Assembly (NCBI GenBank): GCA_963771355.1
Contig: CAVYTA010000008.1
Coordinates: forward strand, 32,001 to 96,000
DNA length: 64,000 nt
Source: an uncultured Candidatus Rokubacteria bacterium
GTDB lineage: Bacteria; Methylomirabilota; Methylomirabilia; Rokubacteriales; CSP1-6
Reading direction: 5' to 3'
Of this stretch, positions 1 through 64,000 are shown one piece after another. The notes beneath the pieces are model-generated. The model saw only the letters and a list, made by a program, of their open reading frames with translations, had not been told where the DNA came from and did not search any database. A program made the position numbers and the translations under genes. Positions within the stretch are counted from its first letter, which is position 1. Each line of letters begins with the position of its first letter.

Positions 1-868
1 GGGGTATCTGCTGCTCCTCTGGCTCATCGTCGCCGTGCTCGCGGAGGCGCGCGCCCCGCTGGAGACGAGCGGGCGGCGCTTCATGGTGGGTGCCGCCGAG
101 TACACGATCCAGACGCTCTACCACAACCTGCTCCTCTTCGTGCTGCCGGCCTACTGGGCCTCCGCCACGCTCACCTCGCTGAACGCGCTGTTCCTGGGCG
201 GAGTGGCGGCGGGCGCCCTGGTCACCGCGGTGGATCCGCTGTACCGCGCGCTCGCCCGGGAGCACGGGTGGATCCAGCACGCCTTCCTCGGCTTCTCGAT
301 GTTCGCCGCGCTCAACGTGGCGCTGCCCCTGGTGGGCGTGCGGCCCTTCGCGGCGCTCCTGGGCAGTGCCGCCCTCGCCGGGCTGGCGCTCACGCCTGCG
401 CTCCGCCGCGACGTGACGGGCTGGGCGAGGGCGCATGGCCTGGCGGTAGCGGTCGCGGTGGTGGCGGTCGCCCTGGTCTGGGTGGGCCGGGCGCTGGTGC
501 CGCCGGCGCCGCTGTTCCTCGCCGAGAAGACGGTCGCGCGCGACGTCGAGAACCTGGCGCCGGTGGAGCCGGTGTCGAGGACGGTGCGCGCGGAGACGGT
601 GGCGGGGTGGGGCGGGGGCCTCGTCGCCTACACCGCGGTGCACGCGCCGTCGGGGCTGCGCCAGGCCATCGAGCACGTCTGGTGGAAGAACGGGCAGGTC
701 ATCGCGCGGGTGCCGCTGTCTCCGGTGCTGGGCGGTCGCGCGGAGGGGTTCCGCACGTGGTCGCGCAAGACCGATCTGGGAGTGCCGCTGCCGGGGCGGT
801 ACGCGGTGGACGTGATGACCGCCTCCGGGCAGCTCATCGGGCGGCTGTCGTTCACCGTCACGCCGTAG
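1..868 (+). CDS. Membrane protein with C-terminal DUF2914-like domain (5'-truncated by window edge)
   Basis: Frame open from base 2; hydrophobic helices followed by AYTAVHAP...HVW...GGRAEGFRTWSRK beta domain. Confidence 0.7.
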   Translation, partial: GYLLLLWLIVAVLAEARAPLETSGRRFMVGAAEYTIQTLYHNLLLFVLPAYWASATLTSLNALFLGGVAAGALVTAVDPLYRALAREHGWIQHAFLGFSMFAALNVALPLVGVRPFAALLGSAALAGLALTPALRRDVTGWARAHGLAVAVAVVAVALVWVGRALVPPAPLFLAEKTVARDVENLAPVEPVSRTVRAETVAGWGGGLVAYTAVHAPSGLRQAIEHVWWKNGQVIARVPLSPVLGGRAEGFRTWSRKTDLGVPLPGRYAVDVMTASGQLIGRLSFTVTP

Positions 869-895
869 GGCGCCGCCGGACGTCTGGGAGGTCGC

Positions 896-2200
896 ATGGA
901 ATCGGTCTGGATCGAGGTGGTGCTGATCGCGGTGGCGATCGTCGCCAACGGGTTCTTCTCGGGCTCGGAGATCGCGCTGGTGTCGGCGCGGCCGAGCCGG
1001 CTCGCCCAGCTCCGCGACGAGAGGGTGCCGGGGGCGGAGCGGGCGCTCTTGCTGAAGCGCGATCCGGACACCTTTCTCGCCACCGTGCAGATCGCCATCA
1101 CCCTGGTGGGGACCCTGGCCTCCGCGCTGGGCGGCGCCACCGCGGTGGGAGCGCTGACGCCCTGGATCGCGGAGCTGCCGGTCCCGGGCGCCGCCCGCTG
1201 GGCGGAAGCCATCGCGCTCGGAGCGGTGATCGTCGTCATCACCTTCGCCTCGCTGGTCATCGGCGAGCTCACCCCGAAGGCGCTCGCGCTGCGGAACCCC
1301 GAGCGCGTGGCCTGCATGGTGGCGCCCGTGCTCCACCTGCTCTCCCGGCTCACGGCGGGACCGAACCGCCTGCTTACCCTGTCCACCCGCGCGGTCCTGA
1401 CCGTGCTGGGCCAGCGCGACGCCGGCCAGCCGCCGCCGGTCTCGGAGGAAGAGGTCAAGTATCTGGTGCGCGAGGGCGTTACCCACGGCGTGTTCGAGCA
1501 TCATGAGTCGGAGCTGGTCCAGCGCATCTTCGACTTCACCGACACGCCGGTCCGCTCGGTCATGATCCCGCGCCCCAATATCCGCGGTCTCGACATGGCG
1601 ACCCCGACGGACCAGCTCCTGCGCGTGGCGGCGGAGCAGAAGCGGAGCCGGCTGCCCGTCTTTCGCGGCTCCATCGACGAGGTGGTGGGCTTCGTCACCA
1701 TCGAGGACCTCTTCGGGGCCGTCGCGCGCGGCGACGTGCCGCCGCTGGAGCGACTGATCCGACCCTGCCTCTTCGTGCCGCCGATGATGCCGGTCGGAGT
1801 GCTCCTGCGCGAGTTCCAGCGGCGCCACGCGAGCCTGGCCCTGGTGGTGGACGAGTACGGCCAGATCATGGGGCTCATCACCATGGAGGACGTACTGGAG
1901 GAGATCGTGGGCGAGATCCGGGACGAGGGCGAGGGGCCGGGCCTGCCCTTCGCCTCGCGGCTGCCGGACGGCTCCTATGTCATCGACGCCACCGCCACCA
2001 TTCGCGATCTGCGCGAGCAGGTCGGCATCCCGCTCGAGGATTCGGCCCATTACCAGACCCTGGCCGGCTTCCTCCTGTACCGGCTGGGGACGGTGCCGCG
2101 TCCGGGCACGAGCCTCCGCGAGCTGAACTATGTCTTCACCGTGGTGGAAACGGACGGGCCGCGCATCCTCAAGGTGAAGGCGCAGGCCCTGCCGGCATGA
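896..2200 (+). CDS. HlyC/CorC (CNNM) family transporter/hemolysin-like protein with CBS pair
   Basis: NGFFSGSEIALVS, GELTPKALA, MIPR, SRLPV, VVDEYG...EDVLEEIVGEIRDE, CorC C-terminus; GGAGG RBS. Confidence 0.92.
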   Translation: MESVWIEVVLIAVAIVANGFFSGSEIALVSARPSRLAQLRDERVPGAERALLLKRDPDTFLATVQIAITLVGTLASALGGATAVGALTPWIAELPVPGAARWAEAIALGAVIVVITFASLVIGELTPKALALRNPERVACMVAPVLHLLSRLTAGPNRLLTLSTRAVLTVLGQRDAGQPPPVSEEEVKYLVREGVTHGVFEHHESELVQRIFDFTDTPVRSVMIPRPNIRGLDMATPTDQLLRVAAEQKRSRLPVFRGSIDEVVGFVTIEDLFGAVARGDVPPLERLIRPCLFVPPMMPVGVLLREFQRRHASLALVVDEYGQIMGLITMEDVLEEIVGEIRDEGEGPGLPFASRLPDGSYVIDATATIRDLREQVGIPLEDSAHYQTLAGFLLYRLGTVPRPGTSLRELNYVFTVVETDGPRILKVKAQALPA

Positions 2201-3387
2201 CGCCGGGCGAGGCCGCGCCCCATCCGGCGGGCGCCCCCCTCGACGCGGTGGCGCGCGTGCTGCGTGCCGTCGGCGGCGCCGCGGTGCGGGTGTCCGAGCC
2301 CGTGCTGCTCAAGTCCTGGGAGCGGAACGATGTCTGGCGTGTGCGCGTGACCCGCGCGGCGGCGACCGCTGGCCGTCCAGGTGAGCCCGGCCCGCCGGAC
2401 TCGGTCATCGTCAAGCGCTTCAAGTCGGAGCCGGCGCGAGGGCTCGACGAATGGGCGGCGCTCGAGCACCTCGACGCGCTGGGCATCGCGCCGGCCTCGG
2501 CTCCGCATTTCCTCGGCGGCGACCTCGCGGCCCGCTGTTTCGTGATGGAAGACCTGGGGGAGGGACCGAGCCTGGAGGATCTTCTCCGAGCGCGCGAACC
2601 AGGCGCCGCGGCGCGGGCCGGCGAGGCGCTCGTCGCCATCGCGCGCGCCACCGGCGCGCTTCATGCGGCCGCGCGCGAGCACGCGGGCGAATTCGACCGC
2701 CGCCGTGACGCGCTCGCGCCGCGCCCGGTCACGGCCCTGCGGGCGGCGGCGGACGCGCGGCGCGCCGCTCCCGCCGCGTTGCGCGCCTGGCTCGACGCGG
2801 CGGGCGCGGCGGCGGCGTCCGGACTCGAGGAGGCAGAGGCGGCTCTCGGGCGCGCCGCGGAGGAGCCGGGTGCCTGGGCCACCCTCACGCATGGCGACAT
2901 GGCGCCCAGCAACAATCTGCGCGCCAGGGATGGCTGGCGGCTGCTGGACTTCGAATACGCCGGCGTCCGTCACGCCCTGTACGACACGCTGCTCTGGACG
3001 CTCTTCTGTCCGTTCCCCCTCCCGCTCATCGAGCGCGCGGATCGCGCCTATCGCGCGGCGATGGCCGGCGCCTTCCCGCCCGCGCGCGACGAGGGCGAGT
3101 ATGCCCGCGCGCGGGCGCATGTGGCCGCGGGGCGGACCCTCGACCTCCTGCGGTGGCAGCCCCCCGCCTTGCTCGAGCGCGACCGTGACTGGGCCCCGGG
3201 CCTGACCGCGCGGCAGGCCGTGCTCTGGCATCTCGAGCGCTTCCTCGCCGTGGCGGAAGGAGGCGCGCCCACGCTCGCGCCGATCGCGGCGACGCTGGAG
3301 GGCCTCCACCGGCGGCTCGCCGCGGGCTGGAGCGCGGAGCGCGAGCGCGGCCTCGTCTGGCCCGCCTTCGGCGACGATCGGCTATGA
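2197..3387 (+). CDS. Aminoglycoside/choline phosphotransferase-like kinase
   Basis: VIVKRF lysine, HGDMAPSNN catalytic loop, LLDFEYAG; ATGA overlap with upstream gene. Confidence 0.75.
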   Translation: MTPGEAAPHPAGAPLDAVARVLRAVGGAAVRVSEPVLLKSWERNDVWRVRVTRAAATAGRPGEPGPPDSVIVKRFKSEPARGLDEWAALEHLDALGIAPASAPHFLGGDLAARCFVMEDLGEGPSLEDLLRAREPGAAARAGEALVAIARATGALHAAAREHAGEFDRRRDALAPRPVTALRAAADARRAAPAALRAWLDAAGAAAASGLEEAEAALGRAAEEPGAWATLTHGDMAPSNNLRARDGWRLLDFEYAGVRHALYDTLLWTLFCPFPLPLIERADRAYRAAMAGAFPPARDEGEYARARAHVAAGRTLDLLRWQPPALLERDRDWAPGLTARQAVLWHLERFLAVAEGGAPTLAPIAATLEGLHRRLAAGWSAERERGLVWPAFGDDRL

Positions 3388-3394
3388 TTCAGCC

Positions 3395-4171
3395 ATGATG
3401 CTGTTCGACACTCACGCGCACCTGCACTTCCCGGATTTCGCCGAGGATCTGGACGCCGTGCTCGATCGCGCCCGCGCCGCCGGGCTGCGGGGCATGGTGA
3501 CCATTGGAACGGATCGCGAGTCCAATCGGGCCACGGTGGCCCTGGCGAACCGGCACGCGGATATCTGGGCCTCGGTGGGCATTCACCCGCACGACGCCGC
3601 CGCGGCCACCGAGGCCGACTTCGAGGAGATGGAGCGCCTGGCCCGCGAGCCGCGCGTGGTCGGGCTGGGCGAGATGGGCCTCGACTTCTTCCGCGACCTT
3701 TCGCCGCGCGACGTGCAGGAGCGTGTCTTCCGCCGCCAGATCGCGATGGCCCGGCGCGTACGGAAGCCCGCCATCATCCACTGCCGCGACGCGCATCCGG
3801 AGACGCTGGCGCTCCTCGCCGAGGAGCGGGTGGAGGAGGTGGGCGGGGTCATGCACTGCTTCTCCGCGGATGTCGAGGTGGCCAAGCGCTGCCTCGACCT
3901 CGGCCTCATGATCTCGCTGGCGGGGCCGGTCACCTACAAGAACGCCCGCGCCTTGCCGGACGTCGCGCGCTACGTGCCCGAGGATCGCTTGGTGGTCGAG
4001 ACCGACTGCCCGTATCTCACGCCCACGCCGCATCGCGGGAAGCGCAACGAGCCGGCCTACGTGGCGCTGACCGCCGCGCACGTGGCCGAGCTGCGCGGCG
4101 CGGATCCGGAGGCGCTCGGCGCCGCGCTGACCGGCAACGCCGCGCGGCTATTCGATTTGAAGCTCGCCTGA
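3395..4171 (+). CDS. tatD: TatD family metal-dependent hydrolase/DNase
   Basis: DTHAH, GIHPH, GEMGLD, IIHCRDA, HCFS, ETDCPYL motifs. Confidence 0.95.
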   Translation: MMLFDTHAHLHFPDFAEDLDAVLDRARAAGLRGMVTIGTDRESNRATVALANRHADIWASVGIHPHDAAAATEADFEEMERLAREPRVVGLGEMGLDFFRDLSPRDVQERVFRRQIAMARRVRKPAIIHCRDAHPETLALLAEERVEEVGGVMHCFSADVEVAKRCLDLGLMISLAGPVTYKNARALPDVARYVPEDRLVVETDCPYLTPTPHRGKRNEPAYVALTAAHVAELRGADPEALGAALTGNAARLFDLKLA

Positions 4172-4186
4172 TCGGGGGATCGCACC

Positions 4187-4966
4187 ATGGCGTACAGCGA
4201 CGTGCTCTTCGAGGTGAAGAACCAGATCGCCTGGCTCACCATCAACCGGCCGGACCGGGGGAATTCCTTCCGGCGCCAGACCGTGCTGGAGATGTACCAG
4301 GCGCTCAGCGAGGCCCGGCTGGACCCCAAAGTCCGGGTGGTCGTGATCACCGGGGCGGGGGACCGCTTCTTCTGCATCGGCGGCGAGAAGGAGAAGAACG
4401 ACGGCCAGCTCCACTATCACAATGTCCCGCCGGTGGTGGACCTCTACCAGCTCATCGACATGCTGCCGGTGCCGGTGATCGCCATGGTCAACGGCTTCGC
4501 GGTGGGCGGCGGCAACGTCCTCGCCAACATGTGCGACCTCACGGTGGCGAGCGAGCAGGCCACCTTTCGCCAGGTGGGGCCGATGATGGGCTCCTACGAC
4601 GCCGGCTTCGGCACCTGGTACCTCGAGGACGCGGTGGGACGCAAGCGCGCCAGGGAGATCTGGTACCTCAACCGCAAGTACACCGCGCAGCAGGCGCAGG
4701 CACTGGGGCTGGTCAACGAGGTGGCGCCGCACGCCGAGCTGCGGGCGCGCACCGAGGCGATGTGCGAGGAGCTGAAGCAGCGCGGGCCCCAGGCCCTCGC
4801 CGCGCTCAAGGCTGCCTTCCACGCCCGCCACAACGGCGTCACCGGGCTGTCCCGCGTGACCATCGACCACCTGGTGGCGAACTACTACCACACGGAAGAG
4901 GCCAAGGAGATGGGCCGGTCCTTCAATGCCAAGCAGCCGCCGGACCCCGACAAGTTCTATCGCTGA
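4187..4966 (+). CDS. Crotonase-family enzyme, MenB/BadI-like (naphthoyl-CoA synthase or ring-opening hydrolase)
   Basis: LTINRPDRGNSF, VNGFAVGGG, QVGPMMGSYDAGFG, KRAREIWYL, YYHTEEAKE. Confidence 0.8.
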   Translation: MAYSDVLFEVKNQIAWLTINRPDRGNSFRRQTVLEMYQALSEARLDPKVRVVVITGAGDRFFCIGGEKEKNDGQLHYHNVPPVVDLYQLIDMLPVPVIAMVNGFAVGGGNVLANMCDLTVASEQATFRQVGPMMGSYDAGFGTWYLEDAVGRKRAREIWYLNRKYTAQQAQALGLVNEVAPHAELRARTEAMCEELKQRGPQALAALKAAFHARHNGVTGLSRVTIDHLVANYYHTEEAKEMGRSFNAKQPPDPDKFYR

Positions 4967-4980
4967 GCGCGACTGACGTC

Positions 4981-6030
4981 ATGACGCCTCCAAAGCCCTC
5001 CGACGCTTCTCGAGACCAGGGGCGGAGCCGTGCCGTGGGCCGCAGTCGCCTAGCGTCCACGGCGGCGGGCCTCGCGGAGTGGGGCCGGCCCTATGCGTCT
5101 TGGGCATTCTGGCTCGGGCTGCTGATCTTGACCGCGGTGACCCTGCTCACCATCCCCGGCAATCCGGTGCTTGACCTCAGCACCCGCCGGTACCGCGAGC
5201 CCGGCACGGTCCTCGCCCACGTGGGCGCGCTGCTCTTCCTCGTGGGTGTGCTGCCATCCGCGCCGCGCGGGCTCGCAGCGCTGGCGGCGCTCTCACCCGC
5301 GCGGCGGCTCTCGCTGCTCGGGGCGGCGACGGCGGCGCCGCTCCTCGGGCTCGGCGTCATCGCGCTGGGCTGGCCCGCCTACGCGCAAGCGCTCACGCGC
5401 GAGTGGGGCATCGTCGAGCCCGCCGAGGCCATGCTCTACCTCATCGCCGCCTGGATCGCGTGGCGGCACGCCGTGCTGCTGGAGCCGCGGCCGGATGCTC
5501 GCTGCTACCGCTTCGTCGCCTTCGTCTGCGGGATGCTGGCCCTCGAGGAGATGGACTGGCTCGGTATCCCGGGCGGCCTGGTCGGCCGCGTGGGCTCCGC
5601 GAAGATCTACGTCGGCTCCTCCCACGACCTGCTCACGGTGGCCTGGCACTACCAATGGTTCGCCATCCCCGTCGCCATCTCGGTGCTGCTCGTTCTCGGC
5701 CTGATCTGGCGTCGCGGCTATCTCACGGTGGGCTTCATCCGGCGGCAGGTCTTCGATCCGACCACGCTGCCGCTCTACGGCGCCCTCGTGGCCCAGGCAC
5801 TGGCCCAGGCGCTCGACGTGGAGGACAGGCTGCTGAGCCGGCGCCATCCGTTCTTTCGCTACCCGTTGGAGGAGCCCTTCGAGCTGCTCGCGGTGCTGCT
5901 GCTGGTGAGCGGCCTGCTGCTGAAGTACTCCCGCGAATTGCGCCGAGCGGGATATGACGGGCGTGGGGCGGTGCTAGCTCCCGCCCATGAACGCCACCGC
6001 GCCCTTCGTCACGAAGAGCCGCCCGGATGA
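4981..6030 (+). CDS. Hypothetical multi-pass membrane protein
   Basis: Many hydrophobic segments; LEEMDW and EEPFELL motifs; start uncertain. Confidence 0.65.
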   Translation: MTPPKPSDASRDQGRSRAVGRSRLASTAAGLAEWGRPYASWAFWLGLLILTAVTLLTIPGNPVLDLSTRRYREPGTVLAHVGALLFLVGVLPSAPRGLAALAALSPARRLSLLGAATAAPLLGLGVIALGWPAYAQALTREWGIVEPAEAMLYLIAAWIAWRHAVLLEPRPDARCYRFVAFVCGMLALEEMDWLGIPGGLVGRVGSAKIYVGSSHDLLTVAWHYQWFAIPVAISVLLVLGLIWRRGYLTVGFIRRQVFDPTTLPLYGALVAQALAQALDVEDRLLSRRHPFFRYPLEEPFELLAVLLLVSGLLLKYSRELRRAGYDGRGAVLAPAHERHRALRHEEPPG

Positions 6031-6042
6031 CTGGTGTCGTTG

Positions 6043-6321
6043 CTAGCGGCGGGTGAGGGCGGCGCGGGCGCGGGGGACGTCAAACTCGTGGACCAGCACC
6101 GCGATCTCGCCCTGGGCGCCCACGCTGAACGGGTGCAGCGAGGCCACGAGGTTCCCGCGTAGCACCGACGTGATCCCCATGCTGTCGAGCAGCCCGCGGA
6201 CGACCAGCGCCTCGCCCTGATCGCGGCAGCGCTGGATTACCACCAGGTCGCGCTCGCCGGGGTCGGCGGCGGCGGGCGGCTTGCGGGTGGGAAGCCTGAT
6301 GACCTTGGCCCGGCGTGGCAT
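6043..6321 (-). CDS. DUF2007-like small protein
   Basis: EALVVRGLLDSMGI...IAVLVHEFDVPRARAAL pattern; alternative start at 6330. Confidence 0.7.
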   Translation of the reverse strand: MPRRAKVIRLPTRKPPAAADPGERDLVVIQRCRDQGEALVVRGLLDSMGITSVLRGNLVASLHPFSVGAQGEIAVLVHEFDVPRARAALTRR

Positions 6322-6348
6322 CGCGCTCATGCTAGCATGTCCCCTCCC

Positions 6349-8697
6349 ATGAGCGATGACGCGCCCACCGAGGCGTCCAGCAAACTGACCGACGGGGCGC
6401 CGTATATCGGTCGGGGCATGAAGCGCGTGGAGGACCGCGTGCTCCTCCTCGGCGTTGGGCGCTATACCGACGACATCCCGATGCCCGGGCTCCTCCACGT
6501 GGCGTTCGTACGCAGCCCGCATGCCCACGCGCGGGTGCGCGGGCTCGATACCTCACATGCGCGGCAGGCGCCCGGCGTGGCCGCCGTGGTCACCGGTGCC
6601 GACGTGCGCGACCTCGGCCACATGCCCACCAACCGGATGGTCCAGGGCATGAAGGTCCCGCCGCACCCGATTCTCTCGGAAGGTCTGGTCGCCTGCGTGG
6701 GTGACGCGGTGGCCGCGGTGGCGGCGGACTCCGCGTATGCCGCGCGCGACGCGGCAGACCTGATCGTGGTGGACTGGGACCCGCTGCCCGCGCAGCCCGA
6801 TGTTGACGCGGCGCTGTCCGCCGGCGCGCCCGCGGTGTTCGACACCATCGGCGGTAACGTCTCGTTTACCCACCGGTGGCGCTCGGGAGACGCGGAGGCC
6901 GCCTTTGCCGGCGCGGCACGGATCGTCACCGTGCGCTCGGTCCAGCCGCGGCTGGCCGGCGTGGCCATGGAGCCGCGGACGACGCTGGCCTGGCTCGATC
7001 CCAGCGCGGACGAGCTGCGTGTGTGGTCTTCCACCCAGTCGCCCTTCCGCGTGCGCGCGGAGGTGGCCGCCTCGCTCGGCTATCCCGAGTCGCGCATCCG
7101 CGTGGTGGCGCCCCAGGTGGGCGGCGGCTTCGGCGTCAAGGGCTCGCCCTATCGCGAGGACGTGCTGGTGGCCTGGCTCGCGCTTCGCCTGGGCCGGCCG
7201 GTGAAGTGGGTGGCCACGCGCGACGAGGACACCATGACGACCCAGCAGGGGCGCGGCATGACGGCCGACGCCGAGCTCGCGGTGGACGCCGGCGGCGTCA
7301 TTCGCGGGGTACGCGCGCGCATCCGCTATCCGATGGGCGGGCGCTTCGCGATGAACAGCGCGGGGCCGGCGTGGAATGCGGGCCGGACCCTGCCGGGTCC
7401 CTATGCGGTTTCCGCCACCGACATCGAGATCACCGGCGCCGTCACCACCACGCCGCCCACCGGCGCCTATCGCGGGGCGGGGCGCCCCGAAGGGACCTTC
7501 CTGATCGAGCGCCTCATGGACGAGGCCGCGCATGCCCTGGGCCTCGATCCGGTGGAGATCCGGCGGCGCAATGTCGTCCCCCCGGACGTGTTTCCCTATC
7601 GGAGCGCGACCAACGTGGTCTATGACTCCGGCCGCTATCGCGAGGCGCTCGACAAGGCGCTTGCGCTTGCGAAGTACGACGAGCTCCGCGTGCGCCAGCG
7701 CGAGGCCCGCGCGCGGGGCGAGATCGCGGGCGTGGGCGTGGTGGTCTATGTCGAGCCCGCCGCCGCGGGCTGGGAAAGCGGCAATGTGCGGGTGGAGCGC
7801 ACGGGCGCGGTGACCCTCGTCACCGGCTCCAGCGCGCACGGCCAGGGGCACGAGACCACCTGGGCGCAGATCGTGGCGGACGCCCTCGGCGTGCGCCCAG
7901 AGGAAGTCACGGTGCGCCACGGTGACACCGGCGGGGCGCCGCAGGGCTTCGGCACCTTCGGCAGCCGCTCCACCGTGCTGGGCGGAAGCGCCGCCTTCCG
8001 CGCCGCCGAGGAAGTGCGCGAGAAGGGCCGGCGCATCGCCGCGCGGCTCCTCGAGGCGGGCCTGGACGACGTGGTGGCGGTGCCCGGCGGCTTCCATGTG
8101 GTGGGCACGCCGGGCAAGCGCGTGGGATGGGCCCAGGTGGCGGCGGTCGCGCATGGCGCCGCGCGGCTGGGCCCCGGCGACACGCCCGGGCTCGAGGCCA
8201 CGGTGTTCTTCCAGGCCGACGGCGAGACCTGGTCCTTCGGCGCCTGCGTGGTCGGGGCGACGGTGAGCCGCGACACCGGCGAGGTGACGCTCACCGACTG
8301 CGTGTGGGTGGACGACGCGGGCACCATCGTGAACCCGCTGCTGGCCGAGGCCCAGCTGCACGGGGCCCATGCCCAGGGGGTGGGGCAGGCGCTGCTCGAG
8401 GCGCTGGTCTATGACGCCGAGGGCCAGCTCCTCACCGGCACGCTCATGGACTATGCGCTGCCGCGCGCGGGGGATTTCGCAGCGCCCGTCATCGGCAAGA
8501 TGGTCACGCCCTCACCCCGCAACCCGCTGGGCGCCAAGGGCCTCGGCGAGGCCGGCTGCATCGTGATGCCGCCTGCCATCGTGAACGCGGTGGTGGACGC
8601 GCTCCGCCCCTTCGGCGTCAACAACCTGGACATGCCGCTGACTCCCGAGAAGGTCTGGTCAGCGATGCGAAACGGCGGTCAGCCCGAGCGCCGCTGA
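6349..8697 (+). CDS. Xanthine dehydrogenase-family molybdopterin-binding large subunit (form II CoxL-like)
   Basis: VGGGFGVKG, AYRGAGRPE, HGQGHET, GTFGSRS, KGLGEAG motifs; alternative start at 6337. Confidence 0.92.
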   Translation: MSDDAPTEASSKLTDGAPYIGRGMKRVEDRVLLLGVGRYTDDIPMPGLLHVAFVRSPHAHARVRGLDTSHARQAPGVAAVVTGADVRDLGHMPTNRMVQGMKVPPHPILSEGLVACVGDAVAAVAADSAYAARDAADLIVVDWDPLPAQPDVDAALSAGAPAVFDTIGGNVSFTHRWRSGDAEAAFAGAARIVTVRSVQPRLAGVAMEPRTTLAWLDPSADELRVWSSTQSPFRVRAEVAASLGYPESRIRVVAPQVGGGFGVKGSPYREDVLVAWLALRLGRPVKWVATRDEDTMTTQQGRGMTADAELAVDAGGVIRGVRARIRYPMGGRFAMNSAGPAWNAGRTLPGPYAVSATDIEITGAVTTTPPTGAYRGAGRPEGTFLIERLMDEAAHALGLDPVEIRRRNVVPPDVFPYRSATNVVYDSGRYREALDKALALAKYDELRVRQREARARGEIAGVGVVVYVEPAAAGWESGNVRVERTGAVTLVTGSSAHGQGHETTWAQIVADALGVRPEEVTVRHGDTGGAPQGFGTFGSRSTVLGGSAAFRAAEEVREKGRRIAARLLEAGLDDVVAVPGGFHVVGTPGKRVGWAQVAAVAHGAARLGPGDTPGLEATVFFQADGETWSFGACVVGATVSRDTGEVTLTDCVWVDDAGTIVNPLLAEAQLHGAHAQGVGQALLEALVYDAEGQLLTGTLMDYALPRAGDFAAPVIGKMVTPSPRNPLGAKGLGEAGCIVMPPAIVNAVVDALRPFGVNNLDMPLTPEKVWSAMRNGGQPERR

Positions 8698-9557
8698 CTT
8701 CGGTACCATTCGTAGATTTCTTCCCCCGTGGTGAACCACACGCCCTTCTTCTTCCGCATGTAGTCGTACACCGCCTCGAAGTACTTGATCCGGTGCGGCA
8801 CGCCCGAGATGTACGGGTGCACGGCCAGGGCCATCACGCGCGGGTTCTTCGCGCCCTCGAGGTACAGGCGATCGAACTGGTCCTTGACGCGCTGGAGCCA
8901 CTCCGAGGAGGTGTGGTGCTGGATGATCATCATAGGGATGTCGTTGAGCTCGAGCGAATACGGCACGGAGACGAGCGGCCCCGAGGTGGTGCGGATCTCG
9001 TAGGGCTGGTCGTCGTTGACCCAGTCGGAGACGTACTCGATGCCCTCGGCGGCCAGATGATCCAGCGTCTCCCACGTCTCGGTGAGGCCGGGGCCGAGCC
9101 AGCCCTTGGGCGCTTTCCCGGTGAACTTCCGCAGCATCTCGATGGACTGGCGGATCGCCGCGCGCTGGTCCGGCAGGAGGTGCATGGCGCCCTGGATCAC
9201 GCCATGGGCCATGAACTCCCAGCCCGCATCCAGCATGGCGCGCGCCACCGGCTCGTAGGACTCGACCACTTGCGCGTTGATGGCGGTGGTCGCGCGGATC
9301 TTCCGCTTGCCCAGCGCCTCGAGGAAGCGCCAGAAGCCCACGCGCATCCCGTAGTCGTGCCAGGCCCAGTTGGGCACGTCCGGCACCGTGGCCACGCCCT
9401 GCGGCGCGGGGAGGTATTGCCGCGCCATCGCCTTCTCGATGTCCCAGTCCTCGACGTTCACGATGGTCCACACCGCGATGCGCGCGCCCCGGGGCAGCTT
9501 CCACGGGGGGCGGTGGGCGATGGGCGAATAGTCGAAGCGGTCGCGCGGGAGTCTCAT
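8679..9557 (-). CDS. Polysaccharide deacetylase family protein (PuuE allantoinase-like)
   Basis: VNVEDW, DYGMRVGFWR, EFMAHG, GWLGPGL, DDQPY, LAVHPYISG. Confidence 0.88.
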   Translation of the reverse strand: MRLPRDRFDYSPIAHRPPWKLPRGARIAVWTIVNVEDWDIEKAMARQYLPAPQGVATVPDVPNWAWHDYGMRVGFWRFLEALGKRKIRATTAINAQVVESYEPVARAMLDAGWEFMAHGVIQGAMHLLPDQRAAIRQSIEMLRKFTGKAPKGWLGPGLTETWETLDHLAAEGIEYVSDWVNDDQPYEIRTTSGPLVSVPYSLELNDIPMMIIQHHTSSEWLQRVKDQFDRLYLEGAKNPRVMALAVHPYISGVPHRIKYFEAVYDYMRKKKGVWFTTGEEIYEWYRSQRRSG

Positions 9558-9604
9558 GGCGAGAGACTACCACCGCGAGGTGTTTGATAGTAGGATACCG
9601 CCCC

Positions 9605-10609
9605 GTGGCCACGCCCCTCGGGATCGACGTCCACGCTCACTTCTTCCCCGAGGCCTTCATGCGGGTGATGGAGGAGGCCGGCGCGCCGTTCGGCGCCGGC
9701 GTGCACCGCAACAACCCGAAGGGTCCGGCGCTCTACGTGCGCGACTCGCGCACCCCGCCCCTGGAGGCGCGCTACTGGGACCTGGACCTGCGCCTGAAGT
9801 CCATGAACCGCCAGGGCGTGGCGGTCCAGGCCCTGTCCCTCACGGCTCCGATGGTCTACTGGGCCGACGGGCCGGTGGGCGCGCGCCTCTGCGCCGCCTT
9901 CAACGATGCCGCCAGCGCCGCGCATGTGGCCCATCCCGACCGCTTCGTGGGCTGCGCCACCTTGCCCATGCAGGATCCGCCGCGCGCGCTCGCCGAGCTC
10001 GAGCGCGCGGCACGGCTGCCGGGCATCCGGGGCGTGTACCTCGGCACCAATGTCGGCGGGCGCGAGCTCTCCGATCCCGCGTTCTTCCCCGTGCTCGAGC
10101 GCGCGGCGGCGCTGGGCCTGCCCGTGCTGCTCCACCCCATCAACGTGATCGGGGCCGAGCGCCTCAAGCCCTTCTACCTGAGCAATCTGCTGGGCAATCC
10201 GTTCGATAGCGCGATTGCGGCGGCGCATCTCGTCTTCGGCGGCGTGCTGGACCGGCTGCCGAAGCTGGAGGTCTGCCTGCCCCACGCGGGCGGCGCCCTG
10301 CCGTATCTGCACGGGCGGCTCCGCCACGGCCAGGCGGTGCGGCCCGAGAACCAGGGCGTGGCCAAGAAGCCCTTCAGCGCGTATCTGCGCCGCTTCACCT
10401 ACGACATCATCAGCCACGACCCCGGCGGTCTCCGGTACCTCGTGGCGACGGTGGGGGCCGATCGCGTCGCCCTCGGCACCGACTTCTGCTTCGACATGGG
10501 CTACGAACGGCCGGTGGCGGCCATCCAGGCCAAGGCGGTCGGGCTCAGCCGGAAGGACCAGGACCGCATCATCCGAGGAACGGGCGCCCGGCTCCTGCGC
10601 CTGACCTGA
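9605..10609 (+). CDS. Amidohydrolase family 2 (ACMSD-like decarboxylase/hydratase)
   Basis: IDVHAH, LLHP, HAGGALP, GTDFCFDMG motifs. Confidence 0.88.
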   Translation: MATPLGIDVHAHFFPEAFMRVMEEAGAPFGAGVHRNNPKGPALYVRDSRTPPLEARYWDLDLRLKSMNRQGVAVQALSLTAPMVYWADGPVGARLCAAFNDAASAAHVAHPDRFVGCATLPMQDPPRALAELERAARLPGIRGVYLGTNVGGRELSDPAFFPVLERAAALGLPVLLHPINVIGAERLKPFYLSNLLGNPFDSAIAAAHLVFGGVLDRLPKLEVCLPHAGGALPYLHGRLRHGQAVRPENQGVAKKPFSAYLRRFTYDIISHDPGGLRYLVATVGADRVALGTDFCFDMGYERPVAAIQAKAVGLSRKDQDRIIRGTGARLLRLT

Positions 10610-10616
10610 GCCTGCC

Positions 10617-11477
10617 ATGCGGCCGGACTTCTGGATCATCCAGACGTTCAACGGCCTCTCCTACGGCGCGCTCCTCTTCCTGCTCGCTAGCGGCCTGTCG
10701 CTCATTTTTGGCGTCATGAGAGTGGTCAATCTCGCGCACGGTTCTTACTTCATGCTGGGCGGCTACGTGGGCCTCACGGTGGCGCTGCGGACCCAGAGCT
10801 TCGCGCTGGCCCTGCTGGGCGGCGCGGTGGCCATCGCGCTCATCGGCATGGGCATGGAACGGTTCTTCCTCCGCCGCCTCCGGGGCCAGACGCTGGGCCA
10901 GGTGCTGATGACGGTGGGCTTCGCGCTCATCTTCCAGGACCTGGCGCTCCTCATCTGGGGCGGCGATCCCCATTCCATCCCGGTGCCGCCGCTGCTCTCG
11001 CGCACCTTCCAGATCTCCGGCATCACCTTTTCGACCTATCGCCTCTTCCTGATCGCGGTCGCGTGCGTGGTGGGGGCGGCGCTCTGGCTCCTGCTGGACC
11101 GCACCCGCATCGGCGCGGTGATCCGCGCGGCGGTGGACGACGCGGAGATGGCCGGCGGCGTGGGCATCAACGTGCCGCGCGCGTCCCTGGGCGTGTTCGC
11201 GCTGGGCGCCGGCCTTGCTGCGCTGGGCGGCGTCATCGGCGGCGGCTTCCTCGGCGTCTACCCCGGCGCGGACTTCGAGGTGCTGCCCTATGCCTTCGTG
11301 GTGGTGATCGTGGGCGGGCTCGGAAGCCTGCCCGGCGCCATGCTGGGAAGCCTCCTCGTGGGCCTCCTCGACAATTTCGGCAAGGCGCTCTTCCCCGAGC
11401 TGTCCTACTTCACGCTCTTCGCGCCCATGGCCGCCATTCTCGCCATCCGGCCCACGGGCCTCTTCGGCCGCTCGTGA
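10617..11477 (+). CDS. Branched-chain amino acid-type ABC transporter permease (LivH-like)
   Basis: GLSLIFGVMRVVNLAHG, VVVIVGGLGS, RPTGLFG. Confidence 0.92.
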   Translation: MRPDFWIIQTFNGLSYGALLFLLASGLSLIFGVMRVVNLAHGSYFMLGGYVGLTVALRTQSFALALLGGAVAIALIGMGMERFFLRRLRGQTLGQVLMTVGFALIFQDLALLIWGGDPHSIPVPPLLSRTFQISGITFSTYRLFLIAVACVVGAALWLLLDRTRIGAVIRAAVDDAEMAGGVGINVPRASLGVFALGAGLAALGGVIGGGFLGVYPGADFEVLPYAFVVVIVGGLGSLPGAMLGSLLVGLLDNFGKALFPELSYFTLFAPMAAILAIRPTGLFGRS

Positions 11478-12400
11478 TCCGCCGCCGCGCGCTGCTCGCC
11501 GGCGGAGTCACTGCGCTCCTCGCCCTCGCGGCCCCCTTCCTGCCCGCGTATCCGCTGACGCTCGTCACCCAGGCCCTCATCGTCGCCGTCCTCGCCATGA
11601 GCCTCGACGTGCTGCTGGGATATACCGGCATGCCGTCCCTGGGCCATGCCGCCTACTGGGGGGTGGGTGCCTATGCGGTGGCGCTGCTCGCCACCGAGCG
11701 CGGCGTCGGCCTCGGGGGCTGTCTCGTCGCCGGCGTGCTGCTCGCGGGCGCCACCGCGGCCGTCTTCGGCCTCGTCGCCATCCGCGCCGCCGGCACGTAC
11801 TTCCTCATGATCACGCTCGCGCTCGGCATGGTGGTCTGGGGCCTGGCCTTCCGGTGGGTCTCCCTCACCAAGGGCGACAACGGGGTATCCGGCGTGCCGC
11901 GCCCGAGCCTGCCGGGCGTGGGCGTCCTCGACGCGCCGCTGCCCTTCTTCTACTTCGCGCTCGCCGCCGCCTTCCTGGCCTGGGCGCTGCTGGGGCTGCT
12001 CGTCGCCTCGCCCTTCGGTCTCACCTTGCGGGGGATCCGCGAGAGCGAGTCGCGCATGCGGAGCCTCGGCTATCACGTGTGGCTGCACAAGTATCTCGCC
12101 TTCGTGCTGTCCGGCACGGTGGCGGGCTGGGGCGGCGTGCTCTGGGCCTACTACAACGGCTTCGTCTCGCCCACCGACGTGCAGCTCATCACCTCGGTGG
12201 AGGCGCTCCTCATGGTGGCCCTGGGCGGTCCGGGCACCCTGGTCGGCTCGGTGCTGGGCGCGGGCGTCATCGTGTTCCTCAAGAACTTCGTCAGCCTCTA
12301 CACCAAGCGCTGGCTGCTCATCCTGGGCGGCGTGTACATCGGCGTCATCCTCTTCGCGCCCCGCGGCGTGATGGGGGCCCTCCGGGGCCGGCCACGCTAG
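11474..12400 (+). CDS. Branched-chain amino acid-type ABC transporter permease (LivM-like)
   Basis: GYTGMPSLGHAA, YFLMITLA, IRESESR; GTGA overlap with livH-like gene. Confidence 0.9.
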   Translation: MIRRRALLAGGVTALLALAAPFLPAYPLTLVTQALIVAVLAMSLDVLLGYTGMPSLGHAAYWGVGAYAVALLATERGVGLGGCLVAGVLLAGATAAVFGLVAIRAAGTYFLMITLALGMVVWGLAFRWVSLTKGDNGVSGVPRPSLPGVGVLDAPLPFFYFALAAAFLAWALLGLLVASPFGLTLRGIRESESRMRSLGYHVWLHKYLAFVLSGTVAGWGGVLWAYYNGFVSPTDVQLITSVEALLMVALGGPGTLVGSVLGAGVIVFLKNFVSLYTKRWLLILGGVYIGVILFAPRGVMGALRGRPR

Positions 12401-13131
12401 CCCTCACCCTCGCGGGCGTGTCGAAGTCCTTCGGCGGGCTCCGCGCGGTGGAGGACGTGACGCTCAGCGTGCGCCCGGGCGAGCGCCGCGCCCTCATCGG
12501 GCCGAACGGCGCCGGCAAGACCACGCTGTTCAACCTGATCTCGGGCACGCTGCCGGTGTCGGACGGCGCCATCTCGCTCTTCGGGCAGGACGTGACGCGC
12601 GCCCCCACGCACCGGCGCGCGGCGCTGGGGCTGGCGCGCACCTTCCAGATCACCAATCTCTTTCCCGACCTCACCGTGCTGGAGAACTGTCTTCTCGCCG
12701 TCCAGGCGCTGTCCCCAGTGAAGTTCAGCATGCTGCGCCCGATGACCGCGTACGGGGCCCTGCACGAGCGCGCCCGCGCCATGCTGGAGGCGGTGGGCCT
12801 GGAGGCAGTGGCGGAGGCGCGGGTGAACGTCCTGTCCCACGGGGAGCAGCGCCAGCTCGAGATCGCGCTGGCCCTGGCGGGCCGCCCGCGCGTGCTCCTC
12901 CTCGACGAGCCCACCGCGGGCCTCTCGCCGGCAGAGTCGCGGCTGATGGCGGCGCTCCTCGCCCGGCTCGATCCCGCCATCACCGTGCTCATGATCGAGC
13001 ACGACATGGACATCGCGCTGGAGCTCTCCCCCACCGTGACCGTGCTTCACTACGGCCGCGTCATCGCGGACGGCTCCCGCGAGGCGATCCGGGCCGATCC
13101 ACAGGTGCGAGAGATCTACCTCGGTGGCTGA
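12394..13131 (+). CDS. ABC transporter ATP-binding protein (LivG-like); start ambiguous (ACG 12394 or GTG 12418)
   Basis: GPNGAGKTT, RTFQ, LSHGEQ, LLLDEP, IEHDM. Confidence 0.9.
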   Translation, partial: TLALTLAGVSKSFGGLRAVEDVTLSVRPGERRALIGPNGAGKTTLFNLISGTLPVSDGAISLFGQDVTRAPTHRRAALGLARTFQITNLFPDLTVLENCLLAVQALSPVKFSMLRPMTAYGALHERARAMLEAVGLEAVAEARVNVLSHGEQRQLEIALALAGRPRVLLLDEPTAGLSPAESRLMAALLARLDPAITVLMIEHDMDIALELSPTVTVLHYGRVIADGSREAIRADPQVREIYLGG

Positions 13132-13852
13132 ATCCGGCGCGGTCGTGGGGAAGGTGCCAGTGCTCGAGGTGGAAAACGTCCACACCTACTACGGCGCGAG
13201 CCACGTGCTCCAGGGGATCTCGCTCCGCGTGGCCGAGGGCGAGGTGCTCACCATCCTGGGCCGGAACGGCACGGGCAAGACCACGCTCATTCGCTCCATC
13301 ATCGGGTTCTCGCCGCCAAGGCGCGGCGCGGTGCGATTCCGCGGGACCGACATCACCCGCTGGCCGTCGTACCGGATGGTCGCGGCGGGCATGGCGCTGG
13401 TGCCGCAGGGGCGGCGGGTGTTTCCCTCGCTCAGCGTGCGCGAGAACCTCGAGGTCGCGGCGGGCGGGCGCGGGCAGTGGAATGTCGAGCGGGTGTGCGG
13501 CCTCTTCCCGCGCCTGGCCGAGCGGGCGGGCAACCGCGCGAACAAGCTGTCCGGCGGCGAGCAGCAGATGCTCGCCATCGGCCGCGCGCTGATGACCAAC
13601 CCGATCCTGCTCCTCCTCGACGAGCCCACGGAGGGCCTGGCGCCGCTGCTGGTGCGCGAGGTCGGCCGCGTGCTGAGCGAGCTGCGGCGCGAGGGCCTGT
13701 CGATCCTTCTGGTCGAGCAGAACCTGCCGCTGGCGCTCTCGGTGGCGGACCGCGCCCAGATCCTGAGCCGCGGCCAGATCGTCCACTCGGGCACGCCCGC
13801 CGAGCTGGCCGCGAACGAGGACGTGAAATCGCGCTATCTTGGGATCACGTGA
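13124..13852 (+). CDS. ABC transporter ATP-binding protein (LivF-like)
   Basis: GRNGTGKTT, LSGGEQQM, LLLDEPTEGLAP, VEQN. Confidence 0.92.
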   Translation: MAESGAVVGKVPVLEVENVHTYYGASHVLQGISLRVAEGEVLTILGRNGTGKTTLIRSIIGFSPPRRGAVRFRGTDITRWPSYRMVAAGMALVPQGRRVFPSLSVRENLEVAAGGRGQWNVERVCGLFPRLAERAGNRANKLSGGEQQMLAIGRALMTNPILLLLDEPTEGLAPLLVREVGRVLSELRREGLSILLVEQNLPLALSVADRAQILSRGQIVHSGTPAELAANEDVKSRYLGIT

Positions 13853-13863
13853 GGAGGTTCGGC

Positions 13864-14925
13864 ATGCGCTTCGGCACCTTCTACTTCTTCCAGGCTCCGC
13901 CGGGCCACCGGCACGAGGACATCATCCGCCGCGAGCTCGAGCAGATCGAGTGGACGGAGGAGCTGGGCTTCGACGAGGCGTGGCTCACCGAGCATCACTT
14001 CATCGACTACGGCCTCTCGGTGGATCCCGCCAGTCTCGCCGCCGCGGCCGCCTCGCGCACCCGGCGCATTCGCATCGGCCTTGCCGCCGCCATCTTGCCC
14101 TTTCACCACCCCCTGCGCCTGGCCGAGCAGATGGCGCTGGTGGACATCATCTCCGGCGGGCGGCTCGACGTGGGCGTGGGGCGTGGCAACCGGCCCGCCG
14201 AGTTCCGCGGCTTCCGCGTGCCGCAGGAGCAGAGCCGCGACCGCTTCGACGAGGCGGTGGAGATCCTCCAGCGCGCCTGGACGGAGGAGCGATTCAGCTA
14301 CGACGGCCGCTTCTTCCAGGTGCCGGAGATCTCGGTGATCCCCAAGCCGGTGCAGAAGCCGCACCCGCCGCTCTACCAGGTCTGCGTGAGCAAGGACGGC
14401 ATCGAGAACACCGCGCTGCGTGGCTGGCCCATGCTCAACTCCGTGCTCTTCGGGCCGGTGGAGCAGCTCATCGGCAACCGCGACACCTACGTGGACACGC
14501 TGAAGAAGGCGGGCCGCCGCCCGGACGAGATCGCCGCGCTCCTCGGCCGCTGGGGCGTGTCCCGCCAGATCTACGTGGCGGACACCGACGCGCGCGCGCT
14601 GGCCGAGACCAAGGACGCCGAGCTCTGGTACCAGGAGTCATTCAAGCGGTTCGTCATCCCGGATCGGATCGACGACGCACATCCCACGCTCCAGCCCGGC
14701 TTCCGCGCCATGGCCCAGCGGCTCTCCCAGGTGACGTGGGAAGGCCTGGTGAAGGAGACCCTGGCCTTCGGCTCGCCCGACACCGTGGCGCGCCACATCG
14801 AGACCATGCGCCAGATGGGCGTGGGCCAGGTGATGTGCTGGATGAACTTCGGCGGGCTGCCCCAGGACAAGATCCGCCGCTCCATGGAGCTCTTCGCCCG
14901 CGAGGTCATGCCCCGGTTCCGATGA
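13864..14925 (+). CDS. Luciferase-like (LLM class) flavin-dependent oxidoreductase
   Basis: MRFGTF, WLTEHHF, HPLRLAEQ, GRLDVGVGRG, FAREVMP; GAGGAGG RBS. Confidence 0.92.
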   Translation: MRFGTFYFFQAPPGHRHEDIIRRELEQIEWTEELGFDEAWLTEHHFIDYGLSVDPASLAAAAASRTRRIRIGLAAAILPFHHPLRLAEQMALVDIISGGRLDVGVGRGNRPAEFRGFRVPQEQSRDRFDEAVEILQRAWTEERFSYDGRFFQVPEISVIPKPVQKPHPPLYQVCVSKDGIENTALRGWPMLNSVLFGPVEQLIGNRDTYVDTLKKAGRRPDEIAALLGRWGVSRQIYVADTDARALAETKDAELWYQESFKRFVIPDRIDDAHPTLQPGFRAMAQRLSQVTWEGLVKETLAFGSPDTVARHIETMRQMGVGQVMCWMNFGGLPQDKIRRSMELFAREVMPRFR

Positions 14926-14956
14926 GGAGACGGTAAGGCGACGCCCCGAGGAGACG

Positions 14957-15731
14957 ATGAAGACCAACTACCGCCTGGAAGGCCCCGCCGACGCGCCCGT
15001 CGTCACGCTGGCCCATCCGCTCGGCGCCACCCTCGCGATGTGGGACGCGCAGGTGGCGGCGCTGCGGCCCCGCTACCGCGTGCTCCGCTACGACATCCGC
15101 GGCCACGGCGGCACCGAGGTCCCGCCCGGCCCCTACACGCTGGAGCAGATGGCCGACGACCTCCTCGCGCTGCTCGAACCAGCTCGGGATCCGCGAGACC
15201 CACTTCGTGGGCCTCTCCATGGGCGGCCTCATCGGCATGACGGCGGCGCTCCGCTTTCCCGACCGCATCCGCCGCCTCGTCCTCTGCGACACCACCGCGC
15301 AGTACGGTCCGGCGGTGGAGGGGATGTGGCACGAGCGCCTGCGGGTGGCGGAGACGGAGGGCATGACGGAGAGCCTCATCGAGCGCACCATGGCCATCTG
15401 GTTCACCGCGAAGTTCCGCGCGGAGCACGCGGCCCAGGTGGACCGCGTGCGCGCCATGCTCCGCGCCACCGATCCCCGCGGCTACGCGGCGTCCATCCGC
15501 GCCATCGGCTTCGTGAACCTCATTCCCCGCCTCGGCGCCATCCGCTCGCCCACGCTCGTCATCGTCGGCGAGCAGGATCCCGGCACCCCGCTCACCATGG
15601 CCGAGGTGCTCCACGCGAAGATCCCGGGCGCGCGCCTGGTGGTGCTGCCCGGCGCCATGCACTGCTCCGCGGTGGAGGAGGCGGCGGCCTTCAACCGCGC
15701 GGTGGGGGAGTTTCTCGCCGGGGGGAAGTGA
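14957..15731 (+). pseudogene. pcaD: 3-oxoadipate enol-lactonase-like alpha/beta hydrolase, split by a 1-bp insertion (possible sequencing error)
   Basis: RYDIRGHG in the first frame; HFVGLSMGG nucleophile motif and remainder in the next frame; removing one A at 15177-15178 restores LDQLGIRETHFVGLSMGG. Confidence 0.8.
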
Positions 15732-15955
15732 CGGCGAAGCCGATCACTGCGTCGGCAGCCTGCTCTCGGCCATGCTCAGCTCGAATGAGGTGCGATCCGG
15801 CGGCGTCCCGAAGATGGTGAAGTACGTGCCCTGCTGCCGCCCGAGCTTCACCTGGGACTGCTCGGCGCACCGCCTGCCCGGACGAGAGCGATTCCCTTCG
15901 GCCGCCCCGGGGCACGCTATACTCAGCCTCCAACCCGCTCGAACAGGAGGCCTTC

Positions 15956-16741
15956 ATGGTGGGCTCGGGGGAGGAGCTTCCGGCGGGCCGGAATCGGGTC
16001 ACCGTCCTCACCTCCGTCGTGCTTCTCGTCATCGCCGCCGGCGCGTGGGTGACCGTGATCCAGTCCAGCCGGCGAGGCGACGACATGATGATGACGATGC
16101 CGATGCCGGCGACGGCCGCCGCCGGCTTCGCCTTCGTGGTGAGCTGGGGCATCATGATGACCGCGATGATGTTGCCGAGCGCGCTCCCGATGATCTCGCT
16201 GTACGGCGCGATTCAGCGGGGTGCGGGTAGCGCGGGCGCGAAAGGACTGCCCGTCGCGGGGTTCACCGCCGTCTACCTTCTCCTGTGGGCCGCGAGCGGG
16301 GTCCCGGTCTATTTCGCTCATACCCTCCTGATGCAGCTTCCCGGGTCCGCGTTCGGCTATGGGGTCGCGGTGATCCTGCTGGCGGCGGGAGCCTTCCAGC
16401 TCTCGCCGCTCAAGCAGATGTGTCTTCGCGCGTGTCGGAGCCCGCTGGCCTTTCTCCTCGGCCACTGGCGCGCGGGCCGCCGGGGCAGCCTTGCGCTCGG
16501 CTGGTCGCATGCGGTGTACTGTCTTGGATGTTGCTGGGCGCTCATGCTGGTGCTCGTCGCCGCCGGCGCAATGGGTCTCCGGTGGGTGCTCCTCATCACC
16601 GCCGTGGTGGCAGCCGAGAAGCTGCTACCGGGCGGCGAATGGTTCGCGCGGGCCGCCGGCGCGGCCCTCTTGCTTCTCGGCGTAACGGTGGCACTCCGTC
16701 CCGATCTCGTGACGGTGCTGCGGGGCGGTCACGGGATGTGA
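15956..16741 (+). CDS. DUF2182 predicted metal-binding membrane protein
   Basis: MMTAMMLPS, QLSPLKQMCLRACRSP, YCLGCCWALM, AEKLLP; AGGAGG RBS. Confidence 0.88.
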   Translation: MVGSGEELPAGRNRVTVLTSVVLLVIAAGAWVTVIQSSRRGDDMMMTMPMPATAAAGFAFVVSWGIMMTAMMLPSALPMISLYGAIQRGAGSAGAKGLPVAGFTAVYLLLWAASGVPVYFAHTLLMQLPGSAFGYGVAVILLAAGAFQLSPLKQMCLRACRSPLAFLLGHWRAGRRGSLALGWSHAVYCLGCCWALMLVLVAAGAMGLRWVLLITAVVAAEKLLPGGEWFARAAGAALLLLGVTVALRPDLVTVLRGGHGM

Positions 16742-16769
16742 TCGCGCGTGGCCCCAGTGGAGGTTGCTC

Positions 16770-17391
16770 ATGGCGAAGTCCCAGTGGAAGATCAGCGGCG
16801 ACTACTTCGAGGCGTGTAGCTGCGACTCCGTGTGCCCGTGCCCGACCTCGGGCCTGGCCGCCCGGCCGACCAAGGAGGCCTGCGACGCCGGCCTCGTCTT
16901 CCATGTCGAGCGCGGCGCGCACGGAACGACCACGCTCGACGGGCTCAGCTTCGCGGTGCTCCTCCACACCCCGGGGCCGATGATCGCGGGAAACTGGACC
17001 GTGGGCGTGATCGTGGACGAGCGAGCCACCGCCGAGCAGCGCGAAGCCCTCGTGGCGATCGGGAGCGGGCAGAGCGGGGGGCCCATGGCGGCGGTGGGAC
17101 CGCTGGTGGGCACGTTCGCCGGCGTGGAAAGCAAGCCGATCCGGATCGAGCGCGAGGGGATGCGCCGGTCCGTGTCGATACCCGGCATGCTCGACATCGC
17201 CGTGGAGGGCATTCCCGGCGCCAGCCCCGACCGAGCCGATCTACCTCGACAACGTCGGCCACCCCGCCGCGAGCCGCCTCGCTCTGGCCAAGGCGTCGCG
17301 AGGCCACCTGCACGCCTTCGGGATCAACTGGGACGACACCTCCGGCAAGATCAACGGCCACTTCGCGCCGTTCGCTTGGAGCTCGAGCTAG
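16770..17391 (+). pseudogene. DUF1326 family protein, split by a 1-bp insertion (possible sequencing error)
   Basis: WKISGDYFEACSCDSVCPC; removing one C at 17225-17228 gives PTEPIYLDNVGHP...NGHFAPFAWSSS ending at TAG 17389-17391. Confidence 0.82.
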
Positions 17392-17400
17392 CCTATTTTG

Positions 17401-17727
17401 TCACCCCCGATCGACAAGGACGAAGACACACCCCGTTTCTGAATGCACGTCTGCGTCGACAGATCCCGCGCTGGCGACGCTCGCCCATCCGGGACCCAGA
17501 CGGCGCCCGTCTTGGACGAGCTCGCCCTCCAGGATGAACAGGAACTCAGGGCTCTCGTGGGTATGCGGGGGGAATCGCGCTCCCGGTTCGAGCCGGACGA
17601 TCTGCATCTCCCAACCGTCCGTGACGGCGATGTCCCTCACGAAGATCCCGGCCGCCATCGTCGATGGCCGCCAGGGCAGATCATCGACGTTGACCGACCG
17701 GAAAGAACCGCGCGCGAGTGCGCTCAT
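17401..17727 (-). CDS. ChrR-like cupin domain protein
   Basis: LPWRPS, PGARFPPHTHESPEFLFILEGE, SETGC. Confidence 0.8.
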   Translation of the reverse strand: MSALARGSFRSVNVDDLPWRPSTMAAGIFVRDIAVTDGWEMQIVRLEPGARFPPHTHESPEFLFILEGELVQDGRRLGPGWASVASAGSVDADVHSETGCVFVLVDRG

Positions 17728-18251
17728 GGTTTCCTCTGGTCCGCGGTGCGGACCCTCCAGAGAGTGAAGCAGACCGCGCCGAAGAGTGCCGCCGCGATAC
17801 ACGCAAGGTGGAGCTGCGCCACGCCGACGAGCCCGAGGAAAGGATTGTGATCGGACCAGGGCATGAAGGGGCGTACGTCGGGATGCATGAGGCCATCCAG
17901 AAGCGGATGCGACAGGCCGCCGGTGAGACCCCCCACGAGTAGGCCCAGCGACGAGACTTCACCTCGTGCCCTCGAAGCGGGACCCGCGAGCGGCGCGACG
18001 AGCCGTGGAAAGACGACCGCGGACGCACGCACGATGACGAGGCCCAAGATGGCCACGACCAACCCGGCCGCCGTCGCGCCGAGGAATGAGTGGAAGAAGC
18101 GGTGCACCGGGTATTCCTGGCGGACCAAGTAGTAGAGCGTCTCGCAGTCGATGAGCACCTGGGCGGCGACAAAGGCGGACCACGAGAACACCGGGGCGGC
18201 GACGCCCTTGAGCGCAAGGCCCGGTCCGAAGTGGAAGGGGGTGAACGGCAA
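17724..18251 (-). CDS. DUF4184-like / YdjM-like membrane metal-dependent hydrolase
   Basis: MPFTPFHFGP, HRFFHS, SHPLLDGLMH. Confidence 0.75.
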   Translation of the reverse strand: MPFTPFHFGPGLALKGVAAPVFSWSAFVAAQVLIDCETLYYLVRQEYPVHRFFHSFLGATAAGLVVAILGLVIVRASAVVFPRLVAPLAGPASRARGEVSSLGLLVGGLTGGLSHPLLDGLMHPDVRPFMPWSDHNPFLGLVGVAQLHLACIAAALFGAVCFTLWRVRTADQRKP

Positions 18252-18257
18252 CTCGGT

Positions 18258-19784
18258 CTATTTCAGCCGGAGATCCTCGCCCGGCGCCGAATAGGGGAAG
18301 CCCTGGATCAGCCCCGCGCCGCTTTCCGCCACGCGCGGCCCCACCGCGCAGAGGAAGCCCTGCTGGAAGATCGGCGCCGCCAGCACCTGATCGGCGACGA
18401 TCTGCTGGATCTGGTGCAGGAGGGTTTCCCGCTTCTTGCGGTCCGTCTCCTTGGCCTGCTGCTGGAAGAGATCGTCGATCTGCGGCAGCGTGCCGTAGGC
18501 GTAGATGCCGGCCTTGGTGAAGAAGGGCTCCACCCGGGCGGCGGCGTTCCCGGCGGCGCCGGTGGCGCCGATGAGGAGCCCGCGGATCTTCTTCTCGCGC
18601 CAGGTGGTCATGAAGGTGGCGCGCTCCATGGTGCGTACGTGGCTCCGGATGCCGACCGCCTGAAGCATGCCCGACACCGTCTCGCCGAGTGTGGTGTAGG
18701 GGGGCAGCGGCGTGAGATCGCCCGCCTCGAAGCCGTTCGGGTGCCCGGCCTCCGCCAGGAGCCGCTTGGCGCGGGCGGGATCGAAGGCCGGCGGCGCGAT
18801 CTTCAGCGCGAAGTCGAACTCCGGCGGGACGAAGCCGCCGGTGGCCTTGCCCAGGCCCAGCATCTCGGCCTGGTTGATGGCTTGCCGGTCGATGGCGTGG
18901 CTGGCGGCCAGGCGCACCCGGCGATCGTGCCAGGGCGACTTCGGATCCCACTGGTCGAGGAAATCCAGCCAGTAGACGCCGTAGAGCAGCGGGGCCACCA
19001 CCTTGATGCCGGTGGAGCGCCGGAGCTCCTCGGCCACGGTGCCCCCGAAGAGATAAGCCAGATCCACCTCGCCCGTCTTCACCGCGGCCGCGCGCGTGGT
19101 CTCGTCGGGGATGGAGCGCATGGTGATGCGCTTCACCTGGGGTGCCTTCCGCCAGTACTCCGGGAACGCCTCCAGCGCCAGCTCCACGCCGGGATTGAAC
19201 GAGGCGAACTTGAACGGCCCCGCGCCCACCGGGGCTTTCTTGTACGCGTCCTCGCCGACTTTCTCGATGTGCTTCTTCGGCACGATCCAGCTCGCGCCGG
19301 TGGCCGAGGTGCCGTAGAACGACATGAAGTCCGGCCACGGCTCCTTCAGGATGATGCGCACGCGGTTCGGGGCCGGCGTCTGGATCTCCTTCACCGCGTC
19401 CTTGAGGACTTTCGCGCCGCTGCCCTTGTAGCGCTCGAAGGTGAACTTCACGTCCTCCGCGGTGACGGGGTCGCCGTTGTGGAACTTGGCGTTCTTCCGG
19501 AGCACGAACTCGTAGGTGACGTTGTCCTTGGCGAGCGTCCAGGATTCGGCCAGGCTCGGGGTCATGATGCCGTTCGGCATGGGCTTCACCAGGGCATCAT
19601 GGAGGAGATAGAGCACCATGAAGGGCGTGATGAGCGCTTCCGTCTCGCCGGGATCGAGCCAGCGGGAGACGAGGGTGACGTGCACGCCGATGGCCAGGGT
19701 GCCATCGGGGGGCACCGCCGCGGCCGGCCGGCCGGCCGCGAGAAGCGCCAGGGTAAGCACGAGAATAGTGATCCGGACACGCAT
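18258..19784 (-). CDS. Peptide/nickel-type ABC transporter substrate-binding protein (family 5)
   Basis: Signal peptide; SLAESW, KFHNGDPVTAEDVKFT, GAGPFK, RVRLAASHAIDRQAI. Confidence 0.92.
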   Translation of the reverse strand: MRVRITILVLTLALLAAGRPAAAVPPDGTLAIGVHVTLVSRWLDPGETEALITPFMVLYLLHDALVKPMPNGIMTPSLAESWTLAKDNVTYEFVLRKNAKFHNGDPVTAEDVKFTFERYKGSGAKVLKDAVKEIQTPAPNRVRIILKEPWPDFMSFYGTSATGASWIVPKKHIEKVGEDAYKKAPVGAGPFKFASFNPGVELALEAFPEYWRKAPQVKRITMRSIPDETTRAAAVKTGEVDLAYLFGGTVAEELRRSTGIKVVAPLLYGVYWLDFLDQWDPKSPWHDRRVRLAASHAIDRQAINQAEMLGLGKATGGFVPPEFDFALKIAPPAFDPARAKRLLAEAGHPNGFEAGDLTPLPPYTTLGETVSGMLQAVGIRSHVRTMERATFMTTWREKKIRGLLIGATGAAGNAAARVEPFFTKAGIYAYGTLPQIDDLFQQQAKETDRKKRETLLHQIQQIVADQVLAAPIFQQGFLCAVGPRVAESGAGLIQGFPYSAPGEDLRLK

Positions 19785-19849
19785 CGGTCACCTCCGAAGG
19801 ATTGGTCCCGCAGAAGCTAGCACGATTCACCGGGAGCGCGGGCGCGCGT

Positions 19850-20002
19850 CTACTTGAGCTTTTTTCTGACCGCCAGTCTCCGCGCGAGGATCTGAAGCCG
19901 CTTGGCCAGTCGCTTCTTCATCACCTTGACCTCGCGCTTCACCCGCGCGATCTTTACGTCGAGCTTCCGCTTTCTGATCCGAAGTCGAACCTCGCTCTTC
20001 AT
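19850..20002 (-). CDS. Small, highly basic hypothetical protein (50 aa)
   Basis: GAGGAGG RBS, ATG overlapping the upstream TGA, MKSEVRLRIRKRKLDVKIARVKREVKVMKKRLAKRLQILARRLAVRKKLK; below ORF-track cutoff. Confidence 0.65.
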   Translation of the reverse strand: MKSEVRLRIRKRKLDVKIARVKREVKVMKKRLAKRLQILARRLAVRKKLK

Positions 20003-20877
20003 CAATGTCCTCCTCGTGGTGAAAGGGAACGAATGACCACCGCCAGGTCCTCGCTGGCATGGCCGGCCTCCATCGCCGCCGCGTAGAGCCGCTCCGAGCT
20101 GTCGGTCAGCGGCACCACCGCGCCCACCGTCGCCGCCGCCTCCTGGATCAGGTGCAGGTCCTTCATGAAAAGATCGAGCTTCATCTGCGCCGGGAACTCA
20201 TCGCGGACCATCATGGGCCCGCGGAGCTCCAGCATACGCGAGCTCGCGGCGCTCTTGCCGAGGACGCCGAGGGCACGGGGCAGATCCAGCCCCGCCCGCC
20301 GGGCCAGGTTGAGCGCCTCCGCGGCGGCGGCGCTGTGCAGACCCACCAGGAGATTGGCGATCAGCTTGAGCATCATGGCCTGGCCGGGCCGGCCGATGTG
20401 AACGGCGGCCGGGACGATGGCCTCGAGCACCGGCCGCCAGCGCTCGTAGAGCACGCGGTCGCCGCCGATCAAGAGGATGCCGTCGCCCTGGGCGATCATG
20501 CCGCTGGTGCCGCTGACGGGACAGTCGAGGAAGGCGAGACCGCGGGCGGCGAGCGCGCCGGCGCAGCGCTCGGTGAGCGTGGGCGAGATCGTGCTCATCT
20601 GGACCACGGGCTGGTCGGGGCGCAGCACCGTGATGAGCCCGTCGGGGCCGAGGATGACCTCTTCCACCGCGGCGAGGGAGGGCAGCACGGTGCAGACCGC
20701 CTCCGTCTCGCCGGCCACGGCGACGGGCGAATCCGCGGGCACGACCCCCAGCGCGGTCAGGGCCGCGAGGCGCCCGGGCACGATGTCGTAGCCCACCACC
20801 GCGTGGCCGGCGGCGAGGAAGCGCGAGGCGATGGCCCCGCCGAGGAGGCCCAGGCCGACGATGCCGACGGTAGCCAG
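20002..20877 (-). CDS. 3-hydroxyisobutyrate/6-phosphogluconate dehydrogenase-family NAD(P) oxidoreductase
   Basis: VGIVGLGLLGGAIA Rossmann motif upstream of the called ORF, DCPVSG, KLIAN, MKDL; start is CTG or a miscalled ATG. Confidence 0.88.
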   Translation of the reverse strand: MATVGIVGLGLLGGAIASRFLAAGHAVVGYDIVPGRLAALTALGVVPADSPVAVAGETEAVCTVLPSLAAVEEVILGPDGLITVLRPDQPVVQMSTISPTLTERCAGALAARGLAFLDCPVSGTSGMIAQGDGILLIGGDRVLYERWRPVLEAIVPAAVHIGRPGQAMMLKLIANLLVGLHSAAAAEALNLARRAGLDLPRALGVLGKSAASSRMLELRGPMMVRDEFPAQMKLDLFMKDLHLIQEAAATVGAVVPLTDSSERLYAAAMEAGHASEDLAVVIRSLSPRGGH

Positions 20878-20898
20878 TGGCTCCCTCCTCTCAGCCCG

Positions 20899-22140
20899 CT
20901 AGCACTTGGTGCACGGGGGATAGTCGCGCGAGTAGACAGGGTTCTTGAGGAAGTCCTCCGCCTTGTAGGTCCAGAACTGGCTCACGTTGGAGAAGGTATG
21001 GATGACGGTGTTCTGGAGCCGACCGCCCACGCGCTCCACCTTGCGCACGTAGACGTTCTGGATCGGGTTGCCGAAGTCGTCGAAGCGCATGGGCCCGCGG
21101 GGCGCATCGGAGAGATCCACGCGGCGCAGCGCGCCCAGCAGCTTGTCCGCGCTCTCCACGTCGCCCCCGATGGACTCGAGCGCCACCTTCAGCGCGATCC
21201 CGGCGACGTAGGAGCCCTCCGAGTAATAGGACGGCGTCTGCTTGAACTTGGCTTCGTAGGCCTGGGCGAACTTGCGATTGGCCGGGGTGGCGAGGGCGGC
21301 GGAGTAGTGGAGCGCGGTGACCACGCCCAGCACCTCGTCGCCCATGGTCCGCAGCACGTGCTCGTCGGTGAAGGTGCCGCCGCCGATCAGCGGCAGCTTC
21401 CCCTTGAGCCCGGCCTCCGTGTACTGCTTGGAGAAGCGCAGGGCGTCCGCCCCCGAGAAGACGCAGTACACCGCGTCCACGTCCCGGCGGAGCTGGGCGA
21501 GATAGGGCGAGAAGTCCGCGTTGCCCAGCGGCGGCCAGAGCTTCTGCACGACCTGGCCCCCCGCCTCCTCGAAGGTGCGCTGGAAGCCCGCCGCCACTTC
21601 CCAGCCGAACGCGAAGTCGTAGCCGATCATGGCGATCTTCTTGTAGCCGAGATTGTCGTAGACCCACTTGCCGAAGGGATGGGACGGCTGCGCGCTGGAC
21701 CAGCCGGTGCGCACGATATAGGGGCTGCGCTTGCGCTGGGTGATGTCCTCGGCGGAGACGATGGGGAAGATCGTCGGCACCTTCTTACCGTCGACGTAGG
21801 GCGCCACCGCGTAGCCGATCGCGGCGGAGAGCGGGCCCACCAGCACGTGCACGCCCTGGCTCTCCACCAGGCTGCGCGCCTTGGCCAGCCCGGTGGGGGG
21901 CTTGCCCTCGTCGTCCTCGGTGATGAGCTTCACCTCCCGGCCGGCCAGCTTCCCGCCCTGCTCCTCGAGGAAGAGCTGGATACCATTGGCCATGTCCTTG
22001 CCGTTGGCGGCGAGCGGGCCCGTCTCGGGCAGCAGGAGGCCGATCTTGATCGGCCCCTTCTGCGCGGGCGCCGGCGCCGGGACGAGGGCCACCACCGCGA
22101 CGAGCAGGAGCAGGACGGCGAGCGGGATGAGCTTTCGCAT
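20899..22140 (-). CDS. Liv-family ABC substrate-binding protein (aromatic-compound-binding type)
   Basis: Signal peptide; IKIGLLLPETGP, EDDEGKP, DFAFGWE, PRGPMRFD. Confidence 0.9.
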   Translation of the reverse strand: MRKLIPLAVLLLLVAVVALVPAPAPAQKGPIKIGLLLPETGPLAANGKDMANGIQLFLEEQGGKLAGREVKLITEDDEGKPPTGLAKARSLVESQGVHVLVGPLSAAIGYAVAPYVDGKKVPTIFPIVSAEDITQRKRSPYIVRTGWSSAQPSHPFGKWVYDNLGYKKIAMIGYDFAFGWEVAAGFQRTFEEAGGQVVQKLWPPLGNADFSPYLAQLRRDVDAVYCVFSGADALRFSKQYTEAGLKGKLPLIGGGTFTDEHVLRTMGDEVLGVVTALHYSAALATPANRKFAQAYEAKFKQTPSYYSEGSYVAGIALKVALESIGGDVESADKLLGALRRVDLSDAPRGPMRFDDFGNPIQNVYVRKVERVGGRLQNTVIHTFSNVSQFWTYKAEDFLKNPVYSRDYPPCTKC

Positions 22141-22172
22141 GATCTCTCCCTGGGTGGGCGGGCGGCCGCCGG

Positions 22173-22796
22173 TCAGGCGCCGAGCGCCTGGAAGATGTCC
22201 TCGTTGCCGAGAGGCCAGCCGAGCGCGGCCTGCATGAGGCGCAGCGCGAAGCGGTGCATGTCCTCGCCGTCCATCGAGTCCACCGCGTCCGCCGCGATCA
22301 CCACCCGGAAGTCGAGGTTGGTGGCCTCGAAGGCCGCGCAGAGGACGCAGGTGGTGGTGTTGATGCCGGCGAGGATGACGGTGTCGGCGCCCAGACGGCG
22401 CAGCAGGAACTCGAGGTCGGTGGCGTGGAAGGAGCTGTAGCGCTTCTTGCCACGTACCACCCGGTCGCGGGGGTCGTGCAGCTCGGCGATGATCTCGGTG
22501 CCGGGGCTGCCGGCCAGGTTATGACGCAGGATGCCGCGACGGGCCTTGCCTGGGTCGTCGTGGGCGGCCTTCCAGAACGGATTGGCGGCGATCTCGGCGG
22601 GCTCCCGATACTCGGTGACGACGTGGACGACGGGTACTCCGCGCTCGCGCAGTCCGGCCAGGAGCGCCGCCGCCCGCTTGATGACGGGGCCGCAGCGCTC
22701 GGCGGGCAGGGGCAGCGTCGCCACCGCGGGGTCGAGATGGCCGCGATGCATGTCGATCGCAACCGCTACGGTGGTGCGGGGATCGAGTCGGAGCAT
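22173..22796 (-). CDS. Isochorismatase-family cysteine hydrolase
   Basis: IDMH, KKRYSSFHATDLE, GINTTTCV catalytic D/K/C. Confidence 0.9.
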   Translation of the reverse strand: MLRLDPRTTVAVAIDMHRGHLDPAVATLPLPAERCGPVIKRAAALLAGLRERGVPVVHVVTEYREPAEIAANPFWKAAHDDPGKARRGILRHNLAGSPGTEIIAELHDPRDRVVRGKKRYSSFHATDLEFLLRRLGADTVILAGINTTTCVLCAAFEATNLDFRVVIAADAVDSMDGEDMHRFALRLMQAALGWPLGNEDIFQALGA

Positions 22797-22851
22797 GGCA
22801 GGTGCTTGCGAAAAGAGTTAGCACAGGCCCCCGGCGAGGGCAATGCGCGCG

Positions 22852-23604
22852 CTAGACCATCACCTGCCCCCCGTTGACGTCCAGGGTGGCGCCGTTGATG
22901 AAGGCGGCGGCGTCCGAGGCGAGGAAGACCACCGCGTCCGCGATCTCGCGCGGCTCGCCGAGCCGCCGCACGGGGATGGCCGCCGCCACCCGCGCCGTCT
23001 CCTCGGGGGTGCGCGCCTTGAGCACGCGCTCGGTGGCGGTGGTTCCCGGCGCCACCGCGTTGACGGTGATGCCGTCGGCGCCCACCTCCAGCGCGAGATG
23101 CCGCGTGAAGCCGATGACCCCCGCCTTGGCCGCCGCGTAATGGGAGGTGACGCGCACCGCCCCCGCCCGGCCCACCACGGAGGCCAGGTTCACGATGCGG
23201 CCGTAGCGCTGGCGCTTCATGATCGGCAGCACCGCCTTCGAGAAGAGGAAGACGCTGGTGAGGTTCGAGGCCATGATGGCTTCCCACTCCGCTTCCGCGA
23301 TGTCCTCGGTGTCGCGAATGACGGCGAAGCCGCCCGCATTATTGACGAGCGCGTCCACGCGCCCCCATCGGGCGAGGACGGCCTCCAGCGCGGCGGCGAT
23401 CTCGGCCGCCCGCGTCACGTCGCAGGAGAGGGGGAGCGCGTCCGCCCCTCGGCCGCGCAGCGTGGCGGCCACCGCGTCGGCACCTCCCGCGTCCAGGTCC
23501 AGCGCGGCCACGCGGGCGCCCTCGCGCGCGCAAGCCTCCGCGATGGCGGCGCCGATGCCCCGCGCCGCGCCGGTGACGATGACGACTTTCCCCTCTAGCC
23601 GCAT
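22852..23604 (-). CDS. Short-chain dehydrogenase/reductase (FabG-like)
   Basis: TGAARGIG, NNAG, YAAAK, NAVAPG. Confidence 0.92.
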   Translation of the reverse strand: MRLEGKVVIVTGAARGIGAAIAEACAREGARVAALDLDAGGADAVAATLRGRGADALPLSCDVTRAAEIAAALEAVLARWGRVDALVNNAGGFAVIRDTEDIAEAEWEAIMASNLTSVFLFSKAVLPIMKRQRYGRIVNLASVVGRAGAVRVTSHYAAAKAGVIGFTRHLALEVGADGITVNAVAPGTTATERVLKARTPEETARVAAAIPVRRLGEPREIADAVVFLASDAAAFINGATLDVNGGQVMV

Positions 23605-23683
23605 GTGATGCCTCTCCGGCACCGATAGCACAGCCAGCGCGCGGGTGCTAGTCTGAGGCCCCGGATCCGTAGGAGGCGACAGC

Positions 23684-25162
23684 ATGGTGACATCGGCAGG
23701 ACGGCTCCGCCCCGGCGTCGCCGGCGCGCTCCTCCTCATGCTCGCGGCCGGATGTGCGAGCGATCCCCGGCCCTCGCCGGCGGCCGAATCCGCGACGCCG
23801 CCGCGCGGGGCCGAGGCGCGCGACATGCGGCTGGTGGGCCACGACGGTCTTCAGGCCCGCTCGGCCTACCAACCGGTGATCCAGCGCCAGGGCGGGCGCT
23901 GGATCGCCTATGTCGGGCACCACGGCGGTCGCAAGCTCAACCCGCTGACCGGTCAGATGGAGGAGAGCGGCACCTCCATCGTGGACGTCACCGACCCCCG
24001 GCAGCCGCGTTATCTGCACCACATTCCCGGCGCGCCCGGCGCGGCCGAGGCGGGCGGCGCTTCCATGGTGCGGGTCTGCGAGGGCGCCACCCTCCCCAAG
24101 GGCGCGGCGGGGAAGTTCTACCTCTTGCGCACCATGGGCAATCTCGCCCACGAGATGTGGGACGTGACCGATCCCGCGAAGCCCGCGCGCATCACCACCA
24201 TTGTGTCCGGCCTCGACCACACGCACAAGAATTGGTGGGAGTGCGACACCGGCATTGCCTACCTCGTCTCCGACGGGCGGCCGCAGGGCTGGCGCACCAA
24301 CCGCATGACCAAGATCTACGACCTGTCGGATCCGGCGCAGCCGCGCTTCATCCGCGACTTCGGGCTGCCGGGGCAAGAGCCGGGCTCCACCGGCACGGCG
24401 CCGGAAGGGGTGCACGGGCCCATTGCCTACAAGAACCGCGTCTACTTCGCGTACGGCACCGGCGCCGCCGGCGCCCTCCAGATCGTGGATCGCGACCGCC
24501 TGCTCGCCGGCGAGCCGGGCGCCGCGGACCGCTTCGCGCCCACGCGCGAGAATCTCCTCTACCCGCAGATCGGGCGGCTCGACATGTCACCCGCCTGGGG
24601 TGGGCATACCAGCTACCCGATTCTCGGCCTGCCCATCGCCGACTGGGCGGGGAGCAGTCTGGGGAAGACGCGTGACTACGTGCTGCTGGTCTCGGAGTCG
24701 CTGCGCAACGAGTGTCTGGAGTTCCGTCAGCTTTCCTTCATGGTGGACGTCACCGACGAGTCGCGTCCCTTCTCGGTGTCCACCTTCCAGGTGCCGGCCA
24801 ATCCCGGCGACTTCTGCGCGCGCGGCGGCCGCTTCGGCCCGCACTCCAGCCACGAGTCGTTCACGCCGATCTACTACGGCCGGCTGGTCTTCATCGCGTA
24901 CTTCAACGCGGGGGTGCGCGCGGTGGATATCCGCGATCCCTTTCATCCCCGGGAGGCCGCCTACTTCATTCCTGCCGTCACCGCCGCCACCGCCCCGCGC
25001 TGCGTGAAGGTGGACGGAGCGGACCGCTGCAAGGTGGCGATCCAGACCAACAATGTCGAGGTGGACGACCGCGGCTTCGTCTACCTCGCCGACCGCGCGG
25101 ATACGGGGCTGCACATCGTCGAGCTGACGGGAGCGGCGCGCGGGATCTCGCGGCTGCCCTGA
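23684..25162 (+). CDS. LVIVD-repeat beta-propeller lipoprotein
   Basis: Lipobox LAAGC; repeated IVDVTDP/WDVTDP/YDLSDP/VDIRDP units; AGGAGG RBS. Confidence 0.8.
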   Translation: MVTSAGRLRPGVAGALLLMLAAGCASDPRPSPAAESATPPRGAEARDMRLVGHDGLQARSAYQPVIQRQGGRWIAYVGHHGGRKLNPLTGQMEESGTSIVDVTDPRQPRYLHHIPGAPGAAEAGGASMVRVCEGATLPKGAAGKFYLLRTMGNLAHEMWDVTDPAKPARITTIVSGLDHTHKNWWECDTGIAYLVSDGRPQGWRTNRMTKIYDLSDPAQPRFIRDFGLPGQEPGSTGTAPEGVHGPIAYKNRVYFAYGTGAAGALQIVDRDRLLAGEPGAADRFAPTRENLLYPQIGRLDMSPAWGGHTSYPILGLPIADWAGSSLGKTRDYVLLVSESLRNECLEFRQLSFMVDVTDESRPFSVSTFQVPANPGDFCARGGRFGPHSSHESFTPIYYGRLVFIAYFNAGVRAVDIRDPFHPREAAYFIPAVTAATAPRCVKVDGADRCKVAIQTNNVEVDDRGFVYLADRADTGLHIVELTGAARGISRLP

Positions 25163-25171
25163 GCGTGGCGC

Positions 25172-25936
25172 CTAGAGCGTGACGCCGCCGTCCAGGTAGA
25201 GCGTCTGACCGGTCATGTAGTCGGAGGCGTCGGCGGCCAGGTAGAGGCAGAGAAGGCCGACCTCGCGAAGCCGGCCCACGCGGCCCAGCGGCACCGTGGT
25301 CTTGGCGCTCTGAACGCGCTCGGCATAGCCTCCCTCGCCCGAGGTCACGGCGTCCGGGAAGTACCCCGGTGCGACGGCGTTCACCTGCACGCCGCCCGGC
25401 GCCCACTCGAGCGCCATGGCGCGGGTGAACCCGACCAGGGCGGTCTTCGCCGTGGTGTAGATGCTGAGCCCGGCGCCGCCGCGATGCGAAGCGAACGAGG
25501 CGACGTTGATGACCTTGCCGGAGCCGCGGGCCAGCATGTGCGGCCCGGCCGCCCGGGTGCAGAGGATGGTGGTGGTCAGGTTCACGTCCATCACGAAGCG
25601 CAGGTCGTGGTCCGACAGGCTCACGAGCGGTCCCCGGATCGAGTCGCCGAGATTGTTGACGAGGATGTCGAGCTTGCCGAAGTCGCGGAGGACCTGCGCC
25701 ACCGCCCGCTCGACGTCGTCGGCGCGCGTGACGTCAGCCACCAGCGGGACCACCCGCCTGCCCGTCGAGCGCGCGAGCTCGGCGGCCAGCGGCGTGACGT
25801 GCGTGGCCGTGAGGCTGTTGATGATCACGTCGGCGCCCGCCTGGGCCAGCACCTCGGCGATGCCCTTGCCGATGCCGCGGCCGGCGCCGGTGATCAGGGC
25901 GACCTTGCCGTCCAACCGGTACTCGGGAATGTCCAT
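25172..25936 (-). CDS. Short-chain dehydrogenase/reductase
   Basis: TGAGRGIG, NNLG, YTTAK, NAVAPG. Confidence 0.92.
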   Translation of the reverse strand: MDIPEYRLDGKVALITGAGRGIGKGIAEVLAQAGADVIINSLTATHVTPLAAELARSTGRRVVPLVADVTRADDVERAVAQVLRDFGKLDILVNNLGDSIRGPLVSLSDHDLRFVMDVNLTTTILCTRAAGPHMLARGSGKVINVASFASHRGGAGLSIYTTAKTALVGFTRAMALEWAPGGVQVNAVAPGYFPDAVTSGEGGYAERVQSAKTTVPLGRVGRLREVGLLCLYLAADASDYMTGQTLYLDGGVTL

Positions 25937-26050
25937 GATTTCCCTCGCTGACGACCGCGCTCAGAGGCCCGCCGGGAGCCGCGCCGCCAGCGTACACTAC
26001 TCGCGGGCGAGCTCGAAGAGGGTAGAATCAGACCGTAGGAGGACAGAGCC

Positions 26051-27358
26051 GTGGAGAAATTCGAGTACTTCGGCGGCATCCCCGAGGTAGGCATCGTCCC
26101 GCGGGCGCCCCACGCGGGCCCGCTGCTCCGACACGTCTACGAGCAGGAGCATGGGCGCGGCGGCTTCGCGGGGAAGGTGAGCCACACCTATCACCTGTAT
26201 CCGCCCACCAACTGGATCGCGTCGGAGGCGCGGGTGCTCGACGGCCGCGCCTGGGCGCCGGACTGGGAATCGCCGATGCAGCCGGTGGGCGGCACGCATC
26301 ACCTGCTGTCGATGGCCAAGGCGCCGGCGCCGCGCGACGTCTACCGCGGCATGGCGCGACTGGTGGCCAATGCCACGGTGGCCATGAACGTCACCGCCCC
26401 CGCCAGCTCGATGGACTACTTCTTCGAGCACCACTCCGCCACCTGCGTCTACTTCGTGCATCAGGGCGGGGGCACGCTCGAGACCACCTTCGGGCCCATC
26501 GAGTACCGCAAGGGCGACTTCCTCATCGTGCCCAAGGGCATCACGCATCGCTTCGCCCTCCGGCCGGGGCCCCAGTACTACTGGATGTACGAGTCCTTCG
26601 CCGGCGACCCGGAGAAGGGCGAGTCGGCCACCACCGGACGCTTCCTCACCCATAGCCAGAGCGACTACCGGTTCCCGCGCACGCTGGACACGCGCAACGA
26701 GTCCGGCCGCTTCGAGATCGTCTCCAAGGTGGACGACATCTACACGCGGCGCGTGCACGCCACCCATCCCTTCGACGCGGTGGGCTGGCGCGGCGACTAT
26801 CTGCCGTACAAGTTCGCGGTGGAGGACGTGCGCCCGCTCACCGCCGACCGCTCCCACGTGCCGCCGTCGGGCCACACCGTGTTCAAGCTGCCCGGCTGCT
26901 ATCTCTGCGTCTTCACCGTGCGGCGCGCGGAGCGCGAAGGCATGTGGGTGCCCTTCTTCCACAAGAACCTCGATTACCTGGAGACGCTCGGCTATCACCA
27001 CGGTGATTTCTTCAGCGCGGGCGGGGTGGTGCAGCAGGGCATGGTGACCGTGCACCCGGTGGGGCTCCCGCATGGGCCCAAGCCGGCCTCGCTCAAGGCC
27101 TTCCTGGACGGCCAGCGCCCGGAGAAGTTCGACGAGGTCGGCATCATGGCGGACTTCACCAACCCCGCGCGGATCTCCGAGTTCGCGCGCGGCCTTTCGC
27201 GCCCCGACTACATGGGGACCTGGGGCGGCTACACCACCGAGGAGCGCTTCGGCTGGAGCGCGACGCGCCTGGACGAGGTGCGCGCGCTCGGTGACCAGTT
27301 CGCGGACGCGCGCGACGAGCTGCGCCCGCCCATGGGCGACGAGGGCGCCGCGCCCTGA
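26051..27358 (+). CDS. Homogentisate 1,2-dioxygenase-like protein
   Basis: HPFDAVGWRGDYLPYKF, HVPPSGHTVF, FHKNLDYLE...PHGP Fe-ligand spacing; AGGAGG RBS. Confidence 0.82.
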   Translation: MEKFEYFGGIPEVGIVPRAPHAGPLLRHVYEQEHGRGGFAGKVSHTYHLYPPTNWIASEARVLDGRAWAPDWESPMQPVGGTHHLLSMAKAPAPRDVYRGMARLVANATVAMNVTAPASSMDYFFEHHSATCVYFVHQGGGTLETTFGPIEYRKGDFLIVPKGITHRFALRPGPQYYWMYESFAGDPEKGESATTGRFLTHSQSDYRFPRTLDTRNESGRFEIVSKVDDIYTRRVHATHPFDAVGWRGDYLPYKFAVEDVRPLTADRSHVPPSGHTVFKLPGCYLCVFTVRRAEREGMWVPFFHKNLDYLETLGYHHGDFFSAGGVVQQGMVTVHPVGLPHGPKPASLKAFLDGQRPEKFDEVGIMADFTNPARISEFARGLSRPDYMGTWGGYTTEERFGWSATRLDEVRALGDQFADARDELRPPMGDEGAAP

Positions 27359-28359
27359 TGCGTCTCGGCCTCTTCTCGGTCGTCGATCACTATCCCGCCG
27401 AGCTCGGGCGTGCCACCGGAGACTTCTACGCGGAGCTGCTCGAGCAGGCCGAGGCCGCGGACGAGTGGGGCTTCGACTCCTTCTGGGTAGCCGAGCATCA
27501 CTTCCATGAGTACGGCGCGGTTCCCCGGCCGCCGGTGCTGCTGGCCGCCGCCGCCCAGCGCACGCGCCGCATTCGTCTCGGCTCGGGCGTGGTGGTGCTG
27601 CCCTTCGACCACCCGCTGCGGGTGGCCGAGGACTACGCCATGGTGGACGTGCTCTCGGGTGGCCGGCTCAACCTCGGCGTGGGCTCGGGCTATCTCAAGC
27701 ACGAGTATGCGGGCTTCGGCGTGGACCCGGAGGACAAGCGCGCGCGCTTCGACGAGGCGCTGGAGATCCTGCTCCGCGCGTGGACGGGCGAGCGCTTCTC
27801 CTACGCGGGGCGCTATCACCACGTGCAGGACGTCCGCCTGAACGTCACCCCCGTGCAGCGGCCGCGGCCGCCGGTGTGGGTGGCCACCCTCCGCACCGAC
27901 GGGGGCGCCCGCATCGGCGCGCGGGGGCTGCCCGCCATGTTCATTCCCTACGCCTCCGCGGAGACGCACGTCGAGATGGCGGCCGGGCTGGCCGCGTATC
28001 GCGCCGCCTTCGTGGCGGCGGGCGGGCGCCCCGCCGACGCCACCGCGCCCTTCGGGCTTCACGCGTTCTGCTCCGACACCACCGCCGAGGCGCGGGCGGA
28101 GACGCGGCCCGCCATGGAGCGATATGTCCGCACGCGGCTCTACGCCGTGCAGCGGCCGTTCGAGACCCTCGTCGATCAGGATGTGGTCGCGGTCGGTGAT
28201 CCCGACGAGGTGCTGCGCGTGGCCCGGCGCTATGCCGAGGCCGGCTTCACCCACTTCCTCGCCATCGCCAACTTCGGCGGGATCCCGCACAAGCGGGTGC
28301 TCCGCTCGATGGAGCTGATGGCCAAGCATGTCCTCCCCCACCTTCCAGGAGAGCCCTGA
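27358..28359 (+). CDS. Luciferase-like (LLM class) flavin-dependent oxidoreductase
   Basis: WVAEHHF, HPLRVAED, GRLNLGVGSG; TGATG coupling. Confidence 0.92.
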   Translation: MRLGLFSVVDHYPAELGRATGDFYAELLEQAEAADEWGFDSFWVAEHHFHEYGAVPRPPVLLAAAAQRTRRIRLGSGVVVLPFDHPLRVAEDYAMVDVLSGGRLNLGVGSGYLKHEYAGFGVDPEDKRARFDEALEILLRAWTGERFSYAGRYHHVQDVRLNVTPVQRPRPPVWVATLRTDGGARIGARGLPAMFIPYASAETHVEMAAGLAAYRAAFVAAGGRPADATAPFGLHAFCSDTTAEARAETRPAMERYVRTRLYAVQRPFETLVDQDVVAVGDPDEVLRVARRYAEAGFTHFLAIANFGGIPHKRVLRSMELMAKHVLPHLPGEP

Positions 28360-28360
28360 T

Positions 28361-29251
28361 ATGGCCACGCGGGTCGAGACGCCCTATACGCAGCGCGCGC
28401 GCTACTACTCGTCGCTGGACGGCTTCAATATCCACAAGCCGAAGATTCCCGCGCACATCTTCCGCGCCGAGCGCGACCGCGCCTTCGATCCCGCCACGCC
28501 CACCGGGCTCATCGCCTGCGACCTCTCGCGCGAGCTCGAGATCGGCTTTCCCGCCACCGCCCCGCTGGCGCTGGCGCGCTATGCCCGGATCCGCGCGGGG
28601 GAGCGCCTCACCACCCGCTTCGCGGCCAGCGGCGCGCTCTACTACGTCATCACCGGCGCGGGCGAGTCCACCCAGGACGGCGACGTGATCGCCTGGGACG
28701 AGGGCGACGCCTTCTGTCTGCCCGGCGGCGCCGAGACCGCCCACGCGACGGCCACCGACAGCCTGCTCTACGTGGTCACCAATGAGCCCATGCTGGCCTT
28801 CGAGCGCCTCCAGCCGCCCGCCGCGGGCCGCGCGCCCATCGAGGCCGCGCACTTCCCCGCGGACGAGATCGGCCGGCAGCTCGACGCCATCCACCGGCTG
28901 GCGATGACGGCGGAGATGCCGGGCAAGTCCATCTCGTTCGGCACCGCCGGGCTCGAGGCCGAGCACGTCGCGCTGCCGTCCTTCACCTTCTCGATGAACT
29001 CGCTGTCGCCGGGCGAGATGCAGCGGGCTCACCAGCACAATGCGGTGGCGGTGACCCTCATCGTGCAGGGCGAGGGCTGCTACTCCCTGATCGACGGCCG
29101 CCGGGTGGCCTGGGAGCCGTGGACGGTGATGCTCACCCCGCCCGGCGCGATGCACTCGCACCACAACGACGGCGACCGGCGGGCGCTCTTCCTCATCGTC
29201 CAGGACGGCGGCCTCCACTACCACACGCGCACCATGGGCTTCTCGTATTGA
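28361..29251 (+). CDS. Cupin protein (gentisate dioxygenase-like metal site)
   Basis: PGEMQRAHQHNA...TPPGAMHSHHN. Confidence 0.8.
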   Translation: MATRVETPYTQRARYYSSLDGFNIHKPKIPAHIFRAERDRAFDPATPTGLIACDLSRELEIGFPATAPLALARYARIRAGERLTTRFAASGALYYVITGAGESTQDGDVIAWDEGDAFCLPGGAETAHATATDSLLYVVTNEPMLAFERLQPPAAGRAPIEAAHFPADEIGRQLDAIHRLAMTAEMPGKSISFGTAGLEAEHVALPSFTFSMNSLSPGEMQRAHQHNAVAVTLIVQGEGCYSLIDGRRVAWEPWTVMLTPPGAMHSHHNDGDRRALFLIVQDGGLHYHTRTMGFSY

Positions 29252-31272
<2,021 letters not shown>

Positions 31273-31287
31273 CGCGACACAGTCGCT

Positions 31288-31340
31288 CGCGTGCGGCTCT
31301 CGGGCGCCGCGTCGCATCTGGACCTTTTTGAGCCGCCGGC
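31288..31340. repeat. Right half of the REP/MITE-like palindromic element
   Basis: GCGTGCGGC, GGGCGCC and the 28-bp terminal arm are complementary to left-half arms. Confidence 0.8.
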
Positions 31341-32332
31341 TACGGCGCGGCGGCTCTGAGCGTGGCCTCGAGGCTCTCCCACGGCATGCCGGGCGCCAGC
31401 CCGATGCTCACCAGATCCACCGCGTCGTCCCACTGCTCGAGCCCCGCGCGCACCTGCGCGCGGGTGCCGTAGACCGTGAGCTGGTCGAGGACGGCCTGGG
31501 CCTCGTGGGGCACGAGTCCCGCCTGCGGGCTGGGCCGGGGATTGGCCGCGCGAATGGCCGCCACCTCTGACGCATAACCCTGCTCCGCCACGCAGCGCGC
31601 GTAGACATCGCCCATGGCGCAGAGATACCAGGCGGCGCAGCTCGCGGCGGCGCCCCGCGCCGTCTCGGCGTCCTCGTCGCAGACCACGGTGGGGCCGGAG
31701 ACGACGGTGAGCGGGCCCGGGCGCTTTCCGGCCGCGGCGCGCAGTCGCTTCAGCTCGGGTGTCCAGGAGGCGAACCGGTCGCGCGGGACCCAGGCGGGCA
31801 TCCACCCATCGCTCAGCTCGGCGGCCACTCGCACCGCGCGCGGGCCCATGGCCGCGATCCAGATGGGGAGGTCGGGGATGGCGGGCTGCCCGAGCCGTAG
31901 CGGACGCGCGGCCGGCGTCGCGGCGAGAGGCACGCGCTCGCCGGCCAGCAGCGCACGCACCGCGAGCGTCACCTCCCGCAGCCGGTCGGCGGGGTGGCGG
32001 AACGGCACGTCGTGGAATCCCTCCACCAGCGCGCGCGTGCTCGGCCCCAGCCCCAGAACGTAGCGGCCGCCCGAGATCTGATGCAAGGTGGCCGCGCTCA
32101 TGGCCAGCGTACCCGGTGTGCGCCCCCAGACGGACAGGATGCCGGAGACGAGCGTGATGCGCTGGGTGCGCAGCGCGATCTCGGTGAGCACGAGCGTGGA
32201 GTCGAACCCCCAGCCCTCGGGAAGCGAGAAGCTTTCGTAGCCCAGCGAGTCGGCCAGCATGGCCGCGCGGACAATGACATCGCGCCGCGTCTCCATGGGC
32301 GTGAGCTGCACGCCGCGTCGCCGAGGGGCCAT
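31340..32332 (-). CDS. LLM class (Mer/F420-type) oxidoreductase
   Basis: LPEGWGFDS, GILSVWGRTPG, GRYVLGLG, IWIAAMGP...DGWMP. Confidence 0.88.
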   Translation of the reverse strand: MAPRRRGVQLTPMETRRDVIVRAAMLADSLGYESFSLPEGWGFDSTLVLTEIALRTQRITLVSGILSVWGRTPGTLAMSAATLHQISGGRYVLGLGPSTRALVEGFHDVPFRHPADRLREVTLAVRALLAGERVPLAATPAARPLRLGQPAIPDLPIWIAAMGPRAVRVAAELSDGWMPAWVPRDRFASWTPELKRLRAAAGKRPGPLTVVSGPTVVCDEDAETARGAAASCAAWYLCAMGDVYARCVAEQGYASEVAAIRAANPRPSPQAGLVPHEAQAVLDQLTVYGTRAQVRAGLEQWDDAVDLVSIGLAPGMPWESLEATLRAAAP

Positions 32333-32370
32333 GCGCGCAGGGTAGCAGATCTCGCGTGCTATCATCCCGC

Positions 32371-33132
32371 ATGCCCGACACGCTCGGATTCCGCATGAAG
32401 TTCGGTATCACGACGCCCTCCACCAACACCATCGTCCAGCCCGAGTACGACGACCTGCGGCCGCACGGTGTCACCAATCACCTGGGCCGCATGCACATCC
32501 CACCCATGGCGATCCGCACCGCGGCGGACTTCGACGAGTCCATCCGGCTCATCGCCGCCGCGCTCGACGAGGCGGTGGACCGCGTCATGACCTGCGACCC
32601 CGGCTATCTCATCCTCGGCATCTCGGCGGTGAGCGTGGCCGGCGGCAGCAAGGCCTCCAGCGACGCCATGCGCGAGCGCATGCGGCAGCGCGCCGGCCGG
32701 CACATCGGCGTCTCCCACGCGGGCGACGCGCTGCCCGCGGCGCTGAAGGCCTACGGCCTCGGCCCGGGCGCGCGCATCGCGATGTTCGATCCCTACTTCC
32801 CCTCCATCGAGGGGCCGCAGCGCTCGTTCTTCAAGGAGCACGGCTACGAGGTGGTGCGGGTCAAGCACCTCCAGGGCGCGAGCCCCGTGCTCTACGCGCA
32901 CACCTCGGTGGCGGAGATGATCGACACCGTGCACGAGATCGACGGCAAGGACGTCGACGTGATCATCCAGTTCGGCGCCAACCTGCCGTTCGCGCGGCTG
33001 GCCGGCGAGGCCGAGCGGTGGCTGCGCAAGCCGGTGATCTCGGTGAACTCCGCCACCTACTGGCATGCCTGCCGCCAGACCGGGATCCTGGACCGGCGCT
33101 ACGACTACAGCCGCCTGTGGAGCGAGTTCTAG
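32371..33132 (+). CDS. Maleate isomerase/arylmalonate decarboxylase-family protein (lacks the usual catalytic Cys pair)
   Basis: PSTNTIVQPE, KPVISVN; GIS and GAN at the usual CT/CTN positions. Confidence 0.8.
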   Translation: MPDTLGFRMKFGITTPSTNTIVQPEYDDLRPHGVTNHLGRMHIPPMAIRTAADFDESIRLIAAALDEAVDRVMTCDPGYLILGISAVSVAGGSKASSDAMRERMRQRAGRHIGVSHAGDALPAALKAYGLGPGARIAMFDPYFPSIEGPQRSFFKEHGYEVVRVKHLQGASPVLYAHTSVAEMIDTVHEIDGKDVDVIIQFGANLPFARLAGEAERWLRKPVISVNSATYWHACRQTGILDRRYDYSRLWSEF

Positions 33133-33143
33133 GCGGCGCCGCG

Positions 33144-33824
33144 ATGAAGCGGCTCGGCATCCTGCTGCCGTCCTCGGGCACCGTCCAGGAGGTGGATTTC
33201 TACCGCCGCGCCCCCGCCGGCGTGAGCGTGCACTCGGCGCGGATGCGGCTCACGTGCGCCACCGTGGACGACGAGGCGCGCATGCTCGACGCCTACACCA
33301 TGCCCGCGGCGGAGGATCTCGCCACCATCCGGCCGGACGTGGTGGTGTTCTCCTGCACCTCGGCGGGGGCGCTCCGCGGGCGGGCCTTCGATGCGAGCCT
33401 CTGCGCCGACATCGGGCGGGTGACGGGGGCGCCGGTGGTGAGCACGCTCACCGCCGTCGGCGACGCCCTCCGCGGGGCGCGCGCCCGCTCGGTGGCGCTG
33501 GTCACGCCGTATCCCGAGCCCATCACCGCGCTCGTGCGCGCCGGCCTGGAGGCGGAGGGCTTCCTCGTCACCACCGCCGCGGGCCTCGGGCTCGCCGACA
33601 GCCTCGACATTGCCGCCGTGGAGCCTGCGGATATCCAGCGCTTCGTCGTCGAGATTTTCAGGCAGGCGCCGGCTGATGCGGTCTGCCTGGCCTGCTGTAC
33701 CTTCCGCGCCTACGACGCGCGCGAGGCCATCCAGCGGGAGCTCGGCGTGCCGGTGGTGACGAGCAATCAGGCCGCGCTGACCGCCGCCCTGCGGCATCTC
33801 CACCTCGCGCCCGCGGCCGTCTAG
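33144..33824 (+). CDS. Maleate cis-trans isomerase / Asp-Glu racemase-family protein
   Basis: LLPSSG, FSCTSAG, LVTPY, LACCTF, PVVTSNQA. Confidence 0.85.
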   Translation: MKRLGILLPSSGTVQEVDFYRRAPAGVSVHSARMRLTCATVDDEARMLDAYTMPAAEDLATIRPDVVVFSCTSAGALRGRAFDASLCADIGRVTGAPVVSTLTAVGDALRGARARSVALVTPYPEPITALVRAGLEAEGFLVTTAAGLGLADSLDIAAVEPADIQRFVVEIFRQAPADAVCLACCTFRAYDAREAIQRELGVPVVTSNQAALTAALRHLHLAPAAV

Positions 33825-33837
33825 CGGCGGGGCGGCC

Positions 33838-35058
33838 ATGGCCCCCGCGCGGTCGTGGCGGCTGATCGCCGCCATCTGGCTCACCCTGGGCGTGGCCTTC
33901 GGCCTCTACTTCTCCTTCCCCGTCTTCTACGTCGCGCTCCTGGAGGAGTTCGGCTGGTCGCGCGGCGCGGCGGCGGGCGCGTTCTCGCTCTCCGCCATCG
34001 TGCAGGGAGTGCTCTCGCCGCTGGTGGGCGCCCTGGTGGACCGTGTGGGCCCGCGCCGCGTGATGCTCGGCGGCGGGGTGCTCCTCGGCGTGTCGTATCT
34101 GCTCGGGAGCTGGATCACCGCCCTCTGGCACCTCTACCTCGTGACGGGCGTGCTCGCCGCCGCCGGCGCGTGCGCGGTCGGCTGGGTGCCGTGCGCGGCA
34201 TTGCTGTCGCGCTGGTTCGCGCGGCGGCAGGGCAGCGTGATGGGGCTGGCGTTTTCGGGGATGGGGGTGGGCATTCTCGTGCTGGGCCCGCTGGCCCAGT
34301 GGCTGATCACCAATCACGGCTGGCGCCAGGCCTATCTGCTGATCGGCGTGGGCACCGTGGTTGCGCTGGTGCCGCTGGCCTGGTTCGGCATCCGCGATGC
34401 GCCCCCCACGCCGCTCGCCCCCGCCGATGCCGCGCGCGCGGCCCCGCCGGGGCGCGAGGGGCGCGGCGTCCGGCTCAGCGGCGCGCTGGCCACGCGCGCC
34501 TTCTGGGCACTCTTCCTGGCCTATTTCTTCACGCCGCTGGCGGTGTTTCCCGTCGTGACCCACCAGGTGGCCTTCGCGGTGGATCAGGGCTTCCCTCGCC
34601 TCTTCGTGGCCGGCATCTTCGGCCTCACCGGCTTCATGTCGGTGGTGGGCCGCATCGTCTTCGGAGTCGCCGCCGACCGCATCGGCCGCGCGCAGTCGGC
34701 CAGCCTCTCCTACGCGTGCACCGCGCTCGGCACGCTCGCCCTCCTCACGCTCGAGCGCTGGCACCACGCGGCGTCGCTGTACGTCTACGCCCTCCTCTTC
34801 GGCGCCGGCTTCGGGGCGCGCGGGCCCATCATCACCGCCATGGCGTCGGAGCTCTTCCCCGGACGCCAGTTCGGCCGCATCTACGGCGCGCTGAGCCTGG
34901 GTAACGGAATCGGTGGCGCGCTGGGCCCCTGGCTGGGCGGCGCCATCTACGACGTCACCGGCAGCTACCGCGTGGCCTTCCTGCTCGCCTCCGGTTTCTG
35001 CGTCATGGGCGCCGCCTGCTTCTGGGTGGCCGCGCGGTCGCCCGCGCGCGGGGAGTAG
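33838..35058 (+). CDS. MFS transporter (monocarboxylate/oxalate-formate type)
   Basis: About 12 TMs; GALVDRVGPR, ADRIGR, GAIYDVTGSY. Confidence 0.9.
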   Translation: MAPARSWRLIAAIWLTLGVAFGLYFSFPVFYVALLEEFGWSRGAAAGAFSLSAIVQGVLSPLVGALVDRVGPRRVMLGGGVLLGVSYLLGSWITALWHLYLVTGVLAAAGACAVGWVPCAALLSRWFARRQGSVMGLAFSGMGVGILVLGPLAQWLITNHGWRQAYLLIGVGTVVALVPLAWFGIRDAPPTPLAPADAARAAPPGREGRGVRLSGALATRAFWALFLAYFFTPLAVFPVVTHQVAFAVDQGFPRLFVAGIFGLTGFMSVVGRIVFGVAADRIGRAQSASLSYACTALGTLALLTLERWHHAASLYVYALLFGAGFGARGPIITAMASELFPGRQFGRIYGALSLGNGIGGALGPWLGGAIYDVTGSYRVAFLLASGFCVMGAACFWVAARSPARGE

Positions 35059-35639
35059 CCGAGCGCTTCCCGGATCACCCCCACCGCGGACATCCCGAAG
35101 AGCGTGGCGATGGCGAGGCCGATGAGGATGTCCGGCCACGCCGAGCCCGAAAGCCCGACGCCGAGCGCGGCCAGCAGGACCCCGCCGTTGGCGACCACGT
35201 CATTGCGCGAGCAGAGCCAGGCCGACCGCATGTTGATGTCGTCGGTCCGATGGCGCCAGAGCAGCGCGAGCACGGCGGCATTCGCGACGAGCGCGGCGAG
35301 GGCCACGCCCACCATGATCCCCACATCCGGCGTCAAGCCTCGGGCGAGCTTGGCCAGGACCTCCACCGCGATCCCGATGGCGAAGGCGGCCATGATGATG
35401 CCCTTGAGCAGCGCCGCGCGCGTCAGCCAGATGGGGGCGCGGGCGATGACATACAGGCTGAACCCGTACACGATGGCATCGCCGAGCATGTCCATGGAAT
35501 CGGCGAGCAGCGCGGTCGAGTGGGCGAGGAGCCCGGCTAGGACCTCGGCGGTGAACATGACGAGGTTGATCCACAGGACGACGCGGAGCACCCGCCGCTG
35601 CTGGGCGTGAACGGGCCGGACCTCGCAACACTCGTCCAT
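34965..35639 (-). CDS. Cation diffusion facilitator-like transporter (TM domain only)
   Basis: STALLADSMDMLGD, NMRSAWLCSRNDV, WPDILIG. Confidence 0.85.
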   Translation of the reverse strand: MDECCEVRPVHAQQRRVLRVVLWINLVMFTAEVLAGLLAHSTALLADSMDMLGDAIVYGFSLYVIARAPIWLTRAALLKGIIMAAFAIGIAVEVLAKLARGLTPDVGIMVGVALAALVANAAVLALLWRHRTDDINMRSAWLCSRNDVVANGGVLLAALGVGLSGSAWPDILIGLAIATLFGMSAVGVIREALGYSPRAGDRAATQKQAAPMTQKPEASRKATR

Positions 35640-35732
35640 GCCGGTAGTCTAGCCGAGGCGCGATCGCACGGAGCCGCGGCTTGACCCAGCTGCCCCCGCG
35701 CTCCTATTCTTGGGCACCTGCCGGGGGTCAAC

Positions 35733-36785
35733 ATGGACTCAAACGCGCTCTCGACTCGTGACGAGAATCTCCCCGCCGACTACTCGGCGGGCCTGGAGCG
35801 CCTCTCCCTCGCGCCGCTCTGGGCCGCGCTCCACCAGCTCCTGCCTCAGGAGCGCATCTCCCGCGTGCGGCCGCATCGCTGGCGGTGGGCCGAGCTGCGG
35901 CCGCAGCTCCTCGACGCCGGTCGGCTCGTGCCGATGGAGCAGGCGGAGCGCCGGGTGCTCGTGCTCTGCAATCCCGGGCTGCCGGGAGCGCTGTCGGCCA
36001 CCGCGACCCTGTACGCGGGCCTCCAGATCATCCTGCCCGGGGAGACGGCGCCCAGCCATCACCACACGCCGGCCGCGCTGCGCCTGGTCGTGGAAGGGCG
36101 CGGGGCCTTCACCACGGTGGAGGGTGTGCGCTGCGAGATGGAGCCGGGCGATCTCATCATCACCCCGCCCATGCGCTGGCACGATCACGGCCACGAGGGC
36201 GGGGAGCCCGTGATCTGGCTGGACGGCCTCGACATCCCGCTGGTGCGCGCCTTCGAGGCCTCGTGGGCATCCAAGATGCGTCCGGCGCAGCCCCCGGGGA
36301 CGGTCACCGACTCCTCGCAGGACGAGTTCACCGCGGCCGGGCTGGTGCCGCGGGGCTCGCGCTATCCGGAGACGGGCTATCCCCAGGTGCGATGGCCCTG
36401 GCGCGACGTGCGCGAGGCGCTCGTGCGCCTGGCCGCCACCGCGCCGCACGAGCAGGCGGTGACGCTACGCTACGTGAATCCCCGCACCGGCGCCCCGCCC
36501 CTGGCCACCATGGGCTGCGAGGCGCTGTGGCTGCGTCCCGGCGAGGCCACACGGGCCGAGCGGCGCACGGGCAGCGGGGTCTTTCACGTGATCGAGGGAC
36601 AGGGTGAGACCCGCGTCGGCGACACCGTCCTCACCTGGGAGCCCGGCGACTGCTTCGCCGTCCCGCCCTGGGAGTGGATCGAGCACCGGAACGGATCCGG
36701 GGCCTCGCCCGCCGCGCTCTTCCACCTCAACGACGAGCCCGCGCTCCGCTCCCTGGGGCTGTGGCAGGAAGAGATCCGCGCCTGA
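35733..36785 (+). CDS. Gentisate 1,2-dioxygenase-like bicupin
   Basis: AERRVLVLCNPG, LYAGLQIILPGE, HHHTPAALR, WHDHGH, WLDGLDIP, YVNP. Confidence 0.88.
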   Translation: MDSNALSTRDENLPADYSAGLERLSLAPLWAALHQLLPQERISRVRPHRWRWAELRPQLLDAGRLVPMEQAERRVLVLCNPGLPGALSATATLYAGLQIILPGETAPSHHHTPAALRLVVEGRGAFTTVEGVRCEMEPGDLIITPPMRWHDHGHEGGEPVIWLDGLDIPLVRAFEASWASKMRPAQPPGTVTDSSQDEFTAAGLVPRGSRYPETGYPQVRWPWRDVREALVRLAATAPHEQAVTLRYVNPRTGAPPLATMGCEALWLRPGEATRAERRTGSGVFHVIEGQGETRVGDTVLTWEPGDCFAVPPWEWIEHRNGSGASPAALFHLNDEPALRSLGLWQEEIRA

Positions 36786-36792
36786 CGCGCGC

Positions 36793-37203
36793 TCAGCCGC
36801 GCCGGGTCACCGCCAGCGCGCCGCCGCCCAGCAGCACCTGCGCGAGCGTCGCCCCCACGAGCAGCAGCACGTACTCGTAGCCGGCCGGCCGGGGCGTGTT
36901 GTCCACCAGCACCGCCTTGATGAAGTAGCCCTGAGGGAGATGGACGAACACGAGGGCCCCCAGCATCACCACCAGGTTGGCGAGGGCGGCCACCCGGGTC
37001 CAGAGGCCGAGGATCAGCATGATGCCGCCGACGCCGTGCGCCAGGATCGTGAACCAGGCGGCGACCTCGGGGAGCGGGATGCCCATCCGGGCATTCAACT
37101 CGACGGCCCCCGCCGGGCCGTAGACCACGAGGGCCAGATAGGCGTGCATCAGGAAGGTCACGCCGAGGAACAGCCGGAGAACGGTGGCGCCGTATTGGCT
37201 CAA
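36793..37203 (-). CDS. DoxX family membrane protein
   Basis: TTG start after GGAGGA; LRLFLG, LGLWTR, VH...GYF, GYEY, LGGG. Confidence 0.85.
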   Translation of the reverse strand: MSQYGATVLRLFLGVTFLMHAYLALVVYGPAGAVELNARMGIPLPEVAAWFTILAHGVGGIMLILGLWTRVAALANLVVMLGALVFVHLPQGYFIKAVLVDNTPRPAGYEYVLLLVGATLAQVLLGGGALAVTRRG

Positions 37204-38153
37204 GGGGGTCCTCCCGTTAGGTCGCGCGCGGCCGGCAGCCCCGGCAGCCCCGTCGCCGCGCGCACACCACGCAATATCGCCTGGGCCACCGCGCGCGCCG
37301 CCCCCGCCCCGACCATGGCAGGGTCCGCGGCGCGGTCGCCGATCGAGAGACAGAAGAGCGTGTCGCCGTCCGTGGCGAGATGCGGCGGCGACAGCGCCCG
37401 CGCGTAGCCGTCCATGGCCAGCGCGGCCACCCGCGAGGCCTCCACCTTGCCGAGGCGGGCATCGGTGATCACGCAGCCGATGGTCGTGTTCACGGGACGG
37501 AAGACCGGCGGCGGCGTGCCCGCGGCCAGCGCCGCCGCCGTGTCCACCAGGCGTCCGCCGGCGGCGGCATCGCGCGCGCCCGCCACCAGCCGCCCGGTCT
37601 CCGCGTCGCGGACGTCGCCCACCGCGTTCACCGCCATGACGGCGGCGGTGAGGAAGCCCGCCCCCTCCACCACCGCGCACCCGAGGCCCCCGCGCATGGC
37701 CCGCGCGAGGGTGTGGAGCTTGCCCACGGTGGCGCCGGTGCCCGCGCCCACATTGCCCTCCTCGCACGCGCCCGGGCGCGCCGCGCGCGCCGCCGCGTAG
37801 CCCATGGCGCGATCGGGCCGCACGCGGTGATCGCCCACGCCGAGATCGAAGAGGATGGCGCCGGCCACGTGCGGCACCACGGTGCGCGTGACGGGGAATC
37901 CCACGCCGCGCTCCTCCAGATACTGCATGACGCCCCAGATGGCCTCGAGCCCATAGGCGCTGCCGCCCGCCAGCACCACTGCGTCCACGTGGGGGACCAG
38001 GTGGCGCGGGTCGAGGAACTCGAGCCCGTGCACGCCTGCCGCCCAGCCGCGGATCTCGACGCCCCCCACCGCGGGCCGGTCGGGCAGGATGACGGTGCAG
38101 CCGGTGAGCGCCCGGGGATCGGTCGCGTGGCCGACGCGCACCCCGGAGATCAT
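37200..38153 (-). CDS. P1/DmpA (S58) family peptidase
   Basis: GVRVGH, TGCTVI, GGSAYGL, EGNVGAGTGA, NAVGD, NTTI, DGDTLF. Confidence 0.9.
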   Translation of the reverse strand: MISGVRVGHATDPRALTGCTVILPDRPAVGGVEIRGWAAGVHGLEFLDPRHLVPHVDAVVLAGGSAYGLEAIWGVMQYLEERGVGFPVTRTVVPHVAGAILFDLGVGDHRVRPDRAMGYAAARAARPGACEEGNVGAGTGATVGKLHTLARAMRGGLGCAVVEGAGFLTAAVMAVNAVGDVRDAETGRLVAGARDAAAGGRLVDTAAALAAGTPPPVFRPVNTTIGCVITDARLGKVEASRVAALAMDGYARALSPPHLATDGDTLFCLSIGDRAADPAMVGAGAARAVAQAILRGVRAATGLPGLPAARDLTGGPP

Positions 38154-39253
38154 GCGCGCCGCCGGGACGCGGGCGCGCGGCTCACGTCCTCCAGGCGGGC
38201 ACGGCCGAGCGTGACCTCGCTCGCCACCTCGAGCCCGCGCATCACCAGCGCGCGCGCGAAGGGAATGGCCTCGGCCCGCCGCTCCCCGTCGGCCAGCGCG
38301 GCGGCGGTGGCGCGGGCGGCTGCCGCCGACTGCTGCTGATCCGTCGCGTCGAAGACCAGCGCCATCTCGCCCAGCCGCCGGGCCCAGCGCCGGCGCGCCT
38401 CCCCCGTGAACACCTTCGCGATGGCGGCGTCCACGATGGCGGCCTCGCGCTCGGCCTTGATCTGCTCCGAGACCACGAGCCGGCTGTCCCGCGCTTCCAG
38501 CAGCGCGACGGCGTCCTCGCGGAGGGCGGCGGGGTCCGCGAACCAGCCGCCCAGCTCCGGCAGCTCCAGCAGCAATCCGCCGTGCTCGAGCGGCGCCGGA
38601 TCGACGGTCGCCGGCGGCGCGGCGTCGGCGAGCAGGGGATCGGGCGCAGGGCGCGGGGGGAACAGGGCGCGCCAGCGCGCGAACTCGGGCGGGGGCGCGG
38701 TGCGAGCGGCCGCGTGCAGCGCCAGCGCCTCCGCCACGAGGGCCTGGGCGCGCTCGGGCGCGGTGGCCAGCCAGGGCAGCTTCTGCGACTCGCGCAGCGT
38801 GCGCTGCTCGGTCTCGAGCCGCTTGCGGGTGACCGGCCCGCCCGCCGCCTCGAGGATGCCGGCCTCATCATTGAGAATGAGGGAGCAGAGCCGGAGGCCC
38901 CCGCCCAGCCCGCCCTCGAAGACGATCCAGCCCGCGCGCGAGCCCGAGCCGTCGATGCCGGAGAGCCAGGCGGCGGTGGCCCGCTCCGGCTCGCGCCGGA
39001 TGAGGGGGCCGGTGCGCGTCCGCGGCTCGGCGGCCACCCCGGCCTGTTGGAGGCGATAGAGCGCGCGCCGGGCGCTCTTGCGCACGCTCTTGTCCGCCGC
39101 GCCGTCGGCCAGCCGCTGGAGCAGCGGAGCCGCGGCGGCGCCGTGCTGACGGGCCAGCTCGCGTAGCTCCGCCTCGAGGACCTCGGTGGAAACCGCGGCC
39201 AGGTCGGGCAGGGGGCCGCCGGCGAGCGCGGCCTCGAGGACGGGTCGCGTCAC
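38150..39253 (-). CDS. Hypothetical protein
   Basis: Coupled by GTGA/ATGA overlaps at both ends; KSVRKSARRALYRL and SGIDGSGSR motifs. Confidence 0.75.
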   Translation of the reverse strand: MTRPVLEAALAGGPLPDLAAVSTEVLEAELRELARQHGAAAAPLLQRLADGAADKSVRKSARRALYRLQQAGVAAEPRTRTGPLIRREPERATAAWLSGIDGSGSRAGWIVFEGGLGGGLRLCSLILNDEAGILEAAGGPVTRKRLETEQRTLRESQKLPWLATAPERAQALVAEALALHAAARTAPPPEFARWRALFPPRPAPDPLLADAAPPATVDPAPLEHGGLLLELPELGGWFADPAALREDAVALLEARDSRLVVSEQIKAEREAAIVDAAIAKVFTGEARRRWARRLGEMALVFDATDQQQSAAAARATAAALADGERRAEAIPFARALVMRGLEVASEVTLGRARLEDVSRAPASRRRA

Positions 39254-39774
39254 GGCGTGGCGAGCCCGCGCCACGGCAGCGGCGTGTCGCGGAAGTACAC
39301 TTTTCGAATGTAGGTCAAGGCTCCGGCATAGCGCTCGAATCCGGCGGCGAGGCGGGCGAACAGCGGCGCGTCGGGCTCGGCCTCGGCGCGGCCGAGCTCG
39401 GCGAGGAATCGATACGCGCGCCGGCCCTCCGTCTCGTAGTAGTCCACCACCGCGAGCCGCTCGACGTGCTCGCGAAAGAGCCCGGTCATGAAGAGCGTGT
39501 AGTCGCCGATGTGGCGGCGCACCGCGCGCTCCTTGGCGGGATCGAACCGCGGGCCCTCCCACTCCCAGACCCGCTGGATCTCCAGGAGGGCGTCCACCAC
39601 GGTGGGCAGCCGCCGGCCGGGCAGGACGTCGATGGCGGCCAGCGCCTCGGCGCGGGCGAAGCGCGTGAGAAGGTCGGTGATGTAGTCCTCGGCGCGCGCG
39701 TCGTTCAGCGTCAGATCGCCGAACGCGCTCCGCGTCACGCGCGCGAAGAAGCGGGGGAGCAATCCGGGCTCCAC
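39250..39774 (-). CDS. Hypothetical helical protein
   Basis: YITDLLTRF, RRHIGDYTLFMTGLF, EGRRAY; GTG start 7 nt after TAGACT. Confidence 0.8.
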   Translation of the reverse strand: MEPGLLPRFFARVTRSAFGDLTLNDARAEDYITDLLTRFARAEALAAIDVLPGRRLPTVVDALLEIQRVWEWEGPRFDPAKERAVRRHIGDYTLFMTGLFREHVERLAVVDYYETEGRRAYRFLAELGRAEAEPDAPLFARLAAGFERYAGALTYIRKVYFRDTPLPWRGLATP

Positions 39775-39832
39775 GTCTCCGAGTCTAGCAGACCCCTGGC
39801 CGACCGTTCCCGGCAGTGCTAGACTCCGCGCC

Positions 39833-40213
39833 ATGGTTTTGCGGGGCGGTGACCGGATGGACGAGGCGGAGCTGGATCTGCGTGAGCCGGAGCTCATCCG
39901 CCCCCGCCGGCCCTGGGCCCTCATCGTCGCCGCGCTGCTCCTGGTGGTGCTGGTGGCGGTGCTCTGGGCCAAGTGGAGCGAGAGCCGCGGGGACGTGGAG
40001 CGCCTCCGTGCCGAGCTGAAGACGGTCTATGCCGAGACGGAGTCGCTGCGCACCCAGGCGGCCCAGGCGCAGCAGCGCGTCGCCCTCCTCGAGAAGCAGG
40101 TGCAGTCGATCCGGAACGAGCGGGACGAGGCCAATGGCCGGGCCGTGACCAAGCCCGCGGCGAAGGCGCCCGCGAAGCCCACCAGCAAGAGCGGCAAGTC
40201 GACCACCCGATAG
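39833..40213 (+). CDS. Single-TM coiled-coil protein with Lys/Pro-rich tail
   Basis: Hydrophobic anchor followed by heptad repeats; alternative start at 39857. Confidence 0.7.
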   Translation: MVLRGGDRMDEAELDLREPELIRPRRPWALIVAALLLVVLVAVLWAKWSESRGDVERLRAELKTVYAETESLRTQAAQAQQRVALLEKQVQSIRNERDEANGRAVTKPAAKAPAKPTSKSGKSTTR

Positions 40214-40270
40214 CGTCGCGGTGTGGGATGCCGGCGGTGTCCCTCGCGCGAGGGGCGGGGACCGGCGCGC

Positions 40271-41545
40271 ATGGCCGGTAGCGGGTGGCGTCGCCGGCCC
40301 GGCGTCATCCTGGGCGCGCTCACCGCGCTCAACGGCCTGAACTACCTCGATCGTTACGTCGCTGCCGCCACCCTCACCCTCATCCTCGCCGACCTCAAGA
40401 TCTCGGACTCGCAGGGCGGTCTGCTCCAGTCCATGTTCATCGTGACGTACGCGCTGGCCTGTCCGGCGGCGGGCTGGCTGGGGGATCGCGGGAGCCGCAT
40501 GCGGCTGGCCGCGGCGGGGATCTTCATCTGGAGCCTCGCCACCGTGGGCTCGGGCCTCGCCACTTCCTACGCACTGCTGCTCCTGGCGCGGGCGGTGACG
40601 GGCATCGGCGAGGCGGGCTATGGTGTGGTGACGCCGGCGCTGCTGTCGGATTGCTATCCCCCGGCAAGACGAGCGGCCGTGCTCGGCATCTTCTACGCCG
40701 CCATCCCGGTGGGCAGCGCGCTGGGCTACATCGTGGGCGGCGTGGTGGGCGAGGCGTACGGCTGGCGGACGGCATTCTTCGTGGCCGGCGCGCCCGGCGT
40801 GGCGCTGGCCTTCCTCCTCCTGCTGCTGGTGGAGCCCGCACGTGGCACCCTCGACGCCGCTCCCGCGGCCGGGCCCGTGCCGGATGCCTCCGTGCGCTCG
40901 CTTCTGCGCCGGAAGAGCTACGTCGTGAACACCGCCGCGCAGATCATCTACACCTTCGCGATGGGCGGGCTCGCCACCTGGGCGCCCGCCTACTTCGTGC
41001 GCGAGCGCGGCATCCCGCTGGCGATGGCCACCACCACCTTCGGCGGCCTTCTCGTGGTGGCGGGCTTCCTGGGCACGCTCATCGGCGGCCGGGTGGCCCA
41101 GCGGCTGGCGCGCCGCTCACCCGGCGCGGACTTCGTGCTGTCGGGCTGGTCGCTCACCGCCTCCATCGTCTTCACCCTGTTCGCCATCCTCTCGCCGGAG
41201 CCGCTGGTATTCTGGCCCGCCATGTTCGTCATGCTCCTCTTGCTCTTCATCAATATCGGGCCGCTCAATGCGGCGATGGCGAACGTGCTGCCCGCCGCGC
41301 TGCGCGCGCGCGGCTTCGCCCTCACCACCATGCTCATGCATCTCCTCGGCGACGCGGTGTCGCCCTGGCTGATCGGGGTGGCCTCGGATTCGGTGGGGCT
41401 CAAGCTCCCGGTGCTGATCACCGGGTGCCTGCTCTCCCTGTCGGGCGTGGTGCTCCTCCTCGGGCGCCACACTTTGGTGCGGGACCTTCAGGACATGGGG
41501 GCCACGCCGGGCGCGGCGCCGCCGCCGATGGGCGGGCATCACTGA
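40271..41545 (+). CDS. Spinster-like MFS transporter
   Basis: LNYLDRY, GWLGDR, GIGEA, GSALGY, HLLGDAVSP. Confidence 0.88.
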   Translation: MAGSGWRRRPGVILGALTALNGLNYLDRYVAAATLTLILADLKISDSQGGLLQSMFIVTYALACPAAGWLGDRGSRMRLAAAGIFIWSLATVGSGLATSYALLLLARAVTGIGEAGYGVVTPALLSDCYPPARRAAVLGIFYAAIPVGSALGYIVGGVVGEAYGWRTAFFVAGAPGVALAFLLLLLVEPARGTLDAAPAAGPVPDASVRSLLRRKSYVVNTAAQIIYTFAMGGLATWAPAYFVRERGIPLAMATTTFGGLLVVAGFLGTLIGGRVAQRLARRSPGADFVLSGWSLTASIVFTLFAILSPEPLVFWPAMFVMLLLLFINIGPLNAAMANVLPAALRARGFALTTMLMHLLGDAVSPWLIGVASDSVGLKLPVLITGCLLSLSGVVLLLGRHTLVRDLQDMGATPGAAPPPMGGHH

Positions 41546-41603
41546 GGGGGGAGCTCCAGGGGCGCTCGGCGGACGATGGCACGCCGGGCTCAGCGCAAGG
41601 GGG

Positions 41604-42699
41604 TCAGGCCGACAGGGTCCGGTCCCACACCTCGAGGAGCCGTCGCATTGGCGGCCGCGGTGCCGATGGTGATCCGGAGGTGACCCGGGAAGCCCACGCC
41701 CGCGCCGTCCCGCACGAGGATGCCCGTCTTGAGAAGGGCCTGACGGAGGATGGGCGCGCGCGCGTCCACCTTGACGAGGAGGAAGTTCGCCTGCGACGGC
41801 GGCACGATGGAGCCGCGCTTCCGGAGCGCCGCCGCCAGCCGCGGCCGCTCGGTGAGAATGTGGGCGCGGGTGCGGTCGAGGTGGGCGTGGTCTTCCAGCG
41901 CCGCGACCGCCGCCACCTGGGCGAGCCGGTTGACATTGTAGGGCGCACGCACCCGGTTGAGCCGGTCGATGACCTCGGGCTGCGCGATCGCGTACCCGAT
42001 CCGCAGGCCGGCCAGCCCCGCGATCTTCGAGAAGGTGCGGAGCGAGATCACGAACGGGAACTCGCGCGCGAGCGCTACGCCGTCGGGGGTCTCCGGATCG
42101 TCGCAGAAGTCCCGGTAGGCCTCGTCCACCACCACCAGCGGGGCGTCCGCGCCGAGGGACTCGATGAAGCGGCGCAGCGGTCCCTTCGCCACGATGGTCG
42201 ACGCCGGGTTGTGGGGGGTGCAGATGAACACCGCCTTGGTCCGCGCCGTCACCCGCGCGCGCATGTCGTCGAGGTCGGTCTCGTAGTTGCGCAGGGGACT
42301 CGCCACCACGTCCGCGCCGGACAGGAGTGCCTCGGTGCTGTAGGGCTCGAAGGAGGGATGCGGCACCACCACCTCGTCACCGGGGCCGAACGCCGCGCGC
42401 CCCAGGAAGCCGATCAGCTCGTCGGCACCATTGCCCACCACGAGCCAGCCCGGGTCCACCCCGATCCACTCGGCCAGCGCGGCCCGCACCCTCTGCGATG
42501 CGCCGTCCGGGTACAGATGCACGCGCTCCGCCTCGCGGCGAAGGCTCTCCGCCACCTTGGGGGAGGGCCCCAGGGGATTCTCATTGGCCGAGAGTCGGAT
42601 CACGGATGAGAGGCCCAGCTCCTGCTCCACCTGCTCCAGCGATGGGCCGGCCTCATAGGGGGTGACCTTGTCGAGCGTCTCGCGCCAGATCTTTCGCAT
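41604..42699 (-). CDS. hisC: Histidinol-phosphate aminotransferase (1-bp insertion near the 3' end)
   Basis: LSANENP, YPD, GNGADE, HNP, DEAY, RTFSKIAGLAGLRIGY, RITIG. Confidence 0.88.
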
Positions 42700-42742
42700 G
42701 GCGGGGGCCATTGTAACGCGCGCGGGCAAGTCCGCGTCAGAT

Positions 42743-42772
42743 TTGACAGGATCGGCTCCCGCCATGTAACGT
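42743..42772 (+). promoter_or_regulatory. sigma70-type promoter for a leaderless glnD transcript
   Basis: TTGACA-18 nt-TAACGT, 6 nt before the ATG; no SD. Confidence 0.6.
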
Positions 42773-42778
42773 CTCGTC

Positions 42779-45478
42779 ATGTCAGCCGAGTTGTTCCAGC
42801 AGCTCCGCCGCGTCGAGGCCCAGGCCGAGAAGGGCTTCGAAGGTAAGCCGGCGGAACGCGCGGAGCGCCGGCGCCGGCTCCGCCTCGAGCTGCTCCGCCA
42901 GCACCTCACCTCCAACGTGGACTTTCTCCGCGCTGCCCACCTGGGAGGCGCCTCCGGCCAGCAATCCGTCCAGGCGTATGCCGCCTTCATGGACACCTTC
43001 CTCGCCACCCTCTATCGCCTGGCGGCGGAGGACGCGCGCCGGGAGGGCCTCACCCCCGCCCTCATGGTCCTGGTGGCGCTCGGCGGGTATGGTCGCGGCG
43101 AGCTCCATCCGCTGTCCGACCTGGACCTCATGGTGATCTTCGATGGCGAGATGGGGCCCTATGTCCAGCGGGCGACCCAGGGGCTCCTCTACACGCTGTG
43201 GGACCTGGGGCTCCAGGTGGGCCATGCGGTGCGGAGCCTGCCCGACTGCGTGGCCATGGCGCGGACGGACTTCGCCAGCCGGACCTCCATGCAGCAGGCG
43301 CGGTATCTCATCGGCGACCGGCGGCTCTTCAACCGCTTCCGGAAGGTCCTGGCCGAGAACGTCTACCGGAAGGACTTCGCCCAGTTCCTGGAGACCACGC
43401 TGGCCGAGCGGGACCAGCGCTACCGGAAGTTCGGCGGCTCCCCCTACATGGGCGAGCCCAACGTGAAAGAGTCGGCGGGAGGCCTCCGGGACATCCACAC
43501 CGCCATGTGGCTGGCCTCCACCAAGTTCGGGACGCGCACCCTGCGCGAGCTGGCCGACAAGCGGCTCATCACCGACCGCGAGCGGGCGTCCACGGACGCC
43601 GCGCTGACCTTCCTCTGGCGAGTGCGCAACGAGCTGCACTTCCTGTCCGGCCACAAGAACGACGTGCTCTCGCGCGACATCCAGCCCCAGATCGCGAAGA
43701 ACTTCGGCTACGTGGCCGACGACGTCTCCCTGGCGGTGGAGAAGTTCATGCGGGACTACTATCTCCACGCGCGGGTGATTCACCGCATGTCCCGGCGCCT
43801 CATCGCCCGCTGCCGGGAGACGCTCTCGCGTCCCACCCCGGTGCAGCGCCGTCTCCGCCAGGAGGCGCTCGCCGACGGGCTCTTCGTGCTGGACGGCTCG
43901 CTGCACCTGGTGCACGCGGACGGGCGCGCCTTCCGCGAGGACCCCACGCGGCTCATGAAGGTGTTCTGGCACTCGCACCAGCTGGGCTTCGATCTCGGCA
44001 TCGACGTGGAGCGCGCCATCGAGGAGTCACTCGACCTGGTGGACGAGACCTTCCAGCGCTCGCCCGAGGTGCGCGACCTCTTCCTCGCCATCTGCCGCAA
44101 CTGGGGCCGCACCGCGCAGACCCTGCGGGAGCTGCACGAGCTGGGGGTGCTGGGCCGCTATCTCCCGGAGTGGGGCGCGCTCACCTGCCTCGTGCAGTAC
44201 GACGTCTACCACCGCTTCACCGCCGATCAGCACTCGCTGCTCGCGGTGGAGAACCTGGAGGCGCTGGCCCCCGGCCCGTCGGCGGAGGCGGAGGGGATCG
44301 CGGCGGTGCTCAACGAGGTGGCGCGCCCGGACCTCCTGATGATGGGCATGCTGCTGCACGACATCGGCAAGGGGAAGGGCCATGGCCACGTGGCCAAGGG
44401 CATCCCCCTCATCGAGGAGCTGACCGCGCGCATCGGACTGCCGCCCGAGGACGCAGCGGCGGTGATCCTCCTGGTGGCGCATCACCTCACGCTGTCGCAC
44501 ATCGCCCAGCGGCGCGACATCCACGATCCCAAGACGGTGGACTCTCTCGCCGGGGTGGTGGGTGACCCCGAGCGGCTGCGCATGCTCTATCTCCTCACCT
44601 TCGCCGACATGCGCGCGGTGGGGCCGGGCGTGATGACGGGCTGGATGGCGCGCATCCTGTGGGAGGTGTACACCCGCACGCTGATCTCGCTCACCGGCGG
44701 CAAGCTCGAGCGCCCCAGCCGCGAGACGGTGGCCGAGCGGGTGGCGGAGGAGGCCGGCGGGTCACGCCGCGCCGCCGTCGCTCACCTCGCCATGATGTCC
44801 GAGCGCTATCTCACCACCACCTCCGCCCAGCGCATCGCCGCCCACCTCCGCCTCGTCGAGCGGCTGGAGGAGGACGTGGTGGCGACCGAGCTCTTCCACC
44901 ATCCCGATCTCGGGTCCGCCGAGCTGGTGATCGTGACCAAGGACGTGCCGGGCCTCTTCGCCCTCATCGCCGGCACGCTGGCCGCCGAGGGCATCAATAT
45001 CCTGTCCGCCCAGATCCACACGCGCGCCGACGGCATCGCGCTCGATACCTTCCAGGTCAACGATCCCTTCGGGGAGGCGGTGACCGAGGATGCCCGCTGG
45101 CGGCGGACGCTGGCCGCGCTGCGCCGCGTCCTCCGGAGCGAGCAGACGGTGGAGGAGCTGCTGGCCGCGCGCCGCAGCGGCCGGCCCGCCGCCGAGACGG
45201 TGGCGGGCCCGCCCAAGATCTCGGTGGACAACCAGCTCTCCGACACGCACACCGTGGTGGAGGTGAAGTGTCCCGACCGCGTGGGGCTTCTCTACCTCAT
45301 CACGCGGACCTTCCAGTCGCTCGGCCTCGACATCGGCAGCGCCCGCATCGCCACCGAGATCGAGCAGGCATACGACACCTTCTACGTGACGGACCGGCAG
45401 GGCCGGCGCGTCGAGGATCCTCCCCAGATGGACCGGCTCCGCGATGCCCTCGAAGATGCTCTCCTCAAGCCGCTATAA
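42779..45478 (+). CDS. glnD: [Protein-PII] uridylyltransferase/uridylyl-removing enzyme
   Basis: GGYGRGELHPLSDLDL, EPNVKESAGGLRD, YHRFTADQH...LLHDIGK HD domain, two ACT domains. Confidence 0.96.
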   Translation: MSAELFQQLRRVEAQAEKGFEGKPAERAERRRRLRLELLRQHLTSNVDFLRAAHLGGASGQQSVQAYAAFMDTFLATLYRLAAEDARREGLTPALMVLVALGGYGRGELHPLSDLDLMVIFDGEMGPYVQRATQGLLYTLWDLGLQVGHAVRSLPDCVAMARTDFASRTSMQQARYLIGDRRLFNRFRKVLAENVYRKDFAQFLETTLAERDQRYRKFGGSPYMGEPNVKESAGGLRDIHTAMWLASTKFGTRTLRELADKRLITDRERASTDAALTFLWRVRNELHFLSGHKNDVLSRDIQPQIAKNFGYVADDVSLAVEKFMRDYYLHARVIHRMSRRLIARCRETLSRPTPVQRRLRQEALADGLFVLDGSLHLVHADGRAFREDPTRLMKVFWHSHQLGFDLGIDVERAIEESLDLVDETFQRSPEVRDLFLAICRNWGRTAQTLRELHELGVLGRYLPEWGALTCLVQYDVYHRFTADQHSLLAVENLEALAPGPSAEAEGIAAVLNEVARPDLLMMGMLLHDIGKGKGHGHVAKGIPLIEELTARIGLPPEDAAAVILLVAHHLTLSHIAQRRDIHDPKTVDSLAGVVGDPERLRMLYLLTFADMRAVGPGVMTGWMARILWEVYTRTLISLTGGKLERPSRETVAERVAEEAGGSRRAAVAHLAMMSERYLTTTSAQRIAAHLRLVERLEEDVVATELFHHPDLGSAELVIVTKDVPGLFALIAGTLAAEGINILSAQIHTRADGIALDTFQVNDPFGEAVTEDARWRRTLAALRRVLRSEQTVEELLAARRSGRPAAETVAGPPKISVDNQLSDTHTVVEVKCPDRVGLLYLITRTFQSLGLDIGSARIATEIEQAYDTFYVTDRQGRRVEDPPQMDRLRDALEDALLKPL

Positions 45479-46061
45479 GGCCCCCGTGCAGCGCGCCGCC
45501 GATCCCATCGCGCGGCTGCTGCTCCGCGCCCGGGTGCGGCCCAATCACCTCACGGTGGCGGGCCTGGGCGTGTCCTGCCTCGCCGCCTGGGCCTTCGCCG
45601 ACGGGCGGCTCCGCACCGGCGCCGCGCTCCTCACCGTGGCCGGGCTCCTCGACCTCTTCGACGGATCCCTGGCACGTCTGTCGGGTCAGGACTCCGATTT
45701 CGGCGCCTTCCTGGACTCGGTGGTGGACCGTTACTCGGACCTCGTGGTCCTGCTGGGGCTCATCGTATATTGCCAACGTATCGGTGAGTGGACGCTCTGC
45801 CTGTTCACCATGGCCACCCTGGTGGGCACGGTGATGGTCTCCTATACCAAGGCCCGCGCCCAGTCCATCGGCATCTCCTGCGAGATCGGGCTCATGGAGC
45901 GGCCGGAGCGTCTCATCGTCCTCATCGCCGGCGCCACCTTCAACCTCATGACCCCCACCATGGCGCTGCTGGCGCTCCTCACCCACCTCACCGCCCTGCA
46001 GCGCATCTTCTACACGCGCCGCGTCGCGCGAGGCATGGAGCGGCCGGGCGCGTTCCGGTAG
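45456..46061 (+). CDS. CDP-alcohol phosphatidyltransferase family protein
   Basis: PNHLT, DLFDGSLAR...FGAFLDSVVDR, VSYTKARA, ERPER. Confidence 0.92.
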   Translation: MLSSSRYKAPVQRAADPIARLLLRARVRPNHLTVAGLGVSCLAAWAFADGRLRTGAALLTVAGLLDLFDGSLARLSGQDSDFGAFLDSVVDRYSDLVVLLGLIVYCQRIGEWTLCLFTMATLVGTVMVSYTKARAQSIGISCEIGLMERPERLIVLIAGATFNLMTPTMALLALLTHLTALQRIFYTRRVARGMERPGAFR

Positions 46062-46070
46062 ACTCAGAGC

Positions 46071-48143
46071 ATGTGGCGTCGCGGGGTCCTGGCGCTCGTC
46101 GTCCTCACGGTGACCTCGGTGGCCCTGGCCTCCCAGGGCGCGGCCCCTCTTCTGCCGGGACTCACGCAGGGTGATGTCATCGCCCTGGCGCTGGTCACCC
46201 AGCGCGGCGGCGATCTGACCACCGCCGCGCGGCTCTACGGCGAAGCCGCCGCCATGGCCGGCCCCATTCCCGAGTACGCGCTGCACCTCCAGGCCGATGC
46301 GCTCGCGCGGCTCCAGGATCCCGCGGCACCCCGCGTGGCGACCCTGGCGGTCGAGCAGGCCGGCTCGGGTCCGCTACTGCCCGCCGCGCTCCTGCTCGCC
46401 GCCCGGGAGTCCGCGCGGGTGGGCGACCAGGTCGGCGCCATCGGCTTCTACCGCCGCTTCCTGGACCGTTATCCCGAGCACGGAGACAGCCCGGCCGCGC
46501 GCTTCGGCCTGGCCGCCGCGCTCGAGTCCACCGGCGAAGGCGAGGAGGCGCTGCGGCTCTTCCGCGGCATCTGGATCACCGCGCCGCTCTCGTCGTTTGC
46601 CCCGGTGGCGCGCGACCGCGAACGCGACCTGACAGACCGCGGGGTGCCGGCGCCGTCCCTCACCCCGCGCGAGCGTGTCGATCGAGTGGAACGGCTCCTG
46701 GCTGGAGGCCAGGCCACCCAGGCCCGGATCGAGGCGGACGTGCTCGTCGCCGAGGGCATCAGCGGTGATCCGCTGCTCCGCGCCCTCCGCGTGGCCGCGG
46801 AGGCCTCGCGCCGGCTCGGCAAGTCCGACGAGGCGCTCCGCGCGGTGGATCGCGCGCTCCTCGTCGTGTCGGGCGAGCGCCGCGCCACCTGGCTTCTCGA
46901 GCGCGCGCGACTGCAGCAGGCCCGGAGCCCCCAGTCGGCCATCGTCACACTGGACCGGCTGGTGCGCGAGCATCCCAAGAGCAGCGAGGCGAGCGACGCC
47001 CTGCTTCTCCGCGCGCAGCTCCTGGAGGCGCAGGCCCAGCCGGTGGAGGCGGAGGCCACCTATGCGCGCCTGGCGGTGGGGTACGGGGACGACGACGACG
47101 CGGGGCGCGCCCTCTGGCGTCTCGGGTGGCTGGCGTGGTTCCGGCGGGACTACGAGGGGGCCAAGGCCAAGTGGACCCAGCTCATGAATCTGCCCGGCGG
47201 CCAGGCCTTTCGCGACAACGCGATCTACTGGATCGGCCGGGCCCACGAGGAGCGCGGCGAGCTGGACCTGGCCACGCGCCAATGGACGGAGAGCGTCGGC
47301 CGAGAGCCGCGCGGGTACTTCGGCATCCTCGCCACCGCCCGGCTCCAGCGGCGCGGCGCCGCGGTGCCCATCGCGCGCGAGCTGAAAACGCCCATCACGC
47401 TGCCCGCGGACGTGCTGGAGCCCCTCCGCCAGGAGCCGCGCTACGCCAAGGCCACCGCGCTGCGCGCGGCCGGGCTCGGCGCCTGGGCGGACGGCGAGCT
47501 GGACGAGGTGGCGCGCCGCTCGGCCGGCGAGATGGCGCGCCTGTACGCGCTGTCCACCCTCTTCGCCCAGGACGCGCGCCACCACCTCTCGCTCCGCATC
47601 CTCCGCCGCGAGTTTCTCCCGCTGGCGCGCGCGGGCTACGCGTGGCTCCCGCGCCCCTTCTGGGACATGTTCTATCCACTGGGCTGGCGCGCGGAGATCG
47701 CGAGCGCCGCGCTGAAGGGCGCGGTGGACCCGCTCCTGGTCTCGGCAGTAGTGCGCGAGGAGTCGTCCTACAACCCGCTCGTGCGCTCCCGTGTGGGCGC
47801 GCGCGGCCTCATGCAGCTCATGCCCGACACCGCGCGGCCGCTGGCCCGCGCGCGGGGCATGGATTTCCGGGACGGCGACCTCCTCGACGATCCCGCCGCC
47901 AACGTGGAGCTGGGCGCGGCCTATCTGGGCTGGCTCGTCCGCGAGTTCGGCGAGGCCCGGCTGGCGGTGGCCGCCTACAATGCCGGGCCTAACCGGGTGA
48001 AGGAGTGGTGGGCGGCGCGCAAGTCCGACGACCTCGAGGTGTGGGTGGAGCAGATCCCCTACAACGAGACGCGCAACTTCGTCCGGCGCGTGTCGGTGGG
48101 CTACGAGGAATACCGCCGCCTCTACGCGAGCCACGAGCAGTGA
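46071..48143 (+). CDS. Soluble lytic murein transglycosylase with TPR repeats
   Basis: Signal peptide, TPR helices, REES, GLMQLMP, AYNAG, ETRNFV. Confidence 0.92.
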   Translation: MWRRGVLALVVLTVTSVALASQGAAPLLPGLTQGDVIALALVTQRGGDLTTAARLYGEAAAMAGPIPEYALHLQADALARLQDPAAPRVATLAVEQAGSGPLLPAALLLAARESARVGDQVGAIGFYRRFLDRYPEHGDSPAARFGLAAALESTGEGEEALRLFRGIWITAPLSSFAPVARDRERDLTDRGVPAPSLTPRERVDRVERLLAGGQATQARIEADVLVAEGISGDPLLRALRVAAEASRRLGKSDEALRAVDRALLVVSGERRATWLLERARLQQARSPQSAIVTLDRLVREHPKSSEASDALLLRAQLLEAQAQPVEAEATYARLAVGYGDDDDAGRALWRLGWLAWFRRDYEGAKAKWTQLMNLPGGQAFRDNAIYWIGRAHEERGELDLATRQWTESVGREPRGYFGILATARLQRRGAAVPIARELKTPITLPADVLEPLRQEPRYAKATALRAAGLGAWADGELDEVARRSAGEMARLYALSTLFAQDARHHLSLRILRREFLPLARAGYAWLPRPFWDMFYPLGWRAEIASAALKGAVDPLLVSAVVREESSYNPLVRSRVGARGLMQLMPDTARPLARARGMDFRDGDLLDDPAANVELGAAYLGWLVREFGEARLAVAAYNAGPNRVKEWWAARKSDDLEVWVEQIPYNETRNFVRRVSVGYEEYRRLYASHEQ

Positions 48144-48577
48144 CCGACCCGCGCGCGGGGCTCTTCCGGTGCCTCGCCGCCGGGCTCCTCGATGGCGCGC
48201 TCGGTGTCGTCCTCTGGAGCCTGGCCGCCATGTGGCTGGTGCTGGGCGTGTGGGCCGTGCGCGGGCTGCCGCGGGAGACGCCCACCCTGTTGCTGCTCTG
48301 CGCGGGCGTGCTCGGTCTCGGCGTGGGTCTCCACCTCATCTACAACGTGGTGGTGCTGGGCGGCTGCGGCCAGACGGTGGGTCGCATGGCGCTGGGGATC
48401 GCGGTGGTGCGCCGCGACGGGGCACCCCCCGGCTATGCCCGCGCTCTGCTCCGTTCCCTGGGCAATCTCGTCACCGTCCTGACCCTGGGGCTGGCCGCCC
48501 TCGTCGCGCTCTTCAATCGTGAAGGACGAGATCTGGCCGACTTGCTCTCCGGGACCCGCGTCGTCCGGCGGCCTTGA
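48140..48577 (+). CDS. RDD family protein
   Basis: RCLAAGLLD, GQTVGRMALGIAVV, DLLSGTRVV; GTGA overlap. Confidence 0.85.
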   Translation: MTDPRAGLFRCLAAGLLDGALGVVLWSLAAMWLVLGVWAVRGLPRETPTLLLLCAGVLGLGVGLHLIYNVVVLGGCGQTVGRMALGIAVVRRDGAPPGYARALLRSLGNLVTVLTLGLAALVALFNREGRDLADLLSGTRVVRRP

Positions 48578-48687
48578 CGCGCGGCCGGGCGGCGAGAGTT
48601 GACAACCCGGTGACAGGCCCCCAGGGGTAGGCGCCCTGGTAGACTGGTGCCGTCGGTAGCAGCTCAAGCGACCAGGGAGGCTCGGGA

Positions 48688-49665
<978 letters not shown>

Positions 49666-49671
49666 GCCCAC

Positions 49672-50295
49672 GTGACGCGGCGCGGGCGGATCGCGCTCAA
49701 GGTCGCCGCGTGGGCGGTATGCGTGACGCCGCTCGCCTGGCTGGGCTATTGCGCCGCCACCGGCGATCTCACCGCCAATCCCATCAGCTTCGTCACCAAC
49801 ACGCTCGGCGACTGGACCTTCCGCATCCTGCTCGCGAGCCTGGCCGCCACCCCGCTCCGCATCCTCACCGGGTGGTCCTGGCCGATCACGCTCCGGCGAC
49901 TCCTCGGCCTCTGGGCCTTCGCCTACGCGCTGCTGCACTTCTCGGTGTGGGTGGTGCTGGACCACTTCTTCGACTGGGGGGCGCTCGGCGCGGACATCGT
50001 GAAGCGGCCCTACATCACGGTGGGGATGGCGGCGCTGGTGCTGCTGGTGCCGCTGGCGGTCACGTCGACCACCGGCATGATCAAGCGACTGGGAGGTCGC
50101 GCCTGGCGGCGGCTGCACGCCCTCGTCTACCTGGTCGGGGTGCTGGCCGCGCTCCACTATCTCTGGCTGGCGAAGAAGGTGAACACGGCGCCGCGGTGGT
50201 ACGCGGCCATTCTCATCGTGCTGCTGGGGATACGGCTGGTGGACTGGGCCCGCCGCCGCCTGGCGGGGCAGCGGCGGGCCGTTCCCGCGGGCTAG
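49672..50295 (+). CDS. msrQ: Protein-methionine-sulfoxide reductase heme-binding subunit
   Basis: RRLLGLWAFAYALLH, KRPYITVG, WRRLHALVY...LHY; directly downstream of msrP. Confidence 0.95.
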   Translation: MTRRGRIALKVAAWAVCVTPLAWLGYCAATGDLTANPISFVTNTLGDWTFRILLASLAATPLRILTGWSWPITLRRLLGLWAFAYALLHFSVWVVLDHFFDWGALGADIVKRPYITVGMAALVLLVPLAVTSTTGMIKRLGGRAWRRLHALVYLVGVLAALHYLWLAKKVNTAPRWYAAILIVLLGIRLVDWARRRLAGQRRAVPAG

Positions 50296-50924
50296 CTGGG
50301 CTTGGACGTGGGGCTCATCTCCACTTCCTTGACCCGGAGCTTCCAGATGAGGTCCTGGTAGGAGGAGGTGGCGAGGGCCCGGTCGAAGTACTCCCGGTAG
50401 CCCTCCACCAAGCTCCGCCGGTCCACCAGGACGTCGTGGACGCGCCAGCGGTTATTGCCCGAGGGGACCAGGTGATACTCCACCCGCACCTGACCCTGCC
50501 GCTCCAGCGCCAGGGTGGTCCGCACGGTGGCGCGGGCGGCGCTCACCGTCTCCCCCGTGTAGGTGATGCGCTTGCCCGTCTTGAGGGTACGCAGCCAGAC
50601 GCGTGACAGCATGCCGGTGAACAGCCGGACGAATTCGTCGCGCTCCCCCGCGCTCCGGGCCACCCAGTGCCGGCCCAGGCTCTTCTTGGCCATCTCCCGG
50701 AGGTCGAAGAAACCCTGGGCGGTGCGGGCCAGGTCGCCGGCCGACGGCGCGGTGTCCGAACGCCCGCGGCCGGCGCGCTCGCCCAGGATGTCCTCGACCG
50801 CCTTCTGGACCATCTCCATGGGCGAGTTTCGTCGCACCTCCAGGACGACCTTGGCGGGCCGGCTCAGCGTGAAGATGGGCGTGAGGAGAACGGCGCGAGT
50901 CAGAGCGGCGATGCCTCGGCTCAT
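50292..50924 (-). CDS. MlaC/Ttg2D-like ABC transporter substrate-binding protein
   Basis: FDLREMAKKSLGRHW, EFVRLF, WRVHDVLVDRRSLVEGYREYF. Confidence 0.82.
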   Translation of the reverse strand: MSRGIAALTRAVLLTPIFTLSRPAKVVLEVRRNSPMEMVQKAVEDILGERAGRGRSDTAPSAGDLARTAQGFFDLREMAKKSLGRHWVARSAGERDEFVRLFTGMLSRVWLRTLKTGKRITYTGETVSAARATVRTTLALERQGQVRVEYHLVPSGNNRWRVHDVLVDRRSLVEGYREYFDRALATSSYQDLIWKLRVKEVEMSPTSKPS

Positions 50925-51090
50925 GGCGAAAAGACCTCCCCGATCGAGATGGCTGCTCCTACTGGCGGGCGCCTTGCAGCGCCTCGCGTCATCAATGCCG
51001 GGCTACGGGTTACCCATCGCCGCGGCTGTCGTCGTTTCGGGTCGGTCGGCTGGGTGCTGCGTCAGGTGCTGCTGTGACGCTCAGATGAAA

Positions 51091-51106
51091 AGCAACCCAG
51101 GTGCCA
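51091..51106 (-). promoter_or_regulatory. sigma54 (-24/-12) promoter
   Basis: TGGCAC-CTGGG-TTGCT matches TGGCAC-N5-TTGCW in an intergenic region. Confidence 0.7.
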
Positions 51107-51366
51107 GTAGGCTAGAGGGCGAGAGTATCAACAAGATCAATAGGATGGCCCGAGATCTTCCGAGCCCGACCTGACCGCGGCCCTCATTTCGTCAGGACGG
51201 GGACGTCACCCCGCGCATTTTCAACGTGTGACGAGGGTGACGCTGTGTTCGCTGGATTGGCGCCCGTCTAGAGGCTTTCGGCGGGCCAAGTCTTCGAATA
51301 TACTCACCCACCAATCCCCGTTTCCAGATCCTGAACCGCGACGAGAGCGAGAGCGAGGCGGCACTG

Positions 51367-52125
<759 letters not shown>

Positions 52126-52126
52126 C

Positions 52127-52840
52127 GTGGGCGCCATCCTCGAGGTCGAGAAGCTGGAAGCCTTCTACGGGCGCACGCAGGCTCTCCACGGCGTGAGCTT
52201 CGCGATGGAGGAAGGCGGGATCACCACCGTGCTCGGAGCCAACGGCGCGGGCAAGACCACCACCCTGCGCGCGATCTCCGCCATGGTGAAGACCCGGGGC
52301 TCCATCCGCTTCGGCGGCAAGCCCATCGAGGCCAAGGCCACCGAGCAGATCGTGGCCATGGGCATCGCGCACGTGCCGGAGGCACGCGGCACCTTCGTAG
52401 ACCTCACCGTGGAGGAGAATCTCCGCATCGGCATGTACGCGCGGCGTGACAAGCGCCACGCCGCGCGCGACATGGAGCGCGTGCTCGAGCTCTTCCCGAT
52501 CCTCCGCCAGCGGCGACGGCAGCTCGCCGGCACGCTCTCCGGCGGGGAGCAGCAGATGCTCGCGGTGGCGCGGGCGCTGATGCTGGGGCCGCGCCTCTTG
52601 CTGCTCGACGAGCCGTCGCTCGGGCTGGCGCCCCTGGTGGTCCGGGAGATCTTCCGCATCCTCCGCGCCATCAACCAGGAGTCGGGGGTCAGCATCCTGC
52701 TCGTGGAGCAGAACGCCTCGCTCGCCCTCGACCTCGCCGACCACGTGTTCCTGCTCGAGACCGGCCGCGTGGTGCTGTCCGGCACCTCGGACGTCCTCAA
52801 GAAGGACGACGCCATCCGCCGGTCCTATCTCGGATACTGA
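52127..52840 (+). CDS. ABC transporter ATP-binding protein (LivF-like)
   Basis: GANGAGKTT, LSGGEQQM, DEPSLGLAP, VEQN. Confidence 0.92.
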   Translation: MGAILEVEKLEAFYGRTQALHGVSFAMEEGGITTVLGANGAGKTTTLRAISAMVKTRGSIRFGGKPIEAKATEQIVAMGIAHVPEARGTFVDLTVEENLRIGMYARRDKRHAARDMERVLELFPILRQRRRQLAGTLSGGEQQMLAVARALMLGPRLLLLDEPSLGLAPLVVREIFRILRAINQESGVSILLVEQNASLALDLADHVFLLETGRVVLSGTSDVLKKDDAIRRSYLGY

Positions 52841-52847
52841 GGAGCGC

Positions 52848-53729
52848 ATGGACATTTTCGTTCAGCAGGTGATGTCCGGACTCGCCACCGGGGGAATCTA
52901 CGCGAGCCTGGCGCTGGCGCTGGTGATGATCTACCAGGCCACCGACGTGGTGAACTTCGCCCAGGGCGAGATGGCCATGTTCGCGACCTATCTCGCGTGG
53001 TCGATGCTCAACGCGGGAATGCCCTACTGGGGCGCCTTCCTGGCCACCCTCGCCATTGCCTTCGTGGGCGGCGTGGTCATCCAGCGCGTGATCATCCGGC
53101 CCGTCGAGAACAAGCCCATCCTCACCATCGTGATCGTGACGCTCGGCCTCCTCGTGATCTGCAACAGTGTGGCCGGCTGGGTCTGGACGTATCTCCAGAA
53201 GCCCTTTCCCAGTCCCTTCCCCCGCGAGCCCGTCCGGATGGGGAACATCGTGTTCGGCGCGCACGACCTAGGTGAGATCGCCGTCACCCTGGTGATGCTG
53301 GGCCTGCTCTTCGCGTTCTTCCGCTTCACGCCGCTCGGGTTGGCCATGCGCGCGGCCGCGCAAAACCCCGTGTCGAGCCGGCTCGCCGGGATCCGCGTGA
53401 GCTGGATGCTCGCGCTGGGCTGGGGGCTGGCCGCCACCTTCGGCGCGGTGGCCGGGCTCATGGTGGCGCCCATCCTCACCCTGGACCCCAACATGATGGG
53501 AGGCATCCAGATCTATGCCTTCGCGGCGGCCACCCTGGGCGGCTTCACGAGCCCGCTGGGCGCGGTGGTGGGCGGCTTCATGGTCGGGATCGTCGAGAAC
53601 CTCGTGGGCACCTACGTGTCCTTCATCGGCACCGAGCTCAAGCTCACGGTGGCCCTGGCCATGATCATCGTCGTGCTGCTGGTCAAGCCGAGCGGGCTCT
53701 TCGGTCGGACCGCGGCGCGCCGAGTCTAG
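52848..53729 (+). CDS. ABC transporter permease (LivH-like)
   Basis: VVNFAQGE, GLAMRAAAQN, KPSGLFG. Confidence 0.92.
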   Translation: MDIFVQQVMSGLATGGIYASLALALVMIYQATDVVNFAQGEMAMFATYLAWSMLNAGMPYWGAFLATLAIAFVGGVVIQRVIIRPVENKPILTIVIVTLGLLVICNSVAGWVWTYLQKPFPSPFPREPVRMGNIVFGAHDLGEIAVTLVMLGLLFAFFRFTPLGLAMRAAAQNPVSSRLAGIRVSWMLALGWGLAATFGAVAGLMVAPILTLDPNMMGGIQIYAFAAATLGGFTSPLGAVVGGFMVGIVENLVGTYVSFIGTELKLTVALAMIIVVLLVKPSGLFGRTAARRV

Positions 53730-53731
53730 CG

Positions 53732-54730
53732 ATGACTCGCCGCGCGAGCATCGTCCTCGCGGTGGTGGTGATCGGGATCGCCTTCTCGCTGCCGTTCTAC
53801 ATGAGCGGCTTCCGGCTCTTCCAGTTCACCCAGGTCTGTATTTACGCCATCGCGCTGATGGGCCTGAATCTCCTCACCGGCTACAACGGCCAGTTCTCTC
53901 TCGGCCACGGCGCCTTCTACGCCATCGGCGCCTACATCTCCGCCATCATGATGGACCGGTGGGCGATCGGGTACGGCTGGACTATCCCGGTGGCGGGGGT
54001 GCTCTGCCTGGTGGTGGGCTTTCTCTTCGGTCGCCCCGCACTGCGCCTCGAGGGGCTCTACCTCGCGCTGGCCACCTTCTCGCTCGCGCTGGCCGTCCCG
54101 CAGATCCTCAAGTACTTCGAGCACTGGACGGGCGGCTCGCAGGGCATCGTGCTCAGCAAGCCCAAGGCGCCCTGGGGCTTGAAGCTCACCGAGGACCAGT
54201 GGCTGTACCTGGTGACGCTCACCATCACCGTGATCATGTTCGTCCTCGCGGCCAACCTCGTGCGCAGCCGGATCGGCCGCGCTCTGGTGGCGATCCGGGA
54301 CAACCACATCGCCGCCGAGGCCATGGGCGTGGACAACGCCCTCGTCAAGTCGGTGACCTTCGGGGTGAGCGCGGCCTTTACCGGGGTGGCGGGGGCGCTG
54401 TCCGCGGTGGCCATCGCCTATGTCGCGCCCGACTCCTTCAACGTGTTCCTGTCCATCACCTTCCTCATCGGCATTGTTATCGGCGGCCTGGGGTCGATCT
54501 GGGGTAATGTGTTAGGAGCGCTCTTCATCCAGTTCGTCCCCAACTGGGCCCAGGACATCTCCAAGGCCGCCCCCTGGGCCATCTTCGGCATCTTCCTCAT
54601 CGGGTTCATGTACGTCATGCCCTACGGAATCGCGGGGGCGCTGAAGCGCCTCTGGATCCGGGCGGCCCGGCCGCGCGTTTCAGGGCAAGGAGGTGAAGCG
54701 GTCCCGCAGGCGCATTCCCCATCAGGCTGA
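53732..54730 (+). CDS. ABC transporter permease (LivM-like)
   Basis: GYNGQFSLGHGAF, YLALAT, IRDNHIAAEAMG. Confidence 0.92.
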   Translation: MTRRASIVLAVVVIGIAFSLPFYMSGFRLFQFTQVCIYAIALMGLNLLTGYNGQFSLGHGAFYAIGAYISAIMMDRWAIGYGWTIPVAGVLCLVVGFLFGRPALRLEGLYLALATFSLALAVPQILKYFEHWTGGSQGIVLSKPKAPWGLKLTEDQWLYLVTLTITVIMFVLAANLVRSRIGRALVAIRDNHIAAEAMGVDNALVKSVTFGVSAAFTGVAGALSAVAIAYVAPDSFNVFLSITFLIGIVIGGLGSIWGNVLGALFIQFVPNWAQDISKAAPWAIFGIFLIGFMYVMPYGIAGALKRLWIRAARPRVSGQGGEAVPQAHSPSG

Positions 54731-54751
54731 ACCATAACCAAGGAGGACAAC

Positions 54752-55969
54752 ATGATCGGACGAAAACTCCTCGTATTCGCGCTGGCCGGTGCCCTGATCG
54801 GCGTCGGGCTGGCGTCGGCCGTCAGCGCCCAGACCGTGGTCGGCGTGACGCCCACCGAGATCAAGATCGGCAATACCAACCCGTACAGCGGGCCCGCCTC
54901 GGCGTACGGCACCATCGGCAAGGCCATCGGCGCCTACTTCAAGAAGGTCAACGACGAGGGCGGCGTCAACGGGCGGAAGATCAACTACATCACGCTCGAC
55001 GACGGCTATAGCCCGCCGAAGGCGGTGGAGATGGTCCGCCGGCTCGTCGAGCAGGACCAGGTGGCGCTGCTCTTCCAGACTCTGGGCACGCCCACCAACT
55101 CCGCCATTCACAAGTACATGAACGAGAAGAAGGTGCCGCACCTCTTCGTGGCCACCGGCGCCACCAAGTGGAACGACCCCAAGAACTTCCCCTGGACCAT
55201 GGGCTTCCAGCCCAACTACCAGACGGAGGGGCGAGTCTACGCGTCTTACATCCTGAAGAACTTCCCCGACGCGAAGGTGGGCATCCTGTACCAGAACGAC
55301 GATTACGGCAAGGACTACCTCAAGGGCATGGAGGACGGGCTCGGCGCCGCCGCCTCCAAGCTCATCGTGCTGAAGCAGAGCCACGAGGTGACCGACCCGA
55401 CGATCGACTCGCAGATCATCAATCTGAAGAACGCGGGCGCCAACGTCTTCTTCAACGTCACCATCCCGAAGTTCGCGGTGCAGGCGATCAAGAAGGCGCA
55501 TGACATCGGCTGGAAGCCCACGCACTTCCTCAACAACGTGTCCAGCTCGCTGGCTACCGTGCTGAAGCCCGCCGGCCTCGAGGCCTCCAAGGGGCTCATC
55601 ACCGCGCTGTACATGAAGGAAGTCACCGATCCGCAGTGGAACAAGGACAAGGGCTACCTGGACTGGGTGGCGTTCATGAAGAAGTACTATCCTGAGGGCA
55701 ACCTCGAGGACCAGTCCAACGCCTACGGGTACAACGTGGCGATCCTGATGACCCAGGTCCTGAAGCAGTGCGGGAACGACTTCTCCCGCGAGAACATCAT
55801 GAAGCAGGCGGCCAACATCAAGGACTTCGAGCTTCCGCTGCTGCTGCCCGGCATGAAGATCAATACGAGCCCGACGGACCACGCGCCCATCGAGCAGGAG
55901 CAGCTCGCGAAGTTCGACGGGGAGCGGTGGGTGCTGTTCGGCGAGATCTTCGACGCCTTCCGGAAGTAG
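54752..55969 (+). CDS. Liv-family ABC substrate-binding protein
   Basis: Signal peptide; PYSGPASAYG, GGVNGRKI, DDGYSPPK, YQNDDYGKD; AAGGAGG RBS. Confidence 0.93.
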   Translation: MIGRKLLVFALAGALIGVGLASAVSAQTVVGVTPTEIKIGNTNPYSGPASAYGTIGKAIGAYFKKVNDEGGVNGRKINYITLDDGYSPPKAVEMVRRLVEQDQVALLFQTLGTPTNSAIHKYMNEKKVPHLFVATGATKWNDPKNFPWTMGFQPNYQTEGRVYASYILKNFPDAKVGILYQNDDYGKDYLKGMEDGLGAAASKLIVLKQSHEVTDPTIDSQIINLKNAGANVFFNVTIPKFAVQAIKKAHDIGWKPTHFLNNVSSSLATVLKPAGLEASKGLITALYMKEVTDPQWNKDKGYLDWVAFMKKYYPEGNLEDQSNAYGYNVAILMTQVLKQCGNDFSRENIMKQAANIKDFELPLLLPGMKINTSPTDHAPIEQEQLAKFDGERWVLFGEIFDAFRK

Positions 55970-55985
55970 CGGGTAGGGGAAACAC

Positions 55986-56026
55986 GATCGGGCGGGGTCG
56001 GCAGCGTTCGCCGGCCCCGCCCGATC
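55986..56026. terminator. GC-rich hairpin between convergent genes (possible bidirectional terminator)
   Basis: 17-bp stem GATCGGGCGGGGTCGGC / GCCGGCCCCGCCCGATC with one G-U pair; no strong U-tract. Confidence 0.5.
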
Positions 56027-56042
56027 AACCCGTCGCGGGAGC

Positions 56043-56321
56043 TTACTTGCTGGGCTGGTAGTAGGGGTTGCTGCCCGAGGCGTGGTCGGTGGTGTCGAGG
56101 ACTTCCTCGATCTCCGGGATCTCTTCCTTGATCAGCCGCTCGATGCCGGACTTGAGCGTCACGTCGGCGGCCCCGCAGCCCTGGCAGCCTCCGCCCATGG
56201 TGAGATACACCTTGTTGTCCTTGACGTCGATGAGATCCACGAAGCCTCCGTGGCCCGCCACCGCGGGATTGATCATCGAGTCGATCAGCTCCTGCACCTT
56301 GGTCTTGAGATCCTCGCTCAT
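56043..56321 (-). CDS. NifU/NfuA-type Fe-S cluster carrier (C-terminal domain)
   Basis: INPAVAGHGG, GGGCQGCG, DTTDHASGSNPYY; AAGGAGG RBS. Confidence 0.92.
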   Translation of the reverse strand: MSEDLKTKVQELIDSMINPAVAGHGGFVDLIDVKDNKVYLTMGGGCQGCGAADVTLKSGIERLIKEEIPEIEEVLDTTDHASGSNPYYQPSK

Positions 56322-56344
56322 ACCTGCCTCCTTGCGCAGCGCGT

Positions 56345-57796
56345 CTAGATCACTACTGTACTCGAATATCCGGTAAGGGCCAACTGGCCCTTGGTGGGCT
56401 CCGCTCAGCAGAACCAGGGCTCGGTGAGGCGGGGCGGGCGTCGACGGTCGGGGGCCAGGCGCGGCGCCAGGGGTGCCGGGGCGGGGGTGCCCGCCGCCGT
56501 CGCGGCGAGGGCGCGCACACGGTCGAAGGTGACGGCGGAATCCTCGGCGCGCGGGGCCGATTCGGCGATGAGCGCCGCCACGCCGGCCTGGAGCGTCTCC
56601 ATCCGCGGGTCCGGGTGCCGCCACGCGTAGGAGAAATCCGCCGCCACCAGCGCGCCCAGATACGGCCGCATGCCGGGGTGGTCCACCAGCCGCGAGCCGG
56701 GCGGCACCAGGAGCCGCAGCGAGTACTGCACCGGGTCCACGTGGTCCACGAGGTCGCGCGCCGCGACCCAGTCGAGCACCTCCACGAAGTCGCGGAGCGT
56801 CGTCCACGGCGTGAACGCCACCCAGGTGGGCCGCAGCGCGATGCCGGCCGCGCGAGTGGCGGCCAGCGCGACCTCCACGTCGGCACGCGTGTGCCCCTTG
56901 TCGAGATGCGCGAGCACGGTCTCGCTGAGGGACTCCACCGCAGACACCACGAAGAGGCAGCCGAGCGCGCCCAGCTCGGGCAGGTCGCCCGCGCGCCGGA
57001 GCAGGTGCTCGACTTTGGCGGTGAAGTCGAAGGTGACCCCGGGAAACTCACGGTGCAGGCGCCGGACGACCTCGAGGGCGTGGCCGGGACCGTTGAGGAA
57101 GTCGGGATCGCCGAAGGTGATATGCCCCGCGCCTGCCTCCACCTGTTGCGCCACGTCCTCCAGGACCACATCCGCGGGCACCACGAAGAAGCGGCCCCCA
57201 TAGACGGGCGGGATGGGGCAGTGGCGACAGAGGTGCTTGCAGCCGCGGCTGGCCTCGACGTAGCCCACGGGGATCTGGCGCCCGTCGTGCTCGAGCCGCG
57301 CATAGGTCTTGAGCGCGGGCAGCGCAGCGCGGCTGGGCCGCGGCAGCGTGGGCCGTGCGATGTGGGGGCCCGCGGGCTGGCCCACGCGGCGCACCCCGGG
57401 GAGGGGGCCCGCCCGGCCGGACTCGAGCGCTTCCACGAGTGCGGCCAGCGGCTCCTCCACCTCGCCGCCGATCACGCTGTCGGCGCCATGGGCGAGCAGG
57501 TGCTCGGCGTTGAGCGTGGCGTAGAGCCCGTAGAAGCACACGTGAACGCCGGGATTGAGCCGCCGCACCCGCTCCGCCACGGTGATGCCCACGCGCAGCG
57601 CGGTGTGCATGGGTACGGAGATGGCGACCAGGCGCGCGCGGCGCACCTTCTCGGCGTCGAGGGGTTCGACCGAGATGTCGAGGACGGCGGGGGCGAACCC
57701 GCGCTGCTCGAGCACCGCCGCCGGCCAGGCCACCGCCAGCGGCTGGTGGCCCAGCTCGTAGCAGGCGATCAGCAACACAGCCCCGTGATCTCTCAC
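56345..57796 (-). CDS. CUAEP-tail B12-binding/radical SAM selenoprotein (UGA at 56407-56405 read as Sec; 483 aa)
   Basis: CKHLCRHC radical SAM motif; ...PRLTEPWFC-TGA-AEPTKG...; downstream SECIS-like hairpin; true stop TAG at 56347-56345. Confidence 0.85.
56375..56392 (-). promoter_or_regulatory. Putative bacterial SECIS element
   Basis: AAGGGCC-AGUU-GGCCCUU hairpin starting 12 nt 3' of the in-frame UGA, with GU in the apical loop. Confidence 0.7.
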
Positions 57797-57820
57797 GGAG
57801 CCGAGTCTACACCCTCGCCG

Positions 57821-58114
57821 CTAGGAGTAACTCGGCTCGGCGGGCAGCGGCAGCGGCGCGCGCAGGCGCGGGAGCGCCTCGTTCAGCACACGCCCGAGGC
57901 CATCGGCGAGGACGTCCGCCAGCTGGCCACGCTCGCGCCGCAGGCTGTCGTTCTCGCTCTGCAGGGCGTCGAGCTCGCGCCGGAGCTCGTTGACCTCCTG
58001 GAGGAGCCGGTTCGAGGCGCGCTCGGTGGCCTCGAGCCGGGCGCACAGGCGGTCCTGCTCGGTGAGGAGCCGGGTGATGCGAATCCGGGCGTCGTGGAAG
58101 TCCAGGTCGTCCAT
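57821..58114 (-). CDS. Small coiled-coil hypothetical protein
   Basis: Heptad-rich LLQEVNELRRELDALQSENDSLRRER; ATG 7 nt after TACACT. Confidence 0.7.
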   Translation of the reverse strand: MDDLDFHDARIRITRLLTEQDRLCARLEATERASNRLLQEVNELRRELDALQSENDSLRRERGQLADVLADGLGRVLNEALPRLRAPLPLPAEPSYS

Positions 58115-58199
58115 GGCCGGCAGTGTAGCACAGGATGGGGTGCAAGCCATGCATCCTACCGTATCTAGGGGGCAGGGCCCTGTGCTAGCCTCGAAGGCC

Positions 58200-59405
58200 A
58201 TGGCCGCCCGCCCCGCCGCGCTCGCCTTCATCTTCGTCACCGTCGTGCTCGACATGCTCGCGCTCGGCGTGATCATTCCGGTGCTGCCGCGGCTGGTGGT
58301 CAGCTTCCTCGGTGGGGACACCGCCCGCGCGGCGGAGATCTACGGCGTCTTCGGCACCGTGTGGGCGCTGATGCAGTTCGTGTCTTCTCCGGTGCTCGGC
58401 GCGCTGTCGGATCGCTGGGGCCGGCGGCCCGTCATCCTGCTCTCCAATCTCGGGCTGGGTCTCGACTACGTGCTGATGGCGCTGGCGCCCACGCTCACCT
58501 GGCTCTTCGTGGGCCGGGTGATTTCCGGCGTCACCGCGGCCAGCGTCAGCATCGCGGGCGCCTATATCGCCGACGTCACCCCGCCCGAGCAGCGCGCGCG
58601 GGGGTTCGGCATGATCGGCGCCGCGTTCGGCGTCGGGTTCATCTTGGGTCCCGCGCTGGGCGGCGTGCTGGGGGTGGTGGATCCGCGGCTGCCCTTCTGG
58701 GTGGCGGCGGGCTTGAGCCTGCTCAACGCGCTCTACGGTTACTTCGTGCTGCCGGAGTCCTTGCCGCGGGAGCGGCGCGCGCCCCTTCGGTGGCGGCGCG
58801 CCAATCCGCTGGGGGCCCTCGGCCTCCTCGGCTCGCACCGGGAGCTCGGCGGCCTCGCCATTGTCCATTTCATCGGCCGGGTGGCGCACGAGGTGCTGCC
58901 GAGCGTCTTCGTCCTCTACGCGGGCTATCGCTACGGATGGGACGAGCGAGCCCTGGGGCTCTTTCTCGCCGCGGTGGGGCTGTCCACCATGATCGTCTCG
59001 GGACGCCTCGTGCACCCGATCGTCAGCCGGCTGGGCGAGCGCTGGGCGCTGCTCCTGGCCCTGGCCTGCGGCGCCGTCGGCTTCGCGATCTACGGGCTCG
59101 CGTCGGTGGGAGTGGTGGCCCTGCTCGCGGTGCCCATCCACGCGCTCTGGGGCCTGGGGAGCCCGGCCGCGCAGGGCCTGATGACCCGCCGCGTGCCGGC
59201 CTCGGAGCAGGGGCAGCTCCAGGGCGCGCTGTCGAGCCTGGGCGGGATCGCCGGGCTCATCGGCCCCGGCCTCTTCACGCTGACCTTCGCGTGGTTCCTC
59301 GGCGCGCGCGGCGGGATCGCCTTGCCCGGCGCGCCGCTCCTCCTCGCCGCGCTCCTGATGCTGGTCTCGCTCGCGGTCGCGTGGCGCGCAACTCGCGCGC
59401 GTTAG
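58200..59405 (+). CDS. TCR/TetA-family MFS efflux transporter
   Basis: LDMLALGVIIPVLP, GALSDRWGRRPV, AYIADVT, GFILGPALGG, LPES, EQGQLQG. Confidence 0.9.
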   Translation: MAARPAALAFIFVTVVLDMLALGVIIPVLPRLVVSFLGGDTARAAEIYGVFGTVWALMQFVSSPVLGALSDRWGRRPVILLSNLGLGLDYVLMALAPTLTWLFVGRVISGVTAASVSIAGAYIADVTPPEQRARGFGMIGAAFGVGFILGPALGGVLGVVDPRLPFWVAAGLSLLNALYGYFVLPESLPRERRAPLRWRRANPLGALGLLGSHRELGGLAIVHFIGRVAHEVLPSVFVLYAGYRYGWDERALGLFLAAVGLSTMIVSGRLVHPIVSRLGERWALLLALACGAVGFAIYGLASVGVVALLAVPIHALWGLGSPAAQGLMTRRVPASEQGQLQGALSSLGGIAGLIGPGLFTLTFAWFLGARGGIALPGAPLLLAALLMLVSLAVAWRATRAR

Positions 59406-59435
59406 TCGGCCGCGGGGGCTCGTCGGCCGCGCGAG

Positions 59436-60397
<962 letters not shown>

Positions 60398-60401
<4 letters not shown>

Positions 60402-61390
60402 GCCTTCCTCGCGGGCTCGGCGTGCACGGCGAGCCAGCAGCGGCCGAAGTGGGCGGGGGAGACGGTGATGTCGGGCGGCGCCTCCTCGTGGCAGCGGTCC
60501 ATCACCTCGGGACAGCGCGGATGGAAGGCGCAGCCGGTGGGGAGGGCAGCGAGGTCGGGCGGCTGTCCTTCGATGGCGGTGAGCCGCCGGCGCGAATCGC
60601 TCATGCGCGGGATCGACTCCAGGAGGGCCCGGGTATAGGGATGCGCGGGCGCGTCGAAGATCTCCTTCACCGGGCCCACCTCCACCATGCGCCCCGCGTA
60701 CATCACCGCCACCCGGTCGCACATCTTGGCCACGATACCGAGGTTGTGGGTGATGAAGATGAGGGCGAGGCCGTGGGCTCTCTGCAGCTCGCGCAGGAGG
60801 TTCAGGTACTGCGCCTGGATGGTGAGATCGAGGCTGGTGGTCGGCTCGTCGGCGATGAGGAGACGCGGCTCGCAGGAGATGCCGATGGCCCCGACGATGC
60901 GCTGGCGCATGCCCCCCGACATCTGGTGGGGATACTCCTTCACACGGGCCTCGGGGGCGGGGATTTTCACGGAGCGCAGCAGCTCGCGCGCGCGCGCCCA
61001 GGCGCTCTTGCGGGAGGCGTGCTCGTGGACGCGGAGCGGCTCGGCCACCTGGTTCCCGATCGTGAAGAGGGGGTTGAGCGAGGCCAAAGGGTCCTGCAGG
61101 ATCATCGCGATCCGCTGGCCCCGCACCTTGCGCATCTCCTTGTCCGACAGGGCCAGCAGATCGCGGCCCTCGAAACGGACCTCGCCCGAGACGAAGCGCG
61201 CCGCGGTGGGCAGGAGCCGCAGCAGCGAGAGCGCCAGCGTGGTCTTGCCCGACCCCGATTCGCCCACGATGCCCAGCGTCTCGCCCGCGTCGAGCGAGAA
61301 GGACACCTCGTCCACCGCGCGGTTGACGCGGGCGCCCCGCGCGGTGACGTAGTGCACCCCGAGATTCCGGATCTCCAGGAGCGGGCTCAA
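60398..61390 (-). CDS. Oligopeptide/dipeptide ABC transporter ATP-binding protein (DppD-like)
   Basis: [33 protein letters not shown]. Confidence 0.93.
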
Positions 61391-61491
61391 TGCGAGATCA
61401 CGAAGGCGAGCGCGAGGATGCCGAGCCCGATGAGCAGATCGAGCACGCCCTTGAAGCGGAAGGACCGGCGCGGGGGATCCGGCTCGCTCAT
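61387..61491 (-). CDS. Putative 34-aa single-TM peptide within the ABC operon
   Basis: [38 protein letters not shown] overlap with dppC-like stop and TTGA overlap with dppD-like start. Confidence 0.6.
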   Translation of the reverse strand: MSEPDPPRRSFRFKGVLDLLIGLGILALAFVISH

Positions 61492-62393
61492 AGCTGGCGA
61501 AGCTGGGGGTCGAGCTTGACCCGCAGCCAGTCTCCGAGGAGGTTGGCGGACAGCACCATCAGCATGATGCAGCACCCCGGCAGCACGGTGAGCCACCAGT
61601 ACCCGGCCATCAGGCCCTTCTTACCGTCGGCCAGCATGAGGCCCCAGGCCGGCAGCGGCGGCGGTACGCCCACCCCGAGGAAGGACAGCGCCGCCTCCGT
61701 CACGATGACCACGCCCAGCATGAGGGTGCCCAGCACGATGGCCGAGTTCAGCACGTTGGGCAGGATGTGCTTGCGCATGATCGTGCGCTTGGAGCAGCCC
61801 GCCACGATGGCCAGGCGCACGAAGTCGCGCTCCTTCAGCGAGAGCACCTCGCCGCGGATGACGCGGGCGTAGCGGGTCCAGTAGATCGCCCCCAGGATGA
61901 TGACGATGTTCATGACCCCGGGACCCCGGATGGCAGCCAGGAAGATGGCGAAGGTCAGGGCGGGCAGGGCGAGCCAGGTGTCGGTCACGCGCATGATCAC
62001 CTGGTCCACCCACCCGCCGAGGTAGCCGGAGAGGATGCCCAGCGAGGTGCCGATCACCCCCGCCACGAGGACGGCGGTGAAGCCCACGATCATGGACACG
62101 CGGGCGCCGAAGATCAGCCGCGCGAGCACGTCCCGCCCGAGGTGGTCCGTGCCGAGGAGATTCTCGGCGCGTCCCCCCGTCTGCCAGGCGGGCGGCTTGA
62201 AGCGATCGCCCAGGCTGCCCACCTCCGGATCGAAGGGGGTGATGACGTTGGCGAAGATCGCCACCAGCATGAGGACGACCAGGATGCCGGTAGCGATGTA
62301 GGGAAAACCGCTCGCGCGAAGCGTGGACATCCGCGAGCCGACGATCAGCTCCCCTCCTCCACTCTCTCGAAGCGCGGCTTCGGTGGTGCTCAT
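61488..62393 (-). CDS. Peptide ABC transporter permease (DppC-like)
   Basis: LGTDHLGRDV, RHILPN-like KHILPN, EAALSFLG, NLLGDWLR. Confidence 0.93.
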   Translation of the reverse strand: MSTTEAALRESGGGELIVGSRMSTLRASGFPYIATGILVVLMLVAIFANVITPFDPEVGSLGDRFKPPAWQTGGRAENLLGTDHLGRDVLARLIFGARVSMIVGFTAVLVAGVIGTSLGILSGYLGGWVDQVIMRVTDTWLALPALTFAIFLAAIRGPGVMNIVIILGAIYWTRYARVIRGEVLSLKERDFVRLAIVAGCSKRTIMRKHILPNVLNSAIVLGTLMLGVVIVTEAALSFLGVGVPPPLPAWGLMLADGKKGLMAGYWWLTVLPGCCIMLMVLSANLLGDWLRVKLDPQLRQL

Positions 62394-63310
62394 CGGTCGT
62401 ACCGGATGCGGGGGTCGATCACCGCGTAGAGCACGTCCACGAGGAGGTTCACGAAGACGATCATGGCGCCCCCCAGGAGGACGGTGGCCTGCACCACCGG
62501 GAAGTCGCGGAAGGAAATGCCTTCGTACAGCAGCCGTCCGATGCCGGGCCACGCGAAGACGGTCTCCACTACCACCGCCACGTTGACCATGATGACGAGG
62601 TTGATGCCGGCCAGGGTGAGCACGGGGATGAGCGCGTTCTTGAACGCGTGCTTGCCGATGACGAGGGCCTCCGGGAGGCCCTTGATGCGCGCGAGCTTGA
62701 CGTATTCCGAGCCCAGCACCTCCAGCATGGACGAGCGCGTGAGGCGCATGTGGGCGGCGGCGAAGTACCAGCCGAGCGCGAAGGCGGGCATCATCAGGTG
62801 CCACACGGTGCCCGAGCCCGAGGAGGGCAGCCAGCCGAGGTAGACGGAGAAGAAGAGGATCATCACCAGGCCGACCCAGAAGGAGGGGAGCGACAGCCCC
62901 AGCAGGGCGAAGATCTTGCCCGCGCTGTCCCACCACTGGTTCACCCGCACCGCCGCGATGATGCCGGTGGGGATGCCGATGAGGAGCGACAAGGCCATGG
63001 CGGCGCCCGCGAGCAGCAGCGAGTTCGGCAGGCGGGAGAGGTAGAGCTCGAGGACGGGGGTCCGGTAGTAGAAGGACTGGCCGAAGTCGCCCCGGAGGAG
63101 GTTCGACACGAAGGTCCCGTACTGCACCCAGATCGGCCGGTCGAGCCCGAGCTGCGTGCGGATGGCCTCGAGGTCCGCCTTGCTCGCCCCCGGCTCCACC
63201 AGGAGGACGGCGGGATCCCCGGTGAGCCGGACGAACAGGAAGATGGTGAGGGAGAGCAGGGCCAGCGACACCAGCGCGTAGCCCAATCGTTTCAGGATGA
63301 ATCGCTTCAT
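62390..63310 (-). CDS. Peptide ABC transporter permease (DppB-like)
   Basis: LGLDRPIWVQY, PSFW, RLTRSSMLEVL, ETVFAWPGIG, DPRIRY. Confidence 0.94.
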   Translation of the reverse strand: MKRFILKRLGYALVSLALLSLTIFLFVRLTGDPAVLLVEPGASKADLEAIRTQLGLDRPIWVQYGTFVSNLLRGDFGQSFYYRTPVLELYLSRLPNSLLLAGAAMALSLLIGIPTGIIAAVRVNQWWDSAGKIFALLGLSLPSFWVGLVMILFFSVYLGWLPSSGSGTVWHLMMPAFALGWYFAAAHMRLTRSSMLEVLGSEYVKLARIKGLPEALVIGKHAFKNALIPVLTLAGINLVIMVNVAVVVETVFAWPGIGRLLYEGISFRDFPVVQATVLLGGAMIVFVNLLVDVLYAVIDPRIRYDR

Positions 63311-63314
63311 GTGG

Positions 63315-64000
63315 TCACCGCTTGTTGAGGCGAAGGTCCTCGTAGGGTCCGGAATAGGCGTGGTTGGGAATCATGCCGAGCCCGTGCACCTCCAGCCGCG
63401 GTCCGACCCCGTTGAGAAAGGCGGGCTCGATGACCGGTCCGAACATGACCTGCTCGTGGATCACCTGCTGCATCTTGTGGAGGATCTGCTGGCGGACGCG
63501 CGGGTTCATCTCCTTCGACTGCTCACCGTAGAGCCCGTCCACCTCCGGATAGGTCCCGTAGACGTAGCGGCCCCCCGTCACCGCGTACTGCTCGAGCCGC
63601 GTGGGCGCGTTGCCGGGGGCGCCGCTGCCGCTGAAGATCACGCCCCGGAGCTTCTTGTCACCGTACTCCTGGAAGAAGGCCGCGCGCTCCATGGGCCGCA
63701 GGCGCAGCCGGATGCCTACCTGCTGGAGATAGTTCACCACCGGCTCCCCGATGGCCACCCCGTAGATGGTGTCGCCGGTGAGGTCGCCCGCGTCGAAGCC
63801 ATTGGGGTAGCCGGCCTCGGCCAGGAGCGCCCGGGCGCGCTTGACGTCAAACGGATACGCCGGCGGCGTCCAGAAGTACTCCATGCCCTGCGGGATGAAG
63901 GAGTGCGCGAGCTTGGACAGCCCGAGGTAGACCGCGCCATTGATGCCGGCGCGATCGATGGCGAGGTTGGCGGCGAGCCGCACGCGCCGGTCGTGCCAGG
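63315..64000 (-). CDS. Peptide ABC transporter substrate-binding protein (5'-truncated by window edge)
   Basis: WHDRRVRLAANLAIDR, ARALLAEAGYPNGF; frame open to the window end. Confidence 0.9.
   Translation of the reverse strand, partial: WHDRRVRLAANLAIDRAGINGAVYLGLSKLAHSFIPQGMEYFWTPPAYPFDVKRARALLAEAGYPNGFDAGDLTGDTIYGVAIGEPVVNYLQQVGIRLRLRPMERAAFFQEYGDKKLRGVIFSGSGAPGNAPTRLEQYAVTGGRYVYGTYPEVDGLYGEQSKEMNPRVRQQILHKMQQVIHEQVMFGPVIEPAFLNGVGPRLEVHGLGMIPNHAYSGPYEDLRLNKR

Follow-up and report, generated by a model that had tools for sequence, protein, structure and literature searches.

The gene at positions 56345 to 57796 (minus strand) of the window, which is the whole 64,000-nucleotide stretch of DNA analyzed, encodes a radical SAM protein of the CUAEP family, in which an in-frame TGA at 56407-56405 almost certainly codes for selenocysteine. 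Judged from sequence, the enzyme is a sister of ArsL, which forms an arsenic-carbon bond in arsinothricin biosynthesis, but is not an ArsL itself, and it is inherited together with an L-amino-acid ligase. This kinship and the partner genes (the ligase and an NfuA-like gene) are the points that the initial annotation of the DNA lacked, and through them the reaction of the family becomes directly testable.

The frame starts with GTG and contains a single in-frame TGA (56405..56407, minus strand; residue 464). On re-reading, it remained open past this codon to the TAG at 56347-56345, as the initial annotation had stated, and thus encodes 483 residues. The sequence around the codon is ...PRLTEPWFC-U-AEPTKGQLALTGYSSTVVI*, closed by the TAG. 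With translation table 11 the ORF ends at WFC (463 aa), and the closest database proteins are 455 to 463 aa long, with query coverage of at most 96%, as expected from the earlier remark that gene callers truncate the protein. The nearest named relatives belong to Rokubacteria/Methylomirabilota. Four read sets list no alternative letter at 56405-56407, and the DNA contig X7 (56118-57119) runs across the codon. Short RNA-contig pieces from two metatranscriptomes lie on the gene, which is not proof of transcription or recoding, and a scan for promoters and terminators yielded nothing useful.

The family assignment made in the initial annotation was confirmed: the 483-aa protein scored 701.4 bits against NF040546 (cut-off, 500), covering model positions 1-467 of 468, and contains both the C-[U/C]-A-E-P tail motif and CxxxCxxC. 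It scored 317 bits against the ArsL model NF040542, under the cut-off of 450, and at most 52 bits against every other B12-type radical SAM family. Within NF040546 it is an ordinary member, and no difference was found. The CxxxCxxC motif of the [4Fe-4S] cluster (C186/C190/C193; 57218..57241, minus strand), seen in the translation and the alignments, includes the family-invariant H192 and is followed by the likewise invariant P194. The B12-binding-like region, also noted earlier, corresponds to an N-terminal Rossmann domain at residues 8-121 (57434..57775, minus strand; Pfam B12-binding, 44.5 bits; also seen in the structural model) with putative cobalamin binding, and Pfam Radical_SAM spans residues 181-320. 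The tail motif PRLTEPWFC-U-AEP (residues 455-467; 56396..56434, minus strand) contains the vicinal Cys463-Sec464 pair. The AlphaFold model has a pLDDT of 93, with 93 for residues 451-460 and 63 for residues 461-470; its top fold match is AprD4, the others include TsrM, OxsB, and TokK, and no solved structure was close (best E value, 9e-6). The family is already named by NCBI, and the annotation itself is ordinary. In the passage on this family in 10.1101/2022.07.06.499078, it is termed uncharacterised, and a ligase/Nfu partnership is absent from that passage. Nothing further on its function or partners, and no enzyme-Nfu-ligase module, was found in the literature searched, where subscription journals were thinly covered.

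Recoding was assessed on related loci in GTDB genomes, of which 446 were confirmed and the best 80 used. At the position of the selenocysteine codon, TGA was present in 65 of these loci, TGC in nine, and TGT in three, while three could not be read. Conservation continued past the codon: E-P followed in 64 of the 65 TGA loci and in all 12 Cys loci, and Gln at +7 was found in 62 of 65 and 12 of 12, respectively. Furthermore, selA was present in 36 of 38 genomes with TGA versus 5 of 12 with Cys (given for 50 of the 80 loci). The genome containing the window (99.8% complete) harbors the full Sec machinery, with tRNA-Sec (selC), selA, and selB together on contig C7 and selD on C4, and three of its formate dehydrogenase genes likewise have an in-frame TGA with a similarly placed hairpin. 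Homolog alignment and a search for the Sec genes were the checks proposed in the initial annotation, which had named missing conservation past the UGA and missing Sec genes as grounds against it; conservation and genes were both found.

The hairpin described earlier as a SECIS element, AAGGGCC-AGUU-GGCCCUU, was located at 56375..56392 (minus strand). Its 7-bp stem begins 12 nt past the TGA, and the AGUU loop lies 19 nt past it. These values, together with a folding energy of -12.9 kcal/mol, all fall within the bSECIS constraints given in the legend to Fig. 2 of PMC13188914 (loop of 3-9 nt, stem of 4-16 bp, G in the first two loop positions, spacing of 16-37 nt, and MFE of -7.5 or below). Taken alone, the hairpin did not exceed chance when compared to shuffles in this 70% GC DNA (z = -0.6 to -2.0), and a crude motif-based SECIS scan of the genome returned 325 TGA-plus-hairpin candidates with no discrimination. 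Pair counting on an ungapped SECIS alignment was also discarded: 64% of the positions were paired, which is no better than in shuffles, because loops of 4 and 5 nt were mixed. In the register-aware count used instead, 59 of 63 scorable TGA loci, but none of the 12 Cys loci, had a stem that was 5 bp or longer and closed at the same position (best 80 of 446). In line with this, the Gln codon supplying the loop G was CAG in 61 of the 63 TGA loci, whereas CAA was used in 5 of the 12 Cys loci of the same set.

It is the comparative evidence, rather than the hairpin alone, that is decisive. That the TGA is a genuine stop followed by a chance hairpin is barely conceivable: the insignificance of the hairpin by itself would agree with it, but the alternation of TGA and Cys, the conserved AEP..Q past the codon, the restriction of the stem to TGA loci, the distribution of selA, and the complete Sec machinery with three TGA-bearing formate dehydrogenase genes all speak against it. 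The selenocysteine proposed in the initial annotation is thus upheld. Elsewhere in the genome, a peroxiredoxin-like gene (L136:210-851; G000:C7:781309ff) is interrupted by an in-frame TGA (YIW-U-PFC) and likewise has a hairpin whose loop is C-AGUU-G; it probably encodes a further selenoprotein.

The relationship to ArsL was analyzed by alignment and in a quick tree of 85 rows with three distant, long outgroups. ArsL (7 rows; support, 98) and CUAEP/CCAEP (75 rows; support, 96) were sisters with a support of 99, and an ArsL from the same order (locus L090; 517 bits; tail RCCIKC) was 37% identical to the CUAEP enzyme over 407 aa. ArsL (NF040542; tail RCCLKC) shares with the CUAEP enzyme the two-domain architecture and a vicinal Cys pair in the C-terminal tail, and both families have the vicinal CC/CU at the end, after the same WxHPDP element. 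Between 58 diverse CUAEP/CCAEP members and seven ArsL proteins, 36 positions are common, one of them a tail Cys. Another 29 positions, among them M63, H64, H192, P194, D232, H302, E459, and W461, are conserved among the CUAEP/CCAEP members but not in common with ArsL, and therefore the pocket differs. The tails differ, too: WFCUAEP offers two chalcogens (C-U), whereas ArsL has CCxxC, and the CUAEP enzyme carries an extra helical segment of approximately 45 residues before the tail. Conserved thiols or selenols in the 58 diverse members are limited to the three ligands of the cluster and the two residues of the tail, without a third tail Cys. Cys12 was considered as a stand-in for the latter and rejected, since all 75 close homologs have it but only 12 of the 58 diverse members do. 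Finally, the CUAEP gene, present in 92 of 121 genomes in its phylum, is near-core and found with ligase and Nfu genes, whereas ArsL is sporadic (1 of 182 genomes of the order) and found in an arsQML context.

The single true ArsL gene of the order (L090:6409-7701, minus strand; RCCIKC), found in a Rokubacteria genome, has an ArsP-type permease, a MarR-like regulator, and a DsbD-like gene as neighbors. One record, P0362, is an ArsN2-ArsM-ArsL triple fusion. That the genomic context of ArsL is arsenic-related is also stated in the available text of PMC8552651.

ArsL converts SAM to MTA and an aminocarboxypropyl (ACP) radical, the ACP group being transferred to tail-bound arsenic, and its RCCLKC tail is required for As binding but dispensable for SAM cleavage (10.1101/2024.02.01.577332). 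In 2024 it was described as the only CxxxCxxC enzyme making an ACP radical. In the part of 10.64898/2026.04.29.721666 that was available, the mechanism proposed for ArsL involves an electrophilic Fe-ACP species that the arsenic on the tail attacks; the arsenic is held by three Cys residues, and single Cys-to-Ala changes are reported to abolish activity. According to the accessible text of the review PMC13598754, the ArsL tail mutant "MCCA" is approximately 100-fold better on methylarsenate; as its name reads, this mutant keeps just two cysteines.

The gene 23 nt past the TAG (56043..56321, minus strand) encodes a 92-aa Fe-S carrier of the NfuA/NifU C-terminal type and is the sole Nfu-like match in the genome; it may have a general housekeeping role. 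The partner ligase gene lies outside the window (G000:C7:577319-578549), and its product is 63% identical to the query. It is split by one extra base at L093:1696 (G000:C7:~577514). This base is absent from the contigs of three other runs, and the frameshift is therefore probably an assembly error; the idea that the ligase is broken in this genome was dropped. Among the best 80 of 446 loci, the fetched flank contained an Nfu gene in 34, a ligase-type ATP-grasp gene in 30, DUF169 in 15, IscA/HesB in 14, and CDGSH in 9. Where the ligase is unlinked from the enzyme, an Nfu gene is often located before the ligase.

The pairing of enzyme and ligase extends to genomes in which the two genes are counted independently of position. 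In the 121 genomes of the enzyme's own phylum, both genes were present in 91, the enzyme only in 3, the ligase only in 9 (fragmented assemblies), and neither in 18, so that 91 of 94 carriers of the enzyme have the ligase versus 9 of 27 noncarriers; these numbers were compiled by hand, two sub-cut-off fragments being scored as present and one genome missing from the list being assigned according to the family tally. In 151 Acidobacteriota genomes, the corresponding numbers were 23, 1, 5 (including the unpublished G192), and 122, so that the ligase accompanies the enzyme in 23 of 24 carriers and is present in 5 of the 127 genomes lacking the enzyme. Controls in the same 151 genomes were much less strongly associated: arsM was found in 11 of 24 carriers and 75 of 127 noncarriers (p 0.27) and selA in 24 of 24 and 94 of 127. 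Such counts overstate the significance because the genomes are kin, yet the pattern repeats in two phyla. Across phyla, 44 of 50 carrier genomes have the ligase, and five of the six without it have DUF169 beside the enzyme instead. DUF169 was found in 8 of 24 carriers and 1 of 127 noncarriers in Acidobacteriota. It was nevertheless rejected as an obligate partner, being present at only 15 of the best 80 loci and as a weak match in the window's genome, and is regarded as optional; no solved structure close to DUF169 was found.

The closest solved structure to the ligase is BL00235 (PDB 3VOT; E value, 5.6e-41). The ligase has the same ATPgrasp_N, ATP-grasp_4, and LAL_C2 architecture as BL00235, BacD, and DdaF, but it scored far under the BacD (65 versus 850) and DdaF (58 versus 840) cut-offs, and the ESM Atlas gave generic ATP-grasp names only. 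The products of BL00235 include Met-Gly and Met-Met, according to the available text of PMC6920838. The likeness to BL00235 is modest and would not fix the specificity of the ligase.

Apparent enzyme-ligase fusions were reclassified as adjacency: P0396 and P0397 lose the tail because they are read off frame, and P0399 contains a frameshift. Two single, unverified records were not counted as proof, namely, P0383, with the ligase followed by the enzyme in one protein, and P0256, in which the frame of a CCAEP enzyme continues into a MerB alkylmercury-lyase domain. In two Blastocatellia genomes (L096 and L097), the ligase-enzyme cassette is adjoined by what we take, from its motifs, to be a selD-like gene. 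Within the window, an MFS transporter gene (57990-59405, plus strand), which most resembles TetA-family efflux pumps but is under all cut-offs, points away from the enzyme gene and is no recurring neighbor. A short coiled-coil ORF (57821-58321, minus strand) ends 24 nt before the start of the enzyme gene; it matched no family and was not among the recurring neighbors. In Acidobacteriota, a weakly ArsM-like methyltransferase gene with one in-frame TGA was present in 9 of the 24 genomes with the enzyme and in 2 of the 127 without it (G172, G190, G220, G232, G244, G256, G260, G268, and G299; also G179 and G280), an overlap that may reflect kinship.

By analogy with ArsL, it seems fairly probable that the CUAEP enzyme performs ACP chemistry. 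The ACP group of SAM would be transferred to an element held by the Cys463-Sec464 pair, and this tail-bound element would be the substrate. The product would be a methionine-like amino acid, which the ligase, acting after the enzyme, would couple into a small dipeptide, with NfuA as the cluster donor. NfuA acts with lipoyl synthase. The complete sequence, an ArsL-type transfer onto a tail-bound element and then ligation, is a plausible reading that we would place somewhat short of probable. The tail offers only two ligands, for which a two-coordinate species would be the best fit: it could be a sulfur or selenium adduct yielding (seleno)homocysteine, or methylarsenite yielding arsinothricin directly. 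Arsenite is disfavored, as the tail lacks a third Cys and the enzyme shows no association with ars genes. A point against the reading is that As is bound by three Cys residues in ArsL and the CUAEP family has two; moreover, making homocysteine from SAM by an ACP route would be wasteful. The CUAEP module is near-core in Rokubacteria and scattered over at least eight phyla; being near-core, it is more likely to make a housekeeping metabolite than an antibiotic. Still more tentatively, enzyme, NfuA, and ligase could constitute a widespread three-gene pathway, in which ArsL-type ACP-radical chemistry at the Cys-Sec tail joins carbon to a heteroatom (S, Se, or As). Such a pathway would release its product as a hitherto undescribed dipeptide metabolite or cofactor, and ArsL would be the arsenic-specialized offshoot of the larger family.

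The tail may be a redox or a metal(loid)-binding arm, as the initial annotation proposed, the As-binding Cys tail of ArsL being a close precedent. A purely redox role is assumed if the enzyme uses canonical 5'-deoxyadenosyl radical chemistry or transfers ACP onto an organic substrate, e.g., a dipeptide made by the ligase, and Cys-Sec is only a shuttle, as is the tail of thioredoxin reductase. The invariant His, Met, Asp, and Trp residues without ArsL counterparts suggest a different pocket, two vicinal ligands would suit a selenenylsulfide redox pair, and the IscA, CDGSH, and Nfu genes counted above are recurring Fe-S/redox neighbors. We nevertheless consider it unlikely, because in ArsL, the sole characterized close relative, the tail binds the substrate and 5'-dA is never formed, and because both families end in vicinal CC/CU past the same WxHPDP element. 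If, on the other hand, the tail presented a metal(loid) for methylation, the enzyme would be a cobalamin-dependent methyltransferase (class B radical SAM). Pfam B12-binding over the gathering score and the fold matches TsrM, OxsB, and TokK are consistent with this, and so is the CU motif common to HgcA, mentioned in the available part of 10.1101/2022.07.06.499078. However, this domain is also present in ArsL, which was active in assays naming no cobalamin (10.1101/2024.02.01.577332), and the methylase-family scores do not exceed 52 bits. The top fold match is AprD4, whose B12-like domain is not known to bind B12. Methylation is thus very unlikely.

An organoarsenic product is the arsenic special case of the preferred reading, transfer to a tail-bound element followed by ligation: arsenite or methylarsenite would be alkylated as by ArsL, and the ligase would convert the arsinothricin-type product to a Trojan-horse or storage dipeptide. 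It would agree with the sister position to ArsL, the preference of the ArsL tail mutant for methylarsenate (PMC13598754, available text), an unlinked arsR-arsM operon in the enzyme's own genome, the antibiotic dipeptides made by BacD and DdaF, the next relatives of the ligase, and the MerB domain after the intact tail of P0256. Several findings make this case quite unlikely, though. A crude motif scan detected no ars gene beside the best 80 of 446 loci (three weak matches) and no exporter or resistance gene recurs among their neighbors, whereas ArsL adjoins an ArsP-type permease or is fused to ArsN-ArsM. In addition, arsM is not associated with the enzyme in Acidobacteriota, and the enzyme is near-core where ArsL is found once. 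The probability left over by all these explanations belongs to reactions outside those listed. The sister family of ArsL is much larger, mostly Sec-bearing, and paired with one specific ligase across phyla, and this pairing points to an unknown metabolite in abundant uncultured soil and marine bacteria. The natural Cys forms make expression without recoding possible.

At five Planctomycetota loci, the gene order was enzyme, DUF169, and a signal-peptide protein with a tandem in-frame TGA-TGA (L026:4909-5511, L029:~8340-8945, L032:~2495-3085, L048:~8230-8864, and L067:8281-8907). The latter matched no Pfam or NCBIfam model; in a sample of 201 planctomycete genomes, one carried it. It has 439 homologs; the part before the two TGAs is missing from all of the best 120, and no Cys form was seen among these 120. 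The motif GAEM[HSN]-U-U-[AG]G[VM]A is conserved on either side of the tandem codons, making this protein a candidate di-selenocysteine protein.
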